From: a virus | Taxonomy: Duplodnaviria; Caudoviricetes | DNA: 64,000 bases | Strand: one strand, 5' to 3' | Virus record (IMG/VR): IMGVR_UViG_2844540631_000002 | Coordinates: 14,262 to 78,261 of that record | In this document: positions 1-64,000 of the stretch, piece after piece | Layout of the letters: each line of letters opens with the position of its first letter | Position numbering within the stretch: the stretch's first letter is position 1 | Notes under the pieces: model-generated | The model's database searches: none | What the model was told of the DNA's origin: nothing | The model's input: the letters and a program-made list of their open reading frames with translations, nothing else | Made by a program: the position numbers and the translations under genes

Positions 1-96
1 GGCCAAAAAGGAGCGCCAGGCCCCGCCCCCCGGGAAGGCGGCGCCGGCGAAGTCCTGGGCGCAGCTTGCAACCCCCAATGTCCACAGGAGCAGGCC

Positions 97-774
97 GTGA
101 CGTGCGCAGCGAAGCCCCTCACCGATGAGCAGCAGGCGCTGTGCCTCCAGTGGGAGGGGTACGCCCTCATGCTGGCCCACCGGCACCTTGCGCGGGCCAG
201 GCACCTCCGACGGCAGGACGAGGACGTCCTCCAGGAGGCGCGGCTCGCCGTGGTGCGCGCTGCCCAGACGTGGAAGCCGGAGTTGGGGAAGTTCTGCACC
301 TACGTCCTCTGGTGGGTGCGGAGCTTCCTCGGCAAGTACGACAGGCGCGGCTCGCGCGTGGTGCCGCTCCCGGCGGGCGAGTGGGTGCCGCCGCGAGAGT
401 GGAGCCTCGACCAGCCTTCATCCGCTGTGGAGGGTGAGGAGGCGGACTCCACGCGGCTGGACCTGTTCACCCACGCCCCGGCGGAGGATGGGCTGGAGTC
501 CCGGGACGGTGAGCGCCTCATGGCCCAGGCAGCCGATGCGCTGATGCGTCTCCGCCTCGCGGAGCTGAGCGATAGGCCGACTCGCACCCAGCGGGCACGT
601 GTCCGGAGGGACGTCGCCCTCTTCCTCCGTTACCGCTTCGAGGGTGTGACGCTGGATATGCTCGCGTCCGAGTCCGGACTCACCACGCGCGAAGCTGTCC
701 GGCAAATCGTGCTGCGAATCCAGCCTGCCTTTGACACCTGGGCGGCTGAGCTGCGCGCAGAGGCGGAAGGGTAG
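97..774 (+). CDS. Sigma-70-family RNA polymerase sigma factor-like protein
   Basis: Region-2-like DVLQEARLAVVRAAQTWKPELGKFCTYVLWWVR; region-4-like HTH GVTLDMLASESGLTTREAVRQI. Confidence 0.75.
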   Translation: MTCAAKPLTDEQQALCLQWEGYALMLAHRHLARARHLRRQDEDVLQEARLAVVRAAQTWKPELGKFCTYVLWWVRSFLGKYDRRGSRVVPLPAGEWVPPREWSLDQPSSAVEGEEADSTRLDLFTHAPAEDGLESRDGERLMAQAADALMRLRLAELSDRPTRTQRARVRRDVALFLRYRFEGVTLDMLASESGLTTREAVRQIVLRIQPAFDTWAAELRAEAEG

Positions 775-776
775 CC

Positions 777-1061
777 ATGGCGTGCGCCCGTCCCGTCCAG
801 CTCGAGCTGCCCTTGTCGCCACCGCGGCGCCGGCGCGGGGCCGAAGAGGGGGTGTGCCTCCGTGGTGCAGGTGGGCTCGACTGGCGCGAGGCGCGGCGCC
901 TGGCGGACCGCGCACGGGAGCTCCTCCGCAAGGGAATCGCCCCCACCGTCGTGCATGAGGAGACGGGCATCCGCCTCAACACGTTGCACCAGATGCTGAC
1001 GCGGCTCCGCCGTTTGCGCTGTGGGACTCCTGGGGTACCCCAGAGGGATGACCTGCGCTGA
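777..1061 (+). CDS. Small hypothetical protein with possible HTH
   Basis: ARELLRKGIAPTVVHEETGIRLNTLHQM; starts 2 nt after sigma stop. Confidence 0.5.
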   Translation: MACARPVQLELPLSPPRRRRGAEEGVCLRGAGGLDWREARRLADRARELLRKGIAPTVVHEETGIRLNTLHQMLTRLRRLRCGTPGVPQRDDLR

Positions 1062-2055
1062 CCAGCTCAAGGCCGCTCGCCTGTTGAACGCCTTCATCGC
1101 CACGTTGCGCGCCCGGCCCGAGGACAGGGACGAGGTGCTGGAGCGGCACGTGGCTTACGTGGGGGGGCCGGGTATGAGTGCGATTGACTTGGCGAAGTTG
1201 AAGTTGCTGGCGCAGGCGGCCCTCCCTGGTGGAGCAGGGTTCACGGCCTTGGTGATCTTCCGAGAGGTTGCGAACCCCGCCGCCGTCCTCGCGTTGATGG
1301 CAAGGCTTGAGGCAGCCGAGGAGCACGCGAAGACGCAGCATGATCGCGTGGAGTTCATCCTCAAGGACAATGAGCGGTTCCAGGCGCTGGCGACCGAGCA
1401 CGCCGAGGCTCGAAGGAATGCGGAGGCATCCGAGGCCGCGCTGATTGAGCGGGTGGAGGAAGCCGAGCGCCGTGCCGACCTCCGCCAGAAGTTGCTGGAC
1501 GCGGAGAAGGCTGAGCGTGATGCGTTACGGGAGCGGCTCCAGGGCGCCCAGGAGGAGGCGTATGGGGCGTTGGATGCCGCGCGAGCGGCAAACGAGGAGG
1601 CAGGGCGCCGCAGCGCGGAGATTGAATCGCTGAAGAAGCGCGCGGAGTTGGCGGAGAGCCGCAAGGAGCACACCGAGTACTGGTACGGCGTCCGGCTTGA
1701 GCGCCTGAAGGACATGGCGAAGGAGCGCGGATTCTGGCGGGAGATGGCCGCCATCATCGCCAACGGCACGGTCGGTGATGAGCCGCCCACCTACGCCCAG
1801 CAACTCAATCTGGCCATCGGTCGCGCCGAGGACGCCAAGAAGAAGAATGCCGCTCTACTGACGCGCGTCTCACAGTTCGAGGCGCTCGCCAGGGCGGCGC
1901 TGCTGGCGTTCCAGTACATCGACGACCGCTCGGCGGGCAGCTCTGATGCGTGGAATGCGCTCGCCAGTGCGCTGGGGATGGACCCGGGGGAGTCGGACGT
2001 CTCCGAGATGGTGACGGCGCTTCAGGCACTGGCCGTCACGTCGGAGGGACGATGA
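1048..2055 (+). CDS. Ead/Ea22-like coiled-coil phage protein
   Basis: IDLAKLKLLAQAA...ANPAAVLALMARLEAAE matches the Ead/Ea22 motif; long coiled coil follows. Confidence 0.6.
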   Translation: MTCADQLKAARLLNAFIATLRARPEDRDEVLERHVAYVGGPGMSAIDLAKLKLLAQAALPGGAGFTALVIFREVANPAAVLALMARLEAAEEHAKTQHDRVEFILKDNERFQALATEHAEARRNAEASEAALIERVEEAERRADLRQKLLDAEKAERDALRERLQGAQEEAYGALDAARAANEEAGRRSAEIESLKKRAELAESRKEHTEYWYGVRLERLKDMAKERGFWREMAAIIANGTVGDEPPTYAQQLNLAIGRAEDAKKKNAALLTRVSQFEALARAALLAFQYIDDRSAGSSDAWNALASALGMDPGESDVSEMVTALQALAVTSEGR

Positions 2056-2237
2056 GCCCGCTCCTCTTCGCGCTGGTGGATGCGGGGCTGGTGGGCCGCG
2101 TGGAAGTGGCGCTGCGGGATTCTCTCAATCCGGCCCTGGATAGGTTCGCTGCCAGCGAGGCGCAGGTCGCCTTCAATGACACTGCCGCGACATGGAACTG
2201 GTGGCGCTCCCTCTGGCCGTTGGGAGGTAGGGCGTGA
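2052..2237 (+). CDS. Hypothetical protein
   Basis: ATGA overlap with upstream stop; GGAGG RBS. Confidence 0.5.
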   Translation: MSPLLFALVDAGLVGRVEVALRDSLNPALDRFAASEAQVAFNDTAATWNWWRSLWPLGGRA

Positions 2238-2635
2238 CGGAGCTCCTGACCAGCCTCCTGGTTGCTGGGCTCGCATATGGACTCGGCTGGTGGGCTGGGC
2301 GCGCCGGCGCCAGGCAGCAGGCGAGTGGTATCCCTGCCGCTCCCGCCCCTGCGCCATCGCGAGCCCCCATTGCGAGCCGGACCTGGGAGTCCCACTTCGG
2401 CCCTGATGGCACGGTGATTTTGTACCTGCGCATGTCCCTGGCCGACGAGGTGCAGACGGCTACGGGGACTGTCGGGGTGACGATTCCGCCGGGCGAGGTT
2501 GCCAAGGACGTCAAGGCCCGGCTGATTCAGCGGCAGGCGGACCTGGTGGACAACTGCCTCGGCTGGGGCATGCGCGTCCCTGAGATGACGGCCGCTGCGC
2601 CCGGCAAGCCGCGCAGGCAAGAGGCGGCATCATGA
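2234..2635 (+). CDS. Hypothetical protein with N-terminal membrane anchor
   Basis: Overlapping start/stop chain; LLTSLLVAGLAYGLGWW. Confidence 0.55.
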   Translation: MTELLTSLLVAGLAYGLGWWAGRAGARQQASGIPAAPAPAPSRAPIASRTWESHFGPDGTVILYLRMSLADEVQTATGTVGVTIPPGEVAKDVKARLIQRQADLVDNCLGWGMRVPEMTAAAPGKPRRQEAAS

Positions 2636-3165
2636 CGCTCAGCGAGCGCCGGGACATCGAGGACGCACTGACGCGCCTCTGGCCACGTATCCAGGTGCAG
2701 ACGCCGGAGGAGGGCGCGGCCGTGGCCGTCCTGCGCGCCGTCTACCCGTCGCTGCCGGTGCCTGGGGATGCGGTGGACACCATCGGCTGGTGCACTGGCC
2801 TCCCGTCTCCAGAAGATGTGACGGCTCACGCGCAGGCAGCTGCCGTCCACGACGACGGCGCCCAGTGGCTGTGCACCGACCGCACGTTCCCAGGGGTGAC
2901 TGTCATCCGTCTGAAGGTCCTCGACGGCCGCGTCATGCTCCAGAACGGCCACTCCTTCTGGCAGGCGCTGGACGAATGCCGGTGGGCGCCGAAGGCACGC
3001 TTCCGGCCCGTGGATGTCGAGGGCTGCGCGATGCCTCGGCCACCTGCGACGAGGGGCGGAAGGGCTCCCGTGCGTCCCACCTGCCCGAAGTGCAAGGCCT
3101 CGTCCTGCGTGGCCCCGGGCCGGTGCGACGACCCGGAGCACTTCTTCGGAGGGATTGGGCCTTGA
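2632..3165 (+). CDS. Hypothetical protein with C-terminal Cys cluster
   Basis: ATGA coupling; CPKCKASSC...C..H. Confidence 0.55.
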   Translation: MTLSERRDIEDALTRLWPRIQVQTPEEGAAVAVLRAVYPSLPVPGDAVDTIGWCTGLPSPEDVTAHAQAAAVHDDGAQWLCTDRTFPGVTVIRLKVLDGRVMLQNGHSFWQALDECRWAPKARFRPVDVEGCAMPRPPATRGGRAPVRPTCPKCKASSCVAPGRCDDPEHFFGGIGP

Positions 3166-3359
3166 CGCTCCCCGAATGGCTTGTCACCGCGGTGGCCTAC
3201 GCCGTCATCAGCACCGGCGCGGCCTACCTGCTGTCGGTGTGCCTCAGCATCTCCATCGCCTTGCTGGAGCACGCCCTGCGCTGCCTGGGCCTTTGGCGGG
3301 ACGTCGCGATGGCGCTGTTCGTCGTCTGGGCACAACGGAAGAAGGGGAAGCGGACATGA
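3162..3359 (+). CDS. Small membrane protein
   Basis: TTGA coupling; hydrophobic sequence ending QRKKGKRT. Confidence 0.45.
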   Translation: MTLPEWLVTAVAYAVISTGAAYLLSVCLSISIALLEHALRCLGLWRDVAMALFVVWAQRKKGKRT

Positions 3360-4540
3360 GGACGTGCGGACACAACACGGCGCAGTACAGGTGTGACACC
3401 TGCGTGGAGGACGTGCGGCGCCAACTCCCGCGTTTCCCTCTCCAACTAATGCGTGGGGCTGTCGGTCCGGTTGCCATCCCCTGGCCTGTGGCCGAGCGTG
3501 CCTGGGCCGTCTACGCGCAGTTGCACGGCACCAGCCAGAGCGTGGAGCGCCTCGCCGAGCGTGGCGGCTTCAACTGGGGCGAGATGGACCTGTACCTGCC
3601 CGGGTGGCGCGAACTGGCGCGGAGACCTCCAGTCCCCCAGCCTCCGGCGGCGCGAGGAACGGGGCTGTTCATCGTCGTGGAGGGCGGCGACGGCGCGGGG
3701 AAGTCGGAGCTCCTGCGGGGCTTGGCCCAGGCTCTCAAGGCGGACGGCCACCAGGTGGTGCTCACCGCGGAGCCGAGCACCGGCCCCACCGGCCAGCAGC
3801 TGCGCGCGCTGCTCGCGGACCCAGAGGCGGCTCAGGCCACATCCCCCGCAGAGTGGGCGCTGCTCTTCGCCGCGGACCGCCTGCACCACCTGCGCACCGT
3901 GGTCCGGCCCGCGCTCGCGGCCGGCTTCCTGGTTCTGTCCAGCCGCTACACCCTCTCGTCGCTGGCGTACCAGGGGCCGGCGCTGGGGATGGAGTGGGTC
4001 GAGGTGGTGAACGCGCACGCGCAGGCACCCGACCTGCTGCTCTTCGTCGACACCCCGCCGGAGGTTGGCCTGGCTCGACTGGCCGGCCAGCGGGAAGCGG
4101 ATGCCTTCGAGACGCTGGAGCGGGCGCGCGCCGCCGCCGCGGGGTACGCCCAGGCCCTGGCGCGCGTCGAGGCCTCCGGCGGGACGGTTCACCGTCTGGA
4201 CGGAACCCTGATCGTCGAGGAACTGGTGGAGAGGGCGAGGGCGCTGGTCCCCCGGCTGCCTCTGCTCAGGAAGGGGAAGGGCGCGGGCCTGGGCGAGATG
4301 CTGGAGCCCACCTGCGACCACGACGTCCAGCCCGTGCCCGGCGACGAGGACTGGGGCCGGTGTGTGCGGTGTCGGGAAGAGGGATTCCCGCTCACTGAGC
4401 GCTCGGCCTACGGAGACGTGAAGTGCAGGACCTGCAAGGACACGGGGTTGGTGCCGTGCCTCTTCGAGAAGCCGGGACAGCTCTTCGGGGACCGTGCGTG
4501 CCCTGCGGAGGGGTGCCAGGCGGGAAGGGACGCGACGTGA
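3356..4540 (+). CDS. tmk: Thymidylate kinase with N-terminal phage domain and C-terminal Cys-rich extension
   Basis: FIVVEGGDGAGKS P-loop; TAEPSTG; LLFAADRLHH; SRYTLSSLAYQG. Confidence 0.85.
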   Translation: MRTCGHNTAQYRCDTCVEDVRRQLPRFPLQLMRGAVGPVAIPWPVAERAWAVYAQLHGTSQSVERLAERGGFNWGEMDLYLPGWRELARRPPVPQPPAARGTGLFIVVEGGDGAGKSELLRGLAQALKADGHQVVLTAEPSTGPTGQQLRALLADPEAAQATSPAEWALLFAADRLHHLRTVVRPALAAGFLVLSSRYTLSSLAYQGPALGMEWVEVVNAHAQAPDLLLFVDTPPEVGLARLAGQREADAFETLERARAAAAGYAQALARVEASGGTVHRLDGTLIVEELVERARALVPRLPLLRKGKGAGLGEMLEPTCDHDVQPVPGDEDWGRCVRCREEGFPLTERSAYGDVKCRTCKDTGLVPCLFEKPGQLFGDRACPAEGCQAGRDAT

Positions 4541-5010
4541 CGAACCGGACGCGGGTGTCGTGCGCGCTGAATCGCCTGGGCGCCGTCGTCGTCCGCAAGG
4601 CGGAGGTGGTGGAGGGCAGCGGAGAGCGCGTGGCGGTGTGGACGTTGCCAGGGGACGTGGGGATTCGTGCCCTCCCGGGCGCCAGCTCGTCCCCCGCGGC
4701 GTGGGCCCTGCTCGCGGAGGACTGCGAGGTGCGAGCTCGGGCGGCAGGTGCTGGTCCTGGGCGGACGGCGTGGGAGGCGCTGGTCCTGGACGCCAAGGCC
4801 CGGCCTGCCCAGGGCCTGCGGGCAGGAGGTACCCCGGGAGCGGAGGGTGACACGGCCGGGAATGCCTACCGGGTAGCCCTGGACGGAGCGGTGTGCTGGC
4901 GCCAGGAGGCGGAGGCGACGGGGAAGTACGAGGACTGGGAGTTGTACGACTCGGCGCTTCACCACGCATGGCGGTGCCGTGCGTACCTGCTCCGGAGGGA
5001 TGGGCCATGA
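4537..5010 (+). CDS. Hypothetical protein
   Basis: GTGA coupling to tmk stop. Confidence 0.5.
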   Translation: MTNRTRVSCALNRLGAVVVRKAEVVEGSGERVAVWTLPGDVGIRALPGASSSPAAWALLAEDCEVRARAAGAGPGRTAWEALVLDAKARPAQGLRAGGTPGAEGDTAGNAYRVALDGAVCWRQEAEATGKYEDWELYDSALHHAWRCRAYLLRRDGP

Positions 5011-5264
5011 AGGGGGCGGAGAACGTCGAGGACCCGGGCGGGCGCTTCGCGTACCGGGACATCACCTTCAATGACGCGGACGGCCCCCATGTCGTCTGCG
5101 TCTTCTGCGCGGGCCGTGTGGCCACGCGGCTCTGTGACGCACCAGTGCCGCCACGGATGGAACGAGGCAAGGTTCGGCACACCTGCGACAACACGCTGTG
5201 CGCGGAGAGCTCCCAGCGCATCGGGAAGAAGGACTACTGCCCCAGCCATAGGAGGGAGGAGTGA
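5007..5264 (+). CDS. Small Cys-rich (zinc-binding?) protein
   Basis: CVFC...C...CDNTLC...YCPSH; ATGA coupling. Confidence 0.55.
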   Translation: MKGAENVEDPGGRFAYRDITFNDADGPHVVCVFCAGRVATRLCDAPVPPRMERGKVRHTCDNTLCAESSQRIGKKDYCPSHRREE

Positions 5265-5441
5265 CACCCCACGTGCACCGTCCTCCCCGGTGCCGCTTGT
5301 GCGGCAGGCCCCTGGGCTGCATGTGCCCGAAGCTCCCGTTCCGCGCCCCAGCGCACGCCAATTGGGGCCGGTCCGTGCCCGCCACGCAGCCCCGGGGCGC
5401 CTCTCGTGCGCCTCCCGTCGCCGGGTGATACTGGAGGCGCC

Positions 5442-5786
5442 ATGCCGTCCTGCTCCCAACCTCCTGCGCAGTGCTCCGAGGCTGACTGCCGCAACGCGGC
5501 CGCGCCCCGGCACAAGCGGTGCTGGGCGCACCTCAAGCGGGTGACGCGGGGCCAGTCGATGTCGACGCCCCTGGCGCCGGCATATGAGTCCCCCTGGGAG
5601 CGACTCACCGCCGCTGCCCTGGCCTACGCCGACGCCAGCGACGACGAGGAGGAGTTCGCCAAGGCCAGGGACAGGCTGCGCAAGGCAGCCCTTGCATACG
5701 CTGGGGAGACTCGTCGGCCGGACGCTCCTTCGCCGCCACGGCGCCGACGAATCAGTCAGCGTGAAGTGCAACTCCAGCTTTGGTAA
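5442..5786 (+). CDS. Hypothetical protein with N-terminal C-C-C-H motif
   Basis: GGAGG RBS before ATG 5442; CSEADC...RCWAH. Confidence 0.55.
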   Translation: MPSCSQPPAQCSEADCRNAAAPRHKRCWAHLKRVTRGQSMSTPLAPAYESPWERLTAAALAYADASDDEEEFAKARDRLRKAALAYAGETRRPDAPSPPRRRRISQREVQLQLW

Positions 5787-5801
5787 CTCCAGCTTTGGTA
5801 A
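5770..5801. repeat. Perfect 15-bp tandem duplication
   Basis: AACTCCAGCTTTGGT x2 followed by AA. Confidence 0.9.
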
Positions 5802-5874
5802 GGAAGAGCCGACGGGGACGCGTAGATCAACACCCTGGCGCCTTCGCAGTGCGCGGGGGCCCACTGTTGCGCCG

Positions 5875-6468
5875 CTACTCCCCCTTGCCGCCCGTTGCCT
5901 TGCCAATGATGCCGGCGATGCGCTCCGCGTAATGGAGGACCGAGTGCCACGTCACCCACCAACTGGTGGTGGCGACCTTCAGGTAGATGAACCAGAAAGG
6001 CCGACCAGCCGCCGACATCGCATTGATTCGTTCAAGCGCGTCGCCAATCTCCTCGCTGGCCAGTCGTTTTGGCACCCACATCGACAGCAAGTCGAGCATC
6101 CACGTGGCTCGTTGAACGGTTGGGTGCCCGCCACGCGCCATGAGGGCTCCGGCGGTTGTTGAGAAGGCACGCCCAATCGCTCGTGCCATGCGGATATGCA
6201 AGGGACTTGAAACCTGCTCACGCTCAGGCCGGAATTGTTCAAGGCCTTTGCCGTTCGGTCTGCTCATCTCAGCGAGGAACCAGCTCTCATTGGGACGAGT
6301 TTTCCCACGGAGCGGAGGGGCGGAGCGTTGTGCAGCCGCGCGAAGGAGTTTGCGCTGGAGCTCAACAATGGCTGCGCGGGAGAGGCAATCCGGATCGAAA
6401 CACTGGTGCTCGGCGTCAGGCCTCAGGCGCGAGAAGGATTTCTTCAAGTTGCGAGAGCGCTGCTTCAT
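5875..6468 (-). CDS. PadR-associated putative membrane protein
   Basis: Coupled to PadR stop; EEIGDALERI segment and Trp-rich hydrophobic C-terminus; true start uncertain. Confidence 0.5.
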   Translation of the reverse strand: MKQRSRNLKKSFSRLRPDAEHQCFDPDCLSRAAIVELQRKLLRAAAQRSAPPLRGKTRPNESWFLAEMSRPNGKGLEQFRPEREQVSSPLHIRMARAIGRAFSTTAGALMARGGHPTVQRATWMLDLLSMWVPKRLASEEIGDALERINAMSAAGRPFWFIYLKVATTSWWVTWHSVLHYAERIAGIIGKATGGKGE

Positions 6469-6779
6469 GTGAGCGCCTCCGTTGGAACCAGCCCAAAGAG
6501 TCCTGAAAGAGCTTGCCGTTGCTCCGTTGCCGCGCGGCGCCCCTCGCCGGTTAGTTCGTAGTACCGGCGCGGGCGCCCACCCCGTTCTGGAACCGGCTCG
6601 CCATCAAAGCTGCGTAGCAGCCCGTCGCGCTCCATCGCTCGGAGTGCAGGGTAGACGGTACCCTCAAGCAGGGTGATGCTCCCCCCGGTTCGCTCCCGGA
6701 CCTGGTCGATGATTTCCAGGCCGTAGCTCTTCCCTCGTGTGAGCACGGCCAGGATTGCTGCCTGTGTCAGTGACGTCAT
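6465..6779 (-). CDS. PadR-family transcriptional regulator
   Basis: SYGLEII...GTVYPALRAMERDGLL...GRPRRYYELTGEGR. Confidence 0.92.
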   Translation of the reverse strand: MTSLTQAAILAVLTRGKSYGLEIIDQVRERTGGSITLLEGTVYPALRAMERDGLLRSFDGEPVPERGGRPRRYYELTGEGRRAATEQRQALSGLFGLVPTEALT

Positions 6780-6889
6780 GACCGGATAGTAATCTCAGGT
6801 TTCGGGGTTGCAACCTAGAATCATGAGAATTGGTCTCCTTGTGGGCGTCCAGGTGGAGGAGGCGAGCCCGTATCCGACCTTCCTTCCGA

Positions 6890-7510
6890 ATGGCTCCTCG
6901 CCGGACGGTGTCCACGCTGCCCGGGAGACTCCTCCCTGTGGCAAGCAAGCGTCGCAGGCAGTCCAGCTCCAGCCCTGGCCCGAAGGCCCCCGCTGAGTCC
7001 TCGCGGGCGCTGACGGCGAAGCAGCGCCGGTTCGCCGAGCTGTACGATGGCAACGGCACGGAGGCCGCGCGCCAAGCCGGGTACTCAGGCAGCGACAACG
7101 TCCTGGCCCAGACCGCCCGGGGGCTCCTCAGAAATCCTCACATTCGCGCACTCATTGACGCGCGCGAAGGGAAGCAGGTCGGCCCCCGCATCGCCACGCG
7201 GGAGCAGCGACAGGCCTTCTGGACTGAGGTGATGGGGGACGTAGACGAGGCGACGTTGGCTCGCCTCAAGGCGTCGGAACTCCTGGGCAAGAGCCAGGGG
7301 GACTTCCTCGAGCGGGTGGAGATGGCCGGCAAGGGCGGCGGTCCCGTCCAGGCCGAGGTGAAGGCCGACGTGAAGGCCGAGGTGAAGCATGTCGAGCCCG
7401 ACCCCGAGCGTATTGCAACCATCGCAGCCATTCTCGCCCGGCTGGGTGCGCTCCCTGCCCCCGGAAGCACAGAGCCAGCTCGCGCGGCTGATGGAGCCGC
7501 GCATGACTAA
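6890..7510 (+). CDS. terS: Terminase small subunit
   Basis: LTAKQRRFAELY..NGTEAARQAGYS...LLRNPHI; RLKASELLGK; precedes TerL. Confidence 0.9.
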   Translation: MAPRRTVSTLPGRLLPVASKRRRQSSSSPGPKAPAESSRALTAKQRRFAELYDGNGTEAARQAGYSGSDNVLAQTARGLLRNPHIRALIDAREGKQVGPRIATREQRQAFWTEVMGDVDEATLARLKASELLGKSQGDFLERVEMAGKGGGPVQAEVKADVKAEVKHVEPDPERIATIAAILARLGALPAPGSTEPARAADGAAHD

Positions 7511-8774
7511 GTACGTGCCGCACCGGCCGCACGCCACCCAGGCGGCATTCCTCCTGCTGGGCGCGGTGCGCGAGGTGCTCTTCGGTGGGGCCGCAGGCGG
7601 CGGCAAGTCCGATGCGCTCCTCATGGCGGCGCTTCAGTACGTCGATGTGCCGGGGTACGCCGCCGTCCTCTTTCGGCGCACGTACCAGGACCTGAACCAG
7701 CCTGACGCGCTGATTCCCCGCAGCAAGGCGTGGTTGATGGGGACGGATGCCCACTGGGACAAGGAGCTTCACCAGTGGAGCTTCCCCGCGGGGAGCGTGC
7801 TGAAGTTCGCGTACCTTCAGCACGCGGACGACGTCTACAACTACCAGGGCGCGGCGTACCAGTTCATCGGCTTCGACGAGGCGACGCAGTTCACCCAGCC
7901 CATGTACGACTACCTTCATGGGCGCCTGCGCAAGCCGGAGTCCATGGATGTGCCGCTGCGCATGAGAGGGAGTGCCAACCCCGGCGGCATTGGCCATGAA
8001 TGGGTGAAGGCGAAGTTCATCGACGTCCCGCCCAGCAGTGAAGTCGCATTCGTGCCCTCGAAGCTGGAGGACAACCCCAGCCTCAACAAGGCGGAGTACG
8101 AGAAAAGCCTCGCCGCCATCGCAGACCCTGTCCTGCGGATGCAGCTCCGCCACGGCGACTGGAATGTGCGCCCGGCAGGCAAGCTTTTCCGCCGCGAGTG
8201 GTTCCACTTCGTGGATGAAGTGCCGGCCGGACTGCGGTGGCTGCGCTACTGGGACCTGGCCGCCACCGAGGAGCGCGTGGGGGCCAGGGGCAAGCCCAAG
8301 AACGACCCGGACTGGACGGCGGGCGCCAAGGTGGCGGTGCGGAAGCTGGAGGGCGGCGCGCACGAGCTGTGGATACGGGACGTGCGCCGCATCCGCGGAA
8401 CGCCCCGCGAGGTGGAGTCCTTCATCCGCGCAACGGCTGAGGAGGATGGGCGGGCCGTCCCAATTTGGCTTGAGGAGGAGGGCGGCAGCAGCGGGAAGAA
8501 CACCACCTACAACTACACCGCGCGCGTCCTTTTCGGCTTCACCGTCCGCGGGCACCGGAAGACGGGCAGCAAGGTGGAGATGTGGGGGCCGGTCAGCTCT
8601 CAGGCCCAGGCTGGAAACGTGCACCTGCTGCGCGGTGCATGGAACAGCTGGTGGGTGGAAGAAGCCGTGGCCGCTCCGAACCCAGGCGTCCACGACGACG
8701 GGCTGGACGCGGTCGCCGGCGGCATGGCGGTGGCGTCCGCCCCCTCTAGCACCATGAACGTGGGGAGCTACTGA
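7503..8774 (+). CDS. terL: Terminase large subunit
   Basis: GGAAGGGKS Walker A; FIGFDEATQF Walker B; ANPGG; YWDLAAT and HDDGLDA nuclease motifs. Confidence 0.95.
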   Translation: MTKYVPHRPHATQAAFLLLGAVREVLFGGAAGGGKSDALLMAALQYVDVPGYAAVLFRRTYQDLNQPDALIPRSKAWLMGTDAHWDKELHQWSFPAGSVLKFAYLQHADDVYNYQGAAYQFIGFDEATQFTQPMYDYLHGRLRKPESMDVPLRMRGSANPGGIGHEWVKAKFIDVPPSSEVAFVPSKLEDNPSLNKAEYEKSLAAIADPVLRMQLRHGDWNVRPAGKLFRREWFHFVDEVPAGLRWLRYWDLAATEERVGARGKPKNDPDWTAGAKVAVRKLEGGAHELWIRDVRRIRGTPREVESFIRATAEEDGRAVPIWLEEEGGSSGKNTTYNYTARVLFGFTVRGHRKTGSKVEMWGPVSSQAQAGNVHLLRGAWNSWWVEEAVAAPNPGVHDDGLDAVAGGMAVASAPSSTMNVGSY

Positions 8775-9274
8775 TGCCCGGCGCGTGTGCGAAGCCCGCG
8801 GAGATTGCTGCCTCGCTGTACGTGGCGGATGGGTACCGCGCCTGGCTGGCCCAGTCCGCCGTGGCGAAGGCGGCCCGCCTGGCGCGCGCCGCTGCGCCGC
8901 TGGAGACGGGCGGCATGCTGCTGGGGCAGGTGGTGGACGGCGAGGCCCACGTCTTCGCAGTGACAGGGCCGGGGCGGAAGGTGCGCCTCGCCCGCTACAC
9001 CTTCGAGTCGGACAGGGCCCGCGACAACCGGTTGGTGCATCGCGTGTGGCCGCGCCTGCGCTACCTGGGCGACTGGCACACGCACCCGGGCGGCCGGCCC
9101 GTGCTGTCCGCCATGGACCTCGCCTCCATTCGCGAGACGCTGACGCCGGACAGGCCGGAGTTGCTGGAGCTGCTGCTGGCGGGCCCGCCGGGCATGGAGT
9201 CCTTCGAGGTGGCCCTCTTCACCATGGTGCGTGGTGAGGATGCGCCGCGGCGCATGACAGGAGGTGGCGAGTGA
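8774..9274 (+). CDS. Stand-alone JAB/MPN (JAMM) metallopeptidase
   Basis: PLETGGMLLG plus WHTHPGGRPVLSAMD fits E...HxHx7Sx2D; TGATG overlap with terL. Confidence 0.85.
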   Translation: MPGACAKPAEIAASLYVADGYRAWLAQSAVAKAARLARAAAPLETGGMLLGQVVDGEAHVFAVTGPGRKVRLARYTFESDRARDNRLVHRVWPRLRYLGDWHTHPGGRPVLSAMDLASIRETLTPDRPELLELLLAGPPGMESFEVALFTMVRGEDAPRRMTGGGE

Positions 9275-9483
9275 TGGCCGCCCGTCACCGCCCAGGGAGT
9301 GGCAGGCGCCTACGCGGCCGAGGCCTTCCGCTGGCTGCCCGGCGTGACTCCGTCTGGGTGGTGGTGCGCTTCTCCGCGCACCTGGAGGACCCGCACCGTC
9401 GCCGGCTGACGCGCCTGGCCTCGGACACCTGGGCCTACGTCCACCTGCGGCGCCAGGGCAACGCGGAAGAGGGGAGGGCCTGA
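9271..9483 (+). CDS. Small basic hypothetical protein
   Basis: Coupled between JAB gene and portal. Confidence 0.4.
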   Translation: MMAARHRPGSGRRLRGRGLPLAARRDSVWVVVRFSAHLEDPHRRRLTRLASDTWAYVHLRRQGNAEEGRA

Positions 9484-9484
9484 C

Positions 9485-10981
9485 ATGGCGGCGAACAAGG
9501 TGAACGCGCAGAGCAGCGCGTATAGGGACATGCTGCCGGACTGGCAGTTGGTGTTGGACTTGATGGGCGGCACCCGGGCCATGCGCGCGGCCGGAGAGCG
9601 GCACCTGCCGCGCCACCCCCGTGAGACGCCGAAGGAGTACCGGGCGCGACTCAACCGCACCTTCCTCTTCAACTACTTCACCAAGGTGCTGGGGAGCCTC
9701 GCCGCCAAGCCCTTCGCCAAGCCCGTGCGGCTGGGCGACGCTGCGCCGGAAGAGCTGCAGGCCCTGGCGGATGACGTGGACCGGCAGGGGCATGACCTCA
9801 CGGCGTGGGCCCGCCCCGTCTTCGCGGACGGCTTGGCGAAGGGCTTCACCCACTTCCTCGTCGACTTCCCGGTGGTGGACCCGGAGAGGGTGAAGACGCT
9901 GGAGGACGAGCAGCGCGCGGGCGTCCGCCCCTACTTCGTCCACATCCCCGCTGAGGCCCTCATCGCGGCCTACTCCGAAGTGGTGGATGGCGTGGAGCGC
10001 CTCACGCACGTGCGCTTCCGCGAAACGGAGGTGCGCATGGTGGGCTACGCCGAGGTTGTGGTGGAGCGCATCCGTGTCCTTGAACCGACGAGGTGGGAGG
10101 TCCACGAGCGCGTCGGCAACGGCGGATGGACGCTGGTGGAAGACGGGGAGAACCAGCTGGGCTTCATCCCCCTCGTCACCTGGTACGCCGGCGAGCGCAA
10201 GGCGCTCATGCAGGCCCGGCCGCCGTTGTTGGACCTGGCCTTCAAGAATGTGGAGCACTGGCAGTCGGCCAGCGACCAGCGCAACGTCCTCACCGTGGCG
10301 CGCTTCCCGATGCTCGCGGCGTCTGGTGTGTCGCCGCCGTCGGGTGGGGAGGGCCAGGGCGAGGACAGCAACAAGCTCACCGTCGGCCCGCACACGCTGC
10401 TCACCACGGAGAGCCCGCAGGGGAAGTTCTACTACGTCGAGCACGGCGGGGCGGCCATCGCCGCTGGTCGCCTCGACTTGGAGGACCTGAAGGACGAGAT
10501 GGCGGCGCTCGGCATCGAGCTGCTCGTCAAGCGCTCCGGCACGGCCACGGCCACCGAGAAGTCCATCAACGAGGCGAAGAGCCAGAGCGAGCTTCAGGCC
10601 ATGGCGGAGAGCTTCGGGGACGCCCTTGAGTTGGGCCTCCACTTCGCTGCTCAGTGGATGCGGCTCCAGGTGGATGACGCCTCGCTGAAGGTGCAGGTGC
10701 ACACCGACTTCGGGCTGACGGAGCAGGACAAGCAGGACCTGGACGTCCTCTTCAAGGCGCGAGCGAAGGGCGACATTTCACGCGAGGCCTTCCTCGCCGA
10801 GCTCAAGCGCCGGGGCGTCCTTGCGCCGGACTTTGATGCGGCCCTGGACGCGGATCGGCTGATGTCCGAGGGCCCGCCCCTGGGCACCTTCCGGCCCGCT
10901 CCCTCGGCGCTCGGCGCTGGGCGCGCGCCAGCCGCCGCTCCAGTGCCTGGGGACGCTCCCGCTTCAGGAGGTGCCGCGTGA
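9485..10981 (+). CDS. Portal protein (DUF4055-like)
   Basis: Position; W.LV.DLMGGTRAMRAAGERHLPR..RE...YRARL; RPPLLDLAFKNVEHWQSASD. Confidence 0.9.
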   Translation: MAANKVNAQSSAYRDMLPDWQLVLDLMGGTRAMRAAGERHLPRHPRETPKEYRARLNRTFLFNYFTKVLGSLAAKPFAKPVRLGDAAPEELQALADDVDRQGHDLTAWARPVFADGLAKGFTHFLVDFPVVDPERVKTLEDEQRAGVRPYFVHIPAEALIAAYSEVVDGVERLTHVRFRETEVRMVGYAEVVVERIRVLEPTRWEVHERVGNGGWTLVEDGENQLGFIPLVTWYAGERKALMQARPPLLDLAFKNVEHWQSASDQRNVLTVARFPMLAASGVSPPSGGEGQGEDSNKLTVGPHTLLTTESPQGKFYYVEHGGAAIAAGRLDLEDLKDEMAALGIELLVKRSGTATATEKSINEAKSQSELQAMAESFGDALELGLHFAAQWMRLQVDDASLKVQVHTDFGLTEQDKQDLDVLFKARAKGDISREAFLAELKRRGVLAPDFDAALDADRLMSEGPPLGTFRPAPSALGAGRAPAAAPVPGDAPASGGAA

Positions 10982-11349
10982 CGTCCGTTCGCTTCGATAG
11001 GAGGTGGGACGTGCGTCGCAACGCAGAGGGGCGCGTCGTCCTCACCCTGGACGAGAACTTCTACTACGGCAGTGAGGGCGAGGATTGGGAGTCCGTGCAG
11101 ACCGCGCGGACTACCATCGTCCTCGCTGAGACGCTGGGCAGGGACATCTGGGCGTCCGTCCACAAGCAGCGGGGCAACGCCATTGAGCTGGCCCTCAAGG
11201 ACGGGGCCCGGGTGACGAGCGTGGAGGTGCCGCCTCCGTCGGAGGAGCCTCGGTCCAAGTCCTGGCGAGTCCGGGGCGCCGAGCTGGCGCTGCGCGCGGT
11301 GCACCACCTGGTGGACGAAGTGCGCCGCCGCGAGCGGGGAGGGGCATAA
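10978..11349 (+). CDS. Hypothetical protein between portal and MuF
   Basis: GTGA coupling; abuts MuF start. Confidence 0.5.
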   Translation: MTSVRFDRRWDVRRNAEGRVVLTLDENFYYGSEGEDWESVQTARTTIVLAETLGRDIWASVHKQRGNAIELALKDGARVTSVEVPPPSEEPRSKSWRVRGAELALRAVHHLVDEVRRRERGGA

Positions 11350-12567
11350 GTGGCCACCACCCGCCGCACAGCCAACGAGGAAATCCTCGAGCGGACCATC
11401 GCGCACTCCGTGCAGGTGGAGCGCTACAAGGCGGGCACCGTCCGCCGGGTGGTGGAGCTGCTCAACGCCACCGAGGAGAGCCTCGAAGCGCAGCTGGCCG
11501 TCCGGGTGGAGCGCATCCTCGCAGCGGGTGGCTTCGATGCTGGGCCGGAAACCACCGCACGCCTGCAGGAGCTGCTGGAAGTGGTGGGCGGCGTGCGCGC
11601 CGAGGCATACGCCGCGGCGGCCGGCTTCCTCCGCGAGGAGTTGTCCGTCTTCGCCGCCTACGAGGCCCAGTGGCAGGCGGCGCTGCTCCAAGAGACGCTC
11701 ATCGTCGAGTTGGGCGTCGTGGCCCCGTCCGCGGAGGTGCTGCGCGCGGCCGTCTTCGAGCGCCCCTTCGCCGGCGCTGTCTTCGAGCACTGGGTGGAGG
11801 CGCTTCCGCCCGCCGACCTGGAGCGGATTTCCCGGGCCGTCCAGGTGGGCGTCGTGGAGGGGCAGACGACGCAGCAGATTGTCCGGAGCGTGGTGGGCAC
11901 CCGCGGGGCCTCGTACACGGACGGCGTGGTGGAGATGTCGCGGCGCAGCGCGGAGACGCTGGTGCGCACCTCCCTCAACCACGCCTCCACGCAGGCCCGT
12001 GAGGAGGTGTACCGGGCCAACGAGGACATCATCGAGGAGGTGCGCTGGGTGGCCACGCTGGACGGCCGCACGACGCTGGGCTGCATCGCACTGGACGGCA
12101 AGACGTTCCCCACGCGCGAAGGCCCGCGACCGCCCAGGCACCCCGGGTGCCGCTCCTCAACGGTGCCGGTCATCAACGGGGTGAAGCTGGTGGGCGACAG
12201 GCCGGCCGTCACCGACGCGCGCACCCGGCGCCAGCGGGAAATCGACTTCCGCGCGGAGGCGAAGGCGAAGGCCGGGGCCGCGTGGAAGGACATGTCCGAG
12301 AAGGAGCGGCGCGGTGCCATCGCCCGCGTCCGTGAGAAGTGGGCGCGGGAGAACATCGGCCAGGTGCCCAAGGGGCTGTCCTACGAGGACTGGCTGCGCC
12401 GTCAGTCCGCCAGCTTCCAGGACGAGGTGCTGGGCCCCACGCGCGGGCAGCTCTTCCGCAACGGCGGGCTCAGCGTGGACCGATTCACCGACGCGAGCGG
12501 CAAGACGTTGACGTTGGAGGCGCTCCGCGAGGCGGAGGCCGAGGCTTTCAAGAAGGCGAAGTTGTAA
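11350..12567 (+). CDS. Head morphogenesis / minor capsid protein (MuF, SPP1 gp7 family)
   Basis: WVATLDGRTTLGCIALDGK...PPRHPGCRS. Confidence 0.9.
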   Translation: MATTRRTANEEILERTIAHSVQVERYKAGTVRRVVELLNATEESLEAQLAVRVERILAAGGFDAGPETTARLQELLEVVGGVRAEAYAAAAGFLREELSVFAAYEAQWQAALLQETLIVELGVVAPSAEVLRAAVFERPFAGAVFEHWVEALPPADLERISRAVQVGVVEGQTTQQIVRSVVGTRGASYTDGVVEMSRRSAETLVRTSLNHASTQAREEVYRANEDIIEEVRWVATLDGRTTLGCIALDGKTFPTREGPRPPRHPGCRSSTVPVINGVKLVGDRPAVTDARTRRQREIDFRAEAKAKAGAAWKDMSEKERRGAIARVREKWARENIGQVPKGLSYEDWLRRQSASFQDEVLGPTRGQLFRNGGLSVDRFTDASGKTLTLEALREAEAEAFKKAKL

Positions 12568-12597
12568 CCGGCCCACTGGGCCGAGAAGGGAAGCGGT

Positions 12598-13353
12598 ATG
12601 GATTTCGAGTGGCAGACGGAGTTGGACGCGGTGGACATCGTCCCCGAGAAGTTCCGCAACCTGTACGCGAAGGGGGACAGCGGGAAGTTCGCGCTCGACG
12701 CCGACGTGGCGAAGCGCATGGACACCACGGGACTCAACACCGCCCTGGAGAAGGAGCGGAAGAACAACAAGGTGCTCGCGGAGGCGCAGAAGGCCTGGAC
12801 GAAGCTGGGCAAGGCCCCCGAGGAGGTGGAGAAGTCACTCGGAGAGCTGAAGGCTGCACTCGCCAAGGCGCAGGAGGGGAAGGACGGCGCTGCCAACTTC
12901 GAGAAGCTGAAGGCCGACCTCGAGTCCGGCCACGCGAACGCGCTCAAGGAGCGTGACACCGTCGTCGAGCGCATGCGGGGCAGCCTGCACAAGCACCTGG
13001 TGGAGGCGGAGGCGACGGCCGCCATCGCGGAGCTGAAAGGGAGTGCAGTGCTCCTCTTGCCTCACGTCCAGAAGCATGTGAAAGTGATTGAGGAAGGTGG
13101 CCACTTCTTGGCTCGGGTTGTTGACGCAGAGGGGGATCCTCGCGGCAACGGCAAGGGCGGCTTCATGACGATTCGGGAGTTCGTCACGGAGCTCAAGAAG
13201 GACACCAACTTCGCTCGGGCCTTCGAGGCTTCGGGTTCCTCCGGTGGCGGGACGCCTGCGGGGGGCAAAGCGGGCGGGATGCCCGGTGGTACCGAGAAGC
13301 TCGGTGCTCCGCAGAAAATCGCGGCGGCTCTGGCGGCTCGACGCAACAAGTAG
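12598..13353 (+). CDS. Capsid scaffolding protein
   Basis: Charged coiled coil upstream of capsid; C-terminal SGSSGGG...KIAAALAARR. Confidence 0.75.
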   Translation: MDFEWQTELDAVDIVPEKFRNLYAKGDSGKFALDADVAKRMDTTGLNTALEKERKNNKVLAEAQKAWTKLGKAPEEVEKSLGELKAALAKAQEGKDGAANFEKLKADLESGHANALKERDTVVERMRGSLHKHLVEAEATAAIAELKGSAVLLLPHVQKHVKVIEEGGHFLARVVDAEGDPRGNGKGGFMTIREFVTELKKDTNFARAFEASGSSGGGTPAGGKAGGMPGGTEKLGAPQKIAAALAARRNK

Positions 13354-13402
13354 CCCTCGGTGCGCGGGATGCGGCCGGAGGCAAACCGAGCGGGATGCTC
13401 GG
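13241..13402 (+). promoter_or_regulatory. Four hairpins with GGGA(U/C) pentaloops upstream of the capsid gene
   Basis: GGC-GGGAC-GCC (loop 13249-53); CGGGC-GGGAT-GCCCG (13271-85); interrupted stem around GGGAT 13366-70; CCGAGC-GGGAT-GCTCGG (13386-402). Confidence 0.55.
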
Positions 13403-13520
13403 CCGCTGTCCTCTCTCGACTCCACACTACACGTGCGCGCCAGGGCCCGAGTCGCCTTCCGCCCTTGGCGCGTCCGCAATCCCTCTCAGCCTCCCTCTCA
13501 CCGAGGAGGAGCGACACCCC

Positions 13521-14456
13521 ATGGCTTCAATCACCCTGGCCGAATCCGCGAAGCTGTCTTCCGACGCCCTTGTCTCCGGCGTCATCGAAACCATCGTCAC
13601 CACGGACCGGCTCTTCGAGCGGCTGCCCTTCGACGAGTTGGAGGGCAACTCCTTCACCTTCAACCGTGAGTCGGTGCTCGGCAACGTCGAGGTGCTGGGC
13701 GTCGGTGGCACCATCACCGCGAAGAACCCGGCCACCGTCGAGCAGGACACCGCGACGCTCACCCGCATCATCGGTGACGCCGAGGTGGACGGGCTCATCC
13801 AGGCCACGCGCTCCAACGTCAACGACCAGGAGGGCTACCAGATTGTGTCCAAGGCCAAGTCGGCCGGGCGCAAGTTCCGCAGCATGTTCATCAACGGCAC
13901 GGGGCTCAGCAACGAGTTCCCCGGGCTGCTGGCGCAGGCGGCGGCGGGGCAGACGCTGGTCGCGGGGACGAATGGCGCCCTCTACGACGTCGGCTTCCTG
14001 GACGAGCTCATCTCCAAGGTGAAGGCGAAGGACGGTGAGGTGGACTTCATCACCATGGCGGAGGTGATGCTCAACCGGCACTACGCGTACCTGCGCAAGC
14101 TGGGCGGCGCGAGCATCAGCGAGGTCATCACCCTGCCGAGTGGGAAGACGGTGCCGGCGTACCGCGGCATCCCCATCTTCGTGAATGACTACATCCCCAC
14201 CAACCAGACGGAGGGGACGGCGACGGACTGCACCAGCATCATCGCGGGCTGCTTCGACGACGGCAGCCGAAGCGTGGGCATCGCCGGGCTGACGGCGCCG
14301 GGGGATGCAGCGGGCATTCACATCAAGGAGGTGGGTGAGCACCAGGAGAAGGACGAGCGCATCACCCGCGTCGTCTGGTACTGCGGCACGGCCGTCTTCA
14401 ATGACTACGCGCTCGCCGTCGCGAAGGGCATCCGCACCGCGCCGCTGGCCCCCTGA
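13521..14456 (+). CDS. Major capsid protein
   Basis: GAGGAGGAG RBS; MASITLAESAKL..D.L..GVIETI; FNRE..L; position. Confidence 0.9.
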   Translation: MASITLAESAKLSSDALVSGVIETIVTTDRLFERLPFDELEGNSFTFNRESVLGNVEVLGVGGTITAKNPATVEQDTATLTRIIGDAEVDGLIQATRSNVNDQEGYQIVSKAKSAGRKFRSMFINGTGLSNEFPGLLAQAAAGQTLVAGTNGALYDVGFLDELISKVKAKDGEVDFITMAEVMLNRHYAYLRKLGGASISEVITLPSGKTVPAYRGIPIFVNDYIPTNQTEGTATDCTSIIAGCFDDGSRSVGIAGLTAPGDAAGIHIKEVGEHQEKDERITRVVWYCGTAVFNDYALAVAKGIRTAPLAP

Positions 14457-14475
14457 GCCACTCCCCACGCATTTC

Positions 14476-14510
14476 GCGGGGAGGCGTGCTGCCTCCCCGC
14501 TCCCTCTTTC
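14476..14510 (+). terminator. Probable intrinsic terminator after capsid gene
   Basis: Perfect 10-bp stem GCGGGGAGGC/GCCTCCCCGC then pyrimidine tract. Confidence 0.6.
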
Positions 14511-14526
14511 CACAGCAGGAGCAGTC

Positions 14527-14985
14527 ATGGACGGCATTCGGATGATTCTGGTGGGCCCCAACGAGGGCAAGGACATCACCCTGGGCGGCTTCACCTTCGA
14601 GGACGGTGAGTTGGTGCTGCCGCCGCGCAGCAGCGGGCCCGCGCAGCGCATCCTCTCGCGCTACTACAGCGCGTTTCCCGAGGGCAGCGTCGAGGGGCGG
14701 AAGGCGAAGGAAGCCTATGAGCGGGCGCGGCGTGGCGGCGCCGGTGCCGCTCTCCCCGCGGTGGGCACCACGCAGTCGGAGGCGGACGGCCAGGTCCGCG
14801 AGCTGCGGCAGGCCCTCGACGAGGGCATGTCGGAGCTGGAGCGGGTGAAGGCCGAGCTGCGCGCCGCGCAGGCGCAGCTGCGCGACGCGACGCAGACGTC
14901 CCCCCCGCCGCCTCCGGCGCCTGTGCCTGCCCCCGCCGAGGAGCCGCCCGCCGCGAAGGGCAAGGCCAAGGCGAAGGCGGAGTAG
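14527..14985 (+). CDS. Hypothetical head-associated protein
   Basis: AGGAG RBS; lies between capsid and connector genes. Confidence 0.6.
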   Translation: MDGIRMILVGPNEGKDITLGGFTFEDGELVLPPRSSGPAQRILSRYYSAFPEGSVEGRKAKEAYERARRGGAGAALPAVGTTQSEADGQVRELRQALDEGMSELERVKAELRAAQAQLRDATQTSPPPPPAPVPAPAEEPPAAKGKAKAKAE

Positions 14986-15009
14986 CCAGCAGCCTCTGGA
15001 GGACACCCC

Positions 15010-15504
15010 ATGCCCTTCGACGCGACACCCAGCGGCCCGTCCGCGAACTCGTACTGCACGGTGGTGGAGGCGGACGCCTACCACTCCGCGCGCGGCCACA
15101 ACGCCGCGTGGGAGTCCGCCACGCAGGAGGCGAAGGAGCGCCACCTCATGTGGGCCACCAGCCTCCTGGACGCGCACTACGGCTACGTGGGCAGCCGGGC
15201 CGAGGCGGAACAGGCCCTGGCCTGGCCCCGGCGCGGCGTGGTGCTGGACGGGGTGACGCTTCCCACCACCGCAGTGCCGCTGCGCGTGCGCGGCGCCACG
15301 GCGGAGTTCGCCTTTCGCCTCATGGGGGAGGACTGGACGGCCGGCCTCGGGCCCATTGTGGACGAGGGCGTGAAGGTGGGTCCGCTGGAGACGTCTCCGG
15401 AGCGGCACGTGCCGATTCCGGAGCAGGTGGCCACGCTGCTGCGCCCCTTCCTCCCTGGTGCCCGCGTGGGCGGCATCGGCACCGTGGGGCTTCTCCGAGG
15501 ATGA
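15010..15504 (+). CDS. Head-tail connector (DnaT-like family)
   Basis: ANSYCTVVEADAYH...QALAWPR. Confidence 0.75.
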   Translation: MPFDATPSGPSANSYCTVVEADAYHSARGHNAAWESATQEAKERHLMWATSLLDAHYGYVGSRAEAEQALAWPRRGVVLDGVTLPTTAVPLRVRGATAEFAFRLMGEDWTAGLGPIVDEGVKVGPLETSPERHVPIPEQVATLLRPFLPGARVGGIGTVGLLRG

Positions 15505-15875
15505 GCGCCCAGGCAGACAGACTGGCCGCCAAGGCCCTCGCGCTGCTGAAGCGCTACGGGCAGGGCGCAACCCTCACCCGGCGCACGCCGGGGGCGTATG
15601 ACCCGGCCCTCTCCACGGCGCCGGCCACCGTCACCACGCACACGGTGCAGGTGCTGGTGCAGGCCGACAACGGGTACCAGGAGCTGGTGCCCGCCGGCAC
15701 GGTGAAGGTGGGCAGGCGCAAGCTGCTGGTGGCCGCGGCCGGGCTGCCGGTGACGCCGGGCCCTGGTGACGAAGTGGGGCCGCTGGAAGGGGCCACCTGG
15801 CGGGTGCTTCGGACGGACCCGCCGGTGCAGTTGCAGGGCACTCCCGTCCTCTACGTACTCAGGGTGGCAGCATGA
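15501..15875 (+). CDS. Head closure / head-tail adaptor
   Basis: ALALLKRYGQGATLTR..GAYDP; position. Confidence 0.7.
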   Translation: MSAQADRLAAKALALLKRYGQGATLTRRTPGAYDPALSTAPATVTTHTVQVLVQADNGYQELVPAGTVKVGRRKLLVAAAGLPVTPGPGDEVGPLEGATWRVLRTDPPVQLQGTPVLYVLRVAA

Positions 15876-16336
15876 CGCTGAAGAAGACGGACGCGCGTGT
15901 CCGGCGCGGTGCCAGTTTTGCTCGGCAGGTGCAGGCCTTCGTCCAGACGACGGAGGAGCGCGCCAACGAGGTGGTGCGGAAGACGGCGCTGGGCATCCTG
16001 GCCAACGTCGTCACCGCCTCGCCCGTGGACACGGGGCAGTTTCGGGCCAACTGGCGCGCGGGCGTGGGCGCTCGGCCAGACGGCACCGTGGAGGCCATGG
16101 ACAAGGACGGCGGCGCCACCATTACCGCGGCGAAGGAGGCACTGGAGTCCGCGAAGCTGGGCGACACGGTGTACGTCGCCAACAACCTGCCCCAGGGCCG
16201 CAGGCTGGAATTCGGCCACAGCCAGCAGGCGCCGAACGGCATGCTGCGCGTCACCCTGGCCAACCTGCCTGAGATTCTCGGGGAGGCCGTGGGCGAGGCG
16301 AAGCAAGAGGCAGGGAAGGGGGACGGCACGCCGTGA
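15872..16336 (+). CDS. HK97 gp10-like tail completion protein
   Basis: SPVDTGQFRANW; VYVANNLP...LEFGHSQQAPNGM. Confidence 0.85.
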   Translation: MTLKKTDARVRRGASFARQVQAFVQTTEERANEVVRKTALGILANVVTASPVDTGQFRANWRAGVGARPDGTVEAMDKDGGATITAAKEALESAKLGDTVYVANNLPQGRRLEFGHSQQAPNGMLRVTLANLPEILGEAVGEAKQEAGKGDGTP

Positions 16337-16758
16337 GTCCGCCCCTCCTCGACATCCCCCAGGCGCTGGAGCTGCGCGCACGGGAGGTGTTGGCGCCGCT
16401 GCTGGGCGAGGCCAACCTCGCCTACCCCAACGTCGTCTTCACCCCCACGCCGGGCGTGCCCTGGGCTCGGCTGGACTGCCTCCCGGCCCGGACGTCACCC
16501 GCCGGCGCCGGGGTGGACTCGCACACGCGGCGCCCGGGTGTCTTCCAGGTGCTGCTCTTCCACCCCATGGGCGAGGGCACGGCGGCCAGCCTCACCGTGG
16601 CCCAGGCGCTGTGCGACGCCTTCAAGCGGGGGACGAGGCTGGAGCGCAACGACACGGTGGTGAGCATCCACTCCGCCTCTGTCGGCCCCGCGCTGCGTGA
16701 CGAGCCGTGGTGGGCCACGCCCGTCAGCATTTCCTGGTTGGTGCACTCGTTGGACTGA
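16333..16758 (+). CDS. Tail terminator protein
   Basis: AYPNVVFTP; GVFQVLLFHPMGEG; immediately before tail tube. Confidence 0.75.
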   Translation: MSPPLLDIPQALELRAREVLAPLLGEANLAYPNVVFTPTPGVPWARLDCLPARTSPAGAGVDSHTRRPGVFQVLLFHPMGEGTAASLTVAQALCDAFKRGTRLERNDTVVSIHSASVGPALRDEPWWATPVSISWLVHSLD

Positions 16759-16789
16759 GCAGCCCCTCGCGGGCGGCAGGAGAAGAGAC

Positions 16790-17929
16790 ATGGCTTCAGC
16801 TTCTGGGCAGCGGACCGCGCTGCGCTTCGCACCGGAGACTGCGTACGGCGTGCCTGGCACGGCGTACCAGGTGCTCCGCTTCACCGACACCAGCCTCAAC
16901 CTCGCGAAGGAGACGTACCAGTCCAACGAGATTCGGGCCGACAGACAGACGGCCGACTTGCGCCACGGCATGCGCAGCGTGGGCGGCGACTTCTCCTTCG
17001 AACTGTCCCGCGGCACCTTCGACGTCCTCTTGGCCGCCGCCCTCAGCGGTACGTGGCGGACGGTGACGACGGGCGCGGCCTCGCTGGAGGCGGAAGCTGA
17101 CGCCTTCGTCCGTGACTCGGGCAGCTTCCTCGAGGATGGCTTCCTGCCCGGGGACATGGTGACGGCCACAGGCTTCGCCGAGGCGGGCAACAACGGACGG
17201 GCGAAGGTGGTGGCAGTGTCCGCGCTGCGCCTGGAGGTGGACAGGGCCCTCACCGTGGATGCTGCCGCCGCGGGGCGCACCGTCGCCATGGTGGGCCAGC
17301 GCCTGGCCAACGGCACCGAGCTCGTCACCTTCGGCCTGGAGCGGGCCTTCACCGACATCAACCAGTTCCTCCTGTACCGGGGCTGCGCGGTGGACAGCCT
17401 GTCCCTCTCCGTGGCGCCCGGGGAAATCGTCACGGGCACTATGGGCTTCCTCGGCAAGGACATGGTGCAGGCCACGGCCACCCACGCGGCGACGCTGGCA
17501 CCAGCTGGCACCGGCAGCCCCTTCGACGCCTTCACCGGGGCGCTCTACGAGGGCGGGCAGTTGGTGGCCAACGTGACGGCCGTTGAGCTGGAAATCGCCA
17601 ACGGCCGCAGCGTCCAGGGCGTCGTCGGGCAGAACAGCCCCCAGGAGATTCACGAGGGCGGCTTTCTCGTCACCGGCAGCCTCTCCGCCTACTTCAAGGA
17701 CGCCGTGCTCCTCAACCGCTTCATCAACGAGGAGGAGTCCAGTCTGGAGTTGCTCCTGGAGGACGTGAACGGGACGGACTTCCACAGCATCCGCTTCCCG
17801 CGGCTCAAGTACACGGGCGGCGACGTCGACAACCCGCGCGAGGGCCCCGTCACCGTCAGCCTGCCCTTCACCGCGCTGCTGGATGCCACCAGCGGCGCCA
17901 CCATCCTCTACCAGCGCAGCAACCCGTAA
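16790..17929 (+). CDS. Major tail tube protein
   Basis: SNEIRADRQ..D.R.G..SVGGD..FELS; central Ig-like insertion; position. Confidence 0.88.
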   Translation: MASASGQRTALRFAPETAYGVPGTAYQVLRFTDTSLNLAKETYQSNEIRADRQTADLRHGMRSVGGDFSFELSRGTFDVLLAAALSGTWRTVTTGAASLEAEADAFVRDSGSFLEDGFLPGDMVTATGFAEAGNNGRAKVVAVSALRLEVDRALTVDAAAAGRTVAMVGQRLANGTELVTFGLERAFTDINQFLLYRGCAVDSLSLSVAPGEIVTGTMGFLGKDMVQATATHAATLAPAGTGSPFDAFTGALYEGGQLVANVTAVELEIANGRSVQGVVGQNSPQEIHEGGFLVTGSLSAYFKDAVLLNRFINEEESSLELLLEDVNGTDFHSIRFPRLKYTGGDVDNPREGPVTVSLPFTALLDATSGATILYQRSNP

Positions 17930-17976
17930 CCGGCGCTCCCGCGCCTCCACTCACTTCCCAGAAGGAGTAGCCCCCT

Positions 17977-18417
17977 ATGATTACCGCCGCTTTCGACATC
18001 GGCAGCCTCCAGCGCAGCGACACCACCACCGTGGAGATTCTCCACCCCGTCTCCGGCGACGCGACGGGGATGAAGGTGGTAGTGCACGGCGTGGACTCGC
18101 CCACCTACCGTGAAGCGGACCGCGCGCTGCGCAATCGCCGCCTCCACAAGCTGCAGCACTCCGGCCGCAATACGAAAATCACCGCAGAGGGCACCGACGC
18201 GGACGGGCTCGAGTTGCTGGTGCGCTGCACGGCCTCGTGGGAGGGCTTCAAGGAGAATGGCCAGCCGCTGCCCTTCACGAAGGACAACGCCCGCCGGGTG
18301 TACGAGGAGCACCCCTGGCTGCGCCGGCAGGTGGACGCCGCCGTCACGGACGCCGCCAGTTTTTTCGCCTCGTCGCCGAGCAGCTCCTCGGCTTCGCTCA
18401 GCACCAGTTCCGACTGA
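17977..18417 (+). CDS. Tail assembly chaperone (G-like)
   Basis: Between tube and tape measure; EILHPVSGD.TG; ARRVYEEHPWLRRQVD. Confidence 0.8.
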   Translation: MITAAFDIGSLQRSDTTTVEILHPVSGDATGMKVVVHGVDSPTYREADRALRNRRLHKLQHSGRNTKITAEGTDADGLELLVRCTASWEGFKENGQPLPFTKDNARRVYEEHPWLRRQVDAAVTDAASFFASSPSSSSASLSTSSD

Positions 18418-18728
18418 GCCGACAGGACGCGTCCGGGGTGTCTCTCCGGGCGCACCTGGAGCAGGTGGCCAAGTCCACCGGCGAGGTGCCGGCCGAGCTG
18501 GTGGGAGAGGACGAGCTACCTGAAGCACTCGCCCACGTTTGGGAGTGGTTCTGCGAGTTGAGCAACGCGAGGGCGCCCGGGGCCTTCTCCCTGGCGCCCA
18601 TCAGCTACCAGGACATTGAGGCATGGGCGCGCCTCACCGGGGCACAGCCCACGCCTGCCGAGGTGGGCCTCCTCCGGCAACTCGACGATGCGTTCCGCGT
18701 GGAGATGACACCGAAGTCGAAGAAGTGA
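18360..18728 (+). CDS. -1 frameshift extension of the chaperone (GT-like)
   Basis: Slippery T-TTT-TTC at 18360-66; -1 frame reads ...HVWEWFCELSNAR...ISYQDIEAW. Confidence 0.8.
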   Translation, partial: FFRLVAEQLLGFAQHQFRLSRQDASGVSLRAHLEQVAKSTGEVPAELVGEDELPEALAHVWEWFCELSNARAPGAFSLAPISYQDIEAWARLTGAQPTPAEVGLLRQLDDAFRVEMTPKSKK

Positions 18729-18742
18729 GGGAGGCGGACTTG

Positions 18743-19183
18743 CTACTGCTGCTTCGGGACGACGGGACGGGCAGCGGACTCCTTCGTTTTCATTTCGGCC
18801 TTCCATTTTGCCGAAGCGGCCTCGATGCCCTGAAGCTCGGACACCGGCTTGATGATCTCCGTGCCGGTATCCTTGTCGCGGAACCCGAAATGGGTCCACC
18901 CATCCTTCTCCATCGCTTCCTTTGCACCGTCGTAGTTGGAGATTGCCTCCAGCATTGCTGCCTTGAGCGCGGTCGGATCCTCAATGCCGAACGACTTCAC
19001 TCGAATGGCGGTGGTGTGATGTTCGCCTGCCGTGAGCCAGTAAGTCTCGCGGTCGTGGTTGAGCGCGTTGCTCTCCATGAGGTCCGCGACGCGCTTCTGC
19101 TCCAGGCGCTTCGCTTCTTCGGTGCGTCGCTCGCAACCGAGGAGTGTCACAGCCAGGGCCATCGATACGTAGAGCGTGCGCAT
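18743..19183 (-). CDS. Antisense moron lipoprotein
   Basis: Signal MRTLYVSMALAVTLLG-C with lipobox LLGC. Confidence 0.7.
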   Translation of the reverse strand: MRTLYVSMALAVTLLGCERRTEEAKRLEQKRVADLMESNALNHDRETYWLTAGEHHTTAIRVKSFGIEDPTALKAAMLEAISNYDGAKEAMEKDGWTHFGFRDKDTGTEIIKPVSELQGIEAASAKWKAEMKTKESAARPVVPKQQ

Positions 19184-19288
19184 GGCGCCGTAGCCGAGCA
19201 CACCTGCTCCGCAGCGTTCCACTACTCACCAGTTCAGGTTGTCGGTACCCACCAAGTCGCCGCCTTCGTGCGGTGACGAGGAGTCACC

Positions 19289-22200
19289 ATGTCCAACGGA
19301 TCAGACCTCGCCACACTCTCCGTCCGCATCGACACGTCCGATGCGAAGGCGGGCGTCGAGTCGCTGACGAAGTTCGAGCGCGCGGCCGAGAAGACGGAGA
19401 CGGCCACCAAGAAGACAGAGACCGCCACCGAGCTCTACGCGAAGAGCTTGGAGCGCATGGTGAAGGAGGTGAACGAGACGAACCAGGCTCTTGCCCGCAT
19501 GCGCACCGTCAGCAAGGACCTGGAGATGATGGGAGAGGCCGCCACGGCCCTCCAGGGTGCGTTCAAGGACACCTCGGGGCTGGAGCGCTTCCACACGCGC
19601 TTGGGCGCGTTGGACACCGCCACGGGCCGCCTTCAGGCGTCGTTCGCCGACACCTCAGCTGTGACTCGCTTCATGGGCGAGCTGTCGAAGGCCACCATGA
19701 ACCTCTCGAAGATGCAGACGGAGCACACCCGTGCTGCCGGTGCCGTCCAAGAGATGAAGCGTGCCGTCGAGGACACCGAGAAGCCGGTGAACCGCCTCTC
19801 GCAGGGGCTCGGTGGATTGCTGACGAAGGTCGCGGGGTTCGCGGCACTGAGTGCTGCGCTCCGCAGTGCGACGTCGGAGGCGCTCGCCTTCAACACCTCC
19901 ATGGCCCAGATTAGCACCCTGCTCGAAGGTGACCAGCTTCAGATGATGGACACCCTCTCCAAGCAGGCGAAGGCCCTCGGTGCGGAGTTCGGCCGCGTGC
20001 CCACGGAGCAGGCGAAGGCCCTCTATGAAATTCTGAGTGCCGGCGCGAGCGACGCGGCGCAGGCGACGGAGCTGCTTCGCGTGGCCAACAAGCTGGCCAT
20101 CGGCGGTGTCACTGAGGTGGGAGTGGCGGCGGACGGCCTCACGAGCGTCATGGCGAGCTACGGGGCCCAGATTCGTGACGCCACCGTGGCGGCCGACGCG
20201 ATGTTCGTCTCGGCGGCGGACGGAAAGACGTCCATTGAGCAGATTGCGAGGCACATCGGCAAGCTGGCGCCTATCGCCTCGCAGACGGGCGTGTCGCTCC
20301 AGGAACTGCTCGCAGCGAACGCGGCACTCACCAAGGCCGGCATCAAGACGGAGACGGCCATGGAAGGGTTGCGCTCCATCCTCGCCCAGGTGGCCAAGCC
20401 ATCAAACGAAGCTCGCGACTTGGCGCGGGCGCTCGGCATCGAGTTCACCACGGCGGGACTCAAGGCGAAGGGCTTCGCTGGCTTCCTGGCCGACATCAAG
20501 GCGCGAACGGGGGGCAGCGTCGACCAACTCGCCATGCTCGTGGGAGGCGTCGAGGCGCTGCTGCCCGCGATGACGCTGTCGGGTACCGGTGCTGCGGACT
20601 TCGCCAACTCACTGCGGAACATGGAGACGGCCGCCGGGAGGACGGAGACGGCCTTCTTGCGGATGGCGGATACGCCGCAGATGAAGCTGGACCAGCTCCG
20701 CGCCAAGTTCGTCGCGCTCCAGTCGGAGGTGGGGGACGGCATCCTCGCGGAGTTGGACCCCGTCATGGACAGCCTGCTCCAGAACTTCGACGATGCGGCT
20801 ACCGCCGTAGGCTACCTGGCTCAGGGCATGGCCATCCTGACGGCCATGAAGGCCGCCTCGTGGGCCCAAGAGTGGACGAAGGGACTGCTGGATAAGGCCG
20901 CTGCGGTGAACAGGAACAAGGAGGCCGTGGCGAAGGCCGCGCTTGCGGAGGCGGGCTACGTCCGGGCGTGGGGGGCCACGCGCGAGGGGGCGCTTCGGGC
21001 CGCCCTGGCGACGCTGGAGCAGCGCCAGGCCACGCTCCAGTCCGCTGCCGCCCTCGAGGGCCCCTTCACCGTCGCCCACACGCGCGCTGCCATGGCCTCC
21101 AACGCGCTCGCCCAGGCCAAGGTGCGAGAGGCCATCGCTGTGGCGGAGGCGTCAGTTGCAGCGCGGGCCGGTGCTGCTGCCTTGAGTGCGCTTGGTGGGC
21201 CCATCGGCGTCGTGACCATGGCGCTCGGCATTGCCGTCTCTGCCTTCTTTGAGTTCGGACGAGCTGCAGATGAGGCGCGAGAGAAGGCTCGCCACTTCGC
21301 GCAGGAGTCGGGAGCCTCCGCGAACAAGGGAAGCCAGATCGTCATCGACTTGGTGGAGCAGACGAAGGCGCTCCAGGACCAGACACGAGCGATGGATGCG
21401 TTCACCATCGCCAAGGGGAGGATGGCCGCTCTTGGAGGGAAGTATCAGGACCGGTTGACCGAGGAGGTAGACACCATCCAGGAACTGGCGGCGGCCTATG
21501 AGGCGGTCGCGCGCATTGAGCTTGCGGATGCCGAGAAGGAGATTTCCCGGCTGACCGAGGCTGTGAAGAAGAAGCAGAACGACATCATGACAGTCAATTG
21601 GACTTTCGGCTTCGCGGACAAGAAGAACTTCGCAGAGGCACGGCTTGATTCGAGGTTCAAGGACCAGATTGAAGAGCGCCTCGTGCCGCTGGAGAAGGAC
21701 CTCGCGGCGCAGCAGCAGCGGGCCGCCGAAATCAAAGAGTCCCTGGCGAAGATGAGCGAGGCCGTGGCGAACGCCTCCAAGAAAGAAGCCGTGGCTGCCA
21801 TGGCTCTCACCCAGGAACACAAGGTCGCCGCGGAGGCCGCGCAGAAGTCCGGCAAGGAGATTCTGGACGAGCTCAAGGCCCGGGAGCAGGCCGCGGAGCG
21901 TGCCGAGGAGTGGGTGCTGCGCCTGGAGGAGGAAGCCCGCGGCGCCGGGCACTCACGCGAGGCGGCCATGCGCCTCACCGACCAGTACCTGAAGCTGACG
22001 GAGGCACAGAAGAAGCGTGCCGACGAGGCACTCAGCACCATCGAGACGTCGAAGGCGGCGGCGAAGGCAGACGAGGAGCGCAAGCGCATCATCGAGGAAC
22101 TGAACCGCGAGTTGGGCGACTCAGGCGCGGCGAAGTACGCCCAGGCCCAAGGCGTCCTCGCGGAGTCGTTCGCGAGGGGCCAGCTTTCCTTGAAGTCCTA

Positions 22201-22978
22201 CGTGGACCAGCTCGCGAAGGCCCGCACCCTCTGGACGAAGGAGGGCAAGGAGGAAGCCCAGCTGGTGAAGGACATGGAGCTGCTCCAGAAGCAGCTCAAC
22301 CCGCTGGAGGAGGTGCGGAAGCGCGTCGAGATGTTGAACAAGCTGTTGCAGGACGAGCGGGTCTCCCTGGAGGCGTACCAGAAGGAGATGGTGCGGCTGC
22401 ACAGTCAGATGAGCGACGGCTTCGCCATTGCCCAGGACGCGGTGTCGTTCGCCGCCCAGCATATGGAAGACGCCATCACCACCTTCGCCACCTCCACGCA
22501 GTTCACCTGGCGCGGCATGGTGGATGGCATGCTCAAGGACTTGTCGCGGCTCCTGGCCCACAAGGCATTCGTGGCCCTCGTGGACATCGGCACCACGGCC
22601 CTCTTGGGCGGGGTGACGGGAGCGAGTCTCACGGGGGGCGGGGGAAGTACTGGGCTGCCCGATTTCGACGTTGCCGCCCCCTCGCTAATGAAGGCATCCG
22701 CCCCTCTGCCGGGTGGTGCCGCGAAGCTGATGGTGCCGCCGGTGCCGAGCGCGCCCGCGGCGGGCAGCGACGCGCTCCCGGCCGGAGCCGTGCCGCCCAT
22801 CAACGTGAGCGTGCATGTGCACCAGGACGGCTCGGTGTCCACGGACGTCCAGGCGCCTGGCGCGAGGGAGGACTCGCGACGCCTGGGCCAGCACCTGGGC
22901 GGGGCTGTCCGCAAGGTGATGCTGGAGGAGATGCGGCCCGGAGGCTTCGTCTACGAATTCGTCAACCGGAGGAGATAG
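19289..22978 (+). CDS. Tape measure protein (TP901-like core)
   Basis: 1229 aa Ala-rich helical; AKALYEILSAG; N-terminal LATLSVRIDTS. Confidence 0.95.
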   Translation: MSNGSDLATLSVRIDTSDAKAGVESLTKFERAAEKTETATKKTETATELYAKSLERMVKEVNETNQALARMRTVSKDLEMMGEAATALQGAFKDTSGLERFHTRLGALDTATGRLQASFADTSAVTRFMGELSKATMNLSKMQTEHTRAAGAVQEMKRAVEDTEKPVNRLSQGLGGLLTKVAGFAALSAALRSATSEALAFNTSMAQISTLLEGDQLQMMDTLSKQAKALGAEFGRVPTEQAKALYEILSAGASDAAQATELLRVANKLAIGGVTEVGVAADGLTSVMASYGAQIRDATVAADAMFVSAADGKTSIEQIARHIGKLAPIASQTGVSLQELLAANAALTKAGIKTETAMEGLRSILAQVAKPSNEARDLARALGIEFTTAGLKAKGFAGFLADIKARTGGSVDQLAMLVGGVEALLPAMTLSGTGAADFANSLRNMETAAGRTETAFLRMADTPQMKLDQLRAKFVALQSEVGDGILAELDPVMDSLLQNFDDAATAVGYLAQGMAILTAMKAASWAQEWTKGLLDKAAAVNRNKEAVAKAALAEAGYVRAWGATREGALRAALATLEQRQATLQSAAALEGPFTVAHTRAAMASNALAQAKVREAIAVAEASVAARAGAAALSALGGPIGVVTMALGIAVSAFFEFGRAADEAREKARHFAQESGASANKGSQIVIDLVEQTKALQDQTRAMDAFTIAKGRMAALGGKYQDRLTEEVDTIQELAAAYEAVARIELADAEKEISRLTEAVKKKQNDIMTVNWTFGFADKKNFAEARLDSRFKDQIEERLVPLEKDLAAQQQRAAEIKESLAKMSEAVANASKKEAVAAMALTQEHKVAAEAAQKSGKEILDELKAREQAAERAEEWVLRLEEEARGAGHSREAAMRLTDQYLKLTEAQKKRADEALSTIETSKAAAKADEERKRIIEELNRELGDSGAAKYAQAQGVLAESFARGQLSLKSYVDQLAKARTLWTKEGKEEAQLVKDMELLQKQLNPLEEVRKRVEMLNKLLQDERVSLEAYQKEMVRLHSQMSDGFAIAQDAVSFAAQHMEDAITTFATSTQFTWRGMVDGMLKDLSRLLAHKAFVALVDIGTTALLGGVTGASLTGGGGSTGLPDFDVAAPSLMKASAPLPGGAAKLMVPPVPSAPAAGSDALPAGAVPPINVSVHVHQDGSVSTDVQAPGAREDSRRLGQHLGGAVRKVMLEEMRPGGFVYEFVNRRR

Positions 22979-23025
22979 CTTCGCAGCCGTGCGCCGATGG
23001 GCGGAGTTGAAGTCGGGAGAAATGA

Positions 23026-23433
23026 CTAGTCGCCATTTTGGTCCTTCTTCCAAGCGTCGAAGAAAGCCCGGACATTAACGGATTGTGCCTGAATGGCCTG
23101 CATTAAGTCGAATGTCCCGCTAACCTGATGGAAAACATATTCGGCATCATTGCTGTATTGTGACAACAGTGCAACGTCAATTCTTGATGTGGTGTACCAT
23201 TCGTCAGTTTCGCCGAGATAGTCTCGATATGTAATTTCGTAAACGCCGATTCTCCAGGTTTTGAAATTTGTAGTATAGATACAGGGAGGGGGGATGAGGC
23301 TTTTCGTGCCAATTGAGTCCGGGACCTTGCCTCTCGTCCAAACGAGCTTCCCAGACAGCGTTTCGCGCGTCATGTCGGAAATGAATCGTACCGTCTCTGC
23401 TTCGGTCATTAGAGCTTTCCTCCTGCTTTCCAA
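23026..23433 (-). CDS. Low-GC hypothetical moron protein
   Basis: AT-rich codons; overlaps upstream partner by 25 nt. Confidence 0.6.
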   Translation of the reverse strand: MESRRKALMTEAETVRFISDMTRETLSGKLVWTRGKVPDSIGTKSLIPPPCIYTTNFKTWRIGVYEITYRDYLGETDEWYTTSRIDVALLSQYSNDAEYVFHQVSGTFDLMQAIQAQSVNVRAFFDAWKKDQNGD

Positions 23434-23996
23434 TCTTGCTCAAGGTTCTTCAAGTGAGTGGTTAGTTCGAGAGTTAGCACATGTAGTTCGTTGAAATATC
23501 CCTTGGATACAACCTCCTCCTTTTGTTGGATTTTCCTTAGGAGTATGTCCGCCGGTGTTTTTTGGTCGCCTGATAATTTCGCCATTGCACTCTGTGCGCT
23601 CATTTTTATTTGAGACATAACGAGGAGTGCGTCGATTTCGGCGGCTGGAAGATCCTGGGTCAGCCTGATGAGTTTGGACGCGTGTTCCTCAAGGTCCTTC
23701 CTGATTTTTGGTATTCTCTTAATCTTTAATAGGGATGTTTCGACGGAGTTTACCTTTGAGAGAGTTACGAACGTGACGACTATCGATAGAATCCCTAGTG
23801 CCAGTCCTCCTATGTCTGCGGTTTTGGCGAGAGTTGCCCAGCAGTCGTTGCTAGCGTCTGTGATTTCGGTTGCGGACGTGCGGTTTAGGTTCGAAACAGA
23901 CGTCGACGTTGCTGTGCTTGTATCTGTGGATGATGGTCGGAGTAGGACGGTTTCCTTGGTGGTTGGTGCTGTGGTGTGAGTGTGTTGTGGTGGCAT
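23409..23996 (-). CDS. Low-GC single-pass membrane protein (start uncertain)
   Basis: TM IGGLALGILSIVVTFVTL then helical domain. Confidence 0.5.
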   Translation of the reverse strand: MPPQHTHTTAPTTKETVLLRPSSTDTSTATSTSVSNLNRTSATEITDASNDCWATLAKTADIGGLALGILSIVVTFVTLSKVNSVETSLLKIKRIPKIRKDLEEHASKLIRLTQDLPAAEIDALLVMSQIKMSAQSAMAKLSGDQKTPADILLRKIQQKEEVVSKGYFNELHVLTLELTTHLKNLEQDWKAGGKL

Positions 23997-24381
23997 TGTT
24001 TGCGGGGCGTTGAGCGCGGGGGGGGAGGCATCGTTTGATGTTTGGGATATTGGGTGGGTGCAAGGGAGTTGTTGTCCTCCTGCGTGTGTCCATGTGTGGT
24101 CCGTCGGCGAGAATGGCCGTATTCGTCCCTTCGTAGTTGAAGACTTAAGCCAGTATACCGGACCACGGCCAATCCGAAGTTCGCGATTTTCGCTCTGTCG
24201 GCGTTGTGGTGGTTTGCGGGAGGGGCAGCGGATAAGGGGCTTAGGGCTTCCGATTCGAGTAGCGTTTGGTGCGTCGCGTTGGTTTGATGCATCGCTCCGC
24301 CGTGGGTTGTCAGTCTTGGTCATATATGACCCATGTCGAGCTATGGATGTTCGCTCTGTGTCGCATTGGAGGTGCGGAGGC

Positions 24382-24747
24382 CGGCACGCCTCCTGCTCTG
24401 CGACACCGCATCGAACCGGGCTCGCGTGGGGCTTCACCGGCGCGGCTTCGGCCCTCGGACGCCCAGTACCCGCCTTCCTTCGCTTCCCCGTTCCGGTGCT
24501 CGCTGCCGTGACTTTCCTGCATTGTGGTCCCACGGAGGAGGGCGACGGTCGCCTACCGCCGACCTTCTCGCGAGACGGGGGCTCCATGGGGGAAGGGGGC
24601 GGGACGCCTCCGGCGGACTCCGGTCGCACGTGTACACTGCGGAGCTCGGGCAAGTCCTGGGGGCCGGACGGCTGCGGCGGGATGTGCGGCTTCTTCCCGG
24701 CCAACTCTACATGCAACGCGGATGGGGCAAGCTACGGCTGTGCCGCT
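24382..24747 (+). pseudogene. Decayed, repeat-collapsed copy of the Cys-rich lipoprotein gene at 49343-50458
   Basis: ALGRPVPAF...FLHCGPTEE...GPDGCGGMCGFFPANSTCNA aligns to that gene; 18-nt deletion removes GGAGG and ATG. Confidence 0.8.
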
Positions 24748-24758
24748 ATGCTCAGAAG

Positions 24759-25487
24759 ATGAACTGGGAACGATACGAACAGGTAATCGTGGAAAAATTT
24801 CGACGCGATTATCCCGGTCCACACTTTCGGGTGGAGCCGTCTGGCGATCAGAAGCACAAGATCATGGGGTACAAGTCCGGAAAGCCGCGTCAGGTTGATG
24901 TTGCTGTTTTCAGGAGAGGGATGTGTGAACCATTCCTGGTGGTTGATGCAAAGTGCTGGAAATCTGCTTTGGATGTTAAGGATATTGAGTCGTTCATTGG
25001 CCTCGTGTCGGATGTGGGTGCCGAGGCCGGTGTTCTTGTTGCGAGTTCCGGTTTTTCAAAGGCGTCTCTGCGTCGGGTGGAAGAGCTTGGCATAACGCTG
25101 CAAGTCGTCGGAACGGATGAGGCGCTGGAGTGGGACTGGTTGGGAGTGGGGCGAAGAATCTATTCGAGTGATTGGGCATTTCATCGGGAGCTGGGACGCG
25201 CGCTTCGCTTGCTTGAGGACGGTGCGCACGCGGAAGTTGTTGCTGAGGTCTTGGAAAATGTTGGTTTTGATGAATGGGAGAATGCAGCCGGCTATGCAAT
25301 AGATCGCCATAGAGATGAGGCGCTCATATTCTTGGAGTGGGTGGCGACACGCCATGACGACGCTGGGTGGCGATTCAATGCTGCTCGTCGCTTGGCGGAG
25401 AAGGGCTGCCTGTCGGACGTGATCCGAAGTCGAGCTGTGGCGCTTGAGGTAGATTCTGCTGCCCGAAAAGAGCTTGAGGAGATGTAA
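24759..25487 (+). CDS. Mrr-like PD-(D/E)xK restriction endonuclease domain protein
   Basis: RQVDV...VVDAKCW...DVKDIESFIG...GVLVASSGFSKAS. Confidence 0.8.
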   Translation: MNWERYEQVIVEKFRRDYPGPHFRVEPSGDQKHKIMGYKSGKPRQVDVAVFRRGMCEPFLVVDAKCWKSALDVKDIESFIGLVSDVGAEAGVLVASSGFSKASLRRVEELGITLQVVGTDEALEWDWLGVGRRIYSSDWAFHRELGRALRLLEDGAHAEVVAEVLENVGFDEWENAAGYAIDRHRDEALIFLEWVATRHDDAGWRFNAARRLAEKGCLSDVIRSRAVALEVDSAARKELEEM

Positions 25488-25567
25488 GTCGAGGCACATT
25501 GAAAGTGCCGACGGAGTCGACATCGCTGGTGCAGGACTCAGTCCACGCGCGCAGTGACAATTCCGCC

Positions 25568-26158
25568 ATGGAGCGATTCCCCTTCAAACCAAGCTGGGGT
25601 GCCCAGCTTGAGAGCCAGCCGCGGGTGAGGAAGGCCCAGTTCGGCGACGGCTACTCCCAGCGCTCGGAGGACGGGGCCCGTGGACTCCTCCAGCGCTGGT
25701 CCCTCCAGTTCACCGCGCGCCGGAAGTCCGAGGCGGACGCGCTTGACGCCTTCCTTCGAACTCACCGGGGCGTAGCGGCCTTCGAGTTCGTGGTGCCGGA
25801 CAGCGCATGGGCCGTCACCGGCCAGGTGTTCGGCACCGGGGATGGCGCGCGGACGCAGTTCTCCTTGCTGCGCCCCCTTGCCCCGGACGCGACGGTGGGC
25901 GAGTTGGTGCCCGCCGTGGGGTGGGAGGCTGCGCCGCTCCTTTACCGCGACGGGGTGTTGCTGACGGTGGGGGCCGACTGCTCGCTGGCGCCCTCGGGGC
26001 TCGTCACGTTCGCGGTTGCGCCGTCCGCAGGCGCCCAGCTCACCTTCACTGCGGCCGGCGCCCAGGAGCTGCGCGTCGTCTGTGAGCGGTGGACGAGCAC
26101 GCTGAAGGGCTTCAACGCCTACGACGTATCCGCCGAGTTTGATGAGGTGGCGGTGTGA
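25568..26158 (+). CDS. Distal tail protein (lambda gpM-like) with inserted domain
   Basis: PRVRKAQFGDGYSQR...FL..H.G..AF and C-terminal SAEFDEV; about 85-aa insert starting GTGDGARTQF. Confidence 0.85.
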   Translation: MERFPFKPSWGAQLESQPRVRKAQFGDGYSQRSEDGARGLLQRWSLQFTARRKSEADALDAFLRTHRGVAAFEFVVPDSAWAVTGQVFGTGDGARTQFSLLRPLAPDATVGELVPAVGWEAAPLLYRDGVLLTVGADCSLAPSGLVTFAVAPSAGAQLTFTAAGAQELRVVCERWTSTLKGFNAYDVSAEFDEVAV

Positions 26159-26175
26159 GCGTAGCTGCCCACGAT

Positions 26176-27342
26176 CTATGGCCCCGAGTCGGTTTCGCTT
26201 GGTGAAGGAGGAGGAGGGCCACTGCATGGCAGTGGGACAGTGAGTTCGGCTTGCCAGCGCTCGCGCGTTGCCGCCCACCTCAGTGTAACTTGTACCCTGA
26301 TTTCGCGTGTCACCCAGTCCAGATTCAGCACAAGAACTGACTCGACTCGTTCGACGAACCCAAGCTGGGCCTCCATTGTCTCCGTTCTTTCGCGTGCGGA
26401 GTGCATGTAGTTGATGGTCCGCACGGGTATGTTTACAAGTCGGGCCATGTCGAGAAGTAGCAAGCGCCCAAGCAGGACGAGGTCATCCCGATGGGCTTCT
26501 GCCAAATCTCGCCATCTTGAACCCCAGTCAGGGTGAAACGTCGATGATTGGTATGGTTCTGACAGTATCGCCCAAATTCTCTGTTTGGCGTGGTCAAGCC
26601 CCTCGACGAGCGCAAGGTCACCATTCTCGACCACTAGATCTCCATCGAGTAGTGCGAGATCGATGCCCAATTCTCGTGGGTCCGCTCGCTCATGCCGAGG
26701 AAGAACTGGAAGCACCACAACCATCCCCGAGCCGCGTGTATCGGTTTTGTATTCCCACTCAGGTGTGCCGGTCAGCAGCCTCCCGTCCCCTTGCGACTCA
26801 ACGGTGACGAAGCGCACATCGCCGGTGCCGCCTTCTATGAAATTTCGGAGCGCGGAATCATCACCAAGGATAAATCGCTTGATGCCAAACCTCCACCTGT
26901 CAATGCTCCCGCCAAGCCAGATGGCACTTACGACGATGTTGAAGCCGAAGGCTACGAGGGTCGTGGGCTCAAGTAGGGAATCGACTCCCGGCCCGACTAA
27001 GGACTCGTGTGCATCGCGCTCAGCCAGTGCTCTCCACTGTCGAAGGGTTTCGGCTGAATAGTTTAGGTGGTCTTTGTCAATGATGTCAGCGCAGTTGCTG
27101 CAGAGCCAAATGCCATTGCCGATGTTGATCCTTTGGTCTTTCGTGAGGCTGCTGTCGTAGCGGGGGCCATTTGGGGCTGCCGCAGTGATGTGGGCTGCTT
27201 CGCCAGCAGTAACAAATCCCAGGTTGTCGCCATTCTTAGGTCCAATTGTAGGCCGGCGACATTGGGGCGCAGAGCATCGCCAAGCCACTCTTGATGCAAG
27301 AGCACGTATTGTCGTCGATGAAAATTCGTCTCGAGCCGCCAT
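26176..27342 (-). CDS. HNH nuclease fused to a putative gp25/baseplate-wedge-like domain
   Basis: CSAPQC...GEAAHITAAAPNGPRYD...NGIWLCSNCADIID; C-terminal DLALLDGDLVVENGDLALVEG...FHPDWGS. Confidence 0.7.
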   Translation of the reverse strand: MAARDEFSSTTIRALASRVAWRCSAPQCRRPTIGPKNGDNLGFVTAGEAAHITAAAPNGPRYDSSLTKDQRINIGNGIWLCSNCADIIDKDHLNYSAETLRQWRALAERDAHESLVGPGVDSLLEPTTLVAFGFNIVVSAIWLGGSIDRWRFGIKRFILGDDSALRNFIEGGTGDVRFVTVESQGDGRLLTGTPEWEYKTDTRGSGMVVVLPVLPRHERADPRELGIDLALLDGDLVVENGDLALVEGLDHAKQRIWAILSEPYQSSTFHPDWGSRWRDLAEAHRDDLVLLGRLLLLDMARLVNIPVRTINYMHSARERTETMEAQLGFVERVESVLVLNLDWVTREIRVQVTLRWAATRERWQAELTVPLPCSGPPPPSPSETDSGP

Positions 27343-27545
27343 CGTTCGCCGTCCTCCACTGAGTATGGTAGCGTACCGCATCGCTAGGCCAATGCCGTCG
27401 CTTAATGCAGGAACACCCCTTCGGACGGTGTCCTCCGCGTATGTGAAGACGGAGGCATGCTCTGCCGTCTATCTGTTCTTGTCGCGCGGTACCTCGCCTA
27501 CGTCCTGCCCATGGTCGTCCACCTCACGTGCGAAGTAGCTGGCCT

Positions 27546-28241
27546 GTGAGCATCGCCGAGGACCTTCAGAAGCTGGAGCCGGGCGCCCTCGTGGAGCTCT
27601 TCGTGCTGGATGCCACGGCGCTGCCCGGCGGCGGCATCAGCTACTTCCACGCGGGCACCAACGGACTGGGCGGGCCGGTGGTGTGGCAGGGCGCGGAGTA
27701 CCAGCCCTGGCCCGTGGAGGCGCGGGGCTTCGAGAAATCCGGCACGGGGCGCCTGCCTCGGCCCACGCTTACCATGGCCAACGTGGCGGGCACCATCGGC
27801 GCCCTGGCCCGGGACTTCAACGACTTGCTGGGCGCGCGCGTCCTGCGCAAGCGCACCTTCGCGCGCTACCTCGACGCGGTGAACTTCCCCGGCGGCGTCA
27901 ACCCCACCGCCAGCCCGGTGGAGGCATTCCCCGATGACGAGTTCGTGGTGGACCAGAAGACGTCCGAGTCGAAGCACTTCATTGAGTTCGCGCTCGCGGC
28001 GCGGTGTGACTTGGACGGCATCCGCATCCCGCTGCGCGTCATCACGCAGATGTGCGGGTGGGAGTACCGGAAGGAGGGGTGTGGGTACGCGGGCCCGCCT
28101 GTGGCGAAGGTGGACGACAGCCCGACGACGTCGCCAGCGGAGGACAGGTGCGGGAAGCGGCTGGGGAGCTGCACGCTGCGCTTCGGGGAGACGGGAGTGT
28201 TACCGTTCGGGGGCTTTCCTGGCTGTGGACTTCTCAGGTAG
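27546..28241 (+). CDS. Tail tip protein L
   Basis: LQKLEPGALVELF; RKRTFARYLDAVNF; four Cys C.WEYR..GCGY...C.K....C. Confidence 0.92.
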   Translation: MSIAEDLQKLEPGALVELFVLDATALPGGGISYFHAGTNGLGGPVVWQGAEYQPWPVEARGFEKSGTGRLPRPTLTMANVAGTIGALARDFNDLLGARVLRKRTFARYLDAVNFPGGVNPTASPVEAFPDDEFVVDQKTSESKHFIEFALAARCDLDGIRIPLRVITQMCGWEYRKEGCGYAGPPVAKVDDSPTTSPAEDRCGKRLGSCTLRFGETGVLPFGGFPGCGLLR

Positions 28242-28256
28242 CGAAGGAGGAATGAG

Positions 28257-28877
28257 GTGCCTTGCAAGCTTGACCTCACGGGCCAGACATTCGGACGCCT
28301 CACGGTGCTGGAAGAGGCTCCGAAGAAGGGGAAAGAGTCGGCTTGGCGGTGTCGCTGTGTCTGCGGCACCGAGACGATTGTGGCGGTCGGCAAGTTGAGG
28401 GGTGGCACTACCGCATCGTGTGGATGCATCCGTCAGGAGCGACTCGCCGAGCGGAATCGCACGCACGGCTTGACGGGGACTCCGACACATCGGAGTTGGA
28501 AGGCGATGTTGTCGCGATGCACGAACCCCAAATATCCTGGGTTCCAGAAGTACGGGGCCCGCGGCATCACCGTCTGTTCGCGTTGGCGCTCATTCGAGAA
28601 CTTCCTTGTGGACATGGGGGAGCGTCCACCCGGGAAGACGCTCGACCGCATCGACAACAACGGCCCTTACTCGCCAGAGAACTGTCGCTGGGCGAGTCTC
28701 CGAGAACAGAGTCTGAACAAGCGTTCCAACCGACGCATCACCATGGATGGGATGACGTTGACCCTTTTGGAGTGGTGCGAGCGCCTCAATCGAAAGCGGG
28801 CAACGGTCTATGACCGACTCCGGCTGGGATGGTCCATTGAGCGGGCCCTGACTGAGCCGGTGAGTGGCGGCAGTTGA
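28257..28877 (+). CDS. Free-standing HNH homing endonuclease-like protein
   Basis: [12 protein letters not shown]; WRCRCVCG; YGARGITVC; [19 protein letters not shown]. Confidence 0.85.
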
Positions 28878-28930
28878 TGGTGCTGCCGTGCACCAATCCA
28901 GCCGTGAGAGCGAGGCAGGTGCCCGATTGC

Positions 28931-29719
28931 TTAGGTGGCACTCGCCGCTTTTGCCGCCATGGCCGATGGCGATGAAGGCTGGATCGCAATGTTGCGCACT
29001 TCATAGGTAATACCTTGTTGAGATGGAATCGTTGGAGTGGGAATCAAGAAGTCCGTGGATACGAGCACTAGATATCGATACGTAGCTAGTTCGAAGCCGG
29101 CGAGTGTCTCCCCAGAGTATCTCTCGGCCTGGACATGTGCTTCCCTTGCCTTTTTAATGGGAGCATCGCCCGCGCGTACGACTTTCCACTCGGTAAGGAC
29201 CATTGCGTCAGCTACTTGTGCGGCTTCACGTTCGATTAGGGCCTGCCCCAAGACGAGGTCGGTCTTGCCGCCTGTTGAGTTTGCCTTGAATGCCCAGATG
29301 CTGTGAAGAAGCATGTGAACAGCCCCGAGCTTCTCGCACGCTTCTTCAGCGCGGGCTTCCTGAAGCGCGCGCATCCACTTCGTCTGGATATCGACGTCAG
29401 CAACAAGGCTTCGTTGTAGGTGTGTAAACGCGCGATCTACTGCCCGGCGCGCCCGTGCATTCTTGTCAGTCAAGAAATAGTCAACTTGCGCACGAACGGT
29501 GCTGAGGCGACATGCCATATGAAATACGCCCTCCGCGCTTGTTGAGCCGGAGCCTTGGAACTCCATGTCTGCATCAGCCGCGCAGATGAAGTTGTCGAGA
29601 GCTTCCTGGGCGCCCGGGTGCAGGTGAGATTTGAATTGTGTGTTGAACTGCTTTAGGAGTGCGTATAGGTCTCTGAGTTCATGTTTCGCAGTTTTGTTGA
29701 GCGTAGCTGTGCTCGACAT
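28931..29719 (-). CDS. Low-GC moron, putative PD-(D/E)xK-fold nuclease
   Basis: EEACEK...GKTDLVL...LTEWK...AHVQAERY. Confidence 0.55.
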   Translation of the reverse strand: MSSTATLNKTAKHELRDLYALLKQFNTQFKSHLHPGAQEALDNFICAADADMEFQGSGSTSAEGVFHMACRLSTVRAQVDYFLTDKNARARRAVDRAFTHLQRSLVADVDIQTKWMRALQEARAEEACEKLGAVHMLLHSIWAFKANSTGGKTDLVLGQALIEREAAQVADAMVLTEWKVVRAGDAPIKKAREAHVQAERYSGETLAGFELATYRYLVLVSTDFLIPTPTIPSQQGITYEVRNIAIQPSSPSAMAAKAASAT

Positions 29720-29920
29720 GAGCGCCGAACCGTTCGCGAAGAAGCGTAGTAGATCCAGTGTGGCGGACAGGCGAGCTGACCATGACTTCCATTCATCATT
29801 CCAAATCAGATGCGGCCTCGCTGAGTTGTCTGCTTTAGCTGTTTAGTCGGAGTTTCGGCCAGGGCGTTTGTTCTGAGAACGAGCAAGCGGACCTGCGTGG
29901 GCTTGCTCCGGTGAGCGCGC

Positions 29921-30265
29921 TCAGGCGGCAGGCACGTGGACGCCCTGGATGGGAGCTTCTGCCGGGTGGCTCGCCTTCAAGTAGCGGATGTACCAGAGCG
30001 CGGCGCCGACGATGAAGCGCTCGGTGGGCATGCCCAGGTGATGCGCCGTGGACACCGCCGTTGCGTACTCAGCCTCGCCCATCTCCGTCTTCATCGTCAT
30101 GGAGAGGGGCTTGATCGCGGCGGTGCGGGCGGCAACAGGCAGGCCCCCACAGTCCACCGAGGCGTGCTCGATCAAGCGGGCGGGCGTGAGCCCCGTCAGG
30201 CTCGCGGCGGCCAGGATGGCGGCGGCCTCCTCGGGCATGGCTGGCAGGGAGAGAGACACAGGCAT
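29921..30265 (-). CDS. Hypothetical protein (possible RHH-type repeats)
   Basis: Antisense ORF; start uncertain. Confidence 0.35.
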   Translation of the reverse strand: MPVSLSLPAMPEEAAAILAAASLTGLTPARLIEHASVDCGGLPVAARTAAIKPLSMTMKTEMGEAEYATAVSTAHHLGMPTERFIVGAALWYIRYLKASHPAEAPIQGVHVPAA

Positions 30266-30371
30266 GAGGTAGTCCTTTCCGGAGTGGAAGCAGGGAGCCT
30301 CGGCGCCGCGAGAGAATCGGTCAAGGTTTGACGGTGCGGAAGCAGTCCACCCTGGCCAGCAGAGTTGGGGG

Positions 30372-31103
30372 ATGGACCCCTCTGGCCTGTCGTCGCTGGT
30401 GGATGTCGTCATCGAATCCGCTCGGGCCCACGCTCGAATTGAGTACCCACGCGAGTCGTGCGGCCTCGTGGTGCTTGTGAATGGCATGCCACAGTACGTC
30501 GCGTGCCGTAATCAGGCCGAGGGGCAGGCCCACTTCATCCTCCACCCGGAGGACTACGCGCGGGCGGAGGCGGAAGGGGAGGTGGTGGCGGTGGTGCACT
30601 CCCACCCCAACGCGGCCCCGGAGCCGAGCGAGGCGGACCGCGTCAGCATGGAGCGCTGGGGCCTGCCCTGGCTCATCGTCAACGTGCCCGTGGGCCACTG
30701 GCGGCTGTGGCACCCCACCGGGTACCGGCCGCCGCTGGTGGGCCGCCCCTTCAGCCACGGCGTCCTGGACTGCTTCTCCCTCATTCGCGACTACTACCAG
30801 GAGCGGCTGGGACTCGAGCTGCCCGACTTCCACCGGCCGGACGGCTGGTGGGACAAGGGCGGCAACCTCTACCTGGACGGGTACGCCGAGGCGGGCTTCG
30901 TGGACGTCACCGGCCAGGCGCTGCGCGAGCATGACGTGCTCCTCATGCAGCTGCGCGCGCCGGTGCCCAACCACGCGGGCGTCTACCTGGGGGCGGACGT
31001 CGTCCTCCACCACCTCCAGAATCGCCTCTCTGGAAGGGAGACGTACTCGGGCTTCTGGGAGCGAATCACCCGGAAGGTCGTCCGACACCGCACCCTATGC
31101 TGA
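30372..31103 (+). CDS. Tail tip assembly protein K (JAB + NlpC/P60)
   Basis: PRESCG; VHSHPNAAPEPSEAD; DCFSLIRDYY; NHAGVYLG. Confidence 0.92.
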   Translation: MDPSGLSSLVDVVIESARAHARIEYPRESCGLVVLVNGMPQYVACRNQAEGQAHFILHPEDYARAEAEGEVVAVVHSHPNAAPEPSEADRVSMERWGLPWLIVNVPVGHWRLWHPTGYRPPLVGRPFSHGVLDCFSLIRDYYQERLGLELPDFHRPDGWWDKGGNLYLDGYAEAGFVDVTGQALREHDVLLMQLRAPVPNHAGVYLGADVVLHHLQNRLSGRETYSGFWERITRKVVRHRTLC

Positions 31104-32170
31104 CAACGGTGGTACTCGGAGGGCCGCTGGGCCGGCACTTCGGCCGCGTCTGGCGGTTGGACTTGAGCGTGCCTTCGCCCGCCGAGGCCGTGCGCGCCCT
31201 CTCGGCGGTGTGCGAGGGCTTCGCGCGGTATCTGGTGGAGCACAGCGAGCCGGGCTTCCACGTCTTCGTCGGCAAGCGCGACGTGGGCCAGGACGAACTG
31301 GCGCGCCCGGCTGACGCGCCCGTCATCACCGTCATTCCGGCCCTGGCCGGGGCGAAGGTGGGCGTCTTCCAGGTGGTGATGGGGGCCGTGCTCATCGCAG
31401 GCGGCGCGGTGCTCTCGGCCTACGGCTTCGGTGTGGGTACGCCCCTCATCACCATGGGCGCATCCCTGGTGGTGGGCGGTGTCTCGCAGATGCTCTTCGC
31501 GCCGCCCGCACCTGCGGCCCCGGACGAGGAGCCGAAGAACAAGCCCAACTACGCCTTCAACGGGCCGGTGAACACGCTGGCGCAGGGCCACCCGGTGCCC
31601 ATCTGCTACGGCGAGCTGGAGGTGGGCAGCTGCGTCATCTCCGCGGGCATTGTCACCGAGTGGAGCGAGGGCGGCGGCTTCGGTGGCAAGTACGGCAGCG
31701 GGCAGACGGGGCCGGGCGGGCAGGGACCCTCGGGCGGTGGGTGTCCGGCACCATGGGTGCCCATTCTCCTTGCGGACGGGCGGGAGGTGCCCGCCGGCGA
31801 GGTGGAGGTGGGCATGCGCGTCCTCACCCAGCACGAGACGACGCTGCGGTGGGGCGCGTACCTCGTCACCGACGTGGCCCTCTTGGAGGCGGAGTGCTGG
31901 CGGTTGGAGCTGGAGGACGGCCGCGCCTTCGTGGGCACGTACAACCACCGCGTGCGCACCGAGGCGGACTGGGTGGAGCTGCGGCACCTAGTGCCCGGCA
32001 CGCTGCTGCTGGGCGCCCAGCCCGGCGTGGTGCGGGAGGTGGTGGCGTGCGGACGTGGGCCGGTGGTGCGCATCACCGTGGACGGGGCGCACACGTACCA
32101 GACGCTGAGCTTCCTCTCGCACAACGCCAAGCGCGCAGACCCGGAGGCACCGCATGAAGTCGAAATCTGA
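31097..32170 (+). CDS. Tail tip assembly protein I with C-terminal Hint domain
   Basis: gpI motifs (AEAVRAL; NYAFNGPVNTLAQGHPVPICYGE); Hint from CPAP (31742) with TYNH to SHN (32125). Confidence 0.88.
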   Translation: MLTTVVLGGPLGRHFGRVWRLDLSVPSPAEAVRALSAVCEGFARYLVEHSEPGFHVFVGKRDVGQDELARPADAPVITVIPALAGAKVGVFQVVMGAVLIAGGAVLSAYGFGVGTPLITMGASLVVGGVSQMLFAPPAPAAPDEEPKNKPNYAFNGPVNTLAQGHPVPICYGELEVGSCVISAGIVTEWSEGGGFGGKYGSGQTGPGGQGPSGGGCPAPWVPILLADGREVPAGEVEVGMRVLTQHETTLRWGAYLVTDVALLEAECWRLELEDGRAFVGTYNHRVRTEADWVELRHLVPGTLLLGAQPGVVREVVACGRGPVVRITVDGAHTYQTLSFLSHNAKRADPEAPHEVEI

Positions 32171-34670
32171 GCTGGGCCCCGTCATCGGCTACGGCGGGGC
32201 GAATGGGGGCAAGGGCGGTGGCGGCGCGCAGCGCACGCCCGTGGAGCTCCCGGACACGCTGAAGTCCACCAACTACGCCCGCGTGCTGGACTTGCTCTGC
32301 GAGGGGGAAATCGTCGGGCTCGTGGACAAGCTGAAGTCCGTCTACCTGGACGGCGTCGTCGTCCAGAATCCCAACGACACCTACAACTTCCGCGACGTCA
32401 CCCTCTACGACGTGCAGGGGACGCAGGGGCAGGAGTACATCCCTGGCTTTCCCTCCGCGGAGGCGGAGTTCTCCGTCAACACGGAGGTGAAGCGCTACGA
32501 GCCCGTCGTCCGCACCGTCAGCGACGCCAACGTGGACGCGGTGCGCATCACCGTGCAGGTGCCGCAGCTCACCTTCCAGAGTGCGCTCACCGGCGACTTG
32601 ATGCCGTCCATGGTGCTCATCGGCATCGACGTGCAGAGCAACGGCGGCGGCTTCGTTGAGCAGGACCTGGAGGGAGCGGGTGTCATCGCCGGCAAGTGCA
32701 CCAGCCCCTACGAGCGGACGTACCGTGTGGAGCTCACCGGCAGCGCGCCGTGGGACATCCGCGTGCGGCGCCTCACCGCGGACAGCACGCAGGCCAACCT
32801 GCAGAACAAGACGCTGTGGAAGTCCTACGCCACCCTCATCGACGAGAAGCTCAGCTACCCCAACAGCGCGCTGGTCGCCCTCCAGGTGTCCGCGCACCAG
32901 TTTCAGGCGGTGCCCACGCGCTCGTACCGGATTCGGGGCCTGAAGGTGCGGGTGCCCAGCAACTACAACCCGCTGACGCGGGAGTACTCGGGCACGTGGG
33001 ACGGCACCTTCAAGGTGGAGTGGACGGACAACCCTGCGTGGTGCTTCTACGACTTGCTGACGACGCGGCGCTACGGCCTGGGCCGCTTCCTCAACGAGGG
33101 GCACGTCGACAAATGGGGCCTGTACACCATCGGCCGCTACTGCGACGAGTTGGTACCGGACGGGAAGGGCGGCCAGGAGCCGCGCTTCCGCTGCAACCTC
33201 TACCTCCAGTCGCAGGCGGACGCGTACCAGGTGGTGAACAACCTCGCCTCCGTCTTCCGAGGCATGACGTACTGGGCCAGCGGCGCGGTGTACGTCGCCC
33301 AGGACGCGCCCCGGGACGCCGAGTACCTCTTCACCCCGGCCAACGTGGTGGACGGCCTCTTCACGTACTCCAGCAGCGGCCGGCGTGCGCGCCACACCGT
33401 CGCGCTCGTCACCTGGAACGACCCGGCCAACCACTACAAGTCCGCGAAGGAGTACGTGACGGACGAGGACGGCCTGCGCGAGTACGGCTACAACCCCACC
33501 GAGGTGGTGGCGCTGGGCTGCACCTCGCGCGGCCAGGCGCAGCGGGTGGGCCGGTGGCTCCTCTTCACCGAGCGGCTGGAGACGGAGACGGTGGTGTTCC
33601 GGACGGGCCTCGAGGGCGCCCTGCGCAACCCCGGCGCGGTGGTGAAGCTTCAGGACCCGTACCGGGCCGGCCGCCGCTGGGGTGGGCGGGTGGTGGCCGC
33701 CACCGCCACCCAGGTAGAGCTGGACGCGGACGTCACCCTTGAGGCGGGGAAGACGTACTCCCTCTCCGTGGTGATGCCGGACGGGGCGGCGGTGGAGCGC
33801 GAGCTGGCGCCCGCGGCGCCGGCGCCGTACCGGGCCCTCACCGTCGCCACGCCCTTCCCCGTGGCGCCCGCCCGGAATGCCGTCTGGGTGCTCGCGGCGT
33901 CCGACTTGGCGCCCACGACGTGGCGCATTCTCAGCGTGGCCGAGGTGGAGCCGCACCTCTACGAAGTCACGGCGCTGCGCCACCACCCGGGCAAGTACGA
34001 CGAGGTGGAGCTCGGCGTGAAGCTGCAGCCGGTGCCCACCTCCGTGCTGCCTTCCTCGGCGCCACCCGCGGACCTCGTGCTGGGGGAGAGCCTCTACAAG
34101 ACGACGAATGGCGGGTTGAAGGTGTCCCTCAACGCCCGGTGGGCGCAGCGCCCCAGCGCCACCGAGTACGTGGTGCGCTGGCGGGTGGACGGGGGCAACT
34201 GGACGACGGTGACGGGGGTGCAGTCGCACTTCTGGGAGTTGCTGGACATCAACCCCGGCGCGTACTCCGTGCAGGTGGCGGCCGTCCTCAACGGCTTCGT
34301 CACCGCCTATTCCGAGGCCTCCCTCAACGTGCGAGGCAAGCTGGCGCCACCCTCGGACGTCGTGGGCTTCGGCTACACACTCAACGGCAACACGGCCACG
34401 CTGCGGTGGACGGAAATCCCGGACCTGGACCGGGACACCTACGAGCTGCGCTACGGCGGGACGAATTGGGACAACGCCACCCCCATCTCGAAGGTGCGCG
34501 CCACCGCGCACGAATGGCCCGTGCCTGGGCCTGCGGACCACGTCGTGCGCGTGAAGGCCATCGACACCACGGGCAATCCCTCCACCAACGACACCACCGT
34601 CACCGTCCGCGCGGCGCCCACTACGCCCGCGTCCGTCACCATGACGGTGTCCTCCACCCCTCCGCCGTAG
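32154..34670 (+). CDS. Tail tip protein J (central fibre core with FN3 domains)
   Basis: DLLCEGEIVGL; YPNSAL; WTDNPAWCFYDLLT.RYGLG; EPRFRCN. Confidence 0.93.
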   Translation: MKSKSELGPVIGYGGANGGKGGGGAQRTPVELPDTLKSTNYARVLDLLCEGEIVGLVDKLKSVYLDGVVVQNPNDTYNFRDVTLYDVQGTQGQEYIPGFPSAEAEFSVNTEVKRYEPVVRTVSDANVDAVRITVQVPQLTFQSALTGDLMPSMVLIGIDVQSNGGGFVEQDLEGAGVIAGKCTSPYERTYRVELTGSAPWDIRVRRLTADSTQANLQNKTLWKSYATLIDEKLSYPNSALVALQVSAHQFQAVPTRSYRIRGLKVRVPSNYNPLTREYSGTWDGTFKVEWTDNPAWCFYDLLTTRRYGLGRFLNEGHVDKWGLYTIGRYCDELVPDGKGGQEPRFRCNLYLQSQADAYQVVNNLASVFRGMTYWASGAVYVAQDAPRDAEYLFTPANVVDGLFTYSSSGRRARHTVALVTWNDPANHYKSAKEYVTDEDGLREYGYNPTEVVALGCTSRGQAQRVGRWLLFTERLETETVVFRTGLEGALRNPGAVVKLQDPYRAGRRWGGRVVAATATQVELDADVTLEAGKTYSLSVVMPDGAAVERELAPAAPAPYRALTVATPFPVAPARNAVWVLAASDLAPTTWRILSVAEVEPHLYEVTALRHHPGKYDEVELGVKLQPVPTSVLPSSAPPADLVLGESLYKTTNGGLKVSLNARWAQRPSATEYVVRWRVDGGNWTTVTGVQSHFWELLDINPGAYSVQVAAVLNGFVTAYSEASLNVRGKLAPPSDVVGFGYTLNGNTATLRWTEIPDLDRDTYELRYGGTNWDNATPISKVRATAHEWPVPGPADHVVRVKAIDTTGNPSTNDTTVTVRAAPTTPASVTMTVSSTPPP

Positions 34671-34679
34671 AGAGAAAGC

Positions 34680-36584
34680 ATGCGCTCACGCGAAAAAGAG
34701 CTTCAGGGCGGCATCGACGTGGACGTCACGCCGGGCGAGCCGAACCCCCGTCTCCTCAAGCCGCGGTACTTCGACATTCGCTGGGAGCACGTCGAGACGC
34801 TGCCCACGCACCTCCTGCTGGGCTTCAGCGTGGCCGTCTACGAAGGGGATGACCCCAACAACACGGACGCCTACCTCCTGGAGCCAGTGCGCGTCGGCCC
34901 CTCGGAGCGCCGCACAGTGGTGTCGCTGCGCGTGGCCACCACGGTGGAGGTGAAGTGCGCCGTCCAGGCCCTGTACTCCAACGGCACGCAGAGCAGCTGG
35001 CGCGTCCTCGGTGGCGCGGTGGCGGCGGACCCGGACATGGTGAAGCTGGCCACCGCAGACTTGAAGAATGTCCCCGCCGCGGCCGCGCAGGCGGCGTCCC
35101 GGAATGCCGTGGGCGCCTTCACCGAGTCCTTCGAGCGCTCGCCCTTCGACTTGGGCAACTGGGAGCGCAACCCATTGCTGGCACCGCCGGCAGTGTCCCT
35201 CGTCTCCGGCCAGGGCTATTCCGGGGGCAACGCCCTGCGGTGCACCAACGCCGTGTGGATTTACTCCACAGTGAAGCTGCCGTACGACCCGTCGAAGCTG
35301 TACCGCCTGCGCTGCCGCGTGCGTCAGTTTCAGGAGCCCACGTCCGGCGGGAAGGCGGTGTACTGCGGATTGGTGGGCTGGGCGGCGGACGGCGTCACCA
35401 TGGTGAACGCGGCCGGCCTCAACGACTTGGGCAGCCAGCACTACTACTGCATCTCCGGCGCGCTGCTGCCGGCGTCCACCGGCTATAGCGAATTCACCGG
35501 CTGGGTGAAGGGACTGTCCGCCAACGTCACGGAGAACTGGCCCTCGCAGGACCCGCGCAACCCCCGGCCCATGCACCAGGCCACGCGCTACGTGTCCCTG
35601 GTGCTCATCGCCAACCTGGACGCCGGCAACGGCGTGACGGACTTCGACTCCGCAGTGGTGGACGTCTTCGACGAGTCGGCCACCCCGCGCGTGTACACGG
35701 CTCTCAACCCGGACGGGAGCATCAGCTACAACGTGGGCATCTCCGATGGGAGTGGGGCGCCGCGTACCATTGCGAAGGGCCGCCAGGCGCAGCTCGCCGC
35801 GCACGGGGCCTATGTGGCCTTCAACCCGCCGTTTCAGAACACGCCCATGGTGCTTCTGCGCGGTGGCCTCACGCACGAGCCGCGGGCGAAGTGGGGGGCC
35901 ACGGGCAGCGGAAACGAGACGGGGGCCTACAACGCGGCCCTGCCGACGTATGACGACACCCAGGCGATTATGAATGGGGGCAGCGGCTTCACCCTGCGCG
36001 CTCGACTGCGCCAGCGCGGCGGCACCGTCACGGCCCGGACGAACAACCCCGCCAGCTCGTCCAACCTCGCCACCGGCATCGGCTCCACGGTGGAGGTGGT
36101 GCTCAGCAACGCCCCGGCGACGAACGACCAGTACGCGCTCCGTTTCAACGCCATCATCTACCTGCTCACGCCGCCGCGCACGGGGGACCTGGGGGCGGGT
36201 GGGAGCTGGGAGCCGGGGTCGGCCGTGGGCAGCATCGTCGTAGCGCTGGACAGCCTGGACGTGGGGCAGTCCTGGGTGGAGCGCGCCACGGTCACGCTCT
36301 GGGCCAACTCCAACAACAACACAGTGAACTGGGTGCAGTCCGTGAACACGCACATCGGGGAGGTACTGACGGCGGCGGCGCCGGGCCTGGGCGCGGCGGA
36401 CAGGCTGCGCCTGCGCATCAAGTCCGTGTCCGTGCCGACGGGCAGCAACCAGCCCACCGCGCACGTCTGGCACTCCAGCGTGGATGCTGGGGCGGGCGTC
36501 ACCTACAGCACCTCGACGGACCAGTACGCCTCGAAGACGCCGGACGTTGGGGACGTGCTCTACTGGGAGGCCTTGGACGCATGA
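34680..36584 (+). CDS. Putative receptor-binding / tail fibre protein
   Basis: Beta-rich; FN3-like N-terminus then CBM-like jelly-roll (KLPYDPSKLYRLRCRVRQ); directly after J. Confidence 0.65.
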   Translation: MRSREKELQGGIDVDVTPGEPNPRLLKPRYFDIRWEHVETLPTHLLLGFSVAVYEGDDPNNTDAYLLEPVRVGPSERRTVVSLRVATTVEVKCAVQALYSNGTQSSWRVLGGAVAADPDMVKLATADLKNVPAAAAQAASRNAVGAFTESFERSPFDLGNWERNPLLAPPAVSLVSGQGYSGGNALRCTNAVWIYSTVKLPYDPSKLYRLRCRVRQFQEPTSGGKAVYCGLVGWAADGVTMVNAAGLNDLGSQHYYCISGALLPASTGYSEFTGWVKGLSANVTENWPSQDPRNPRPMHQATRYVSLVLIANLDAGNGVTDFDSAVVDVFDESATPRVYTALNPDGSISYNVGISDGSGAPRTIAKGRQAQLAAHGAYVAFNPPFQNTPMVLLRGGLTHEPRAKWGATGSGNETGAYNAALPTYDDTQAIMNGGSGFTLRARLRQRGGTVTARTNNPASSSNLATGIGSTVEVVLSNAPATNDQYALRFNAIIYLLTPPRTGDLGAGGSWEPGSAVGSIVVALDSLDVGQSWVERATVTLWANSNNNTVNWVQSVNTHIGEVLTAAAPGLGAADRLRLRIKSVSVPTGSNQPTAHVWHSSVDAGAGVTYSTSTDQYASKTPDVGDVLYWEALDA

Positions 36585-36991
36585 CACTGTGGAAGCCGAA
36601 GACGCTGAAGGACCACCTCGACGCTCGGCGTACCCGCTCGGCGCCCGCATCTCTCCGCGCCATGACGGGCGAGCCGGCGCGTGGGCCCGCGGGGGAGATA
36701 CTGCGCCCCACGGAGGTGGAAGAGCCGGAAAATCCGCTGCGGCCGTGCCCGTGTGGCCGCCGGCAGCAGGCGGACATGATGGCGGACGTGTCCATGGTGC
36801 CGCCCGCGACGCGCGAGGCGTGGGGGCTCGTCCCGGACGCGGACTTCGTCTGTGACGGCTGCCTCAACGGGATTCACCTGCGCGGCTTCGCCACCCGTGA
36901 GGAAGTCCTGGAGGTGCTCGGTGCGCCGAGGCCCCTCCTGCAGTTCGTCCGCGTGGCGCGACTCCGCTCGGGCGTCGGCTCTGGCATGTGA
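36581..36991 (+). CDS. Hypothetical Cys-motif protein (fibre chaperone?)
   Basis: ATGA coupling; CPC...CDGC. Confidence 0.5.
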   Translation: MTLWKPKTLKDHLDARRTRSAPASLRAMTGEPARGPAGEILRPTEVEEPENPLRPCPCGRRQQADMMADVSMVPPATREAWGLVPDADFVCDGCLNGIHLRGFATREEVLEVLGAPRPLLQFVRVARLRSGVGSGM

Positions 36992-37078
36992 GGTGTTTGG
37001 TGTCCTGTAGGAAAGTGCGCGTTCGCCTGCGCTCGCGTGCCATTCAATAGTCGGCGCGCTGGGTGTGTGCTTCCGCGC

Positions 37079-37819
37079 ATGCCCGCCCTCTCTCGTTGCG
37101 TACCTCTTCGGCCGTTCGGTTCCGAGCCCAAGGAATGGCCGCAGCATTTGGACTTGCCACCTTGCGAGTACTGCGGGGGGCCGTGGCACACGCTCGCAAG
37201 GCGATGGGGCGAGCACCTGGGGAACCCCACGGAGCTGCGGGAAAACATCCTCGCGGGCCGCAAGGCGAAGGAGCACCCCTGGTACACGGGGCGCTGGTCC
37301 ATCGCCGCTCACCACCTTATCTGCTCCGAGGCCATGGCTGAGGATGCTCCGTGGGCGCCGCTCTGCCGGGACTTCGGGTATGACATCAACCGGCGAGAGA
37401 ATGGCGTCATGCTGCCGATGGTGATGGCCGTCGCCTGCGAACTCCACGTGCCGATTCACAAAGGCCCCCATGCAGGGGGCTGGGCCTTCGACATGAACCT
37501 CGCGTACCCAGATGCCGTGAAGCGGCTGCTGGCGGGCGTTATCGAGAAGGCCGTGAGTGGCAGTTTCTGCCCGAAGCCCGAGGGGCTTACGGCCAAGATG
37601 GACCGAATAAGCCGCACGATTCTGGGGAAGGTGGCCAGCGGGAAGTGGACCCTCACGACGGATGGGTTGGACTACCTTCCTGGAGGGCAGGGGTGCGCGG
37701 GCTCGACGTCTATTCAGGACAAGCCACGTCGGCCGTGTCCTGCCGGCCGGAGGCATCGGACAATGCACCCAGGCACTGGGACGGCACTCCAGCAGCGGGC
37801 GCTTCAGGTGGGAGAGTAG
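37079..37819 (+). CDS. AHH-family HNH nuclease toxin (start uncertain)
   Basis: IAAHHLI...GYDINRRENGVMLP...PIHKGPH. Confidence 0.85.
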   Translation: MPALSRCVPLRPFGSEPKEWPQHLDLPPCEYCGGPWHTLARRWGEHLGNPTELRENILAGRKAKEHPWYTGRWSIAAHHLICSEAMAEDAPWAPLCRDFGYDINRRENGVMLPMVMAVACELHVPIHKGPHAGGWAFDMNLAYPDAVKRLLAGVIEKAVSGSFCPKPEGLTAKMDRISRTILGKVASGKWTLTTDGLDYLPGGQGCAGSTSIQDKPRRPCPAGRRHRTMHPGTGTALQQRALQVGE

Positions 37820-37821
37820 CC

Positions 37822-38400
37822 ATGCAAGACGACTACTTCGTCCTCGAGCGCGCGCGTTCCCAGCAGCATCCCCTGCTGTCGTGGGACCAGGAGTGCCTTC
37901 CGTTTTTTCGGCCCAGTCCTGTGAAGGTTGCAGCGCCCGTCAAGCTGAAGCTGGGCGAGCCGGTCCCGCCCCGGCCCGTCATGGCTGACTTTCACAGCCT
38001 GCCGGCGCCTGTCGTCTCCACGCGGCTGAAGGATTCCTTCGAGGCGGCGGCTCTGCCAGGAGTCCAGCTCGTTCCCGCGGACGTGCAGGTGGGCGACTCC
38101 GTGTTGCGCTACTGGCTGGTCCACATGTGGCGACGGCTTCCCTGCATGGACAGAGAGCGCTCGCGCTTCGAGTTCGACGAGGACGGAGACCTCCTGCTGA
38201 GCCTCGACCGGCTGTTCCTCGACGAGGCGGTGCTCGGCAAGATGCCGCTCAAAGAGCGTCTGGCCTTCCGACTCGCGGAGTCCGTAGTCCACCTCTTCCA
38301 CCGCACGGTGGTGGACCGGGTACTCGCCCTGACGCCACCGCCGGAAGGGCTGCGCTTCATCCCCGTGGCGGAGTGGGGGGACTCGTCGGCGTTCCGCTGA
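37822..38400 (+). CDS. Imm11-like immunity protein
   Basis: PVMADF...PVVSTRLK...GVQLVPADV...YWLVH....CMDRERS; adjacent to AHH. Confidence 0.75.
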   Translation: MQDDYFVLERARSQQHPLLSWDQECLPFFRPSPVKVAAPVKLKLGEPVPPRPVMADFHSLPAPVVSTRLKDSFEAAALPGVQLVPADVQVGDSVLRYWLVHMWRRLPCMDRERSRFEFDEDGDLLLSLDRLFLDEAVLGKMPLKERLAFRLAESVVHLFHRTVVDRVLALTPPPEGLRFIPVAEWGDSSAFR

Positions 38401-38510
38401 CGTGGCCCTCCCGCGCGCAGCTCGCGACACCGAGTCCAGATAGAGTGGCGTTCCGCCGATTCTCTGGGCTCACCGGACGGCGTCCTCGCATCCCGTGACG
38501 ATGCGGCCTC

Positions 38511-38957
38511 ATGGAGCTTTCCCCCGAGGCCGCGGTCGTCATGTTCGCGGTCAGCAACATCGCCGGCCCGCTGCTTACCCAGTTGCTGTCCCGCCGGAGC
38601 ACGAAGGCGGAGGCGGCCGTTGAGCAGGTGCCCGTCCTGCAGCAGCGCCTGAATGCGCTCGAAGAGCAGGAGTCCGCCTCCAGCCAGGTGCCCCTCCTGG
38701 TGCAGCGCATGGAGACGGTGGTGGAGGGGGTCAACGAAATCAAGACGGAGCTGCGCGTGGTGCGGGAGCACGACTCGCTGCTTCGTCTCATGGAGCAGCG
38801 GGTGCGCGCGCTGGAGGTGTGGCGCGCGGAGGTCGTCCCCAAGCTCGACCGCTCCGTCAGTGAGACGCACCTGCTGATGGGCGAGCGCAACGCGCGCCAG
38901 CTCCAGCACTCGGCCAACCTCGTGGAGCCGCTGAAGGTGGCGAGGCCCACGCCGTGA
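38511..38957 (+). CDS. Membrane-anchored coiled-coil protein (holin-like, lysis module)
   Basis: N-terminal hydrophobic segment then coiled coil; upstream of endolysin. Confidence 0.45.
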   Translation: MELSPEAAVVMFAVSNIAGPLLTQLLSRRSTKAEAAVEQVPVLQQRLNALEEQESASSQVPLLVQRMETVVEGVNEIKTELRVVREHDSLLRLMEQRVRALEVWRAEVVPKLDRSVSETHLLMGERNARQLQHSANLVEPLKVARPTP

Positions 38958-39046
38958 GCCTTCGCCCTCCGCGCGCGCTCGCCGCGACCTTCGCGGTGGT
39001 GGCGCACCGCGCTTCCCTTTCACCCGAAGTACCCCAGGAGCACTGC

Positions 39047-39400
39047 ATGTCCCAGCCATACACTCCGCCTTCCGAGCTCGTTTCCGCCGCCGAACAGTCC
39101 GTGGCCAGCGCGAGCCCTGAGTCCCTGGCCCAGGCCGAACGCCTGTACGTCGCCTACGGCGGCGTGACGGGCGGCCGCTCCGCCGTGACGGGCGCGACGC
39201 TGCCCCAGTTCTCCGCCTGCTCCGTGCTGGTACGCGCGGGCTGGCTCGCCGCGGTGCATGCGGTCCTGGTCCAGGACCAGACGGCGTCGGAGCGTCCGCC
39301 CCAGCCGACTCCGGAGCACGTCTGGGACGCCTTCGCGCACCGCTGGTACCTCCCCGGGGCGAAGGGGCCGGCCATCGGCCGCTCCTCCGTCGGCGCGTAG
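39047..39400 (+). CDS. Hypothetical protein in lysis module
   Basis: AGGAG RBS; position. Confidence 0.5.
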   Translation: MSQPYTPPSELVSAAEQSVASASPESLAQAERLYVAYGGVTGGRSAVTGATLPQFSACSVLVRAGWLAAVHAVLVQDQTASERPPQPTPEHVWDAFAHRWYLPGAKGPAIGRSSVGA

Positions 39401-39439
39401 CCCTCGTCGCCCCTGGCGTCCTCTTTCCCTGGAGTTCCC

Positions 39440-39964
39440 ATGTCCCAACTCCCCGCTCGTCTCTCGCGTTGGCTCCCCACCGTGGAGCCCATCGCCGCGC
39501 TGTACCGCCTGGACCCGCTGCTGGTGCTCGCCATCATGGACAGAGAGTCCCTGGGTGGCGACGCGCTCACGCCCAAGGGACCCAGCGGCACTGGGGACCA
39601 CGGCCACGGGCGCGGCCTGATGCAGGTGGATGACAGGGCCCACAAGGGCTTCGTCGCGGCCGTGGACGACCTGGGCCGGCCGCTGTGGCAGGACCCGGCC
39701 GTCAACGTGCTGTACGGCTGCCGCCTCCTGCGTCGCAATCTGGACGCACTGGACGGCTACGTGGTCGGCGCTCTCGCGGCCTACAACGCGGGCCTGGGCC
39801 GGGTGCGCTCCGTGCTCGCACGCCTCCCGGCCGATGCCACAGATGCACACCGCCTGGTCATGGTGGACAGCGTCACTACCGGGCAGGACTACGCCAGAGA
39901 CGTCCTCTCGCGGCGCGAGCGCTTCGCTGGCTCCGCGCCCACGCCCGCTGCGTCTGGTGCCTGA
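39440..39964 (+). CDS. Endolysin, lytic transglycosylase (SLT) family
   Basis: AIMDRES catalytic Glu; GLMQV; ALAAYNAG. Confidence 0.9.
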   Translation: MSQLPARLSRWLPTVEPIAALYRLDPLLVLAIMDRESLGGDALTPKGPSGTGDHGHGRGLMQVDDRAHKGFVAAVDDLGRPLWQDPAVNVLYGCRLLRRNLDALDGYVVGALAAYNAGLGRVRSVLARLPADATDAHRLVMVDSVTTGQDYARDVLSRRERFAGSAPTPAASGA

Positions 39965-40031
39965 GCGTCAGCGCACTCGTTTCCGCTCGGCGTCTCGGCG
40001 CCGGGCTTCCCCCGCAGTCAGGAGTCCTCGT

Positions 40032-40601
40032 ATGAAACAGAAGCTGAAGCTGCTCGCCGTCGCCACGGTGGCGATGGTGCTTTCCGCGCCCACCGTGGTG
40101 CTGGCCGCCACCTCCAGCACAGGCGAGCCCACCGAGGTGTCCGCCTCCATCCTCTCCGCCATCGGCACTGCGCTGCTTGGGCTGCTCTCCAGCCCGGACG
40201 CGCTGGGCATCATCTTCTCCGGGCTGGTGCTCGGGGCCGGATGGCTCGCGCGGCGCGTCTGGAAGGACAAGGCCGAGGCTCGTCTCCGCGCCTTCGCCCA
40301 GTACGTCGAGTACGCCTACTTCGCCGTCGAGAGCTTCGCGTCGAAGACGGCCACCACCGTGGACGACAAGCTGGCCCTCGGGCTGAAGCTGCTCGGCGAG
40401 CAGATGGCGCGGCACGGGTACAAGCTCACCGCCCAGGAGTCCGAGGACGCCAAGCTGCGCTTCGAGGCGCTACACGGTGCCGGCAAGGCCGCGGCGAAGC
40501 AGGCCGTGCAGACGGCCGCGCAGCTTGCCGCCAAGGGCATCGCCACCGCGCTCCCGACGGTGCCGGGGCTGGCAACGCTCCCTCCGACGCCCCGCGCCTA
40601 G
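40032..40601 (+). CDS. Holin-like membrane protein
   Basis: Signal-like N-terminus, TM segments, then helical domain (AYFAVE...DDKLALGL). Confidence 0.55.
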   Translation: MKQKLKLLAVATVAMVLSAPTVVLAATSSTGEPTEVSASILSAIGTALLGLLSSPDALGIIFSGLVLGAGWLARRVWKDKAEARLRAFAQYVEYAYFAVESFASKTATTVDDKLALGLKLLGEQMARHGYKLTAQESEDAKLRFEALHGAGKAAAKQAVQTAAQLAAKGIATALPTVPGLATLPPTPRA

Positions 40602-40603
40602 CC

Positions 40604-40816
40604 GTGTCCGCGGGGCTGGACGGGGTGCTGTCTCGTGTCCCCGTTCGTACCGGCTATTTCGAGGCCCAGGCCGGAGTGTCCAGTCTCTCCGGCGCCTACG
40701 TGCGCGGCGAGCTGGGCTCGCGGCTGACACCGAGTCTGGGCCTGTTCGGCTTCGCCGAGGCCAACGCCCGCGAGCGGATGGCCGGCGCTGGCATCCGCTA
40801 CACCTTCGGTTGGTGA
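40604..40816 (+). CDS. Small all-beta protein ending in an OMP-like aromatic signature
   Basis: Alternating beta pattern; ends GIRYTFGW. Confidence 0.5.
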   Translation: MSAGLDGVLSRVPVRTGYFEAQAGVSSLSGAYVRGELGSRLTPSLGLFGFAEANARERMAGAGIRYTFGW

Positions 40817-40824
40817 GGTGAGGA

Positions 40825-40852
40825 GGCCCGCTCCAGTGCACCGGGGCGGGCC
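40825..40852. terminator. GC-rich hairpin between convergent genes
   Basis: GGCCCGCTCC/GGGGCGGGCC stem; weak U tract. Confidence 0.4.
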
Positions 40853-40859
40853 GTTGTCG

Positions 40860-41063
40860 CTATTCGCCAGCGTTTTCCAGGTTCTTCAGGCACTGCGCCA
40901 AGTCGCGCTTGCTCTTCTGGAGGCGGTCCTCGATTCGATTGGCTGCGCTCTTTGAGGTTATCGCTGCCAGAGATACAGGCTCGGCTTTCATGATCTCCAG
41001 CAACTGGGTGTCGGCGAGGATGTCCGCGCGTAACTGGCGGTACCGCTCGATGTTGGTTGTCAT
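40860..41063 (-). CDS. Small helical hypothetical protein
   Basis: ORF with lower-GC codons. Confidence 0.45.
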   Translation of the reverse strand: MTTNIERYRQLRADILADTQLLEIMKAEPVSLAAITSKSAANRIEDRLQKSKRDLAQCLKNLENAGE

Positions 41064-41231
41064 GGATTCCCCCATGGGCGTGAGTGCCCATGGAGAGGCT
41101 ACGCGCCCTGGCTGGTCCTGGCGAGCGCCTCAGTGGCGCGGCTCCACCTCGGCCAGACACACCTGGGTATAGGGCTAAGGTGGGGACGACGCGGCCACCC
41201 AGGACGCGGGCGAATCCCTGGAGACGCCCGT

Positions 41232-41543
41232 ATGACAGCCGTACCCTATTACATGATTTCCGTCGAGGACGGAGACGCTGACGCCTCGCTCCGGAAGGCA
41301 TTCCCTCAATGCGTATTCGGCGTGTCAGGCGTACGCGTCGAAAGGCTCGGAGAAAAATGGCAGCCCCTATGCCATGCGGACGGCTCTGACTGTGACAAGC
41401 GGTGGGCCCTTCCAGCCGCGCAGAACGACCACGTCTACGATTACGGTTCTACGCTGCCGACGTGCTCCGACGGGGAGACGTTGGAGTTTCATCTGCAGTC
41501 GCCTGGCGATCCCGTTCTGATGGTGGAACGCCCCGGTAAGTAG
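41232..41543 (+). CDS. Hypothetical protein
   Basis: GGAG RBS; ORF. Confidence 0.4.
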   Translation: MTAVPYYMISVEDGDADASLRKAFPQCVFGVSGVRVERLGEKWQPLCHADGSDCDKRWALPAAQNDHVYDYGSTLPTCSDGETLEFHLQSPGDPVLMVERPGK

Positions 41544-41812
41544 GCCCGGAGTCGCCGTTCTCGCTCCCTCGCTGCCACGGCAGGTGATCCGCGCCGTGGC
41601 AGTGAGGGCCGGCGCTGCCTCACTCGAAGGACGAGGCAGCGCCCGCGCAGTGCCTCGGCCGCGAGCGCATCGGCTGCCTGGTGCTCCGCTCGCGCCCGCG
41701 CGTACCGAATCCTCGCCGCCGGACTCCCGTCCAACCCCGCGACTGCCGCCTGAAGCTCTGCCTCCGCCGCCCCGAGGCGCTGCGCGAGCGCCACCCTCTG
41801 TTGCCTGTTCAT
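41489..41812 (-). CDS. Hypothetical protein
   Basis: Ala-rich helical ORF at end of leftward operon. Confidence 0.35.
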   Translation of the reverse strand: MNRQQRVALAQRLGAAEAELQAAVAGLDGSPAARIRYARARAEHQAADALAAEALRGRCLVLRVRQRRPSLPRRGSPAVAARERERRLRAYLPGRSTIRTGSPGDCR

Positions 41813-41852
41813 GCGCCGGGCGCAGAGCATGAGGCGTACCAGCGCACGGTGA

Positions 41853-42683
41853 CTACTGCGTGGGCGCCACCCACCGCCACGCCGAGTAGCCCGACACGTA
41901 AATCCACTTCGACAGCGCCAGGCCGGGCCCGTGCCGCTGGCGCTTGAGGTGGCCGCGCACCTGTCGCTCCTCTGCGACGCGGCTACCCGTAGGCGCGGGG
42001 GCAGGGAGAGTGGTGGTTCCGCCGCCGAGCGCGCCGTCCAGGTAGACGTTGCGCACCGGCAGCAGCCCCACGGCGTCGCGCTTGCGCGCCTCGTCCACGC
42101 GCAACGGCGAGCCCTCGGCCTCGCAGAGGAGGGCGTACACGACGGCAAACCGGGCAGCGTCGCGCGCCCACTGCTGGTGTTCGCCCACGTCGTCGATGAG
42201 CGGCGAGCGCTCCTGCCGAGTCCCCTCGGTCAGGTCCTCGCCCGTCCACTGAGGGCGCCACGGCGCGACGCTGGCAGCGCCCGCCGCAGTCAGGCCAATC
42301 AGGTACGTGGTGCCCTCAAGCTGGTACCCGCCGAGGGCAAAGGTGGAGCCGAAGAGGCGCTCGCCAGCGCTGGGCCGCCGCACCTCCAGCAGCCACGGCC
42401 GGCGGAGGAACTCGGGCGGGGAGTCTGGGAGGGAGTGCAAGTCCGTAGCCGCGACGTGCGCGGATGCGGCCGGCCGTACCTGATGAGCGACGAGTCCCAT
42501 ACCTCCCGCCAGCGCCAGCCCGGCCACGTTGACGAGGGGGGGCGCGCGAAGCGGCGCGCCCTCGTCCCACGTCGCCTGGGCCGTGAGTACTGCCCGCTGG
42601 CGAAAGGGCACCAGGCCCAACTCGGCGGGCGCAGACCGCAGCGAGGCCAGCGCCTCGGCCACCAATTCGGCAAGGCCAATCAC
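41853..42683 (-). CDS. Phage hypothetical protein with VRGH..RQ..GPG C-terminal motif
   Basis: VRGHLKRQRHGPGLALSKWIYV; coupled to upstream gene. Confidence 0.6.
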   Translation of the reverse strand: MIGLAELVAEALASLRSAPAELGLVPFRQRAVLTAQATWDEGAPLRAPPLVNVAGLALAGGMGLVAHQVRPAASAHVAATDLHSLPDSPPEFLRRPWLLEVRRPSAGERLFGSTFALGGYQLEGTTYLIGLTAAGAASVAPWRPQWTGEDLTEGTRQERSPLIDDVGEHQQWARDAARFAVVYALLCEAEGSPLRVDEARKRDAVGLLPVRNVYLDGALGGGTTTLPAPAPTGSRVAEERQVRGHLKRQRHGPGLALSKWIYVSGYSAWRWVAPTQ

Positions 42684-42925
42684 TCGTCATCCTCCTTGGG
42701 CGGCGTCCATCCTCGGGCCTTGGCCGCCTCCTCAAGTGCGAGGTTGACGGCACCGGAGTCGTTGGCCGGGTGCTTCTCCCGCGGGTGGCGGGCGAGGTGC
42801 TCGACGAGATGCGCGCGGGCGCTTTCGCCGGCGGGGGTGAGGCGGACGCCGAGGCGCTTCAACGGCACGTCGCCTCGGAGGCGGCGCGCCCTGGGTGGAG
42901 TTTTCGAGTTGTCGTGCCTGGGCAT
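42680..42925 (-). CDS. Small ribbon-helix-helix-like DNA-binding protein
   Basis: KRLGVRLTPAG...AVNLALEEAAK. Confidence 0.45.
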   Translation of the reverse strand: MPRHDNSKTPPRARRLRGDVPLKRLGVRLTPAGESARAHLVEHLARHPREKHPANDSGAVNLALEEAAKARGWTPPKEDDE

Positions 42926-42979
42926 GCTTCTCCTGCGGGCCCGGCCGCGACTGGCGGTCGGGCGGGGTGGTGAAACGGA

Positions 42980-43537
42980 TTAAAGGGCGGCGACGGCGCG
43001 GCGCTCTTCGACGCGGTTGGCCACCGGGTATGCGACGTTGGTCCACGCCGCGTTGCTACCCAACTCCCGGCAAGTCAGCGCCTGCACCACGGACGGCGCA
43101 CACGGCAACTTCTCTGCCCGCCACTGATCTGAGTACTCCGACACGCCAAACCACTCCGCGAACGATGCCTTGTCGTCCTCGTGGCGGCGCTGGCCCACCT
43201 CGTGGATCTCCCACCCGGAGGGAGGCTCGTAGGCGCGGGACCGCAGGAGCTGCTCGCGGTAGAGGGTCCAGTAGTCCTGGCTCCAGCCGAGGGCGCGAGG
43301 CCGCCCGTTGTGAAGCGTGTCGTACACCACCCAGCCGAACGTGGCCGGGGGCGGAGCGGGCTCCAGGGAGTAGTAGTACGTCCAGGCCACCTGGGCGCCA
43401 GGTGTGTGCCGCTGCTCCCACCCACAGAGGCTTCCTGCGAACAGCAGCCCCTGCTTCCAGAAGTAATCGCCCAGGGCAACCACCTGCTCGGGCTTCAGCT
43501 TCTCTCCGTACGTCTTCAGGCACAGCAGCGTGGTCAT
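42980..43537 (-). CDS. Aromatic-rich hypothetical protein
   Basis: W/Y-rich ORF with GGAG RBS. Confidence 0.55.
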   Translation of the reverse strand: MTTLLCLKTYGEKLKPEQVVALGDYFWKQGLLFAGSLCGWEQRHTPGAQVAWTYYYSLEPAPPPATFGWVVYDTLHNGRPRALGWSQDYWTLYREQLLRSRAYEPPSGWEIHEVGQRRHEDDKASFAEWFGVSEYSDQWRAEKLPCAPSVVQALTCRELGSNAAWTNVAYPVANRVEERRAVAAL

Positions 43538-43641
43538 AACAACTCCGTACCCGCGCGCAGCGGGCGAAGGGTGTGAGACGGCGCAGGTTGCGCCGGCATC
43601 GCCTTGCGGCATCGGGCCCGGGGCCCGCGAGGGGACGACGG

Positions 43642-44004
43642 CTACGTCGTGGCAGCGCGCTGGAGCGCCCGCCACAGGGCGTCCGGCATAGCGGGGTCCG
43701 CCACCTCAAGCGCCCGCTCAGCTTGGGCCACGGTGAGTTGCAGCGGCGCGCTCTCGCGGCCGTCGTCCCACCGCGTCACCTTGAGTCCGCCGCGGCAGGC
43801 ACGGCCCGTCAGTCCTTCGTGCGGCGGGTTGCCGCACTGCAACCGCTCCACCAGCCGCGCCCCAGGCAGGCACTCCGCGCAGTAGGGGCTGACGTGCAAC
43901 TTGGGGCCAGGGCCCCACGCCGCGTGGCCGAAGGCGTACCAGCCGGACACGGTGACGGGCTCCGCGCCCGCGGCAACAGGGGCCCCACACGTCGAGCAGT
44001 TCAT
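43642..44004 (-). CDS. Zinc-finger-like hypothetical protein
   Basis: CSTCG...YCAEC. Confidence 0.5.
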   Translation of the reverse strand: MNCSTCGAPVAAGAEPVTVSGWYAFGHAAWGPGPKLHVSPYCAECLPGARLVERLQCGNPPHEGLTGRACRGGLKVTRWDDGRESAPLQLTVAQAERALEVADPAMPDALWRALQRAATT

Positions 44005-44297
44005 CGCGCGCTCTCCAACCCGAGGGCGCTGCGGACGGCCGCGCCACTCGTGGCGCGCTCGTTCGAGAACCACGTCCGGCCGCCATCCGTGGACACCTCC
44101 AGCCAAGCGAAGGCGCCGAGGCTGTTGGTTTCCACCCGCCGCACCAGGGTGCCGGCGGCGAGCAGCCCCTTCTCCCGCGCCTGCCCCTGTACGACGGACG
44201 TCGATTCGACCTCCTCCGTCAGCGGGCGCGGCGGGTCCAACTCAACCGTCGTCGTCCTGTGGCCGAACTCGTCCTGCCCCTGCGTGGTCCTGTCCAT
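44001..44297 (-). CDS. Hypothetical protein
   Basis: GGAGG RBS; ATGA coupling. Confidence 0.55.
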   Translation of the reverse strand: MDRTTQGQDEFGHRTTTVELDPPRPLTEEVESTSVVQGQAREKGLLAAGTLVRRVETNSLGAFAWLEVSTDGGRTWFSNERATSGAAVRSALGLESAR

Positions 44298-44397
44298 GAC
44301 ACACCCTCCCGGCTGAGCCGGGGACTGCGAGGTAAGCGCCCGAGGGCATCACTGCTAGAGACGTCAGCCGCGGGAAAACCCATCGCGGCCGGGGCGT

Positions 44398-44646
44398 CTA
44401 AATGTCCCAGTCCGACCAGACGAACTCATCGAGCCCGAGCCCCAACCACCCCCACGTCCCCACCCGGGAGCGTCCGCCCGTCTCCTCTCGCCAGACCACC
44501 ACCTTGCCACCGTTGGCGAGACGGGGAATCCCGCTGGTGAGACCGAATGCCTCATCCTTCGCGGACTCCGCAGTCGTCGCCCCCAGTGGACGGACAGTTG
44601 GAGCCGAACCGTAAGCATCAATCACTTCGGCGTGGAACTTGACCAT
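44398..44646 (-). CDS. Hypothetical protein
   Basis: GGAG RBS; ORF. Confidence 0.5.
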   Translation of the reverse strand: MVKFHAEVIDAYGSAPTVRPLGATTAESAKDEAFGLTSGIPRLANGGKVVVWREETGGRSRVGTWGWLGLGLDEFVWSDWDI

Positions 44647-44697
44647 GGCGTACTCCGTATTGCGCTACTCGCGCCAACCGTTGAAGGGCAGGCCCGA

Positions 44698-45339
44698 TTA
44701 GAGCCCCAGCGGCTCGACGGTGCAGCGCAGGTGCTCGGGCGGCGCCTGCCGGGGGTTGAACACCTGCTGCACCTGCGAGCGGAGCGCAGCGCCCAAGGCG
44801 TCGCCACGCTGAGGGCGCCGGTCAATCCACCACTGGGCGGCCTGCGTCTCCGGCAGAGACAGCACCGTTTGAATCGCTCCGGCGAGTCCGAGGACGTCAG
44901 CTTCTGGCAGCGCGTGCCCGCGGGCCTTCTCCGCGAGGCTCTCCACCAGCCCGCGCACCTCGTTCGCCCGCACCTCCCGGCCCCACTGCACCTGGGCAGC
45001 GGAGCCGGTGAGGCAGTCCGCGCGCAGGCCCTGGACCGTCACGCGGTGGCCACCGCCAGCCGCGATGATGCGCCCGTCCCGCTCCAGTTCGTCCGCGCGC
45101 ACCTCGTTGTCGGCGCGCCGGTGGGGGTTGTACCCGCCGCCGGCATGGCCCTCGTTGTAGAGGGCGTCGTGCCGGGCTGCCGCGCGGGGCTGGCTGGCCT
45201 GAGAGGCAGCGGGCGTGGGGCACTCGGCGTGGTCCCACTTCCCCGTGGGGCCCTTCTTCACCTCGGTGCCGGCCGGGTACTTCGTCCGGCAGGCCGAGCA
45301 AAACCCTGGGTAGTTGGCTTCGACGATTCGCTCCGACAT
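44698..45339 (-). CDS. Phage hypothetical protein with CxxC and A.WWID.R motifs
   Basis: CSAC...HAEC; GSAAQVQWG; AAQWWIDRR. Confidence 0.6.
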   Translation of the reverse strand: MSERIVEANYPGFCSACRTKYPAGTEVKKGPTGKWDHAECPTPAASQASQPRAAARHDALYNEGHAGGGYNPHRRADNEVRADELERDGRIIAAGGGHRVTVQGLRADCLTGSAAQVQWGREVRANEVRGLVESLAEKARGHALPEADVLGLAGAIQTVLSLPETQAAQWWIDRRPQRGDALGAALRSQVQQVFNPRQAPPEHLRCTVEPLGL

Positions 45340-45386
45340 GACGCCCCCGCTGGCGACGCGACCGGTGTGCCGCTGTCGATGGTTGA

Positions 45387-45436
45387 GTTATAGCGACGTC
45401 GCTATATCTGGTCAATAGCGACGTCGCTAAATCTGG
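45387..45436 (-). promoter_or_regulatory. Sigma70-type promoter overlapped by two palindromic operators
   Basis: TTGACC (45415-10)-N17-TATAAC (45392-87); palindrome TAGCGACGTCGCTA at 45391-404 and 45416-29. Confidence 0.85.
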
Positions 45437-45546
45437 AGCGACCGCTCAACCCACCGTAACTACATGGATAGACCACGTCAGCGTCCGACCCTAGGCCGAG
45501 ACGGGCAGGCGGGGAATCCCTCTCCAGGGTGATGGCGGCGCGGCGC

Positions 45547-45993
45547 CTACTCGGACTCACCCGTCAGCCGGGCGACGGCGGCGCACCAGCTGGGCGTGGC
45601 CGCCCGGGACGCTGGCACGAGGCGCCCGTGGCGGCCGGGGGAGTAGGCGCGGGTGGTGCGGTCCCGAGAGTGCGCTCTGTCGTTGGCGCAGAGGAGGAGG
45701 GTGCCGCGGCGCTCGAGTTGGGCGCCGCAGCCTGGGCAGCGGTAGGCGGTAGGGCTCACGCCAGTAGGACGCGAGGCGCGCCGGTTGTTACCTCGCGGCG
45801 GCCAGTCCTCAGGCACCGGCCCACGCACGTCCACCGGGGCCGCCGGCGCGTCGAGCTCGGCCAGCGCCTCGTCCACCAGCAGGGCCACGCGCTGCACGCG
45901 CGCGGGCGGCACCCCGTCAGCCTGGGCCGCCTCGGCGAAGAGGGACACGGCGTCGGCTGGACGCAACGTCCTGGATGCGCGTGTTCCGATCAC
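45547..45993 (-). CDS. Hypothetical protein with CPGC motif
   Basis: ORF; YRCPGCG...C. Confidence 0.45.
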   Translation of the reverse strand: MIGTRASRTLRPADAVSLFAEAAQADGVPPARVQRVALLVDEALAELDAPAAPVDVRGPVPEDWPPRGNNRRASRPTGVSPTAYRCPGCGAQLERRGTLLLCANDRAHSRDRTTRAYSPGRHGRLVPASRAATPSWCAAVARLTGESE

Positions 45994-46662
45994 TGGAGCC
46001 CGCCTCCTGGCTGCACTCCCTGGTGCTTCTGTGTTCGCCTTGGCTGGAAACCTTCCTGGGCCGCAGCGATTCCTTGCAGGCCAGACGCGCGCCCAGCGGT
46101 AGATGATTCTACCGCTAAGGAGATGCTAGGGGCTATGTGTCGTCGGCGGGAATCCACTCATCGTCCTTGGGCGCAATGGGCGAGGCTCCAGGGCCAGTAA
46201 GCGGGCTTACTGGGCTCGCCTTCTGCATTCCTCTGTGAATCTGCACCTGCTCATACAGAAATCGCAGAGCCCATGGCTCGCCAATCTTGGCGTTGCGAAA
46301 TGCATTTTCAAATGCTTGGTCCAGTTGTACATCCGTGAACGTGTCGAAGGTGGCAATCTCCTTCAGCGCGCCGCGGTGAATCCGCTCGCGGGCTCTAAGT
46401 ATCTCGGCTCGCCTGACACGCGGGAGCTTCTGCCAGATGTCGCGGATGGTCCTCTCTTCGATGTGCTCAGCCCACCCGACGAACATACTCCGGGCTACGA
46501 GTAGGGCTACGACGACCGCAATGAACCACAGCGGGATAAACATGCCGCCCAGCCTCCCGCACGCTGGGCGCGGGCGTCAACGTGGCTGCCTACCTCCCTG
46601 GGGGGAGGGTGCGCCGGAGGTGCAGTCCTCGGGCACCGGGCCGCGCACGTCCACCGGGGCCG
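45803..46662. repeat. 40-bp direct repeat (45803-45842 and 46623-46662)
   Basis: 37/40 identical. Confidence 0.85.
46133..46543 (-). CDS. Lower-GC membrane-anchored moron protein
   Basis: N-terminal TM MFIPLWFIAVVVALLVA. Confidence 0.6.
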   Translation of the reverse strand: MFIPLWFIAVVVALLVARSMFVGWAEHIEERTIRDIWQKLPRVRRAEILRARERIHRGALKEIATFDTFTDVQLDQAFENAFRNAKIGEPWALRFLYEQVQIHRGMQKASPVSPLTGPGASPIAPKDDEWIPADDT

Positions 46663-46800
46663 TCGATTCGTCGAGGCGGCTCTGGGGCAACTACTCAAGC
46701 AGCAGCGCACCTGGAGCGCGGGGCAGTTATCGCGCGCTGGCGGCCCACGGCATTAGGACGGCAGCGCTCTTCAGTTGAGACGCCGCGCATACGCGCCTCG

Positions 46801-47328
46801 TTACTCGGAGGGCTCGTCTTCCGGCAATTCGTTAGCGGGCACCTCCACTTCGCGCCAATTAGGTGCGTACTTCCCTAGCCTAGGTGCGTACTTCCCTAGC
46901 CGATAGCGCTTCATCGCGAGAGTCGCGTGGAGCCGCACCTTCTTGTACCGGGATCCATCTAGCTGGCCTTGGATGACGGCTTGGGCGTGGTCCTCGAAGC
47001 GGCCTCGCTTCAAATCTATGACCTCTTCCGGATGATCCTTCTCGAACTCGATGACCTTCATGACGTCCAGGAGAAGCAATAGGAAGCGCCGGTTCGACCC
47101 ACGGAACCTCTTCCACTGCTCCTCGCTAATGTCCTTGAGCTGAGGGCCACACTGATTCCCGATGCGCCACTCCACGCGACCCTCAAAGGGTTCCCCAGAC
47201 TGCAGTGCCATCACCCAATGCTCTTTGAGGCGAGTGGAGCACCGCTCACACCGATCCCAGTCGTCAAGCTTCTCGATGAAACGAAGTTCCCAAGGGCCTA
47301 CCTTTGCCATCATCCGAATCGAGATCAT
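46801..47328 (-). CDS. Lower-GC moron protein with CxxC/H/C motif
   Basis: CERC...H...GNQCG. Confidence 0.55.
   Translation of the reverse strand: MISIRMMAKVGPWELRFIEKLDDWDRCERCSTRLKEHWVMALQSGEPFEGRVEWRIGNQCGPQLKDISEEQWKRFRGSNRRFLLLLLDVMKVIEFEKDHPEEVIDLKRGRFEDHAQAVIQGQLDGSRYKKVRLHATLAMKRYRLGKYAPRLGKYAPNWREVEVPANELPEDEPSE
46860..46901. repeat. Perfect 21-bp in-frame tandem duplication
   Basis: TAGGTGCGTACTTCCCTAGCC x2 (RLGKYAP x2). Confidence 0.9.
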
Positions 47329-47744
47329 GCATGACTCCGGGAGTCAGGGAGCAACTGGGACAGCATGAGCGCATGTCCCGCGCCACGCGTGTACCCTACC
47401 TCGGTCAGCCGCTCGGCGTCGGTCGGCGCGAGCGCTGGCCGGGGGATGACTCATCGCCGAAGCGCGAGCGGTGCTCCTGTCCATGCTTGGCGCTACCGCT
47501 GCAGCCCCGGGAACAGCGGACCCGCGCCCACCTCGGGCGTGCGTTCCAGGCGCTCCAGGGCCAGCGTCAGCAGGCCCACCGCCTCCAGGCGCGTCAGACC
47601 GCCCACGTCCTCCCAGGCATTTTTAGCCCGAGGACTCCCGCTCAGGCGCCTACGTGCGTGGAGTGCTGGGCGCGCGGGCCATAGGAAGACGTCGCGGCAA
47701 CTCAATGGTGGACGCGCCCAAGGGCACAACTCAGGGGCGCGGCG

Positions 47745-48155
47745 TCACCGGGCCTCGCGGATTGTCCCGTCGTGACTGACGTGGAAGTGAAACCCTCCGC
47801 TTCCCTCGCCGGAAACGCCGATGCTGTAGGTGCGACCGGGGACGAGCGGTTTTGCTGGCTCCAATTCCTCGAAGCCCTCCGGGAGGACGCCGTAGCTGAG
47901 CCTCGCTGGGGATACCTCGAAGTTGGGAGGGAGCTTCCGGAACGCCCACATCAGGGTGCCGTCGAGGTCCATGACGCTGACGTAGCCGTAGCGTGGCTTC
48001 TCGACTGGCTGCGACGGCTCGCTGATGACGAACGCGGGCGCTGGAAGTCGCTCTTCCGTGGAGGCCAGCTTTATGTGAATGGGGGGCTCGCAGGCCCCCA
48101 CAACGGTTGCGAGGACGGCCACCGCCGCGAGATGCAGAAGTCGATGCAGTCTCAT
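47745..48155 (-). CDS. Lipoprotein
   Basis: Signal with lipobox VGAC. Confidence 0.75.
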   Translation of the reverse strand: MRLHRLLHLAAVAVLATVVGACEPPIHIKLASTEERLPAPAFVISEPSQPVEKPRYGYVSVMDLDGTLMWAFRKLPPNFEVSPARLSYGVLPEGFEELEPAKPLVPGRTYSIGVSGEGSGGFHFHVSHDGTIREAR

Positions 48156-48157
48156 GG

Positions 48158-49120
48158 TTACGGTGCCCCTCGTCCGGCCCGGACTTCGCGCACCGCCGCC
48201 TCAATCTGTGCGGTGTAGTCGACGCCATTGATGTAGAGCCGCCTCGGAGGCGTCTCGAAGAAGCCGGCGAGGTAGCCTTCCTTCATGAGTTCGGCCTGCT
48301 GTTCCGGGTTGAGCTGGCTCCAGGACTTCCCCTCGCTGAGTGCCTTGCCGAGGTTGTAGCCGTCGCCGAGGAATTGGGCGAAGAGGGCCTCGCTCATGTA
48401 ATCGGTCCCCCCGTGTTGGTGCTGCCACACATGGGCAGCTTCGTGGACGAGGGTGCCCACCTTAATCGGGAGGTGCTTCGACGGAATGTAGATGGTGTCG
48501 CCATGCACGAACGGCCTACCTGACATCGTCAGGAGCCCAGCGTCTCCCTCCTTGATGGAGATGCGGCTGTAGTCGAGGGAGTCGCCGTACACCTGCCGGA
48601 GGACGGCTTCTTCCTCGCCCGTCAGCCCACGTCGAACGGGTTCCACGCCGAGGAGGGTCTGGACGGCGCTGATGGTCCGGCCGCCCATCATGAGCACCGC
48701 GTCGATGGGCGTCTGGACCACCTGCACCAGGCCGCGCCCGAGCTCGCCGAAGCCCTCACGGAAGCGCCCGGTGAACACCTGGCCCAGGCCACGTGAAAGC
48801 GTCTGCGCCGCCTCCGCACCGTTGCGCATGACTCCCACAACAGCGTCCTTCGTTCCCGTCACGAGACCTCCGACGGCGTCTCCCACGCGCCGGAGCCCTC
48901 CCGCGACGGCGGAGCCGATGCGGCCGAGGAGCCCCTTCTGCACCTCCTGCTCGCGCTCCCCCTGCGCCTTGAGTCCTGCTTGAGGCAGGTGCTCCGCCAT
49001 CGCGACGGCCTTCGGATGCACGCTGGCGAGGGCGAACTCTGTTCCCGCGGATTTGGCCGCCGGTGCCTGGGCCCCCGAGGTGCTGCTTCCAAAGGACTCG
49101 ACGATGTTGCCCGCCTTCAT
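48158..49120 (-). CDS. DUF4157-like HExxH zinc metallopeptidase domain protein
   Basis: LTGEEEAVLRQVYGDSLDYSRI; LVHEAAHVWQ; NPEQQAE. Confidence 0.75.
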   Translation of the reverse strand: MKAGNIVESFGSSTSGAQAPAAKSAGTEFALASVHPKAVAMAEHLPQAGLKAQGEREQEVQKGLLGRIGSAVAGGLRRVGDAVGGLVTGTKDAVVGVMRNGAEAAQTLSRGLGQVFTGRFREGFGELGRGLVQVVQTPIDAVLMMGGRTISAVQTLLGVEPVRRGLTGEEEAVLRQVYGDSLDYSRISIKEGDAGLLTMSGRPFVHGDTIYIPSKHLPIKVGTLVHEAAHVWQHQHGGTDYMSEALFAQFLGDGYNLGKALSEGKSWSQLNPEQQAELMKEGYLAGFFETPPRRLYINGVDYTAQIEAAVREVRAGRGAP

Positions 49121-49342
49121 GGCGACTGCGCCACGTGGGCGAGCCGCGCCCCTTGCTGTCTCTGGCGGCCCGGATTCGGGTTCAAGGCCGGGGAGGGCGG
49201 TGTGACGTGACGTGATGGGGTCCATAGGTGCTCCTGGTGGTGCGAGAGGTTGCAGGCGCAGCCGTCCGGCCAGCGCGCCCACGGCGAGCCGGACAGCAAG
49301 AGAAGCGAGGTGAAGTGGGGCCCGCCGGGCTGGGGGCGCGCG

Positions 49343-50458
49343 TCAGAAACCGCAGGTGTGGACGTTCTGCCCCGACAAGTACCGGCAGTCGCTCGGGTTG
49401 CTGCACAGCGGTCGGCACTGGCCCGCGGTGTTGGGCACGGAGCATGTGCTGCAAAAGCAACTCGTCTGGTGGCCGAAGGCCGTCACGAAGGTGGAGCAGA
49501 AACCCGCCGAGGAGTTCGTGGCGTCTGCGCAGTTCTCGGCGATGAGCACCCCAGCGCTCGTCGCGCAAGTGAAGTGGACTCGTGGGTTGGCCACGCTTGT
49601 CCCCGTGGCGGACGCACAGACGCCGTTGGCGTCGATGCTGCCGCACCTGCACGCCCCGCTGCCGTCAGCGGCGATTCGCTTGCACTGTCCCGGGCCGCAG
49701 TTGAGGGCGACGATGCCCTCCTGCGCGTCGCACCGCACCCAGGTGTCGCCGGTGCAGTACCCGTACTGGTTGACGCCCTGGCAGGCGCCGCCGACGCGCA
49801 CGCAGCCCGTACCGGCCTGATTGGGGACATACCCTGCGGCACAGGCGCAGCTCTCCCCGCCTGCGTTGCACGTGGAGTTGGCCGGGCAGGTGCCACACGT
49901 CCCGCCGCAGCCGTCGGAGCCACACACCTTGTCCTGGCACTGGGGCACGCAGACGCAGGCGCCGGAAGCGTTGCACGTGGTGCCCGAGCGGCAAGTACCG
50001 CAGGTGCCGCCGCACCCGTCCGGTCCGCACTGGCGCCCGTCGCACTTCGGGACGCATACGCACCGGCCGTCCGCGCACGCTTCGCCAGAGCCGCAGGACC
50101 CGCAGCTCCCTCCACAGCCGTCGCTGCCGCACGTGTTCCCGGAGCAAGACGGGGTGCAGGTTGACGCGCACTGCCCGCTCGAGTCACAGACCGTCCCATT
50201 TCGGCAGGAGCCGCAGCTTCCGCCGCAGCCGTCCGGTCCGCATGACTTACCCGAGCACTTTGTGGTGCAGGTGCTGCCGGCGTCCACAGGGAGCGTCCCG
50301 CCGTCCTCCTCGACGAAGCCCCCATCACGCGATGCGGAAGGGGGAGGGCGCCCGTCGTCGACGTCGTCCTCGGTGGGGCCACAGTGGAGGGTTGCTACGG
50401 CGGCAAGGGCCGAGACAAGTAGGCGAAAAAGGGCGGGCGCTGGGCGTCCGAGGGCCAT
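49343..50458 (-). CDS. Cys-rich repeat lipoprotein
   Basis: GGAGG RBS; lipobox TLHC; four C..C....CG.DGCGG.CG.C repeats. Confidence 0.85.
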   Translation of the reverse strand: MALGRPAPALFRLLVSALAAVATLHCGPTEDDVDDGRPPPSASRDGGFVEEDGGTLPVDAGSTCTTKCSGKSCGPDGCGGSCGSCRNGTVCDSSGQCASTCTPSCSGNTCGSDGCGGSCGSCGSGEACADGRCVCVPKCDGRQCGPDGCGGTCGTCRSGTTCNASGACVCVPQCQDKVCGSDGCGGTCGTCPANSTCNAGGESCACAAGYVPNQAGTGCVRVGGACQGVNQYGYCTGDTWVRCDAQEGIVALNCGPGQCKRIAADGSGACRCGSIDANGVCASATGTSVANPRVHFTCATSAGVLIAENCADATNSSAGFCSTFVTAFGHQTSCFCSTCSVPNTAGQCRPLCSNPSDCRYLSGQNVHTCGF

Positions 50459-50782
50459 GGGGAGTCCTCCGGCCGGAGCTGCGCTGGTGAAGTCCGCGCG
50501 AGCCCGGCTCGACTTGACCCCACAGAGCAGGAGGCGTGCCGCACATCTGTCACTCTCAGATGCCCTGGCGCATCCATCCGTCGTCCGAGACGGCAGTGCT
50601 GCACCGAGACGTGGAGGCGTCGGAGCCATCTCGCCGTCGCGGGAATTTCGCAGGACGTTCCGTCCCTACGATTGGCCAGGGTGAGCTCAGATACCGCTGC
50701 TGCGTTCTCGTGGCCTGCGCGGTGCGCTTCTCGGCAACGACTGCGGGGTGACAGTAGGGCTGGCTGCTGATGGTCCGCATGA

Positions 50783-50804
50783 CAGCCTCGCTTGAGCGAG
50801 GCTG
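50783..50804. terminator. Hairpin, possible terminator
   Basis: CAGCCTCGCT-TG-AGCGAGGCTG inverted repeat downstream of the 50842 gene. Confidence 0.45.
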
Positions 50805-50841
50805 AGGTGCCGCACTGCCCTCCGCTTGTTTGATCTGGACG

Positions 50842-51126
50842 TTAACGCCCGTCGAGTTCCTTTCGCAACCTGGCGGCGTAGCGGCTGATCGCCTCGCGGT
50901 AGACTTCGGAGTCGTCTACCCCCCGCCGTTGCGCCTCGCTTTCGAGGACCTGCTTGTCTTCGCGGGTAATGCGAACGCCAATCATCTCAAGGGTGTTGTC
51001 GCCAGCCTTCCTGAGCGGCGCGTAGTCCTGTCCCCGCCTCTGCTGCTGGTAGTGCCCGGAGCAGAGGCCTTTCGCCCAGGCGTCCCGGTCGCACGCACCA
51101 CCCTCCCACTTCGCGTTGCATTCCAT
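50842..51126 (-). CDS. C-C-C-H finger plus RHH-like DNA-binding protein
   Basis: C...C...AKGLCSGHY; IGVRITREDKQVLESEAQRRG...EVYREAI. Confidence 0.6.
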   Translation of the reverse strand: MECNAKWEGGACDRDAWAKGLCSGHYQQQRRGQDYAPLRKAGDNTLEMIGVRITREDKQVLESEAQRRGVDDSEVYREAISRYAARLRKELDGR

Positions 51127-51277
51127 GGCAGGAGTATATTCCCCGTCAGCGTGAGATGGCGTGCCCCTCGGGCTCCACCAGCAGGGCACGCGCTGGACGC
51201 GGGCAGGCGGGGGCTGGGCATAGGGACTCCTTCCGGGAAGGTGGGCACGGCCGTCTGCTCGCGCCACCTGCCAGGCC

Positions 51278-51661
51278 GTGGCACTCTCCGCGCCCGTGAC
51301 ACGAGAGGAGCTGAAGCAACACCTGGAATCGCTGGGCCGCGAGGCCTCCGCGCGCGGGCCGGCGCTCAAGGGCATCACCGACCTGTTCCGCCTGTACTGG
51401 CTGGCGCTCCAGCATGGCCTAGTGGTGGATGGGCCGGACCACACGCTGGAGCTCAAGCTGAATGCGGCATGGGCGGAGGAGTGGCTCAAGATGCTGCGCC
51501 TCCCGCCGCACGAGCACACTCTGCCGGTGCGCACCTGGGCGGAGGGCTGTGGGACGTGCTCGCCCTACGAGGCTCGCATCACCACAGTGGTCGCCGTGCC
51601 AGGACTCACCAGGCGCGAGTGCTCCACCTGCCGCGGCGACTGGCTGGTGCTGGAGGGGTAA
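51278..51661 (+). CDS. Zinc-ribbon hypothetical protein
   Basis: CGTC...CSTC; opposite strand to neighbours. Confidence 0.55.
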   Translation: MALSAPVTREELKQHLESLGREASARGPALKGITDLFRLYWLALQHGLVVDGPDHTLELKLNAAWAEEWLKMLRLPPHEHTLPVRTWAEGCGTCSPYEARITTVVAVPGLTRRECSTCRGDWLVLEG

Positions 51662-51682
51662 CCGCTGCGGGCGCCTGCCGCG

Positions 51683-52477
51683 TTACGACTTCGTCTCCAG
51701 AGAGCGCAGGTAGTCCACCACCTCTGTCTTCCAGAGCACCTGGTATCCGGAATGGCTGCCGCGCGTGTAGGGGATGGCCTCGCCGTACTTCGCGCCAGCG
51801 GGCGTCAACTCCCACTCGTCGCGCTCGTTCTTCGTCTGGAGCCCGGCGTCCTTGAGTCGCAGGTTGGCGGCCTTCGGGGAGACGCCCAGCGCCTTCCCCA
51901 CGGTCGTCGCGTTGAGGGAACTGGCCGGCCCCTCGCCCGGAGGCAGCGCCTTGCGGTAGGGCTCCACGGTCAGCCCCGTGTCGGCGTGGATGGCGTCGAG
52001 CATCATCGACGCGGCGATGCCAGAGCGGAGCCCCGGCACGGCCTTCAGTACCGTGAGGACGGCGCCGTGACCGGCCACCTTCTCCTCGGTGGGCGAGGGA
52101 AGGGCGCGCGGTGGCTCAGCCGGAGCGACCTGTACCTGCCCCGTCACCACTGCGTCGAAGGTGCGCAGCACGCGCAGGTGGAATGCGGGGGACACCCAGG
52201 CGGCGTAGGCGTACACGAGCTCGCGGCAGACGTAGGTGCCGCCATTTCGCCCCATCACCGTCTCGACAGGGAAAGTATGGGCCGGCCCATACTTTCCTTC
52301 CTGCCCAAGCTCTTGAACAAGCTCAGCGGTGGCGGGGACTCGCAGGAACTCAGCCGGCCTGTGGCGGGACTCCAACCCAGCCGCCCGGTGCAGGTCGTTG
52401 AGGCAGTAGCGCCCGTTGCTGTCCTGATTCACGGCCACGTCGTTGATAGTGAGACTGCTCGGCCTGCATGTCGTCAT
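51683..52477 (-). CDS. KilA-N domain protein (antirepressor-like)
   Basis: GRYCLNDLHRAAG; GRNGGTYVCRELVYAYAAWVSPAFHLRV. Confidence 0.92.
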   Translation of the reverse strand: MTTCRPSSLTINDVAVNQDSNGRYCLNDLHRAAGLESRHRPAEFLRVPATAELVQELGQEGKYGPAHTFPVETVMGRNGGTYVCRELVYAYAAWVSPAFHLRVLRTFDAVVTGQVQVAPAEPPRALPSPTEEKVAGHGAVLTVLKAVPGLRSGIAASMMLDAIHADTGLTVEPYRKALPPGEGPASSLNATTVGKALGVSPKAANLRLKDAGLQTKNERDEWELTPAGAKYGEAIPYTRGSHSGYQVLWKTEVVDYLRSLETKS

Positions 52478-52627
52478 GTGTACCTCCTGGCGCGAGAGCA
52501 TGGCTCACCACCGGCTGGTGCAGCCGAGGCGAAACCCCATCCCGCAGTGGTGTGTGGAGCTGGCTGGTTGTGATTGGGCCAGCCGCGAGTGCCGACAGCG
52601 TTTCGGGGCGCCATCGACCAGCCGCAA

Positions 52628-52655
52628 ATTATTGGGGGGGGACCCAACTCGTCAA
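52628..52655 (-). promoter_or_regulatory. Putative promoter with homopolymer in the spacer
   Basis: TTGACG-N16-AATAAT; spacer contains the G8 run at 52634-41. Confidence 0.55.
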
Positions 52656-52830
52656 CGCGAGATCTTGTGCTCGTGTCGGCATGGGGCATGCATTCTGGGT
52701 CCGCTGCATGAGAGGGATTGGAGCACAATACAGGCTGTCTCAGACGGGGCTGGGCTCTGCGGGCATCGGATCGGGTTCGCGAATTTCACGCCATTCGTGG
52801 TGGGCTAGCGGACGACAGGAGGAGCACTGT

Positions 52831-53061
52831 TCACCGGCCCCCGGGCGAGGTGAGCCCCGGGAAGAGCGGCCCCGCGCCCACCTCGGGCGTGCGCTCCAGG
52901 CGCTCCATGGCCAGCGTCAGGAGTCCCACCGTCTCCAGCCGCGTCAGCCCCCCGACGTCCTCCCATGACTTGAGCCCGAGGCCGCCGGCGGAGCGCGGCC
53001 CCTCGCAATGGGAGACGGCCTTCTTCGCCTCCGTCCAGTTCACCAGCGCGCGGGTGGCCAC
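52831..53061 (-). CDS. Small hypothetical protein (3' half duplicated at 47.5 kb)
   Basis: WEDVGGLTRLETVGLLTLAMERL. Confidence 0.45.
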   Translation of the reverse strand: MATRALVNWTEAKKAVSHCEGPRSAGGLGLKSWEDVGGLTRLETVGLLTLAMERLERTPEVGAGPLFPGLTSPGGR

Positions 53062-53218
53062 CTTGCCTTCGCGCCCGGCGAATGGGGACGCGAACTGCTA
53101 GCGCTCCACCTCAAGCCGCTGCACTTCCAGTCACAGTGGGCGGTTCAGAAGAAGGACGACGCCACGGGGGCGTGGCAGCAACAGCGCGGTGGGGCTCCGC
53201 TCCCCGCACACCGGCCCG

Positions 53219-53503
53219 CTACTCGCCCCGTTCTGCGGCTTCGCGTAGGGCCCGGCGGACGGCGTCGGCCTCATTGCACTTCCAGCGTTTCGCCAGCGCT
53301 TCCAGGTCCGCCGCTGACTGCAGGGTGTGGCGGACTAGCTGTTTTAAGACCACGCTGCCCTTTTCGGCGCGGCGCTTTTCGGGCGGGGTCTCCTTGGGAT
53401 CGTGACGGGGCAAGGCGTGTTCTCCTGTCGTTGCGCGGCACGGTACAGCACCCGACTTGGATTGCCACGGGACAACGCCAGACAGGGTGGGGTGGAAAGG
53501 CAT
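53219..53503 (-). CDS. RHH-like protein (start uncertain)
   Basis: KQLVRHTLQSAADLEALAKRWKCNEADAVRRALRE. Confidence 0.45.
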   Translation of the reverse strand: MPFHPTLSGVVPWQSKSGAVPCRATTGEHALPRHDPKETPPEKRRAEKGSVVLKQLVRHTLQSAADLEALAKRWKCNEADAVRRALREAAERGE

Positions 53504-53579
53504 GGTGCCTCCCGCGCGTCGTCTACGAGCTGCGCGGCGCGCTCCAGCACCGCATCCACCAGGGCGAAGAGCAGCCGGC

Positions 53580-53804
53580 TCACCGGGCACCTCCCTCGGA
53601 CTCAGCACGCTGTAGCCGCTCGCTCCGCTCCAGCAGGTTCAGCAGCGCGTGGCATGCGGGCGTCCACGCAGGCCCGCCAGCTCCCGCCCCACACGCGCAG
53701 GACTTGGCCGTCTGCACGCCGTCCCTCGGGTGCTGGGCGCGAACTGCCGCGCGCAGCGCCTGGAGTGCCTCGGAGTCGATGCCGTAGCAAGGATGGTCAG
53801 CCAT
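53580..53804 (-). CDS. Hypothetical protein
   Basis: Coupled ORF chain. Confidence 0.5.
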   Translation of the reverse strand: MADHPCYGIDSEALQALRAAVRAQHPRDGVQTAKSCACGAGAGGPAWTPACHALLNLLERSERLQRAESEGGAR

Positions 53805-54036
53805 GGGTCGCCTCCAGGGATGACGGCAGTCCCGCGAGGTAGTCGCGCGTTTCGGCGCGCGGGTGGTGCTGGAAGTACGAGGCGAGCGGCGACCACCTGT
53901 CGTCGTGCCGGAGGTTGAGGCGGCAACCGAGGCAGTGCGGCAGCGTCATCACCACGCCCGGGAGGACGAACGACACCGGGCGGCAGAAGGCGTAGGTGAG
54001 GCAGCCACTGCACGTCTCGTGGTGGCGCTCAGCCAT
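53797..54036 (-). CDS. Cys-motif hypothetical protein
   Basis: CSGC...CLGC; coupled chain. Confidence 0.55.
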   Translation of the reverse strand: MAERHHETCSGCLTYAFCRPVSFVLPGVVMTLPHCLGCRLNLRHDDRWSPLASYFQHHPRAETRDYLAGLPSSLEATHG

Positions 54037-54604
54037 TGGGCACCTCGCTCTCGGCGGCAGGCGTCGCCGCAGTCTCGGTCTTGAGCTGCTCGCGGATGGC
54101 GGTAGCCAGAGCCGGCATCACCTCGCGGCAGAACGCGCGGAGTTGCGGCTCGTAGTCGCGCGTCGCGAACTCATAGGCATCGTCGATTTTCGTCTCGCCG
54201 TACCAGTCGTGGAACTGGTGGACGTCCATCTCGTCGTGCTCGCTCGGACTGCTGTCGCTGTAGGGGGAGAGGGCATCGGCCAGCGTCTGCCATTCCTGGG
54301 CGGCCCGCTCCTTCGTCCAGCCGCTCTCGCGCCGAGACTCAAGGATGTATTCGCGGATGCCCTTGAGTGTGGCGGCGCCATCCCACCATGTGGCCCGGCC
54401 CAGCTTGCTGCACAGGTAGTCCGCGTCATCTTCCAGGTCGGCGACGAAGGCGCGGAACTCCTTGCCCGGGCTGCCCCACCGGAAGGCATAGCCGCCGCAG
54501 TTGGAGACGGCGGAGAAGTAGCCGTCGCTGAGCATGACGACGTCCGCGAGCCAACGCCCCTTCGGGGTGCGCAGCCGGTATTGGTAGACGGTCGGCTCAG
54601 CCAC
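54029..54604 (-). CDS. Phage hypothetical protein
   Basis: Coupled chain; DYLCSKLG. Confidence 0.65.
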   Translation of the reverse strand: MAEPTVYQYRLRTPKGRWLADVVMLSDGYFSAVSNCGGYAFRWGSPGKEFRAFVADLEDDADYLCSKLGRATWWDGAATLKGIREYILESRRESGWTKERAAQEWQTLADALSPYSDSSPSEHDEMDVHQFHDWYGETKIDDAYEFATRDYEPQLRAFCREVMPALATAIREQLKTETAATPAAESEVPNG

Positions 54605-55076
54605 GGTGCACCTCTCCGGATGGCAGAAGCGGGGGCATGGTGCCCGTGCGGTACGCCTCGGCTACGGCGGGCAAGGCGTACTGCCCCACCGTCTTCCCAC
54701 TGGGCGTGACGATGTGCGCGAGGAAGGCCTCCTCAAACGTCTCCACCTGGTTGTCCACGCTGACGAACTTGGCCTTCATGGTGAGGTAGAGGGCCCGCCA
54801 CTTCTCGCGGCAGGCCTGCTGCCATGCGCGGGTGGCGGCGGCCTGGGGCCGCTGCTTCCCGCGCCTGTCATGGGTGAAGGTGCGGTGGACGGGGAGGGGC
54901 AGGGGCATGGTGAACTTCACGCGCCTGTCCTGCAGGTCGAAGAGCACCACCGCGCGGCCCTCTTCCTCGGCGAAGGCGGTGCGCGTGGCCCCGCGGTTGC
55001 GGAGCAGGTCCTTGATTTCGGCCTCCGTCTTGGAAACGGCCACCTTCGTGCCGGCGGCGAACGTGCGCTTACCCAC
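54597..55076 (-). CDS. Phage hypothetical protein
   Basis: WRALYL.MKAKF...FEEAFLAHIV.P.G.TV. Confidence 0.65.
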   Translation of the reverse strand: MGKRTFAAGTKVAVSKTEAEIKDLLRNRGATRTAFAEEEGRAVVLFDLQDRRVKFTMPLPLPVHRTFTHDRRGKQRPQAAATRAWQQACREKWRALYLTMKAKFVSVDNQVETFEEAFLAHIVTPSGKTVGQYALPAVAEAYRTGTMPPLLPSGEVHRG

Positions 55077-57228
55077 GGCGCACCGCCTTCCCGCGCAGGG
55101 GGGCGGCGCGGATGACAGAGGCCAGGTTCTTGAGCCCGACGTTTTCCACCATGCGCGCCACCCGCTCCTGCGTGTCCTCGGCAACCGCCTTGTCCTTCTG
55201 GCGGAGTGCCTCCTCGCTACTCGCGAGGCTGGCGCGAGCGAGACGAGCGTCGAACTTCGCCTTGGCCAATGCGCGGGCGAGGCGCTGGAGGCGCATCGTC
55301 TTCGTGAGGGGCTGGCCCCAGCCATGCGGTCCGAAAATCAGCAACGTCCCGTTGGCGAGAACCCGCACCTCCTGGTCCTCCCACACCACTCGCTGCGGAG
55401 GCTTCCCCTCCAGCGCCGGGTCATGCCACATGGTGCACGCCCGGCCCTCGCCGTACTTGCACTCATCCGGCGTGCAGTGCTCGGCGTGCAGATCGGGCGT
55501 CGCGGGAGGCTCGTCAACCGGGCCTTCGATGAGCGGTTCCGCGGGCCCGGGCGTCATTCGCGCGCGTTGGTGGGCGTAGGCGTCGGCCGTCATCATCGCC
55601 ATGTTGCCCACGTCGGCGCACCGGGCGAGCAGTACTTCCGGTGAGACACGCGCGGCAAGGCCCAGTTCCACCTCGTCGGCTTCCTCTCGGACGCGGCGGA
55701 GGAGGGCGGCGGGCATGTCGCGCACCCAGCCCTCGTGTCCGCCCTTGCGCGGGCGGTGGTGGTCCAGCAGGCGGCGCATCTCCGCCGAGAAGGCCGTCAG
55801 CATGGGCCACAGGTCCACCGTGGGCTTCGGCTTGATGGCGGCGTGCTGCGTCCACGCCTTGTCGATGAGCGCCGCGTCCTGGGGAGGCAGCGGGCCCTCC
55901 TGCTCCACCAGGGGCTGGGCCAGGTCGCGGGCCAACTCTGCCAGTTCCTCGGCGAGGGCAGGGTTCTCACGCTGGTAGCGCTCCAGCGCGCCGGCCGGGT
56001 CCGCCTCCACGGCGAAGGCACTGAGGACGTCGTTACGGGAGGGCGGCTCCCCACCTCCCGGCCCGGACGGGGGCGTATCGAGGCCGAGGTCCTCGAAGAC
56101 AGCGTGCGTGGGAGGCAGCCACTTGCGCAGCACATCCACCACCCTGGCCTTGCTCAGCATCTCGCGTGGGGCGGGCGCCTCGCCATCGCCGAAGAGCACC
56201 CACCGCGCCACGGCCCCATCCGGGTCGCTGCCCCAAGAGTCGTGCGCGGCCTTGGCCTGTCCGGCGTGGTTGTTCAGCCGCTCCTCCGCCGCGCGGTACT
56301 TTGCGGCGTCCTCGTGGTCCGCCTTGCAGTTCGGGCAGGTGGAGTCCGGACCGTGCTCCCCGCCCTTCGCGGCGTCGTAGGCGGCGAGCAAGGCGCGGAC
56401 GTCGCCCAAGGTCACGTCCTCCACTGGGCGAGTACTCAGGTGCGCGGGCGAGTCATCCGAGAGGGCCAGCGCCGCCATGTCTCGCAACAGGCAGAGGAAC
56501 GGCTCCACCGCCTCCAGCAGCCCGGGCGGCGGGGTGGGCTGCGCGCCACGAGTGCGGATGCGTCCACCTGCCGGCGACGTCACCACCTCCGATGTTCCGG
56601 CGGTGGGCGCGGGGTGGGAGGCGCCGTAGCCCGCGCGGTGGCGCAGGTAGCCGCTGCCACCGCAGGCCCCGCAGTCCTTGCGCGGCATACTCCCCCAAAT
56701 GGCCGGGCGGCGGCAGTCGCACTCGACGGCCCCAGTGTCACCGGCCAGGAGTCGCCGTCGCTGCTCGCGGATGCGCTCGCGGTCCTCCACAAGCCACTGG
56801 ACGCGAGAGACGACGTCGGTGCGGTACTCCGTTTCCTCGTCGTCGGCATTGAGGCTCACCTTGCTGTCCACGCCCGCGGCAGTGAGGACGCCCTCCAGCC
56901 CCAGCACCCGCACGGCCTGGTCTCGGAGGCGAACGGCAGCGGCCATTGTCCTGGCCACCGTGCCGGTGGCCGGCATCGCGGCAATCCCAGCGCTGACCAT
57001 CTCGTAGTCCTGCGCCACCTCCTCGGGCGTGGGCGGGGGCTGCTGACCAACGAGCTCCCGCAACTTTCCGCGCTCCTCCTCGCTCAGCCCGGCCACCGCG
57101 CGGAGCAGGCGGTCGTTGTCCGACTTGAGCGCGTGACGGATGTACTGGCCCAGGTGGTAGGCGTTATTGCAGTTGGCGCAGTACTCCGACGTCAGGCTGT
57201 CGTGTCCGCACGGAAACTTCGTCGTCAT
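55069..57228 (-). CDS. Mosaic multidomain protein containing a MazG-like NTP pyrophosphohydrolase domain
   Basis: AFSAEM..LL....KGG...W...LLRRVREEADE...CADVGNMAMM at about 55575-55820; several Cys clusters. Confidence 0.65.
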   Translation of the reverse strand: MTTKFPCGHDSLTSEYCANCNNAYHLGQYIRHALKSDNDRLLRAVAGLSEEERGKLRELVGQQPPPTPEEVAQDYEMVSAGIAAMPATGTVARTMAAAVRLRDQAVRVLGLEGVLTAAGVDSKVSLNADDEETEYRTDVVSRVQWLVEDRERIREQRRRLLAGDTGAVECDCRRPAIWGSMPRKDCGACGGSGYLRHRAGYGASHPAPTAGTSEVVTSPAGGRIRTRGAQPTPPPGLLEAVEPFLCLLRDMAALALSDDSPAHLSTRPVEDVTLGDVRALLAAYDAAKGGEHGPDSTCPNCKADHEDAAKYRAAEERLNNHAGQAKAAHDSWGSDPDGAVARWVLFGDGEAPAPREMLSKARVVDVLRKWLPPTHAVFEDLGLDTPPSGPGGGEPPSRNDVLSAFAVEADPAGALERYQRENPALAEELAELARDLAQPLVEQEGPLPPQDAALIDKAWTQHAAIKPKPTVDLWPMLTAFSAEMRRLLDHHRPRKGGHEGWVRDMPAALLRRVREEADEVELGLAARVSPEVLLARCADVGNMAMMTADAYAHQRARMTPGPAEPLIEGPVDEPPATPDLHAEHCTPDECKYGEGRACTMWHDPALEGKPPQRVVWEDQEVRVLANGTLLIFGPHGWGQPLTKTMRLQRLARALAKAKFDARLARASLASSEEALRQKDKAVAEDTQERVARMVENVGLKNLASVIRAAPLRGKAVRRG

Positions 57229-57302
57229 GGTGGCACCTCGGGTCCTGCGTCGGTGAAGGGACAGCAGGGGCTGGGCGCGGCGAGGCGCCCAGCCCGGGAG
57301 GC

Positions 57303-57641
57303 TCAGAGTCCGGCCTCGAATGCGGCGCGGACGCGCGGCGTCAGGTTGTCGCCGCAGTACTCGAGGACGCGGGACTGGTAGCGCGCGGCTGCCTCGGAGG
57401 ACTGGTGGTCCCCGTCCTTCGCCCACTCCCTGCTGGCGCAGTCGGCCGCCACCAGGCGCTGGAGGCACGTCGTCTCACCGGAGGACCAGCCGGCGTAGTC
57501 ACCGCCGGCCACCTGATCCTCGGCCGCGTCGAAGCAATCCATCGAGGCCTGCGCCCTACGGTTCTGGGCGTCAGAGAATCTGCTGGGCTTCGGGCTCGCG
57601 CACCCAGCCATCACAACCAGCATCAACAGCAACCAGGGCAT
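57303..57641 (-). CDS. Lipoprotein
   Basis: MPWLLLMLVVMAG-C lipobox; four further Cys. Confidence 0.7.
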   Translation of the reverse strand: MPWLLLMLVVMAGCASPKPSRFSDAQNRRAQASMDCFDAAEDQVAGGDYAGWSSGETTCLQRLVAADCASREWAKDGDHQSSEAAARYQSRVLEYCGDNLTPRVRAAFEAGL

Positions 57642-57768
57642 CGTCAGCACTCCAAGACTACGGGTTGGGGGAGACAGCGCGGGCGGCCTGGGCAGCACCG
57701 CCCGCGCTCACGGCACAACGAGGGGACTGTGCTCGGGACGTCACCCGCCCGAGCCCGGGACGCGCGGG

Positions 57769-58335
57769 CTACAGCGGCAGAGGGATGGCTTCCTTCGCCA
57801 GCACCAAGGTTCCAACCGCGACGATGATTGCCACCTCACGGGGGCCAATCTTCTGCCCACCAAAGACCTTCCCGGCCGCCTCCTTGAAGTCGTCCCAGAG
57901 GTCGGCTTCCTTCACCTTGTTCATGCTCTGCTTTGACTTCGCCTCCTCTTGACCGGCGACCAGCATCAGCACCAGGCCCTGGTTGGGTGGGCCTCCCTTG
58001 GAGTCGCAGTGCTGGAGGGACAAACGGTTGTAGAATTCAGCGGCCTGGGCGAAGCGCGTCTTCTGCGCCGGGTCTTTTGCCAGCGCGGACATCTTCACCA
58101 TCACGATGTGACTGAGGTTGTAGAGGGCGCACCTCACCCCCTCGCGTGAGAGTCCCTCGCCGGGCTTGATGCCCGCCTTCTCGCCATGCTTGTCCAGCAG
58201 GGACTGAAGGGCCTTGGATGCGTCTGCCTTGAGTGCTTTCACCTCGTGCGGGTGGAGGCTCGGGGCGACATCCATCGCGTGCGCGGTGGACGTGGACAGC
58301 AGACAGACGAGTAACGCTGCGATGTGCAGTCGCAT
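57769..58335 (-). CDS. Secreted protein with hydrophobic C-terminal tail
   Basis: Signal MRLHIAALLVCLLSTSTAHA; C-terminus VAIIVAVGTLVLA. Confidence 0.65.
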   Translation of the reverse strand: MRLHIAALLVCLLSTSTAHAMDVAPSLHPHEVKALKADASKALQSLLDKHGEKAGIKPGEGLSREGVRCALYNLSHIVMVKMSALAKDPAQKTRFAQAAEFYNRLSLQHCDSKGGPPNQGLVLMLVAGQEEAKSKQSMNKVKEADLWDDFKEAAGKVFGGQKIGPREVAIIVAVGTLVLAKEAIPLPL

Positions 58336-58436
58336 TGATGCGGCTCCGTGTGTGTGATTGCTGCGTTGGGTGCTGCTTGGGACGGGCGTGTCGTGCCCGT
58401 CACGCGGCCCAGGGGCGCGCCCCCAGGCGAGGGCTC

Positions 58437-58868
58437 TCAGGCGGGCTCGTAGGCCTGCGTCTTCGAGCACCACGCCACGCGCTCGACGTGGGCGGGCAGG
58501 GCGTTGGCGGCGTCCGACAGCCGGTAGAACACCGACGCGTGCCGCCCGTCGGGGAAGATGACGTCGGCGACGCTCTGGTCGTCGCGGTAGAGCGCCAGCA
58601 GCACGCGACAACTCTCCCGGGTGACGCGCACCATCTGGGCGCCCACGGGAATCATCACCTCCGGGCCCACGCTGCCACCCGGGCCGACTTCCCACCCCGC
58701 TACTGGCGCCGCCAGCGTGTAGGCGGGCACCTTGTGCTTGGCCAACTGCTCTCGCGTGAGTCCTGGTTCTGACACGTCACTCTCCTGGTGCTGCGGGAAA
58801 AGTGCGGTGGCCCGGCCGGGTAGGGGGGGGCTGAACCCCGGCCGGGCACCGCGTGGCGTCTGCGTCAC
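58437..58868 (-). CDS. Hypothetical protein (start uncertain)
   Basis: ORF in leftward chain. Confidence 0.5.
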   Translation of the reverse strand: MTQTPRGARPGFSPPLPGRATALFPQHQESDVSEPGLTREQLAKHKVPAYTLAAPVAGWEVGPGGSVGPEVMIPVGAQMVRVTRESCRVLLALYRDDQSVADVIFPDGRHASVFYRLSDAANALPAHVERVAWCSKTQAYEPA

Positions 58869-59062
58869 GCCGTGAGGACTGCACCGCCGCGGCCAATCCG
58901 CGGCGGGTGTGGTGGCAGGCGGGGTAGATCGGCCCAGCGCCGAGAAGCGACTGGCCCGCCCGCCACCACGAAGAGGCCCCGCCCGTGTGGGCAGGGGGCG
59001 CGGGGAGCAGGGGCCGCTGCTCCGTCCGCGCGGTGCTGCTCAGCCGTCAGAGCCCGGCTCAC
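58865..59062 (-). CDS. Small hypothetical protein
   Basis: ATGA coupling. Confidence 0.35.
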   Translation of the reverse strand: MSRALTAEQHRADGAAAPAPRAPCPHGRGLFVVAGGPVASRRWADLPRLPPHPPRIGRGGAVLTA

Positions 59063-59972
59063 GTGTCGCCACGGGGGCCGCGCGGGCGAGGCGGAACTCG
59101 ACCTCGGCTTCGAGTTCTTCGAGGTTCTTCCGCATCGTTCTGCTCCAGCTTGCGCGGGGCTCCTCCATCAGCTTCTCGTTGGCCAAGTCGATGGCCGCGC
59201 CAAGCTCCTCGTCGCTCAACTCGGCGACGGGCCTCCCCTTGAGCGGGCCGAAGGCGACGACGGCGGAAGGGGCCCGGGGCTTCGGGGCGGCTGTGGGAGG
59301 CGCCTCGGCGGGCGTGGCCGACGCCTGACGTTCCTGCGCGGGCGCGGGCGCGGGCGGCTCGTCCACGCGCTCCAGCGTTGGAGCGGGCGGCTCCTCGGAC
59401 TTGGACTGGTTCTCGGCACGGGACGCGCGTGCCGCCTTGGACGACCCGCTGGCGGCCGGGTTGGCATCGAGTTCGTCCGGGTCGTAGGTACCCGCGAGCA
59501 GGTCCGGGTAGACGGCACGAGCGAGGGCAGAGGCGCACCGGGCGCGGAGCATCGCGTCTGGGTACTTCCGCCAGTTGTCCTTGTTCGTCACTCCGGCCGC
59601 CTGCGCCTGCTTGATGGTCCAAGTCAGAGTTGTCTCAGGCTGGCCGGTGCGCTTCGTCTTGTAGGTGGCGCGTTCCGCCGATGTCTCCACGAGGGTGAAG
59701 TGCTCGCACAACTCACGCCGAGATAGGCACAGGCCCACCATGAGGTCGGCGGCCATCACCGGCTTCCCGTCGATGACATGGATGCCGCGCAGCGCCTGCA
59801 TCGGCCCGAGCCCGAACTCGCGGCCGGTGAGCAGCACCACGAGCACGTCTCCCGCCTTCCCCCGTAGCGGCGCAGGGATAAGCGATGACTTCGCCAGTTG
59901 TTCCGCCGCCTTCATAAGCCCACCCATCAACTCGGGCCGAAACACCGCCATCGCGTCGTCTGCCATTGCCAT
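59040..59972 (-). CDS. recT: RecT-like single-strand annealing recombinase
   Basis: GLGPMQAL.GIHVIDGKP; WRKYPDAMLRARCASALARAVYPDLLAGTYDPDEL. Confidence 0.8.
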   Translation of the reverse strand: MAMADDAMAVFRPELMGGLMKAAEQLAKSSLIPAPLRGKAGDVLVVLLTGREFGLGPMQALRGIHVIDGKPVMAADLMVGLCLSRRELCEHFTLVETSAERATYKTKRTGQPETTLTWTIKQAQAAGVTNKDNWRKYPDAMLRARCASALARAVYPDLLAGTYDPDELDANPAASGSSKAARASRAENQSKSEEPPAPTLERVDEPPAPAPAQERQASATPAEAPPTAAPKPRAPSAVVAFGPLKGRPVAELSDEELGAAIDLANEKLMEEPRASWSRTMRKNLEELEAEVEFRLARAAPVATREPGSDG

Positions 59973-59977
59973 CCCTC

Positions 59978-60199
59978 TCACTCGTATTCCTCGCCAGCGG
60001 CCTGCTCGGCCCGGCGCAGTAGCTCTCTCAACTCGGCCTCTACTTCGTCGGCCTCGTCGTCCCACTCGATGTCACCGGCGCGGTGCTTGCCTTCGTGCCC
60101 GTACCGCAACTCGCACAGCACCCACGCGCGCTCGGGGTCCTCGGTGTATGCGTGGCATCGCTCGTCGAATCGCACTGAATCCCCGAGGTTGATACACAA
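59978..60199 (-). CDS. Small hypothetical protein
   Basis: C...C.L..GHEG.H motif. Confidence 0.45.
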   Translation of the reverse strand: MCINLGDSVRFDERCHAYTEDPERAWVLCELRYGHEGKHRAGDIEWDDEADEVEAELRELLRRAEQAAGEEYE

Positions 60200-60224
60200 A
60201 CACAGTACTCGGGGAGTCTGACTC

Positions 60225-60608
60225 TCAATGCTGCGTGGCCTCCATCTCGTTGATGCGCTCCACGCCCTCGTTCCACCCGCGCGTCCGCGCGTGCCACAAC
60301 TCGACGGAGAGCGCCGTCAGCAGTGCGCTTTCCTCGGTGTCCAGCTCGCGCAACACCTTGGCCTGCGCCGTCACCGTGCCCTGCAGTTCGCGCCAGCGAG
60401 ACTGCGTGTCGGGCGTGCCGTCGGGACGCAGCTGCGCCAGCTCGTCTTGCGCCGCGCGCAGCGCCTCGCGGGCCTGGGCTTTGCGCTCGGGGAGGGCGTC
60501 GGCCTCCTCCAGGCACTGCTGAATCCCGCCCACTTCGGACGGCCTCCACCACTTCTCCAACCGCCGCAGCTTTTTGGCCACGGTGCCCAACTCGCCCACG
60601 GCCGTCAT
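60225..60608 (-). CDS. Coiled-coil hypothetical protein
   Basis: Coupled chain. Confidence 0.55.
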   Translation of the reverse strand: MTAVGELGTVAKKLRRLEKWWRPSEVGGIQQCLEEADALPERKAQAREALRAAQDELAQLRPDGTPDTQSRWRELQGTVTAQAKVLRELDTEESALLTALSVELWHARTRGWNEGVERINEMEATQH

Positions 60609-60790
60609 CGCGCACCACCTTGTGCGGCTGCGTTGAGGTGGTTGAGCGCCGCGAGGATGGGGGCGAGGTCGCAGTCCTTCCGCTCGCGCTTGCCGCACCA
60701 GCGCCCGTGGCCCTGGTCCTCGATGGAGTTACGCACCCGGGCGTAGTCGGCAAGCAGCGGCGAGGTAGTGGGCGTCGGCGTGGTGCTCAT
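60605..60790 (-). CDS. Small hypothetical protein
   Basis: Coupled chain; GAGG RBS. Confidence 0.5.
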   Translation of the reverse strand: MSTTPTPTTSPLLADYARVRNSIEDQGHGRWCGKRERKDCDLAPILAALNHLNAAAQGGAR

Positions 60791-61302
60791 CGCGCCACCT
60801 CACGGCCCAGCGGGCGGTGCGCGCGGTACCAGCGGCGCCATGCAGGCTTGGCGACGACGCGCCAGCCGAAGCCGAGGAGGCCGATCCACCCGAAGGCCAG
60901 GGCCAAGCCGGCGAGTCCCAGCCAGGGGAGGAGCGCCCGGATCTGGGCGGCGCGCGGGGAGCACTCGACGCGTACTGGCTCGCGGCCCTCAGCCTCGGCC
61001 CGCTCCCGCTCGCGGTCGGAAATCGAGTCCAGCTCGTCACCCACCAGCAGGGCCACCAGGGACACGGTCAGCCCTGCCACCTGGGCAAGCGTCTGGGGCA
61101 GGGGTGCCGCGCCCAGCGTCGCGTGGTGCTGGGCCACCGTGGCTCCCAGGAGGAGCGTGCCGTACACCGCGCGCTCCACCATCCAGGTGCGCACGCCGGC
61201 TGCCTCGGCGCGGGACTCGAGCGTCAGCAGCGCACGCCTCGCCCAGGGGCCCGGGTCCTCTCGGTTGTCGACTACGAGGCAAAGCTCCGCCAGCAGCGCC
61301 AT
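60787..61302 (-). CDS. Membrane protein
   Basis: Several hydrophobic segments; AGGAGG RBS. Confidence 0.6.
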   Translation of the reverse strand: MALLAELCLVVDNREDPGPWARRALLTLESRAEAAGVRTWMVERAVYGTLLLGATVAQHHATLGAAPLPQTLAQVAGLTVSLVALLVGDELDSISDRERERAEAEGREPVRVECSPRAAQIRALLPWLGLAGLALAFGWIGLLGFGWRVVAKPAWRRWYRAHRPLGREVAR

Positions 61303-61384
61303 GGCGCCTCCTGCAAGGGATTGGGGTGGGGCCGGATGCGCTCCGGCGGGCGGGCTCCGCGGCGTGTGCGCGGGGCCGGGCCAC

Positions 61385-61525
61385 TCAGTCGTCGTCGTCG
61401 CCGATGAGTTCCAGCAGTTCCTCGGCAGCTCGACCCTGCCGCTTCTCCCCCTCAGTGAGCGGAGGAGGGTTTCTCCACTTCTCCAGCGCCTCTTCCACCG
61501 CCTGCTCCGCCTCTGCCTGCGTCAT
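61385..61525 (-). CDS. Small acidic protein, first gene of the leftward operon
   Basis: AGGGGG RBS; ORF. Confidence 0.45.
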   Translation of the reverse strand: MTQAEAEQAVEEALEKWRNPPPLTEGEKRQGRAAEELLELIGDDDD

Positions 61526-61640
61526 CGCTGCCCCCTGTGTCCTGCGTGCCTCGGCGTCCTCGCTGGCCACCCAGCTCGCGCACCGTCGCCGCCCCTCTCC
61601 CTCCCGGGAGCCCCGTCCGTCCGCCGTTCCAACGCAAACC

Positions 61641-61668
61641 ACTATAGCCACATGTGGCGCCAAATCAA
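61641..61668 (-). promoter_or_regulatory. Putative leftward early promoter with palindrome in the spacer
   Basis: TTGATT-N16-TATAGT; GCCACATGTGGC at 61647-58. Confidence 0.6.
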
Positions 61669-61784
61669 GTTCAAGTGCATGGTCTGAATGGTGCTCACGG
61701 TGTGGGTCTTGTTGGTGGTTGTGTTCTGGTGCATCTTGATGGTCGGCCTTGATGTCCTACCGGGGGCCACATAAGGAGGCCGTC

Positions 61785-62129
61785 ATGGGCGCTGTCGCCC
61801 TAAAGGAGGAGGGAATGTCGATGTTCGAGAGGCGTGGGCCCCTGGACGTCATCGTCAAGCAGCACGCGCGGATGCCGAAGCGCGAGTGGCTGAAGCTCCA
61901 GGTCATCAGGAACCGTGAGCGCGCGTCAGGGGCGGTGTCACCACTCACTGGGCGCAAGGTGTCGAGGAACGACACGCTGTGGGCCATCGTGGTGCGTGGC
62001 CTGGCGGACTACGAGAAGGAGCACGGTCCGATCGTCGTCAGCGAGCACGACGCGCTGGACGACGGTGACGAGGACGCCAAGCCAGAGAAGGCGCCGCGCA
62101 CGAAGAAGGCAGCGAAGAAGACTCCGTGA
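61785..62129 (+). CDS. Arc/RHH-like regulator, candidate repressor
   Basis: AAGGAGG RBS; KQHARMPKREWLKL...VSRNDTLWAIVVRGL; divergent from the early operon. Confidence 0.5.
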   Translation: MGAVALKEEGMSMFERRGPLDVIVKQHARMPKREWLKLQVIRNRERASGAVSPLTGRKVSRNDTLWAIVVRGLADYEKEHGPIVVSEHDALDDGDEDAKPEKAPRTKKAAKKTP

Positions 62130-63098
62130 GTGAGGTCCGGCAATAGCGGTACAGTCCGCCAGCCCGGCCGTCTGCTGGGCGAGCTGGGCGGGGAGGCCCG
62201 TGGGATGAATGGACAGGCGCGTGGTACGTCGGTACGCGCGGACGGCGCTGGGCCGTACCGTTTCGGCCAACGGCTGAAGGGACTGAAATGGCTGAGTCGG
62301 TACCTCGGCGAAGTCTACCGGGCCCGCCACAGCGAGACGGAGCAGCCGGAGCTCGTGCTGTTGCGCAAGCGGCGGGGCCGATTCGCGGGCCGGCTCCGCT
62401 TGCGCATTGAGCCGGGCTACATCGGGCTCCGTCTCGCGCTGCCCTCAGTGCCTGATGACCTGGCGGCCGTCAGGAGAGATGTGCTGATGGCGATGCGGGA
62501 TGCGAGGGAGACACTAGAGGTGGCGGGGCAACAGCCTGGCGTGCTCGAGGACTTGCTGTCCCCGGTGCCGTTGGGGCAGGCGGCGCACGTGATGCCGGCG
62601 GCTGCCGCGGAATCGGCGGACCCTGCGCACGTTGCCGGCGAGGTGCCGCCGGTCGCCGCCACTGCTACACCGTCAGCGCGGTTCGTCCGCCGGCACGGGC
62701 TCCGCTCAATAGCTGCCGTCGCAGCTGTCGCCGGACTCGCTGCGTGGCTCCTGCCGTTCGAGATCGACGGGGCGCGCGCGCCTCGGAACGAGGACATCGT
62801 CTACGTGGCTGCTCAGCCCGATGACCTTGCATGGGCTGATGTGGTGCACGGCGCCACAACACCTGCTCCGCTGCGTCTTGAGAAGCGGCTGGTGGTGCCA
62901 AAGGAGCCATACCCCAATCAGGCCACTGCTCCCTGCACTGGCAGGAGCGTCAACCTCAACGGGGGGTGCTGGTACGCACTCGAGGACCGTCCGCCGTGCC
63001 CCCCCAAGGCAGCCGAGAAGCCGGGCACAGGGAAGTGCTGGGTCCCCGTGGCGAAGGACCCGGACGAAGCCGTGATTCCGAACACCATCTGGCGGTAG
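62130..63098 (+). CDS. Membrane protein with kinase N-lobe remnant and myxobacterial Cys-rich C-terminus
   Basis: GPYRFG...LGEVYRARH; TM; PKEPYPNQ..PC...NLNGGCW...PPC...KCWVPV; start uncertain. Confidence 0.6.
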   Translation: MRSGNSGTVRQPGRLLGELGGEARGMNGQARGTSVRADGAGPYRFGQRLKGLKWLSRYLGEVYRARHSETEQPELVLLRKRRGRFAGRLRLRIEPGYIGLRLALPSVPDDLAAVRRDVLMAMRDARETLEVAGQQPGVLEDLLSPVPLGQAAHVMPAAAAESADPAHVAGEVPPVAATATPSARFVRRHGLRSIAAVAAVAGLAAWLLPFEIDGARAPRNEDIVYVAAQPDDLAWADVVHGATTPAPLRLEKRLVVPKEPYPNQATAPCTGRSVNLNGGCWYALEDRPPCPPKAAEKPGTGKCWVPVAKDPDEAVIPNTIWR

Positions 63099-63730
63099 CA
63101 GGACTTGACGTCCGCCGCAGGTCGGACCCATAGTGACTTCCGCAACATAGAAGTACCTCGCTGACGACTAGCAGCGAGTCTCCCACAGGCCGCTTAGGCG
63201 GCACGACCTTAGAGCGTTGGGCAACCCAGGCAGATGCTGGGGGCGGACGCTCCGGTGGCGCGCGCACGGACTAGTCGACGTGCGCGTGCCCACCGTCTTT
63301 CTCAGGGGCGTTGCGTGGACCGCCAACCGACAACAGGCTGGGACGTTGAGAGCGCTGGGGACGGGACTGCACCGTCCTGTTGTCGGACGGCAATCCCAAA
63401 CGCCGGACATTCGTTGCCATTTAATGGCAATCGTAGTGAGTGCGATGCGGTGTCTCAGAGTGAAATCGCGTCACTCGGGACAGACACCGGAATCACGTAT
63501 CTGTCGACAGGTGTGTTTCGTGTCGCTGGTGCGTCAAGGAAAATCAGCGTTGCCGTATTGAAACATAACGTGTGTTTCATTAGGGTGACAGATGGCGGCG
63601 CTGTGGAACGCTCCTGGCGCGGCTTCCTTCCAGAAATTGGCAGTGAATGTGCATCGGCCCATGCACAACTTGCCGGCGGGCGTCGACCTGCCGAGGCATC
63701 TGATAGGATGTTCAGTGGGGGATGTCAGTG

Positions 63731-64000
63731 ATGGGCAACTGCGATAGCGAGAATGACCAGCCCCTTCAGCCACGACTCACCGTCGTGCGCGGTGGCGCCT
63801 CTGCGGTGAAGTCCGGTGAGTCCCTGCTCAAGCTTGGGGAGGTGATGGTGCTCCTTGGAATGGGGAGGACCTACGTCCTCAGCATCAAGGACAAGGGATT
63901 GCTTCCGTATGTCCGCATGCCGAACTCGCGGGCCATCCGCTTCCGGCGTTCTGACGTTGAGGCATTCATCGCGCGCGCGGCGGCAGGCGAGGCTCGCTAA
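63731..64000 (+). CDS. Excisionase-like HTH DNA-binding protein
   Basis: LLKLGEVMVLLGMGRTYV...GLLPYVR....IRFRRSDVEAFI. Confidence 0.8.
   Translation: MGNCDSENDQPLQPRLTVVRGGASAVKSGESLLKLGEVMVLLGMGRTYVLSIKDKGLLPYVRMPNSRAIRFRRSDVEAFIARAAAGEAR

Follow-up and report, generated by a model that had tools for sequence, protein, structure and literature searches.

Among the closest described systems to the protein analysed here is Cap3 of type II CBASS (VC0181/TIGR02256; NF050170; 9ild), a stand-alone, single-domain JAB protein of ~160 aa. Overexpressed Cap3 abolishes CD-NTase conjugates and restores phage plating, and Cap3 is reported to be highly specific for the tail of its own CD-NTase (10.1101/2022.03.31.486616). 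In a B. cereus system, deconjugation by Cap3 was suggested to leave the cyclase primed, not silenced (PMC11153139). CBASS signalling starts late in infection, with prohead proteases among its triggers (PMC12991175). A type II CBASS of M. xanthus is part of a locus that defends against phage Mx4 (PMC11506125). Phages also encode JAB proteins in virion modules. The gpK type carries a JAB domain in the tail module, and Hor et al. speculated that this tail DUB domain serves as an anti-Bil measure (10.1101/2023.09.04.556158); Mycobacterium phage Patience gp19, a ‘protease’, is a small stand-alone JAB in a head module. Of the known anti-CBASS factors, namely the Acb1 nuclease, the Acb2 and Vs.4 sponges and the CapV inhibitor ICP3 Gp15, the last is a virion protein (10.1101/2025.07.23.666291). 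They share the outcome proposed below for the protein described here, a weakened CBASS; unlike that proposal, they all target either the nucleotide signal or the effector, and they are not JAB proteins. The literature searched, which was incomplete, yielded no paper on a phage-encoded Cap3 homologue or JAB anti-defence enzyme. To our knowledge, phage answers to CBASS all act on the nucleotide signal or the effector and none reverses ubiquitin-like conjugation, and we know of no phage enzyme that counters bacterial E1-E2 systems.

Here we describe a stand-alone JAB gene in the head operon of a provirus from a Myxococcus genome. The window, that is, the whole stretch of DNA analysed (64,000 nucleotides), covers positions 14,262 to 78,261 of IMG/VR record IMGVR_UViG_2844540631_000002. 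Its relevant features, all on the plus strand, are as follows.

6830 to 7510, plus strand: TerS, start codon uncertain (Pfam Terminase_2, 6e-11; phrog_51)
7389 to 8774, plus strand: TerL ‘type A’, 461 aa (phrog_979, 1.3e-100; Terminase_6N/6C)
8774 to 9274, plus strand: predicted orphan Cap3-like JAB/JAMM isopeptidase, 166 aa
8903 to 8905, plus strand: codon of the catalytic Glu44 in PLETGG, invariant in 40 homologues
9077 to 9118, plus strand: zinc-binding and catalytic motif H102-x-H104-x7-S112-x2-D115, invariant alignment columns
9274 to 9483, plus strand: orf70, small conserved protein (GC3 0.85 in frame; tblastn 57-68% in diverged sister prophages)
9485 to 10981, plus strand: portal protein (DUF4055, 1.2e-37; phrog_145, 9.6e-125)
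30372 to 31103, plus strand: gpK-type tail assembly protein, JAB plus NlpC/P60 (PF14464, 9.7e-16; NLPC_P60, 9e-13)

The genes follow the order TerS, TerL, JAB, orf70, portal, orf123, Mu-F-like, scaffold and MCP, and terS to the capsid gene form a single run without gaps that includes the JAB gene (the head JAB). The terL stop codon TGA (8772-8774) shares a base with the JAB start codon ATG (8774-8776), giving TGATG with GGGGAG upstream, and the JAB stop and orf70 start overlap likewise (TGATG at 9272-9276). The product of orf70 is Arg-rich, 69-70 aa long and without a Pfam match; the gene is coupled to the end of the JAB gene, stops a single nucleotide short of the portal ATG and is missing from five sister prophages. 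No promoter-like or terminator-like site was detected in 6400-14700, and profile searches of the head-module genes recognised no prohead protease. The head JAB is flanked by TerL and orf70/portal, with no Cap2, cyclase (CD-NTase) or effector gene beside it and no Ubl, E1 or E2 gene adjacent. The gpK-type gene encodes the only other JAB in the provirus record. The original prediction had claimed a complete JAB motif, TGATG coupling to terL, separateness from the gpK JAB and a location inside the head operon, and each of these can be read in the sequence; it also called the gene late-expressed, a timing that gene order would suggest.

The 166-aa ORF contains an exact E...HxHx7Sx2D motif, made up of E44 (in PLETGG), H102-T-H104, PGGRPVL, S112, AM and D115, and these five catalytic residues (E44, H102, H104, S112 and D115) are unchanged across an alignment of 40 homologues. 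Pfam Prok-JAB matches above its curated cut-off (E 4.5e-12). An AlphaFold2 model built from the 40-homologue alignment has a mean pLDDT of 90.6; in Foldseek, the Cap3:CD-NTase complex 9ild ranked first (E 9e-11; residues 11-165 aligned, rmsd 2.4) and Rpn11 next (2.7e-7), with no BilC or Bub structure among the matches listed, so that kinship with that family may still hold. Motif, profile score and MPN fold thus all agree with membership of the JAB/JAMM (MPN+) family. The top profile matches are the PADLOC CBASS ‘JAB’ (Cap3) models, down to E 6.3e-19. These models score a genuine myxobacterial Cap3 (L135) at 168 bits, five other phage orphans at 60-88 bits, the window protein at 66 bits and Patience gp19 at 22 bits, and do not match the phage’s own gpK JAB. 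The NCBIfam models matched are CBASS Cap3, TIGR02256 (the VC0181 family of V. cholerae) and the 6A-MBL cap2_3 fusion, and none came near its curated cut-off (NF050170, 32.2 versus 200 bits; TIGR02256, 41.3 versus 127.6 bits). On this sequence evidence, the head JAB is assigned to the Cap3-like branch of JAB isopeptidases and not to the gpK branch, and is not an equivalog of CBASS Cap3.

The head JAB resembles Cap3 in size, stand-alone single-domain architecture and motif. It differs in lying in a phage late operon with no Cap2, CD-NTase or effector neighbour, in scoring far below the curated cut-offs, and in having an extra N-terminal beta-hairpin of ~20 residues that is kept in the phage clade, which sits on a long tree stem. 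Like the gpK type, it is a phage-encoded JAB within a virion module, and an anti-Ubl idea has been voiced for both; unlike it, gpK belongs to another JAB branch and is a core gene, encoded next to gpI among the tail genes, with its JAB joined to NlpC/P60. Patience gp19 is likewise a small stand-alone JAB in a head module, but is encoded between the portal and capsid genes, not after TerL. Its similarity to the head JAB is marginal (BLASTP, 24% over 66 residues, E 0.001 in a single comparison; BFVD Foldseek, E 2e-3).

Homologues at 60-89% identity are confined to Myxococcus and Corallococcus, and all others are at most 45% identical. The nearest of these by identity (38-45%) come from Cap2/JAB modules that lack a CD-NTase. 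At 38-45%, the proteins closest to the head JAB in pairwise identity are the JABs of cyclase-less modules (for example L004, L005 and L058) and of 6A-MBL systems (L035, L050 and L057), which share with it a YLGDWHTHP block; unlike the head JAB, they are always coupled to an E2-E1 gene and are chromosomal, in defence-island-like settings with BrxR/WYL regulators. Across non-myxobacterial cellular loci in GTDB genomes, a Cap2-like ORF with ThiF and Prok-E2 domains (PADLOC E1-E2 models, 1e-27 to 1e-29) ends at the JAB start in 74 of 77, the position that TerL occupies in the prophage copies. Some of the Cap2-linked loci are 6A-MBL systems; most have no CD-NTase and carry small ORFs upstream, often with a divergent BrxR/WYL regulator. 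Maximum-likelihood analysis grouped the 13 prophage JABs in a single clade (SH-aLRT 97), whose long stem lies inside the Cap2-linked radiation. A phylogeny had been proposed with the original prediction, and this tree sets the prophage proteins apart from gpK as a single group. Because its root rests on one very long gpK branch, it does not show whether the gene moved from cells to phages or from phages to cells. Recent capture from the host’s own CBASS can be ruled out, since Myxococcaceae Cap3s are just 27-34% identical to the head JAB. The search for longer forms found one E2/ThiF/JAB fusion and no fusion of a JAB to a phage structural protein.

We note that L004, L005 and L058, together with ~60 further GTDB loci (L034-L110), represent a widespread two-gene module of a Cap2-like E2-E1 protein and a Cap3-like JAB without a CD-NTase. 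One of the small ORFs ahead of this module encodes a YdjM-like membrane protein. The module appears to be an uncharacterised conjugation system. The lysogen Myxococcus sp. Y35 also has a third, chromosomal JAB (L124) beside a MoeB/ThiF-type E1, an APS kinase and an asparagine-synthase-like gene, and this locus looks like a metabolic cluster of the sulphur-carrier type rather than a defence system.

The JAB gene is optional within its prophage lineage. A synteny survey of JABs between terL and portal had been suggested along with the original prediction, and it bears out the linkage: all 13 Myxococcaceae prophage copies have the JAB first after TerL. Six layouts of the TerL-portal junction occur in the lineage.

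Layout 1 (the window): TerL-A, JAB, orf70, portal
Layout 2: TerL-B, JAB, orf70, portal
Layout 3: TerL-B, JAB, orf178, orf70, portal
Layout 4: TerL-B, JAB, orf178, portal
Layout 5: TerL-B, JAB, portal
Layout 6 (provirus G064): TerL-B directly before portal, no JAB between

Provirus G064, which is 90% complete, encodes homologous TerL, portal, Mu-F, scaffold and MCP (83%, 71% and 80% identity for TerL, portal and Mu-F, respectively); its sole JAB is gpK, with none in the head module, so the JAB gene is accessory and not needed for head assembly. The wider portal family points the same way. With the JAB as tblastn query, none of 50,697 cultured phage genomes matched at E <= 1e-3, and the same portal family is present in 301 cultured phages, all of them without a JAB homologue. 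In the two cultured phages whose upstream portal gap was inspected, Xoo-sp2 and PaMx74, a DNA ligase gene and hypothetical genes lie directly upstream of the portal, in Xoo-sp2 together with a polynucleotide kinase gene. This head type therefore has no need of the JAB; the gap serves as a cargo site. Its left edge is also mobile: the window and a sister locus (L031) are 87% identical in JAB and 94% in portal, yet their TerL types are unrelated, and the presence of two unrelated TerL types ahead of the JAB therefore indicates recombination points between terL and JAB. The large terminases swapped ahead of these near-identical JAB-portal modules measure 461 aa (7389-8774) and ~518 aa (L031:4508-5998). 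In the closest pairs, dN/dS is 0.23-0.42 for the JAB versus 0.11-0.18 for the portal, and JAB dN/dS is <1 across the 13 diverged copies. By these ratios, the JAB is under purifying selection, somewhat looser than that on the portal.

Another gene at this junction, encoding 178 aa, follows the JAB in sister prophages (L003:6492-7028; also L009-L011, L013, L015, L016 and L032). Its product begins MTCIAG, as expected of an N-terminal-Thr hydrolase, and has >2,600 relatives, which share ~60% identity even between phyla and lie in varied surroundings; relatives carry the JGI name ‘HslV peptidase subunit’, and in Atlas 12-15% of cluster members, most of them viral, carry Pfam Proteasome. It is found with or without orf70, and the JAB is also found without it.

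Orphan Cap3-like JABs recur in other phages. The YLGDWHT block, the sole usable pattern, is present in 23 of 2.9 million IMG/VR contigs, and a scan with the phage-JAB alignment returned the same 23. These comprise the Myxococcaceae clade, five contigs with a Cap2 gene and seven orphans, which represent five lineages and have intact catalytic residues. In all five lineages the orphan lies in a virion-assembly module, and in four of the five it is beside TerL or portal, with differing portal types.

L022 (record complete, 93 kb): TerL, JAB, 96-aa ORF, lambda-type portal
L023/L024: T7-type portal, Bbp19-like protein, JAB, 248-aa ORF, MCP
L021: Mu portal, Mu-F, phrog_26, JAB
L027: JAB, then gpA-type TerL
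L019: phrog_578 connector protein, then JAB

In the tree, these orphans require at least three further losses of Cap2 linkage. Their recurrence beside terminase or portal genes in unrelated phages suggests a rule for finding more such genes. New here, as far as we know, are the JAB-less sister prophage, the tally of Cap2 linkage and the five further phage lineages.

As an optional gene, the head JAB is most likely a tool of viral counter-defence. Its intact invariant motif, confident model, affinity to the Cap3 family and missing Cap2 partner all favour a deconjugase, and we give an even chance to the more specific reading that it reverses conjugation by a Cap2-type system of the host. Time and again, phages would have acquired the deconjugating partner from a Cap2/Cap3 pair, which in a lineage of temperate Myxococcaceae phages would have persisted as an optional cassette directly behind terL in the late packaging and head operon. 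Judged by gene order, the JAB would be made together with the virion proteins. As a zinc isopeptidase, it would then cut the C-terminal (iso)peptide bond of a protein conjugated by the host Cap2-type E2-E1, a moiety that in type II CBASS would be the CD-NTase. By undoing a conjugation step on which the defence depends, such cleavage would weaken that defence, making the protein a phage copy of the host’s off-switch. An anti-defence deconjugase had been part of the original prediction, and this core is strengthened by the Cap3-like branch, the lost Cap2 partner, the optional gene and the type II CBASS of the host family; the further idea that it strips virion proteins as a counter-measure to Bil is unsupported.

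Several observations speak against a deconjugase of this kind. A product of the late operon would seem to come late for reversing conjugation that is already in place before infection, an objection that is softened because CBASS is triggered late in infection (PMC12991175). The protein fails the Cap3 cut-offs and is only 27-34% identical to Cap3 of the host family, for an enzyme class with reported tail specificity. Its nearest relatives, at 38-45%, are in modules without a CD-NTase, and Cap3 of B. cereus was proposed to have a priming role (PMC11153139). Among 61 genomes sampled from the host family, only three had type II CBASS operons. Finally, the recurrent position in head modules could point to a role in head assembly instead.

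That role would be that of a morphogenetic protease acting on a head or packaging protein (portal, Mu-F, scaffold or TerL), which the JAB would trim or mature, as in the head JAB ‘proteases’ of actinophages. The constant place first after TerL with overlapping stop and start codons fits such a role, as do the orphan JABs that five other lineages carry among virion-assembly genes (next to TerL or portal in four lineages), the location of the Patience gp19 ‘protease’ between portal and capsid genes, and a head module in which no prohead protease was recognised. However, heads that assemble with scaffold plus Mu-F (SPP1, P22-like assembly) need no protease, G064 has homologous head genes without a head JAB, none of the 301 cultured phages that share its portal family has a JAB homologue, and Patience gp19 shows no more than marginal similarity (24% over 66 residues; 22 bits against the CBASS JAB models). 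We therefore consider a morphogenetic protease unlikely.

A phage deconjugase stays our preferred reading, and it has a wider version in which the head-module orphan JABs of at least six unrelated lineages would be a new class of counter-defence that erases host Cap2-type conjugates. In the boldest form, the JAB would be packed in the capsid with portal and Mu-F and ejected with the DNA, removing pre-formed conjugates at the start of infection. The packaged anti-restriction proteins of P1 and T4 are a model for delivery in the capsid, and the virion protein Gp15 may serve, by analogy, as a partial precedent. We hold this wider version to be distinctly unlikely.

Another explanation places the function in the lysogen, where the JAB would damp auto-activation of the lysogen’s own Cap2 system, or treats the gene as the remnant of a captured defence system with no current role. 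The gene does reside in a prophage, its relatives belong to defence operons, and the lysogen C. carmarthensis has a Cap2-linked JAB elsewhere in its genome. Against this, no promoter-like site was found for the gene itself, which overlapping codons tie into the late operon, no Cap2, cyclase or effector is nearby, and the retained catalytic residues together with dN/dS <1 across 13 diverged copies mean that it is not a decaying relic; we regard this explanation as very unlikely. A phage-internal ubiquitin-like circuit, in which the head JAB and gpK process the phage’s own beta-grasp tail protein gpI or its conjugates, could draw on the presence of two JABs in one phage and on a gpI (31097-32170) that joins a Lambda_tail_I domain to a ~270-aa extension, but is highly improbable, given that the JAB-less G064 keeps the extended gpI (79% identical over residues 1-353), the complete 93-kb phage G070 has a head JAB and no gpK-type JAB, gpK already adjoins gpI, and a Pfam search of gpI found no Hint domain at E <= 0.001. 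In gpI (31097-32170), Lambda_tail_I spans residues 5-86, and residues ~195-350 recur at 51-52% in a second, larger ORF of three sister records.

If the head JAB does reverse host Cap2-type conjugation, it would be the first phage enzyme to reverse bacterial ubiquitin-like conjugation, through a stolen off-switch isopeptidase, and a phage parallel to the deubiquitinases and deISGylases of animal/eukaryotic viruses. It would also provide a genetic handle on the cyclase-less Cap2/JAB modules.

Three RNA-seq runs with the same species label, from strains apparently without the prophage, gave almost no reads on 6500-14500 except on a 35-nt stretch of the capsid gene (14157-14191). The reads on this stretch carry one C>T at 14172 and have flanks unlike the window; they probably derive from a look-alike in an expressed host gene or another prophage gene.

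What the first reader, a model, noticed from the sequence alone, without database searches (positions are those of the whole stretch)
31097..32170. Tail-tip protein I ends in GGG-Hint: a self-processing virion protein
Seen: after a complete gpI and a Gly-rich linker comes SGGG|CPAP (Cys at 31742), an intact TxxH block B (TYNH) and a terminal SHN followed by Ala and a 14-aa tail. Established: a Hint domain with Cys1 and TxxH forms an N-terminal thioester, and a +1 Ala prevents splicing. Inference: gpI is released with an activated C-terminal Gly that may be hydrolysed or ligated to another tail protein or small molecule, a possible new maturation or cross-linking step.
Basis: partly seen in the sequence, partly recalled or inferred. 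Interest (0 to 1): 0.8.

Follow-up and report, generated by a model that had tools for sequence, protein, structure and literature searches.

The report
Self-cleaving Hint cap on gpI
The tail-tip plug protein (lambda gpI type) of this myxobacterial prophage really does carry an intact intein-like "Hint" self-processing domain on its end, but the domain is a movable cap that sister phages carry on other tail-tip proteins, it most likely just cuts itself off, and nobody seems to have studied it.

Summary
Observation confirmed. ORF 31097-32170 (+, 357 aa) is a complete gpI (residues 1-191), a 24-residue Gly-rich linker, a 128-residue Hint domain (Cys216...TYNH...SHN343) and a 14-residue tail that overlaps the gpJ start. 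The fold model (pLDDT 89.6) matches mini-inteins, BIL domains and Hedgehog Hh-C at TM about 0.8.

The domain belongs to a large subfamily: 654 representative proteins. In 158 full copies Cys1, the block-B His and the terminal His-Asn are invariant or nearly so. The +1 residue is almost never a nucleophile, and Lys at +1 or +2 is present in 154 of 158. Two thirds are C-terminal caps with 2-20 residues after Asn. Every annotated carrier is a phage tail, fibre or tip protein. The rest are PT-HINT pre-toxin modules.

Four sister phages with Hint-less gpI carry the cap on gpJ or on the fibre gene instead. Three more distant lambda-like modules have none.

Best reading: a self-removing cap. Ligation or cross-linking is untested, and the cap's promiscuity argues against a gpI-specific role. 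The conserved Lys keeps a BIL2-like isopeptide outcome open.

The scan has found this cap before in sister prophages, with the same verdict. I found no paper describing it.

The parts
31097..32170 (+). gpI-Hint fusion gene (357 aa plus stop)
   Evidence: ORF list and translation. About 16 full-length homologues in Myxococcaceae prophages and metagenomes, down to 47% identity.
31109..31354 (+). gpI N-terminal beta-grasp (ubiquitin-like) domain, residues 5-86, ending ...PALAGAK
   Evidence: Pfam PF06805 Lambda_tail_I E 4.2e-6, above the curated cut-off. AF2 full-length model has pLDDT 83-93 here.
31358..31498 (+). Two hydrophobic helices of gpI (residues 88-134), equivalent to lambda gpI H1/H2
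   Evidence: AF2 helices 88-108 and 114-133. Aligned to lambda gpI in the profile match to 8iyk_I. H1/H2 are predicted transmembrane helices in lambda (PMC11101478).
31499..31669 (+). gpI plug and beta-strand region (residues 135-191) that in lambda threads through gpJ hub domains
   Evidence: PHROG 32 and 8iyk_I alignments run to about residue 191-195. Low pLDDT as a monomer, as expected for a segment that folds by beta-augmentation with gpJ (PMC10721106).
31670..31741 (+). Gly-rich linker GGGFGGKYGSGQTGPGGQGPSGGG (residues 192-215); Gly215 is the -1 residue
   Evidence: Absent from ordinary gpI. A Gly-rich run precedes Cys1 in most relatives: Gly at -2 and -3 in about 70% of 158, including the gpJ and fibre caps. 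pLDDT below 50.
31742..32125 (+). Hint domain, residues 216-343. Cys1 at 31742-31744; block B TYNH at 31937-31948; His342-Asn343 at 32120-32125.
   Evidence: AF2 pLDDT 89.6. Foldseek TM about 0.8 to mini-inteins and BIL domains. Catalytic positions conserved in 157-158 of 158 relatives.
32126..32167 (+). 14-residue C-flank AKRADPEAPHEVEI (+1 Ala, +2 Lys345)
   Evidence: Lys at +1 or +2 in 154 of 158 relatives, and no cap ends at the Asn itself: tails 2-19 aa, mode 5. Disordered in the models.
32143..32147 (+). GGAGG ribosome-binding site of gpJ, lying inside the tail codons (..PEA..), 6 nt before the gpJ ATG at 32154
   Evidence: Read from the sequence. Explains why gpI caps have longer tails than gpJ or fibre caps (inference).
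30372..31103 (+). gpK (JAB/MPN+ peptidase plus NlpC/P60), immediately upstream, overlapping the gpI start
   Evidence: Pfam Prok-JAB E 1e-15 and NLPC_P60 E 9e-13. The HxHx7Sx2D motif HSHPNAAPEPSEAD is visible in the translation.
32154..34670 (+). gpJ central tail fibre / hub protein (838 aa), no Hint
   Evidence: Pfam FNIII-A_GpJ E 1e-38 and Phage-tail_3 E 4e-26. Only one Hint in the whole 78-kb provirus record.

Best explanation
The last 166 residues of this gpI are a portable cassette: Gly-rich linker, BIL/PT-HINT-type Hint domain, and a short x-Lys tail. It acts as a self-removing C-terminal cap.

Proposed steps, all inferred from family chemistry:
1. After folding, Cys216 attacks the Gly215 carbonyl (N-S acyl shift, helped by Thr281/His284).
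2. The resulting thioester is resolved, mostly by hydrolysis or cellular thiols. This releases mature gpI ending ...GPSGGG.
3. Asn343 cyclisation, helped by His342, detaches the 14-residue tail.
4. Mature gpI then serves as the trimeric plug of the tail tip, as in lambda.

The cap is not tied to gpI. In this phage lineage it sits on gpI, gpJ or the distal fibre. Its biological role is therefore generic: a transient folding, solubility or assembly aid, analogous in logic to the self-cleaving S74 intramolecular chaperone of tail spikes, or a tolerated passenger.

Shown here: the anatomy, the fold, residue conservation and distribution. Not shown: that any cleavage occurs, or when.
For: - Hint fold at high confidence, with TM about 0.8 to mini-inteins, BIL2, the Cth BIL and Hh-C.
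- In 158 full domains from an exhaustive search (654 representatives at E<=1e-3): Cys1 157/158, block-B His 158/158, block-B Thr/Ser 141/158, His-Asn 158/158. The +1 residue is Ser or Thr in only 12, never Cys.
- 105 of 158 are terminal caps with 2-20 residues after Asn.
- All annotated carriers among 53 caps are phage tail, fibre or tip proteins (Phage-tail_3, PB4_spike, Phage_Tail_Tip, Mtd_N; PHROG tail, tail fibre and central fibre J).
- Sister phages with Hint-less gpI carry the cap on gpJ (L002, L004), on the fibre after gpJ (L005) or, for the second Hint subtype, on gpJ (L006).
- Hint identity to relatives tracks that of the gpI domains, e.g. 74% against 79-88%, and 60% against 50-68%. 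GC content is the same as the rest of gpI.
- Lambda gpI is an ordered virion protein resolved to residue 222-223 and tightly interwoven with gpJ (PMC10721106, PMC11101478, PMC12617516). A bulky uncleaved domain would have to be removed or hang on the linker.
- BIL domains without a +1 nucleophile give predominantly N- and C-cleaved products (PMC7664689).
Against: - No experimental evidence of cleavage for any member.
- Simple self-removal does not explain why His-Asn and a Lys at +1/+2 are nearly invariant, even in caps with only 4-6 trailing residues. N-cleavage alone, as in Hedgehog, needs neither.
- The cap is absent from most gpI proteins and from 3 of 3 control lambda-like modules. Any assembly role is therefore lineage-specific, or the cap is a passenger.
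- One metagenomic copy (P0008) has its Hint broken by a frameshift. This may be an assembly error.
Confidence: 0.55

Rival explanations
1. Splicing-like rejoining. The thioester at Gly215 is captured intramolecularly by the C-flank, either by the epsilon-amine of Lys345 (an isopeptide, as in Tetrahymena BIL2) or by the alpha-amine freed at Ala344 after Asn cyclisation (as in A-type BIL domains). Mature gpI would then end in the 14-residue tail, and only the Hint would be discarded.
For: - Lys at +1 or +2 in 154 of 158 domains, and in 104 of 105 caps.
- No cap ends at Asn; tails are at least 2 residues, mode 5.
- His-Asn is invariant.
- BIL2 forms a K(epsilon-NH2)-C-terminus isopeptide (PMC8616854) and is among the top structural matches, 6y75, TM 0.79-0.81.
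- BIL domains can ligate without nucleophilic side chains (titles of Dassa 2004 and Aranko 2013, cited).
Against: - In the literature read here, BIL domains give predominantly cleaved products.
- The toxin-bearing members of the same subfamily are expected to release, not re-attach, their C-terminal domain (Pfam PT-HINT description).
- The Lys could instead be catalytic or structural.
- There is no obvious use for a branched 5-14-residue appendix.
Confidence: 0.17
2. One reading: trans-ligation. The Gly215 thioester is passed to an external nucleophile (a Lys of another tail protein, a lipid or other small molecule, or a host envelope amine), giving a covalent cross-link or adduct in the tail tip.
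For: - Hint thioester chemistry allows it. Hedgehog transfers to cholesterol, and BIL2 conjugates its N-terminal domain to other proteins.
- The long flexible Gly linker would let the junction reach partners.
Against: - No adduct-recognition region follows the Hint; only 14 residues do.
- The same cap on gpI, gpJ, fibres and dozens of unrelated tail proteins argues against a specific acceptor.
- The ubiquitin-like domain of gpI is about 130 residues away from the junction, so this is not a Ubl-GG thioester as in BUBL.
- No direct evidence.
Confidence: 0.1
3. Selfish or neutral passenger. The cassette is a mobile C-terminal element that spreads by recombination among tail genes. Its autocleavage merely makes it harmless to the carrier, with no benefit to the phage.
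For: - Sporadic among gpI proteins: 91 of 116 have no extension, and two Hint subtypes were acquired on opposite sides of a 98%-supported split.
- gpI-borne Hints are not one group in the weakly resolved Hint tree. The window's Hint is nearest to Hints on non-gpI proteins P0124 and P0031.
- 3 of 3 control modules lack it.
- An HNH homing-type endonuclease gene lies 2.2 kb upstream.
Against: - No endonuclease is inside or adjacent to the cassette.
- At a C-terminus a parasite needs neither His-Asn nor the flank Lys, yet both are nearly invariant.
- Composition is fully ameliorated.
- 4 of 4 sister phages with Hint-less gpI keep a cap somewhere on the tail tip, which suggests retention.
Confidence: 0.13
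4. Non-catalytic retained domain. The Hint stays attached in the virion as a structural or binding module on a flexible tether.
For: The 24-residue Gly linker could let it hang outside the tip.
Against: The nucleophile and every catalytic residue are conserved across 158 relatives. Domesticated non-catalytic Hints usually lose them.
Confidence: 0.05

Closest known systems
A-type bacterial intein-like (BIL) domains / Pfam PT-HINT PF07591 (e.g. C. thermocellum BIL, PDB 2lwy)
   Same: Hint fold (TM 0.76 to 2lwy; profile E 6e-5). Cys1, block-B His and terminal His-Asn are present, and there is no +1 nucleophile. About one third of the subfamily are internal pre-toxin modules that do hit PT-HINT. 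Reported chemistry is N- and C-cleavage with little splicing.
   Different: This protein does not reach PT-HINT even at E<=10. It is a terminal cap followed by 14 residues, not by a toxin, and its carrier is a virion tail-tip protein. The near-invariant Lys at +1/+2 and the Gly-rich lead-in are subfamily features that the papers I read do not describe.
Tetrahymena BUBL BIL2 domain (PDB 6y75 / 6tmm)
   Same: One of the best structural matches (TM 0.79-0.81). It processes a Gly-terminated upstream domain and can pass it to a Lys amine without ATP (PMC8616854).
   Different: In BUBL the ubiquitin-like domain directly abuts the Hint. Here the beta-grasp domain of gpI is about 130 residues upstream of the junction, and no downstream acceptor domain exists.
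Hedgehog Hh-C / Hog autoprocessing domain (PDB 1at0)
   Same: A C-terminal Hint that cleaves at Gly|Cys through a thioester and is discarded (TM 0.71).
   Different: Hog domains carry a sterol/adduct-recognition region after the Hint and lack the intein-type terminal His-Asn. This domain has His-Asn and no such region.
Canonical mini-inteins (NpuDnaB 4o1r, SspDnaB 1mi8, gp41-1 6qaz)
   Same: Best fold and profile matches, with the same blocks A, B and G.
   Different: There is no C-extein to ligate, +1 is Ala, and it is not inserted in a conserved site of an essential enzyme. It has no homing endonuclease.
Peptidase S74 intramolecular chaperone domain of tail spikes and fibres
   Same: The same logic: a C-terminal domain on phage tail or fibre proteins that removes itself after doing its job. 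This is a functional analogy from general knowledge; a weak S74 hit sits on a tail protein of the Hint-less control module L007.
   Different: Unrelated fold and chemistry (Ser-Lys dyad, trimeric chaperone). A chaperone role for the Hint cap is only inferred.
Bacteriophage lambda gpI (PDB 8iyk chain I)
   Same: Residues 1-191 are a complete homologue in the conserved L-K-I-J gene order.
   Different: Lambda gpI and most homologues stop about 10-30 residues after the ...SAGI.. motif and have no linker or Hint.

Membership tests
Hint (Hedgehog/intein) superfamily | Horseshoe-like all-beta Hint fold | tested here: met
   AF2 pLDDT 89.6. Foldseek gives 66 PDB matches at E<=1e-3, with the listed top ranks all Hint domains (inteins, BIL, Hh-C) and TM up to 0.81.
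Hint (Hedgehog/intein) superfamily | N-terminal nucleophile (Cys/Ser) and block-B T-x-x-H | tested here: met
   Cys216 and T281-Y-N-H284. Conserved in 157/158 and 158/158 (His) relatives. TYNH aligns with tGNH of the Spl DnaX mini-intein.
Hint (Hedgehog/intein) superfamily | Autoprocessing activity | not testable with these tools
   Needs expression and mass spectrometry.
Canonical (class 1) intein | +1 Cys/Ser/Thr on a C-extein that is ligated to the N-extein | tested here: not met
   +1 is Ala344, and only 14 residues follow. +1 is Ser or Thr (never Cys) in 12 of 158 relatives.
Canonical (class 1) intein | Insertion inside a conserved host protein; often a homing endonuclease domain | tested here: not met
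   The domain is appended after a complete gpI. It is a 128-residue mini domain with no endonuclease insert.
A-type BIL / Pfam PT-HINT (PF07591) | Match to the family profile above the curated cut-off | tested here: not met
   No Pfam hit for the domain at E<=10. Only 8 of 53 cap relatives and most internal relatives hit PT-HINT at E<=1e-3. So this is a divergent sister group rather than a scored member.
A-type BIL / Pfam PT-HINT (PF07591) | Terminal His-Asn without a +1 nucleophile | tested here: met
   S-H-N343|A344. His-Asn in 158/158.
A-type BIL / Pfam PT-HINT (PF07591) | Sits just upstream of a C-terminal toxin or variable domain that it releases | tested here: not met
   Only 14 residues follow here. 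105 of 158 relatives are caps with 20 or fewer trailing residues.
Hedgehog-type Hog domain | Adduct/sterol-recognition region after the Hint; no intein-type His-Asn | tested here: not met
   No domain follows the Hint, and His-Asn is present.
Lambda gpI tail-tip (plug / 'tail assembly') protein | Sequence homology over the whole gpI | tested here: met
   PF06805 above cut-off. PHROG 32 E 1.6e-54, profile positions 4-198 of 203. 8iyk_I residues 15-215 of 223, E 4.6e-35.
Lambda gpI tail-tip (plug / 'tail assembly') protein | Position between gpK (JAB plus NlpC/P60) and gpJ in the tail-tip operon | tested here: met
   gpL 27528-28241, gpK 30372-31103, gpI 31097-32170, gpJ 32154-34670.

The most novel reading that the evidence does not exclude
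The cap is a one-shot, ATP-independent conjugation device of phage tails. The Gly thioester made by the Hint is passed to the near-invariant flank Lys or to an outside amine (a tail partner or the host envelope). Tail-tip proteins would then mature with a covalent isopeptide or adduct, which would be a new kind of virion protein modification shared by hundreds of uncultured phages.
Probability: 0.15. Interest if true: 0.85.

Novelty: new variant of a known kind. Interest (0 to 1): 0.58.

Why it matters
Hint and BIL chemistry is well known. A Hint domain as a recurrent C-terminal cap of phage tail-tip, central-fibre and fibre proteins is not in the papers I could search, and neither Pfam nor PHROGs annotates this domain.

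If the cap self-cleaves, it is a new maturation step for siphophage tail tips, whose assembly (the roles of gpI and gpK) is still poorly understood.

If the conserved flank Lys is an acceptor, it would be a natural enzyme-free isopeptide ligation in virions.

Practically, the family offers small (about 128 aa) natural C-terminal self-cleaving tags with a Gly-rich junction. It also marks where tail-gene annotations overstate the size of the mature protein.

Tried and rejected
- **Pfam on the isolated domain and linker, even at E<=10:** nothing.
- **PHROGs on the domain:** nothing.
- **tblastn against 50,697 cultured or deposited phage records:** one weak hit only (34% identity, an uncultured faecal phage). 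No characterised phage can serve as a model.
- **Canonical intein:** rejected. There is no C-extein, +1 is Ala, and there is no endonuclease.
- **Toxin-releasing PT-HINT:** rejected for this gene. Only 14 residues follow, and they contain the gpJ ribosome-binding site.
- **BUBL-like 'ubiquitin-GG-thioester':** rejected. The beta-grasp domain ends at about residue 87 and the junction is at residue 215/216.
- **A gpI-Hint-gpJ polyprotein by frameshifting:** considered from the sequence. gpJ has its own GGAGG and ATG, I saw no slippery site, and the fused +1 residue would still not be a nucleophile. Not supported.
- **'Exactly one cap per tail module':** 4 of 4 sister modules had exactly one. Earlier scan notes report prophages with two caps, so I claim only 'at least one in this lineage'.
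- **Location of the gpI C-terminus (inside or outside the tip):** not stated in the cryo-EM papers I read.
- **The contig of P0021, sister group of the Hint-bearing clade:** no DNA available.
- **Literature searches for Hint, BIL or PT-HINT together with tail assembly protein, tail fibre or phage:** no description of this architecture.
Full report
**What is there**

The window is part of a 78-kb IMG/VR provirus record with about 70% GC. Its closest protein relatives are named by their sources as Pyxidicoccus, Corallococcus and Myxococcus.

The finding lies in a lambda-type tail-tip operon:
- gpL, 27528-28241 (Phage_tail_L, E 3e-69);
- a 2.1-kb insert;
- gpK, 30372-31103 (Prok-JAB plus NlpC/P60);
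- the ORF in question, 31097-32170;
- gpJ, 32154-34670 (FNIII-A_GpJ, Phage-tail_3).

The ORF encodes 357 residues. Residues 1-191 are a complete gpI:
- Pfam Lambda_tail_I covers residues 5-86.
- PHROG 32 'tail assembly protein' scores E 1.6e-54 over profile positions 4-198 of 203.
- A family profile aligns to solved lambda gpI (8iyk chain I) residues 15-215 of 223 at E 4.6e-35.

Ordinary homologues of about 200 aa stop a few residues after the ...VISAGI.TE.. motif. Here the chain continues as follows:
- a 24-residue Gly-rich linker (192-215);
- Cys216 (TGT at 31742);
- a 128-residue domain with TYNH (281-284) that ends SHN (341-343);
- AKRADPEAPHEVEI (344-357).

**It is a Hint domain**

Pfam and PHROGs do not recognise it. 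NCBIfam gives only weak hits to the intein parts of two models.

With an alignment of 19 family members, AlphaFold2 gives pLDDT 89.6. Foldseek matches:
- NpuDnaB and SspDnaB mini-inteins, E about 1e-10, TM 0.79-0.80;
- the Tetrahymena BIL2 domain, TM 0.79-0.81;
- gp41-1 intein;
- the C. thermocellum bacterial intein-like domain 2lwy, TM 0.76;
- Hedgehog Hh-C 1at0, TM 0.71.

A full-length model shows a confident beta-grasp domain, two helices, a low-confidence middle region and linker (residues 137-213), a confident Hint and a disordered tail.

**The family**

An exhaustive HMMER search of 1.84 billion representatives with the 148-residue C-terminal piece found 654 proteins at E<=1e-3 and 345 at E<=1e-10. 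I re-aligned the 158 full-length domains among the proteins returned.

| Position | Finding in 158 domains |
|---|---|
| Cys1 | 157/158 |
| Block-B His | 158/158 |
| Block-B Thr/Ser | 141/158 |
| Terminal His-Asn | 158/158 |
| Positions -2 and -3 | Gly in about 70% |
| +1 | K, V, A, I, L or M in most; Thr 8, Ser 4, Cys 0 |
| Lys at +1 or +2 | 154/158 (104/105 caps, 50/53 internal copies) |

Of the 158 domains, 105 are terminal caps with 2-20 residues after Asn (mode 5, never 0). A further 42 are followed by more than 60 residues.

The internal copies hit Pfam PT-HINT and look like pre-toxin modules, some next to RTX repeats.

The caps sit on proteins of 180-3,000 residues. Wherever Pfam or PHROGs can name the carrier it is a phage tail protein:
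- Pfam: Phage-tail_3, Rcc01698_C, FNIII-A_GpJ, PB4_spike, Phage_Tail_Tip, Mtd_N;
- PHROG: tail protein, tail fibre, central tail fibre J, straight fibre.

On a weakly resolved tree of the Hint domains, cap and internal states are clustered: 12 changes against 44 for shuffled labels, with at least 5 forced by well-supported branches. The cap is therefore a fairly stable architecture and not a series of accidental truncations.

**The cap moves among tail-tip proteins**

I built a tree of 116 gpI domains.
- The CPAPW...TxxH type ('Hint1', which includes the window) is concentrated in one sub-clade of 17 rows.
- A second type ('Hint2': GGG|CV..., block B without His, ending HHN-x-K) sits on four gpI proteins on the other side of a 98%-supported split.

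gpI has thus acquired a Hint cap at least twice.

I fetched the contigs of Hint-less gpI proteins that nest among or beside the fusions.

| Locus | Where the cap sits |
|---|---|
| L002 | End of gpJ (...GGT\|CPAPW...LSHNAKPR) |
| L004 | End of gpJ |
| L005 | End of the fibre gene after gpJ |
| L006 (sister of Hint2 gpI proteins) | Hint2-type cap at the end of gpJ |

Three more distant lambda-like modules have no Hint of either type within 10 kb of gpI. These are an Achromobacter prophage (L007), a Ralstonia prophage (L008) and a metagenomic phage (L009).

The window's provirus has exactly one cap. Earlier notes of this scan report sister prophages with two.

The window's Hint is nearest, after its Myxococcaceae orthologues, to Hints on non-gpI proteins (P0124, P0031) rather than to other gpI-borne Hints (weak resolution).

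Identity to relatives is similar in the Hint and in the gpI domains. GC content is uniform across gpI and the cap at 0.70-0.73, whereas the insert between gpL and gpK drops to 0.53-0.60.

**How it most likely works**

Established chemistry of the family, from the literature:
- Cys1 with block-B Thr/His makes a thioester at the upstream junction.
- The terminal Asn, helped by the penultimate His, cyclises and cuts the downstream junction.
- Without a +1 nucleophile, BIL domains give mostly N- and C-cleaved products (PMC7664689, PMC7765530).

Lambda gpI is a virion protein. It is a trimeric plug in the tip lumen, resolved from residue 101 or 134-135 to residue 222-223, and its C-terminal strands thread through gpJ hub domains by beta-augmentation (PMC10721106, PMC11101478, PMC12617516).

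My best reading (0.55) is that the cap excises itself and leaves gpI ending ...GPSGGG. Its role would be generic: a transient folding or assembly aid like the S74 intramolecular chaperone, or a tolerated passenger.

The extra length of the gpI tails (5-16 residues, against 4-6 on the gpJ caps) is explained here by the overlapping gpJ start. GGAGG at 32143-32147 and the ATG at 32154 lie inside the tail codons.

**What this leaves unexplained**

Simple self-removal does not account for the near-invariant His-Asn plus Lys at +1/+2 in caps with only a handful of trailing residues. Two precedents keep a rejoining outcome open (0.17):
- Tetrahymena BIL2 makes a Lys isopeptide (PMC8616854).
- A-type BILs can ligate without nucleophilic side chains (cited titles).

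The promiscuity of the cap and the absence of any adduct-recognition region make it less likely (0.10).

A purely selfish cassette (0.13) fits the sporadic distribution and the incongruent trees. It fits less well with the flank conservation and with retention of a cap in 4 of 4 sister modules.

**Novelty and context**

I found no paper in the searchable library that describes Hint, BIL or PT-HINT domains on phage tail proteins. Cultured-phage records hold only one weak match.

The scan has already noted the same fusion in several sister prophages. Follow-up agents there reached essentially the same verdict. My tests were run independently on this window. They add three things:
- the placement of the cap on gpI, gpJ or the fibre in two Hint subtypes;
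- the negative controls;
- the counts for the flank Lys.

Everything about activity is inference. No cleavage has been shown for any member.

Noticed in passing
window 28257-28877 (+): A free-standing HNH endonuclease gene (PHROG 374, E 4e-76) lies between gpL and gpK, which are adjacent in lambda. It is the first gene of a 2.1-kb insert.
   Followed up: partly
window 28931-29719 (-) and 29921-30487 (-): Two antisense ORFs (262 and 188 aa) sit in the same gpL-gpK insert. They have no significant Pfam hit and no PHROG hit, and the GC content of the insert drops to 0.53-0.60 against about 0.70 around it. This looks like a moron or defence-type island. Sister modules L004 and L005 also have one antisense ORF at this spot.
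   Followed up: partly
window 30372-31103 (+): gpK has an intact JAMM/MPN+ motif (E..., HSHPNAAPEPSEAD = HxHx7Sx2D). The beta-grasp domain of gpI ends ...PALAGAK (residues 84-87). So gpI may be cut twice: after the Ubl-like domain by gpK (an older prediction recalled from memory, not tested here) and at Gly215 by its own Hint.
   Followed up: no
P0022, P0042, P0056, P0089; L006:14271-14756: A second Hint subtype occurs on gpI and gpJ. Its junction is GGG|CV.. and it ends HHN-x-K or SHNAGSKP. Block B lacks the His (S/T-x-x-A-P-I). It is either a mechanistic variant or a less active form.
   Followed up: partly
P0008 (metagenome, 343 aa): This gpI-Hint copy has its Hint out of frame from about block B onward. 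It is either a decaying copy or an assembly error.
   Followed up: no
P0122, P0129, P0143, P0147, P0173, P0187, P0191: Several non-phage relatives carry two tandem Hint domains of this subfamily in one protein, followed by 60-370 further residues. These look like polymorphic-toxin-type arrangements.
   Followed up: no
L007:6728-8491 and L007:14820-15416: The Hint-less Achromobacter control module has a tail protein with a weak Peptidase_S74 (self-cleaving chaperone) hit. It also has a second small gpI-like ORF (Lambda_tail_I, weak) downstream of gpJ.
   Followed up: no
window 34680-36584 (+): The 634-aa ORF right after gpJ resembles segments of large phage tail and fibre proteins (PHROG 5911, 21973, 19394) and has no Hint cap. 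In sister module L005 the gene at this position carries the cap.
   Followed up: partly
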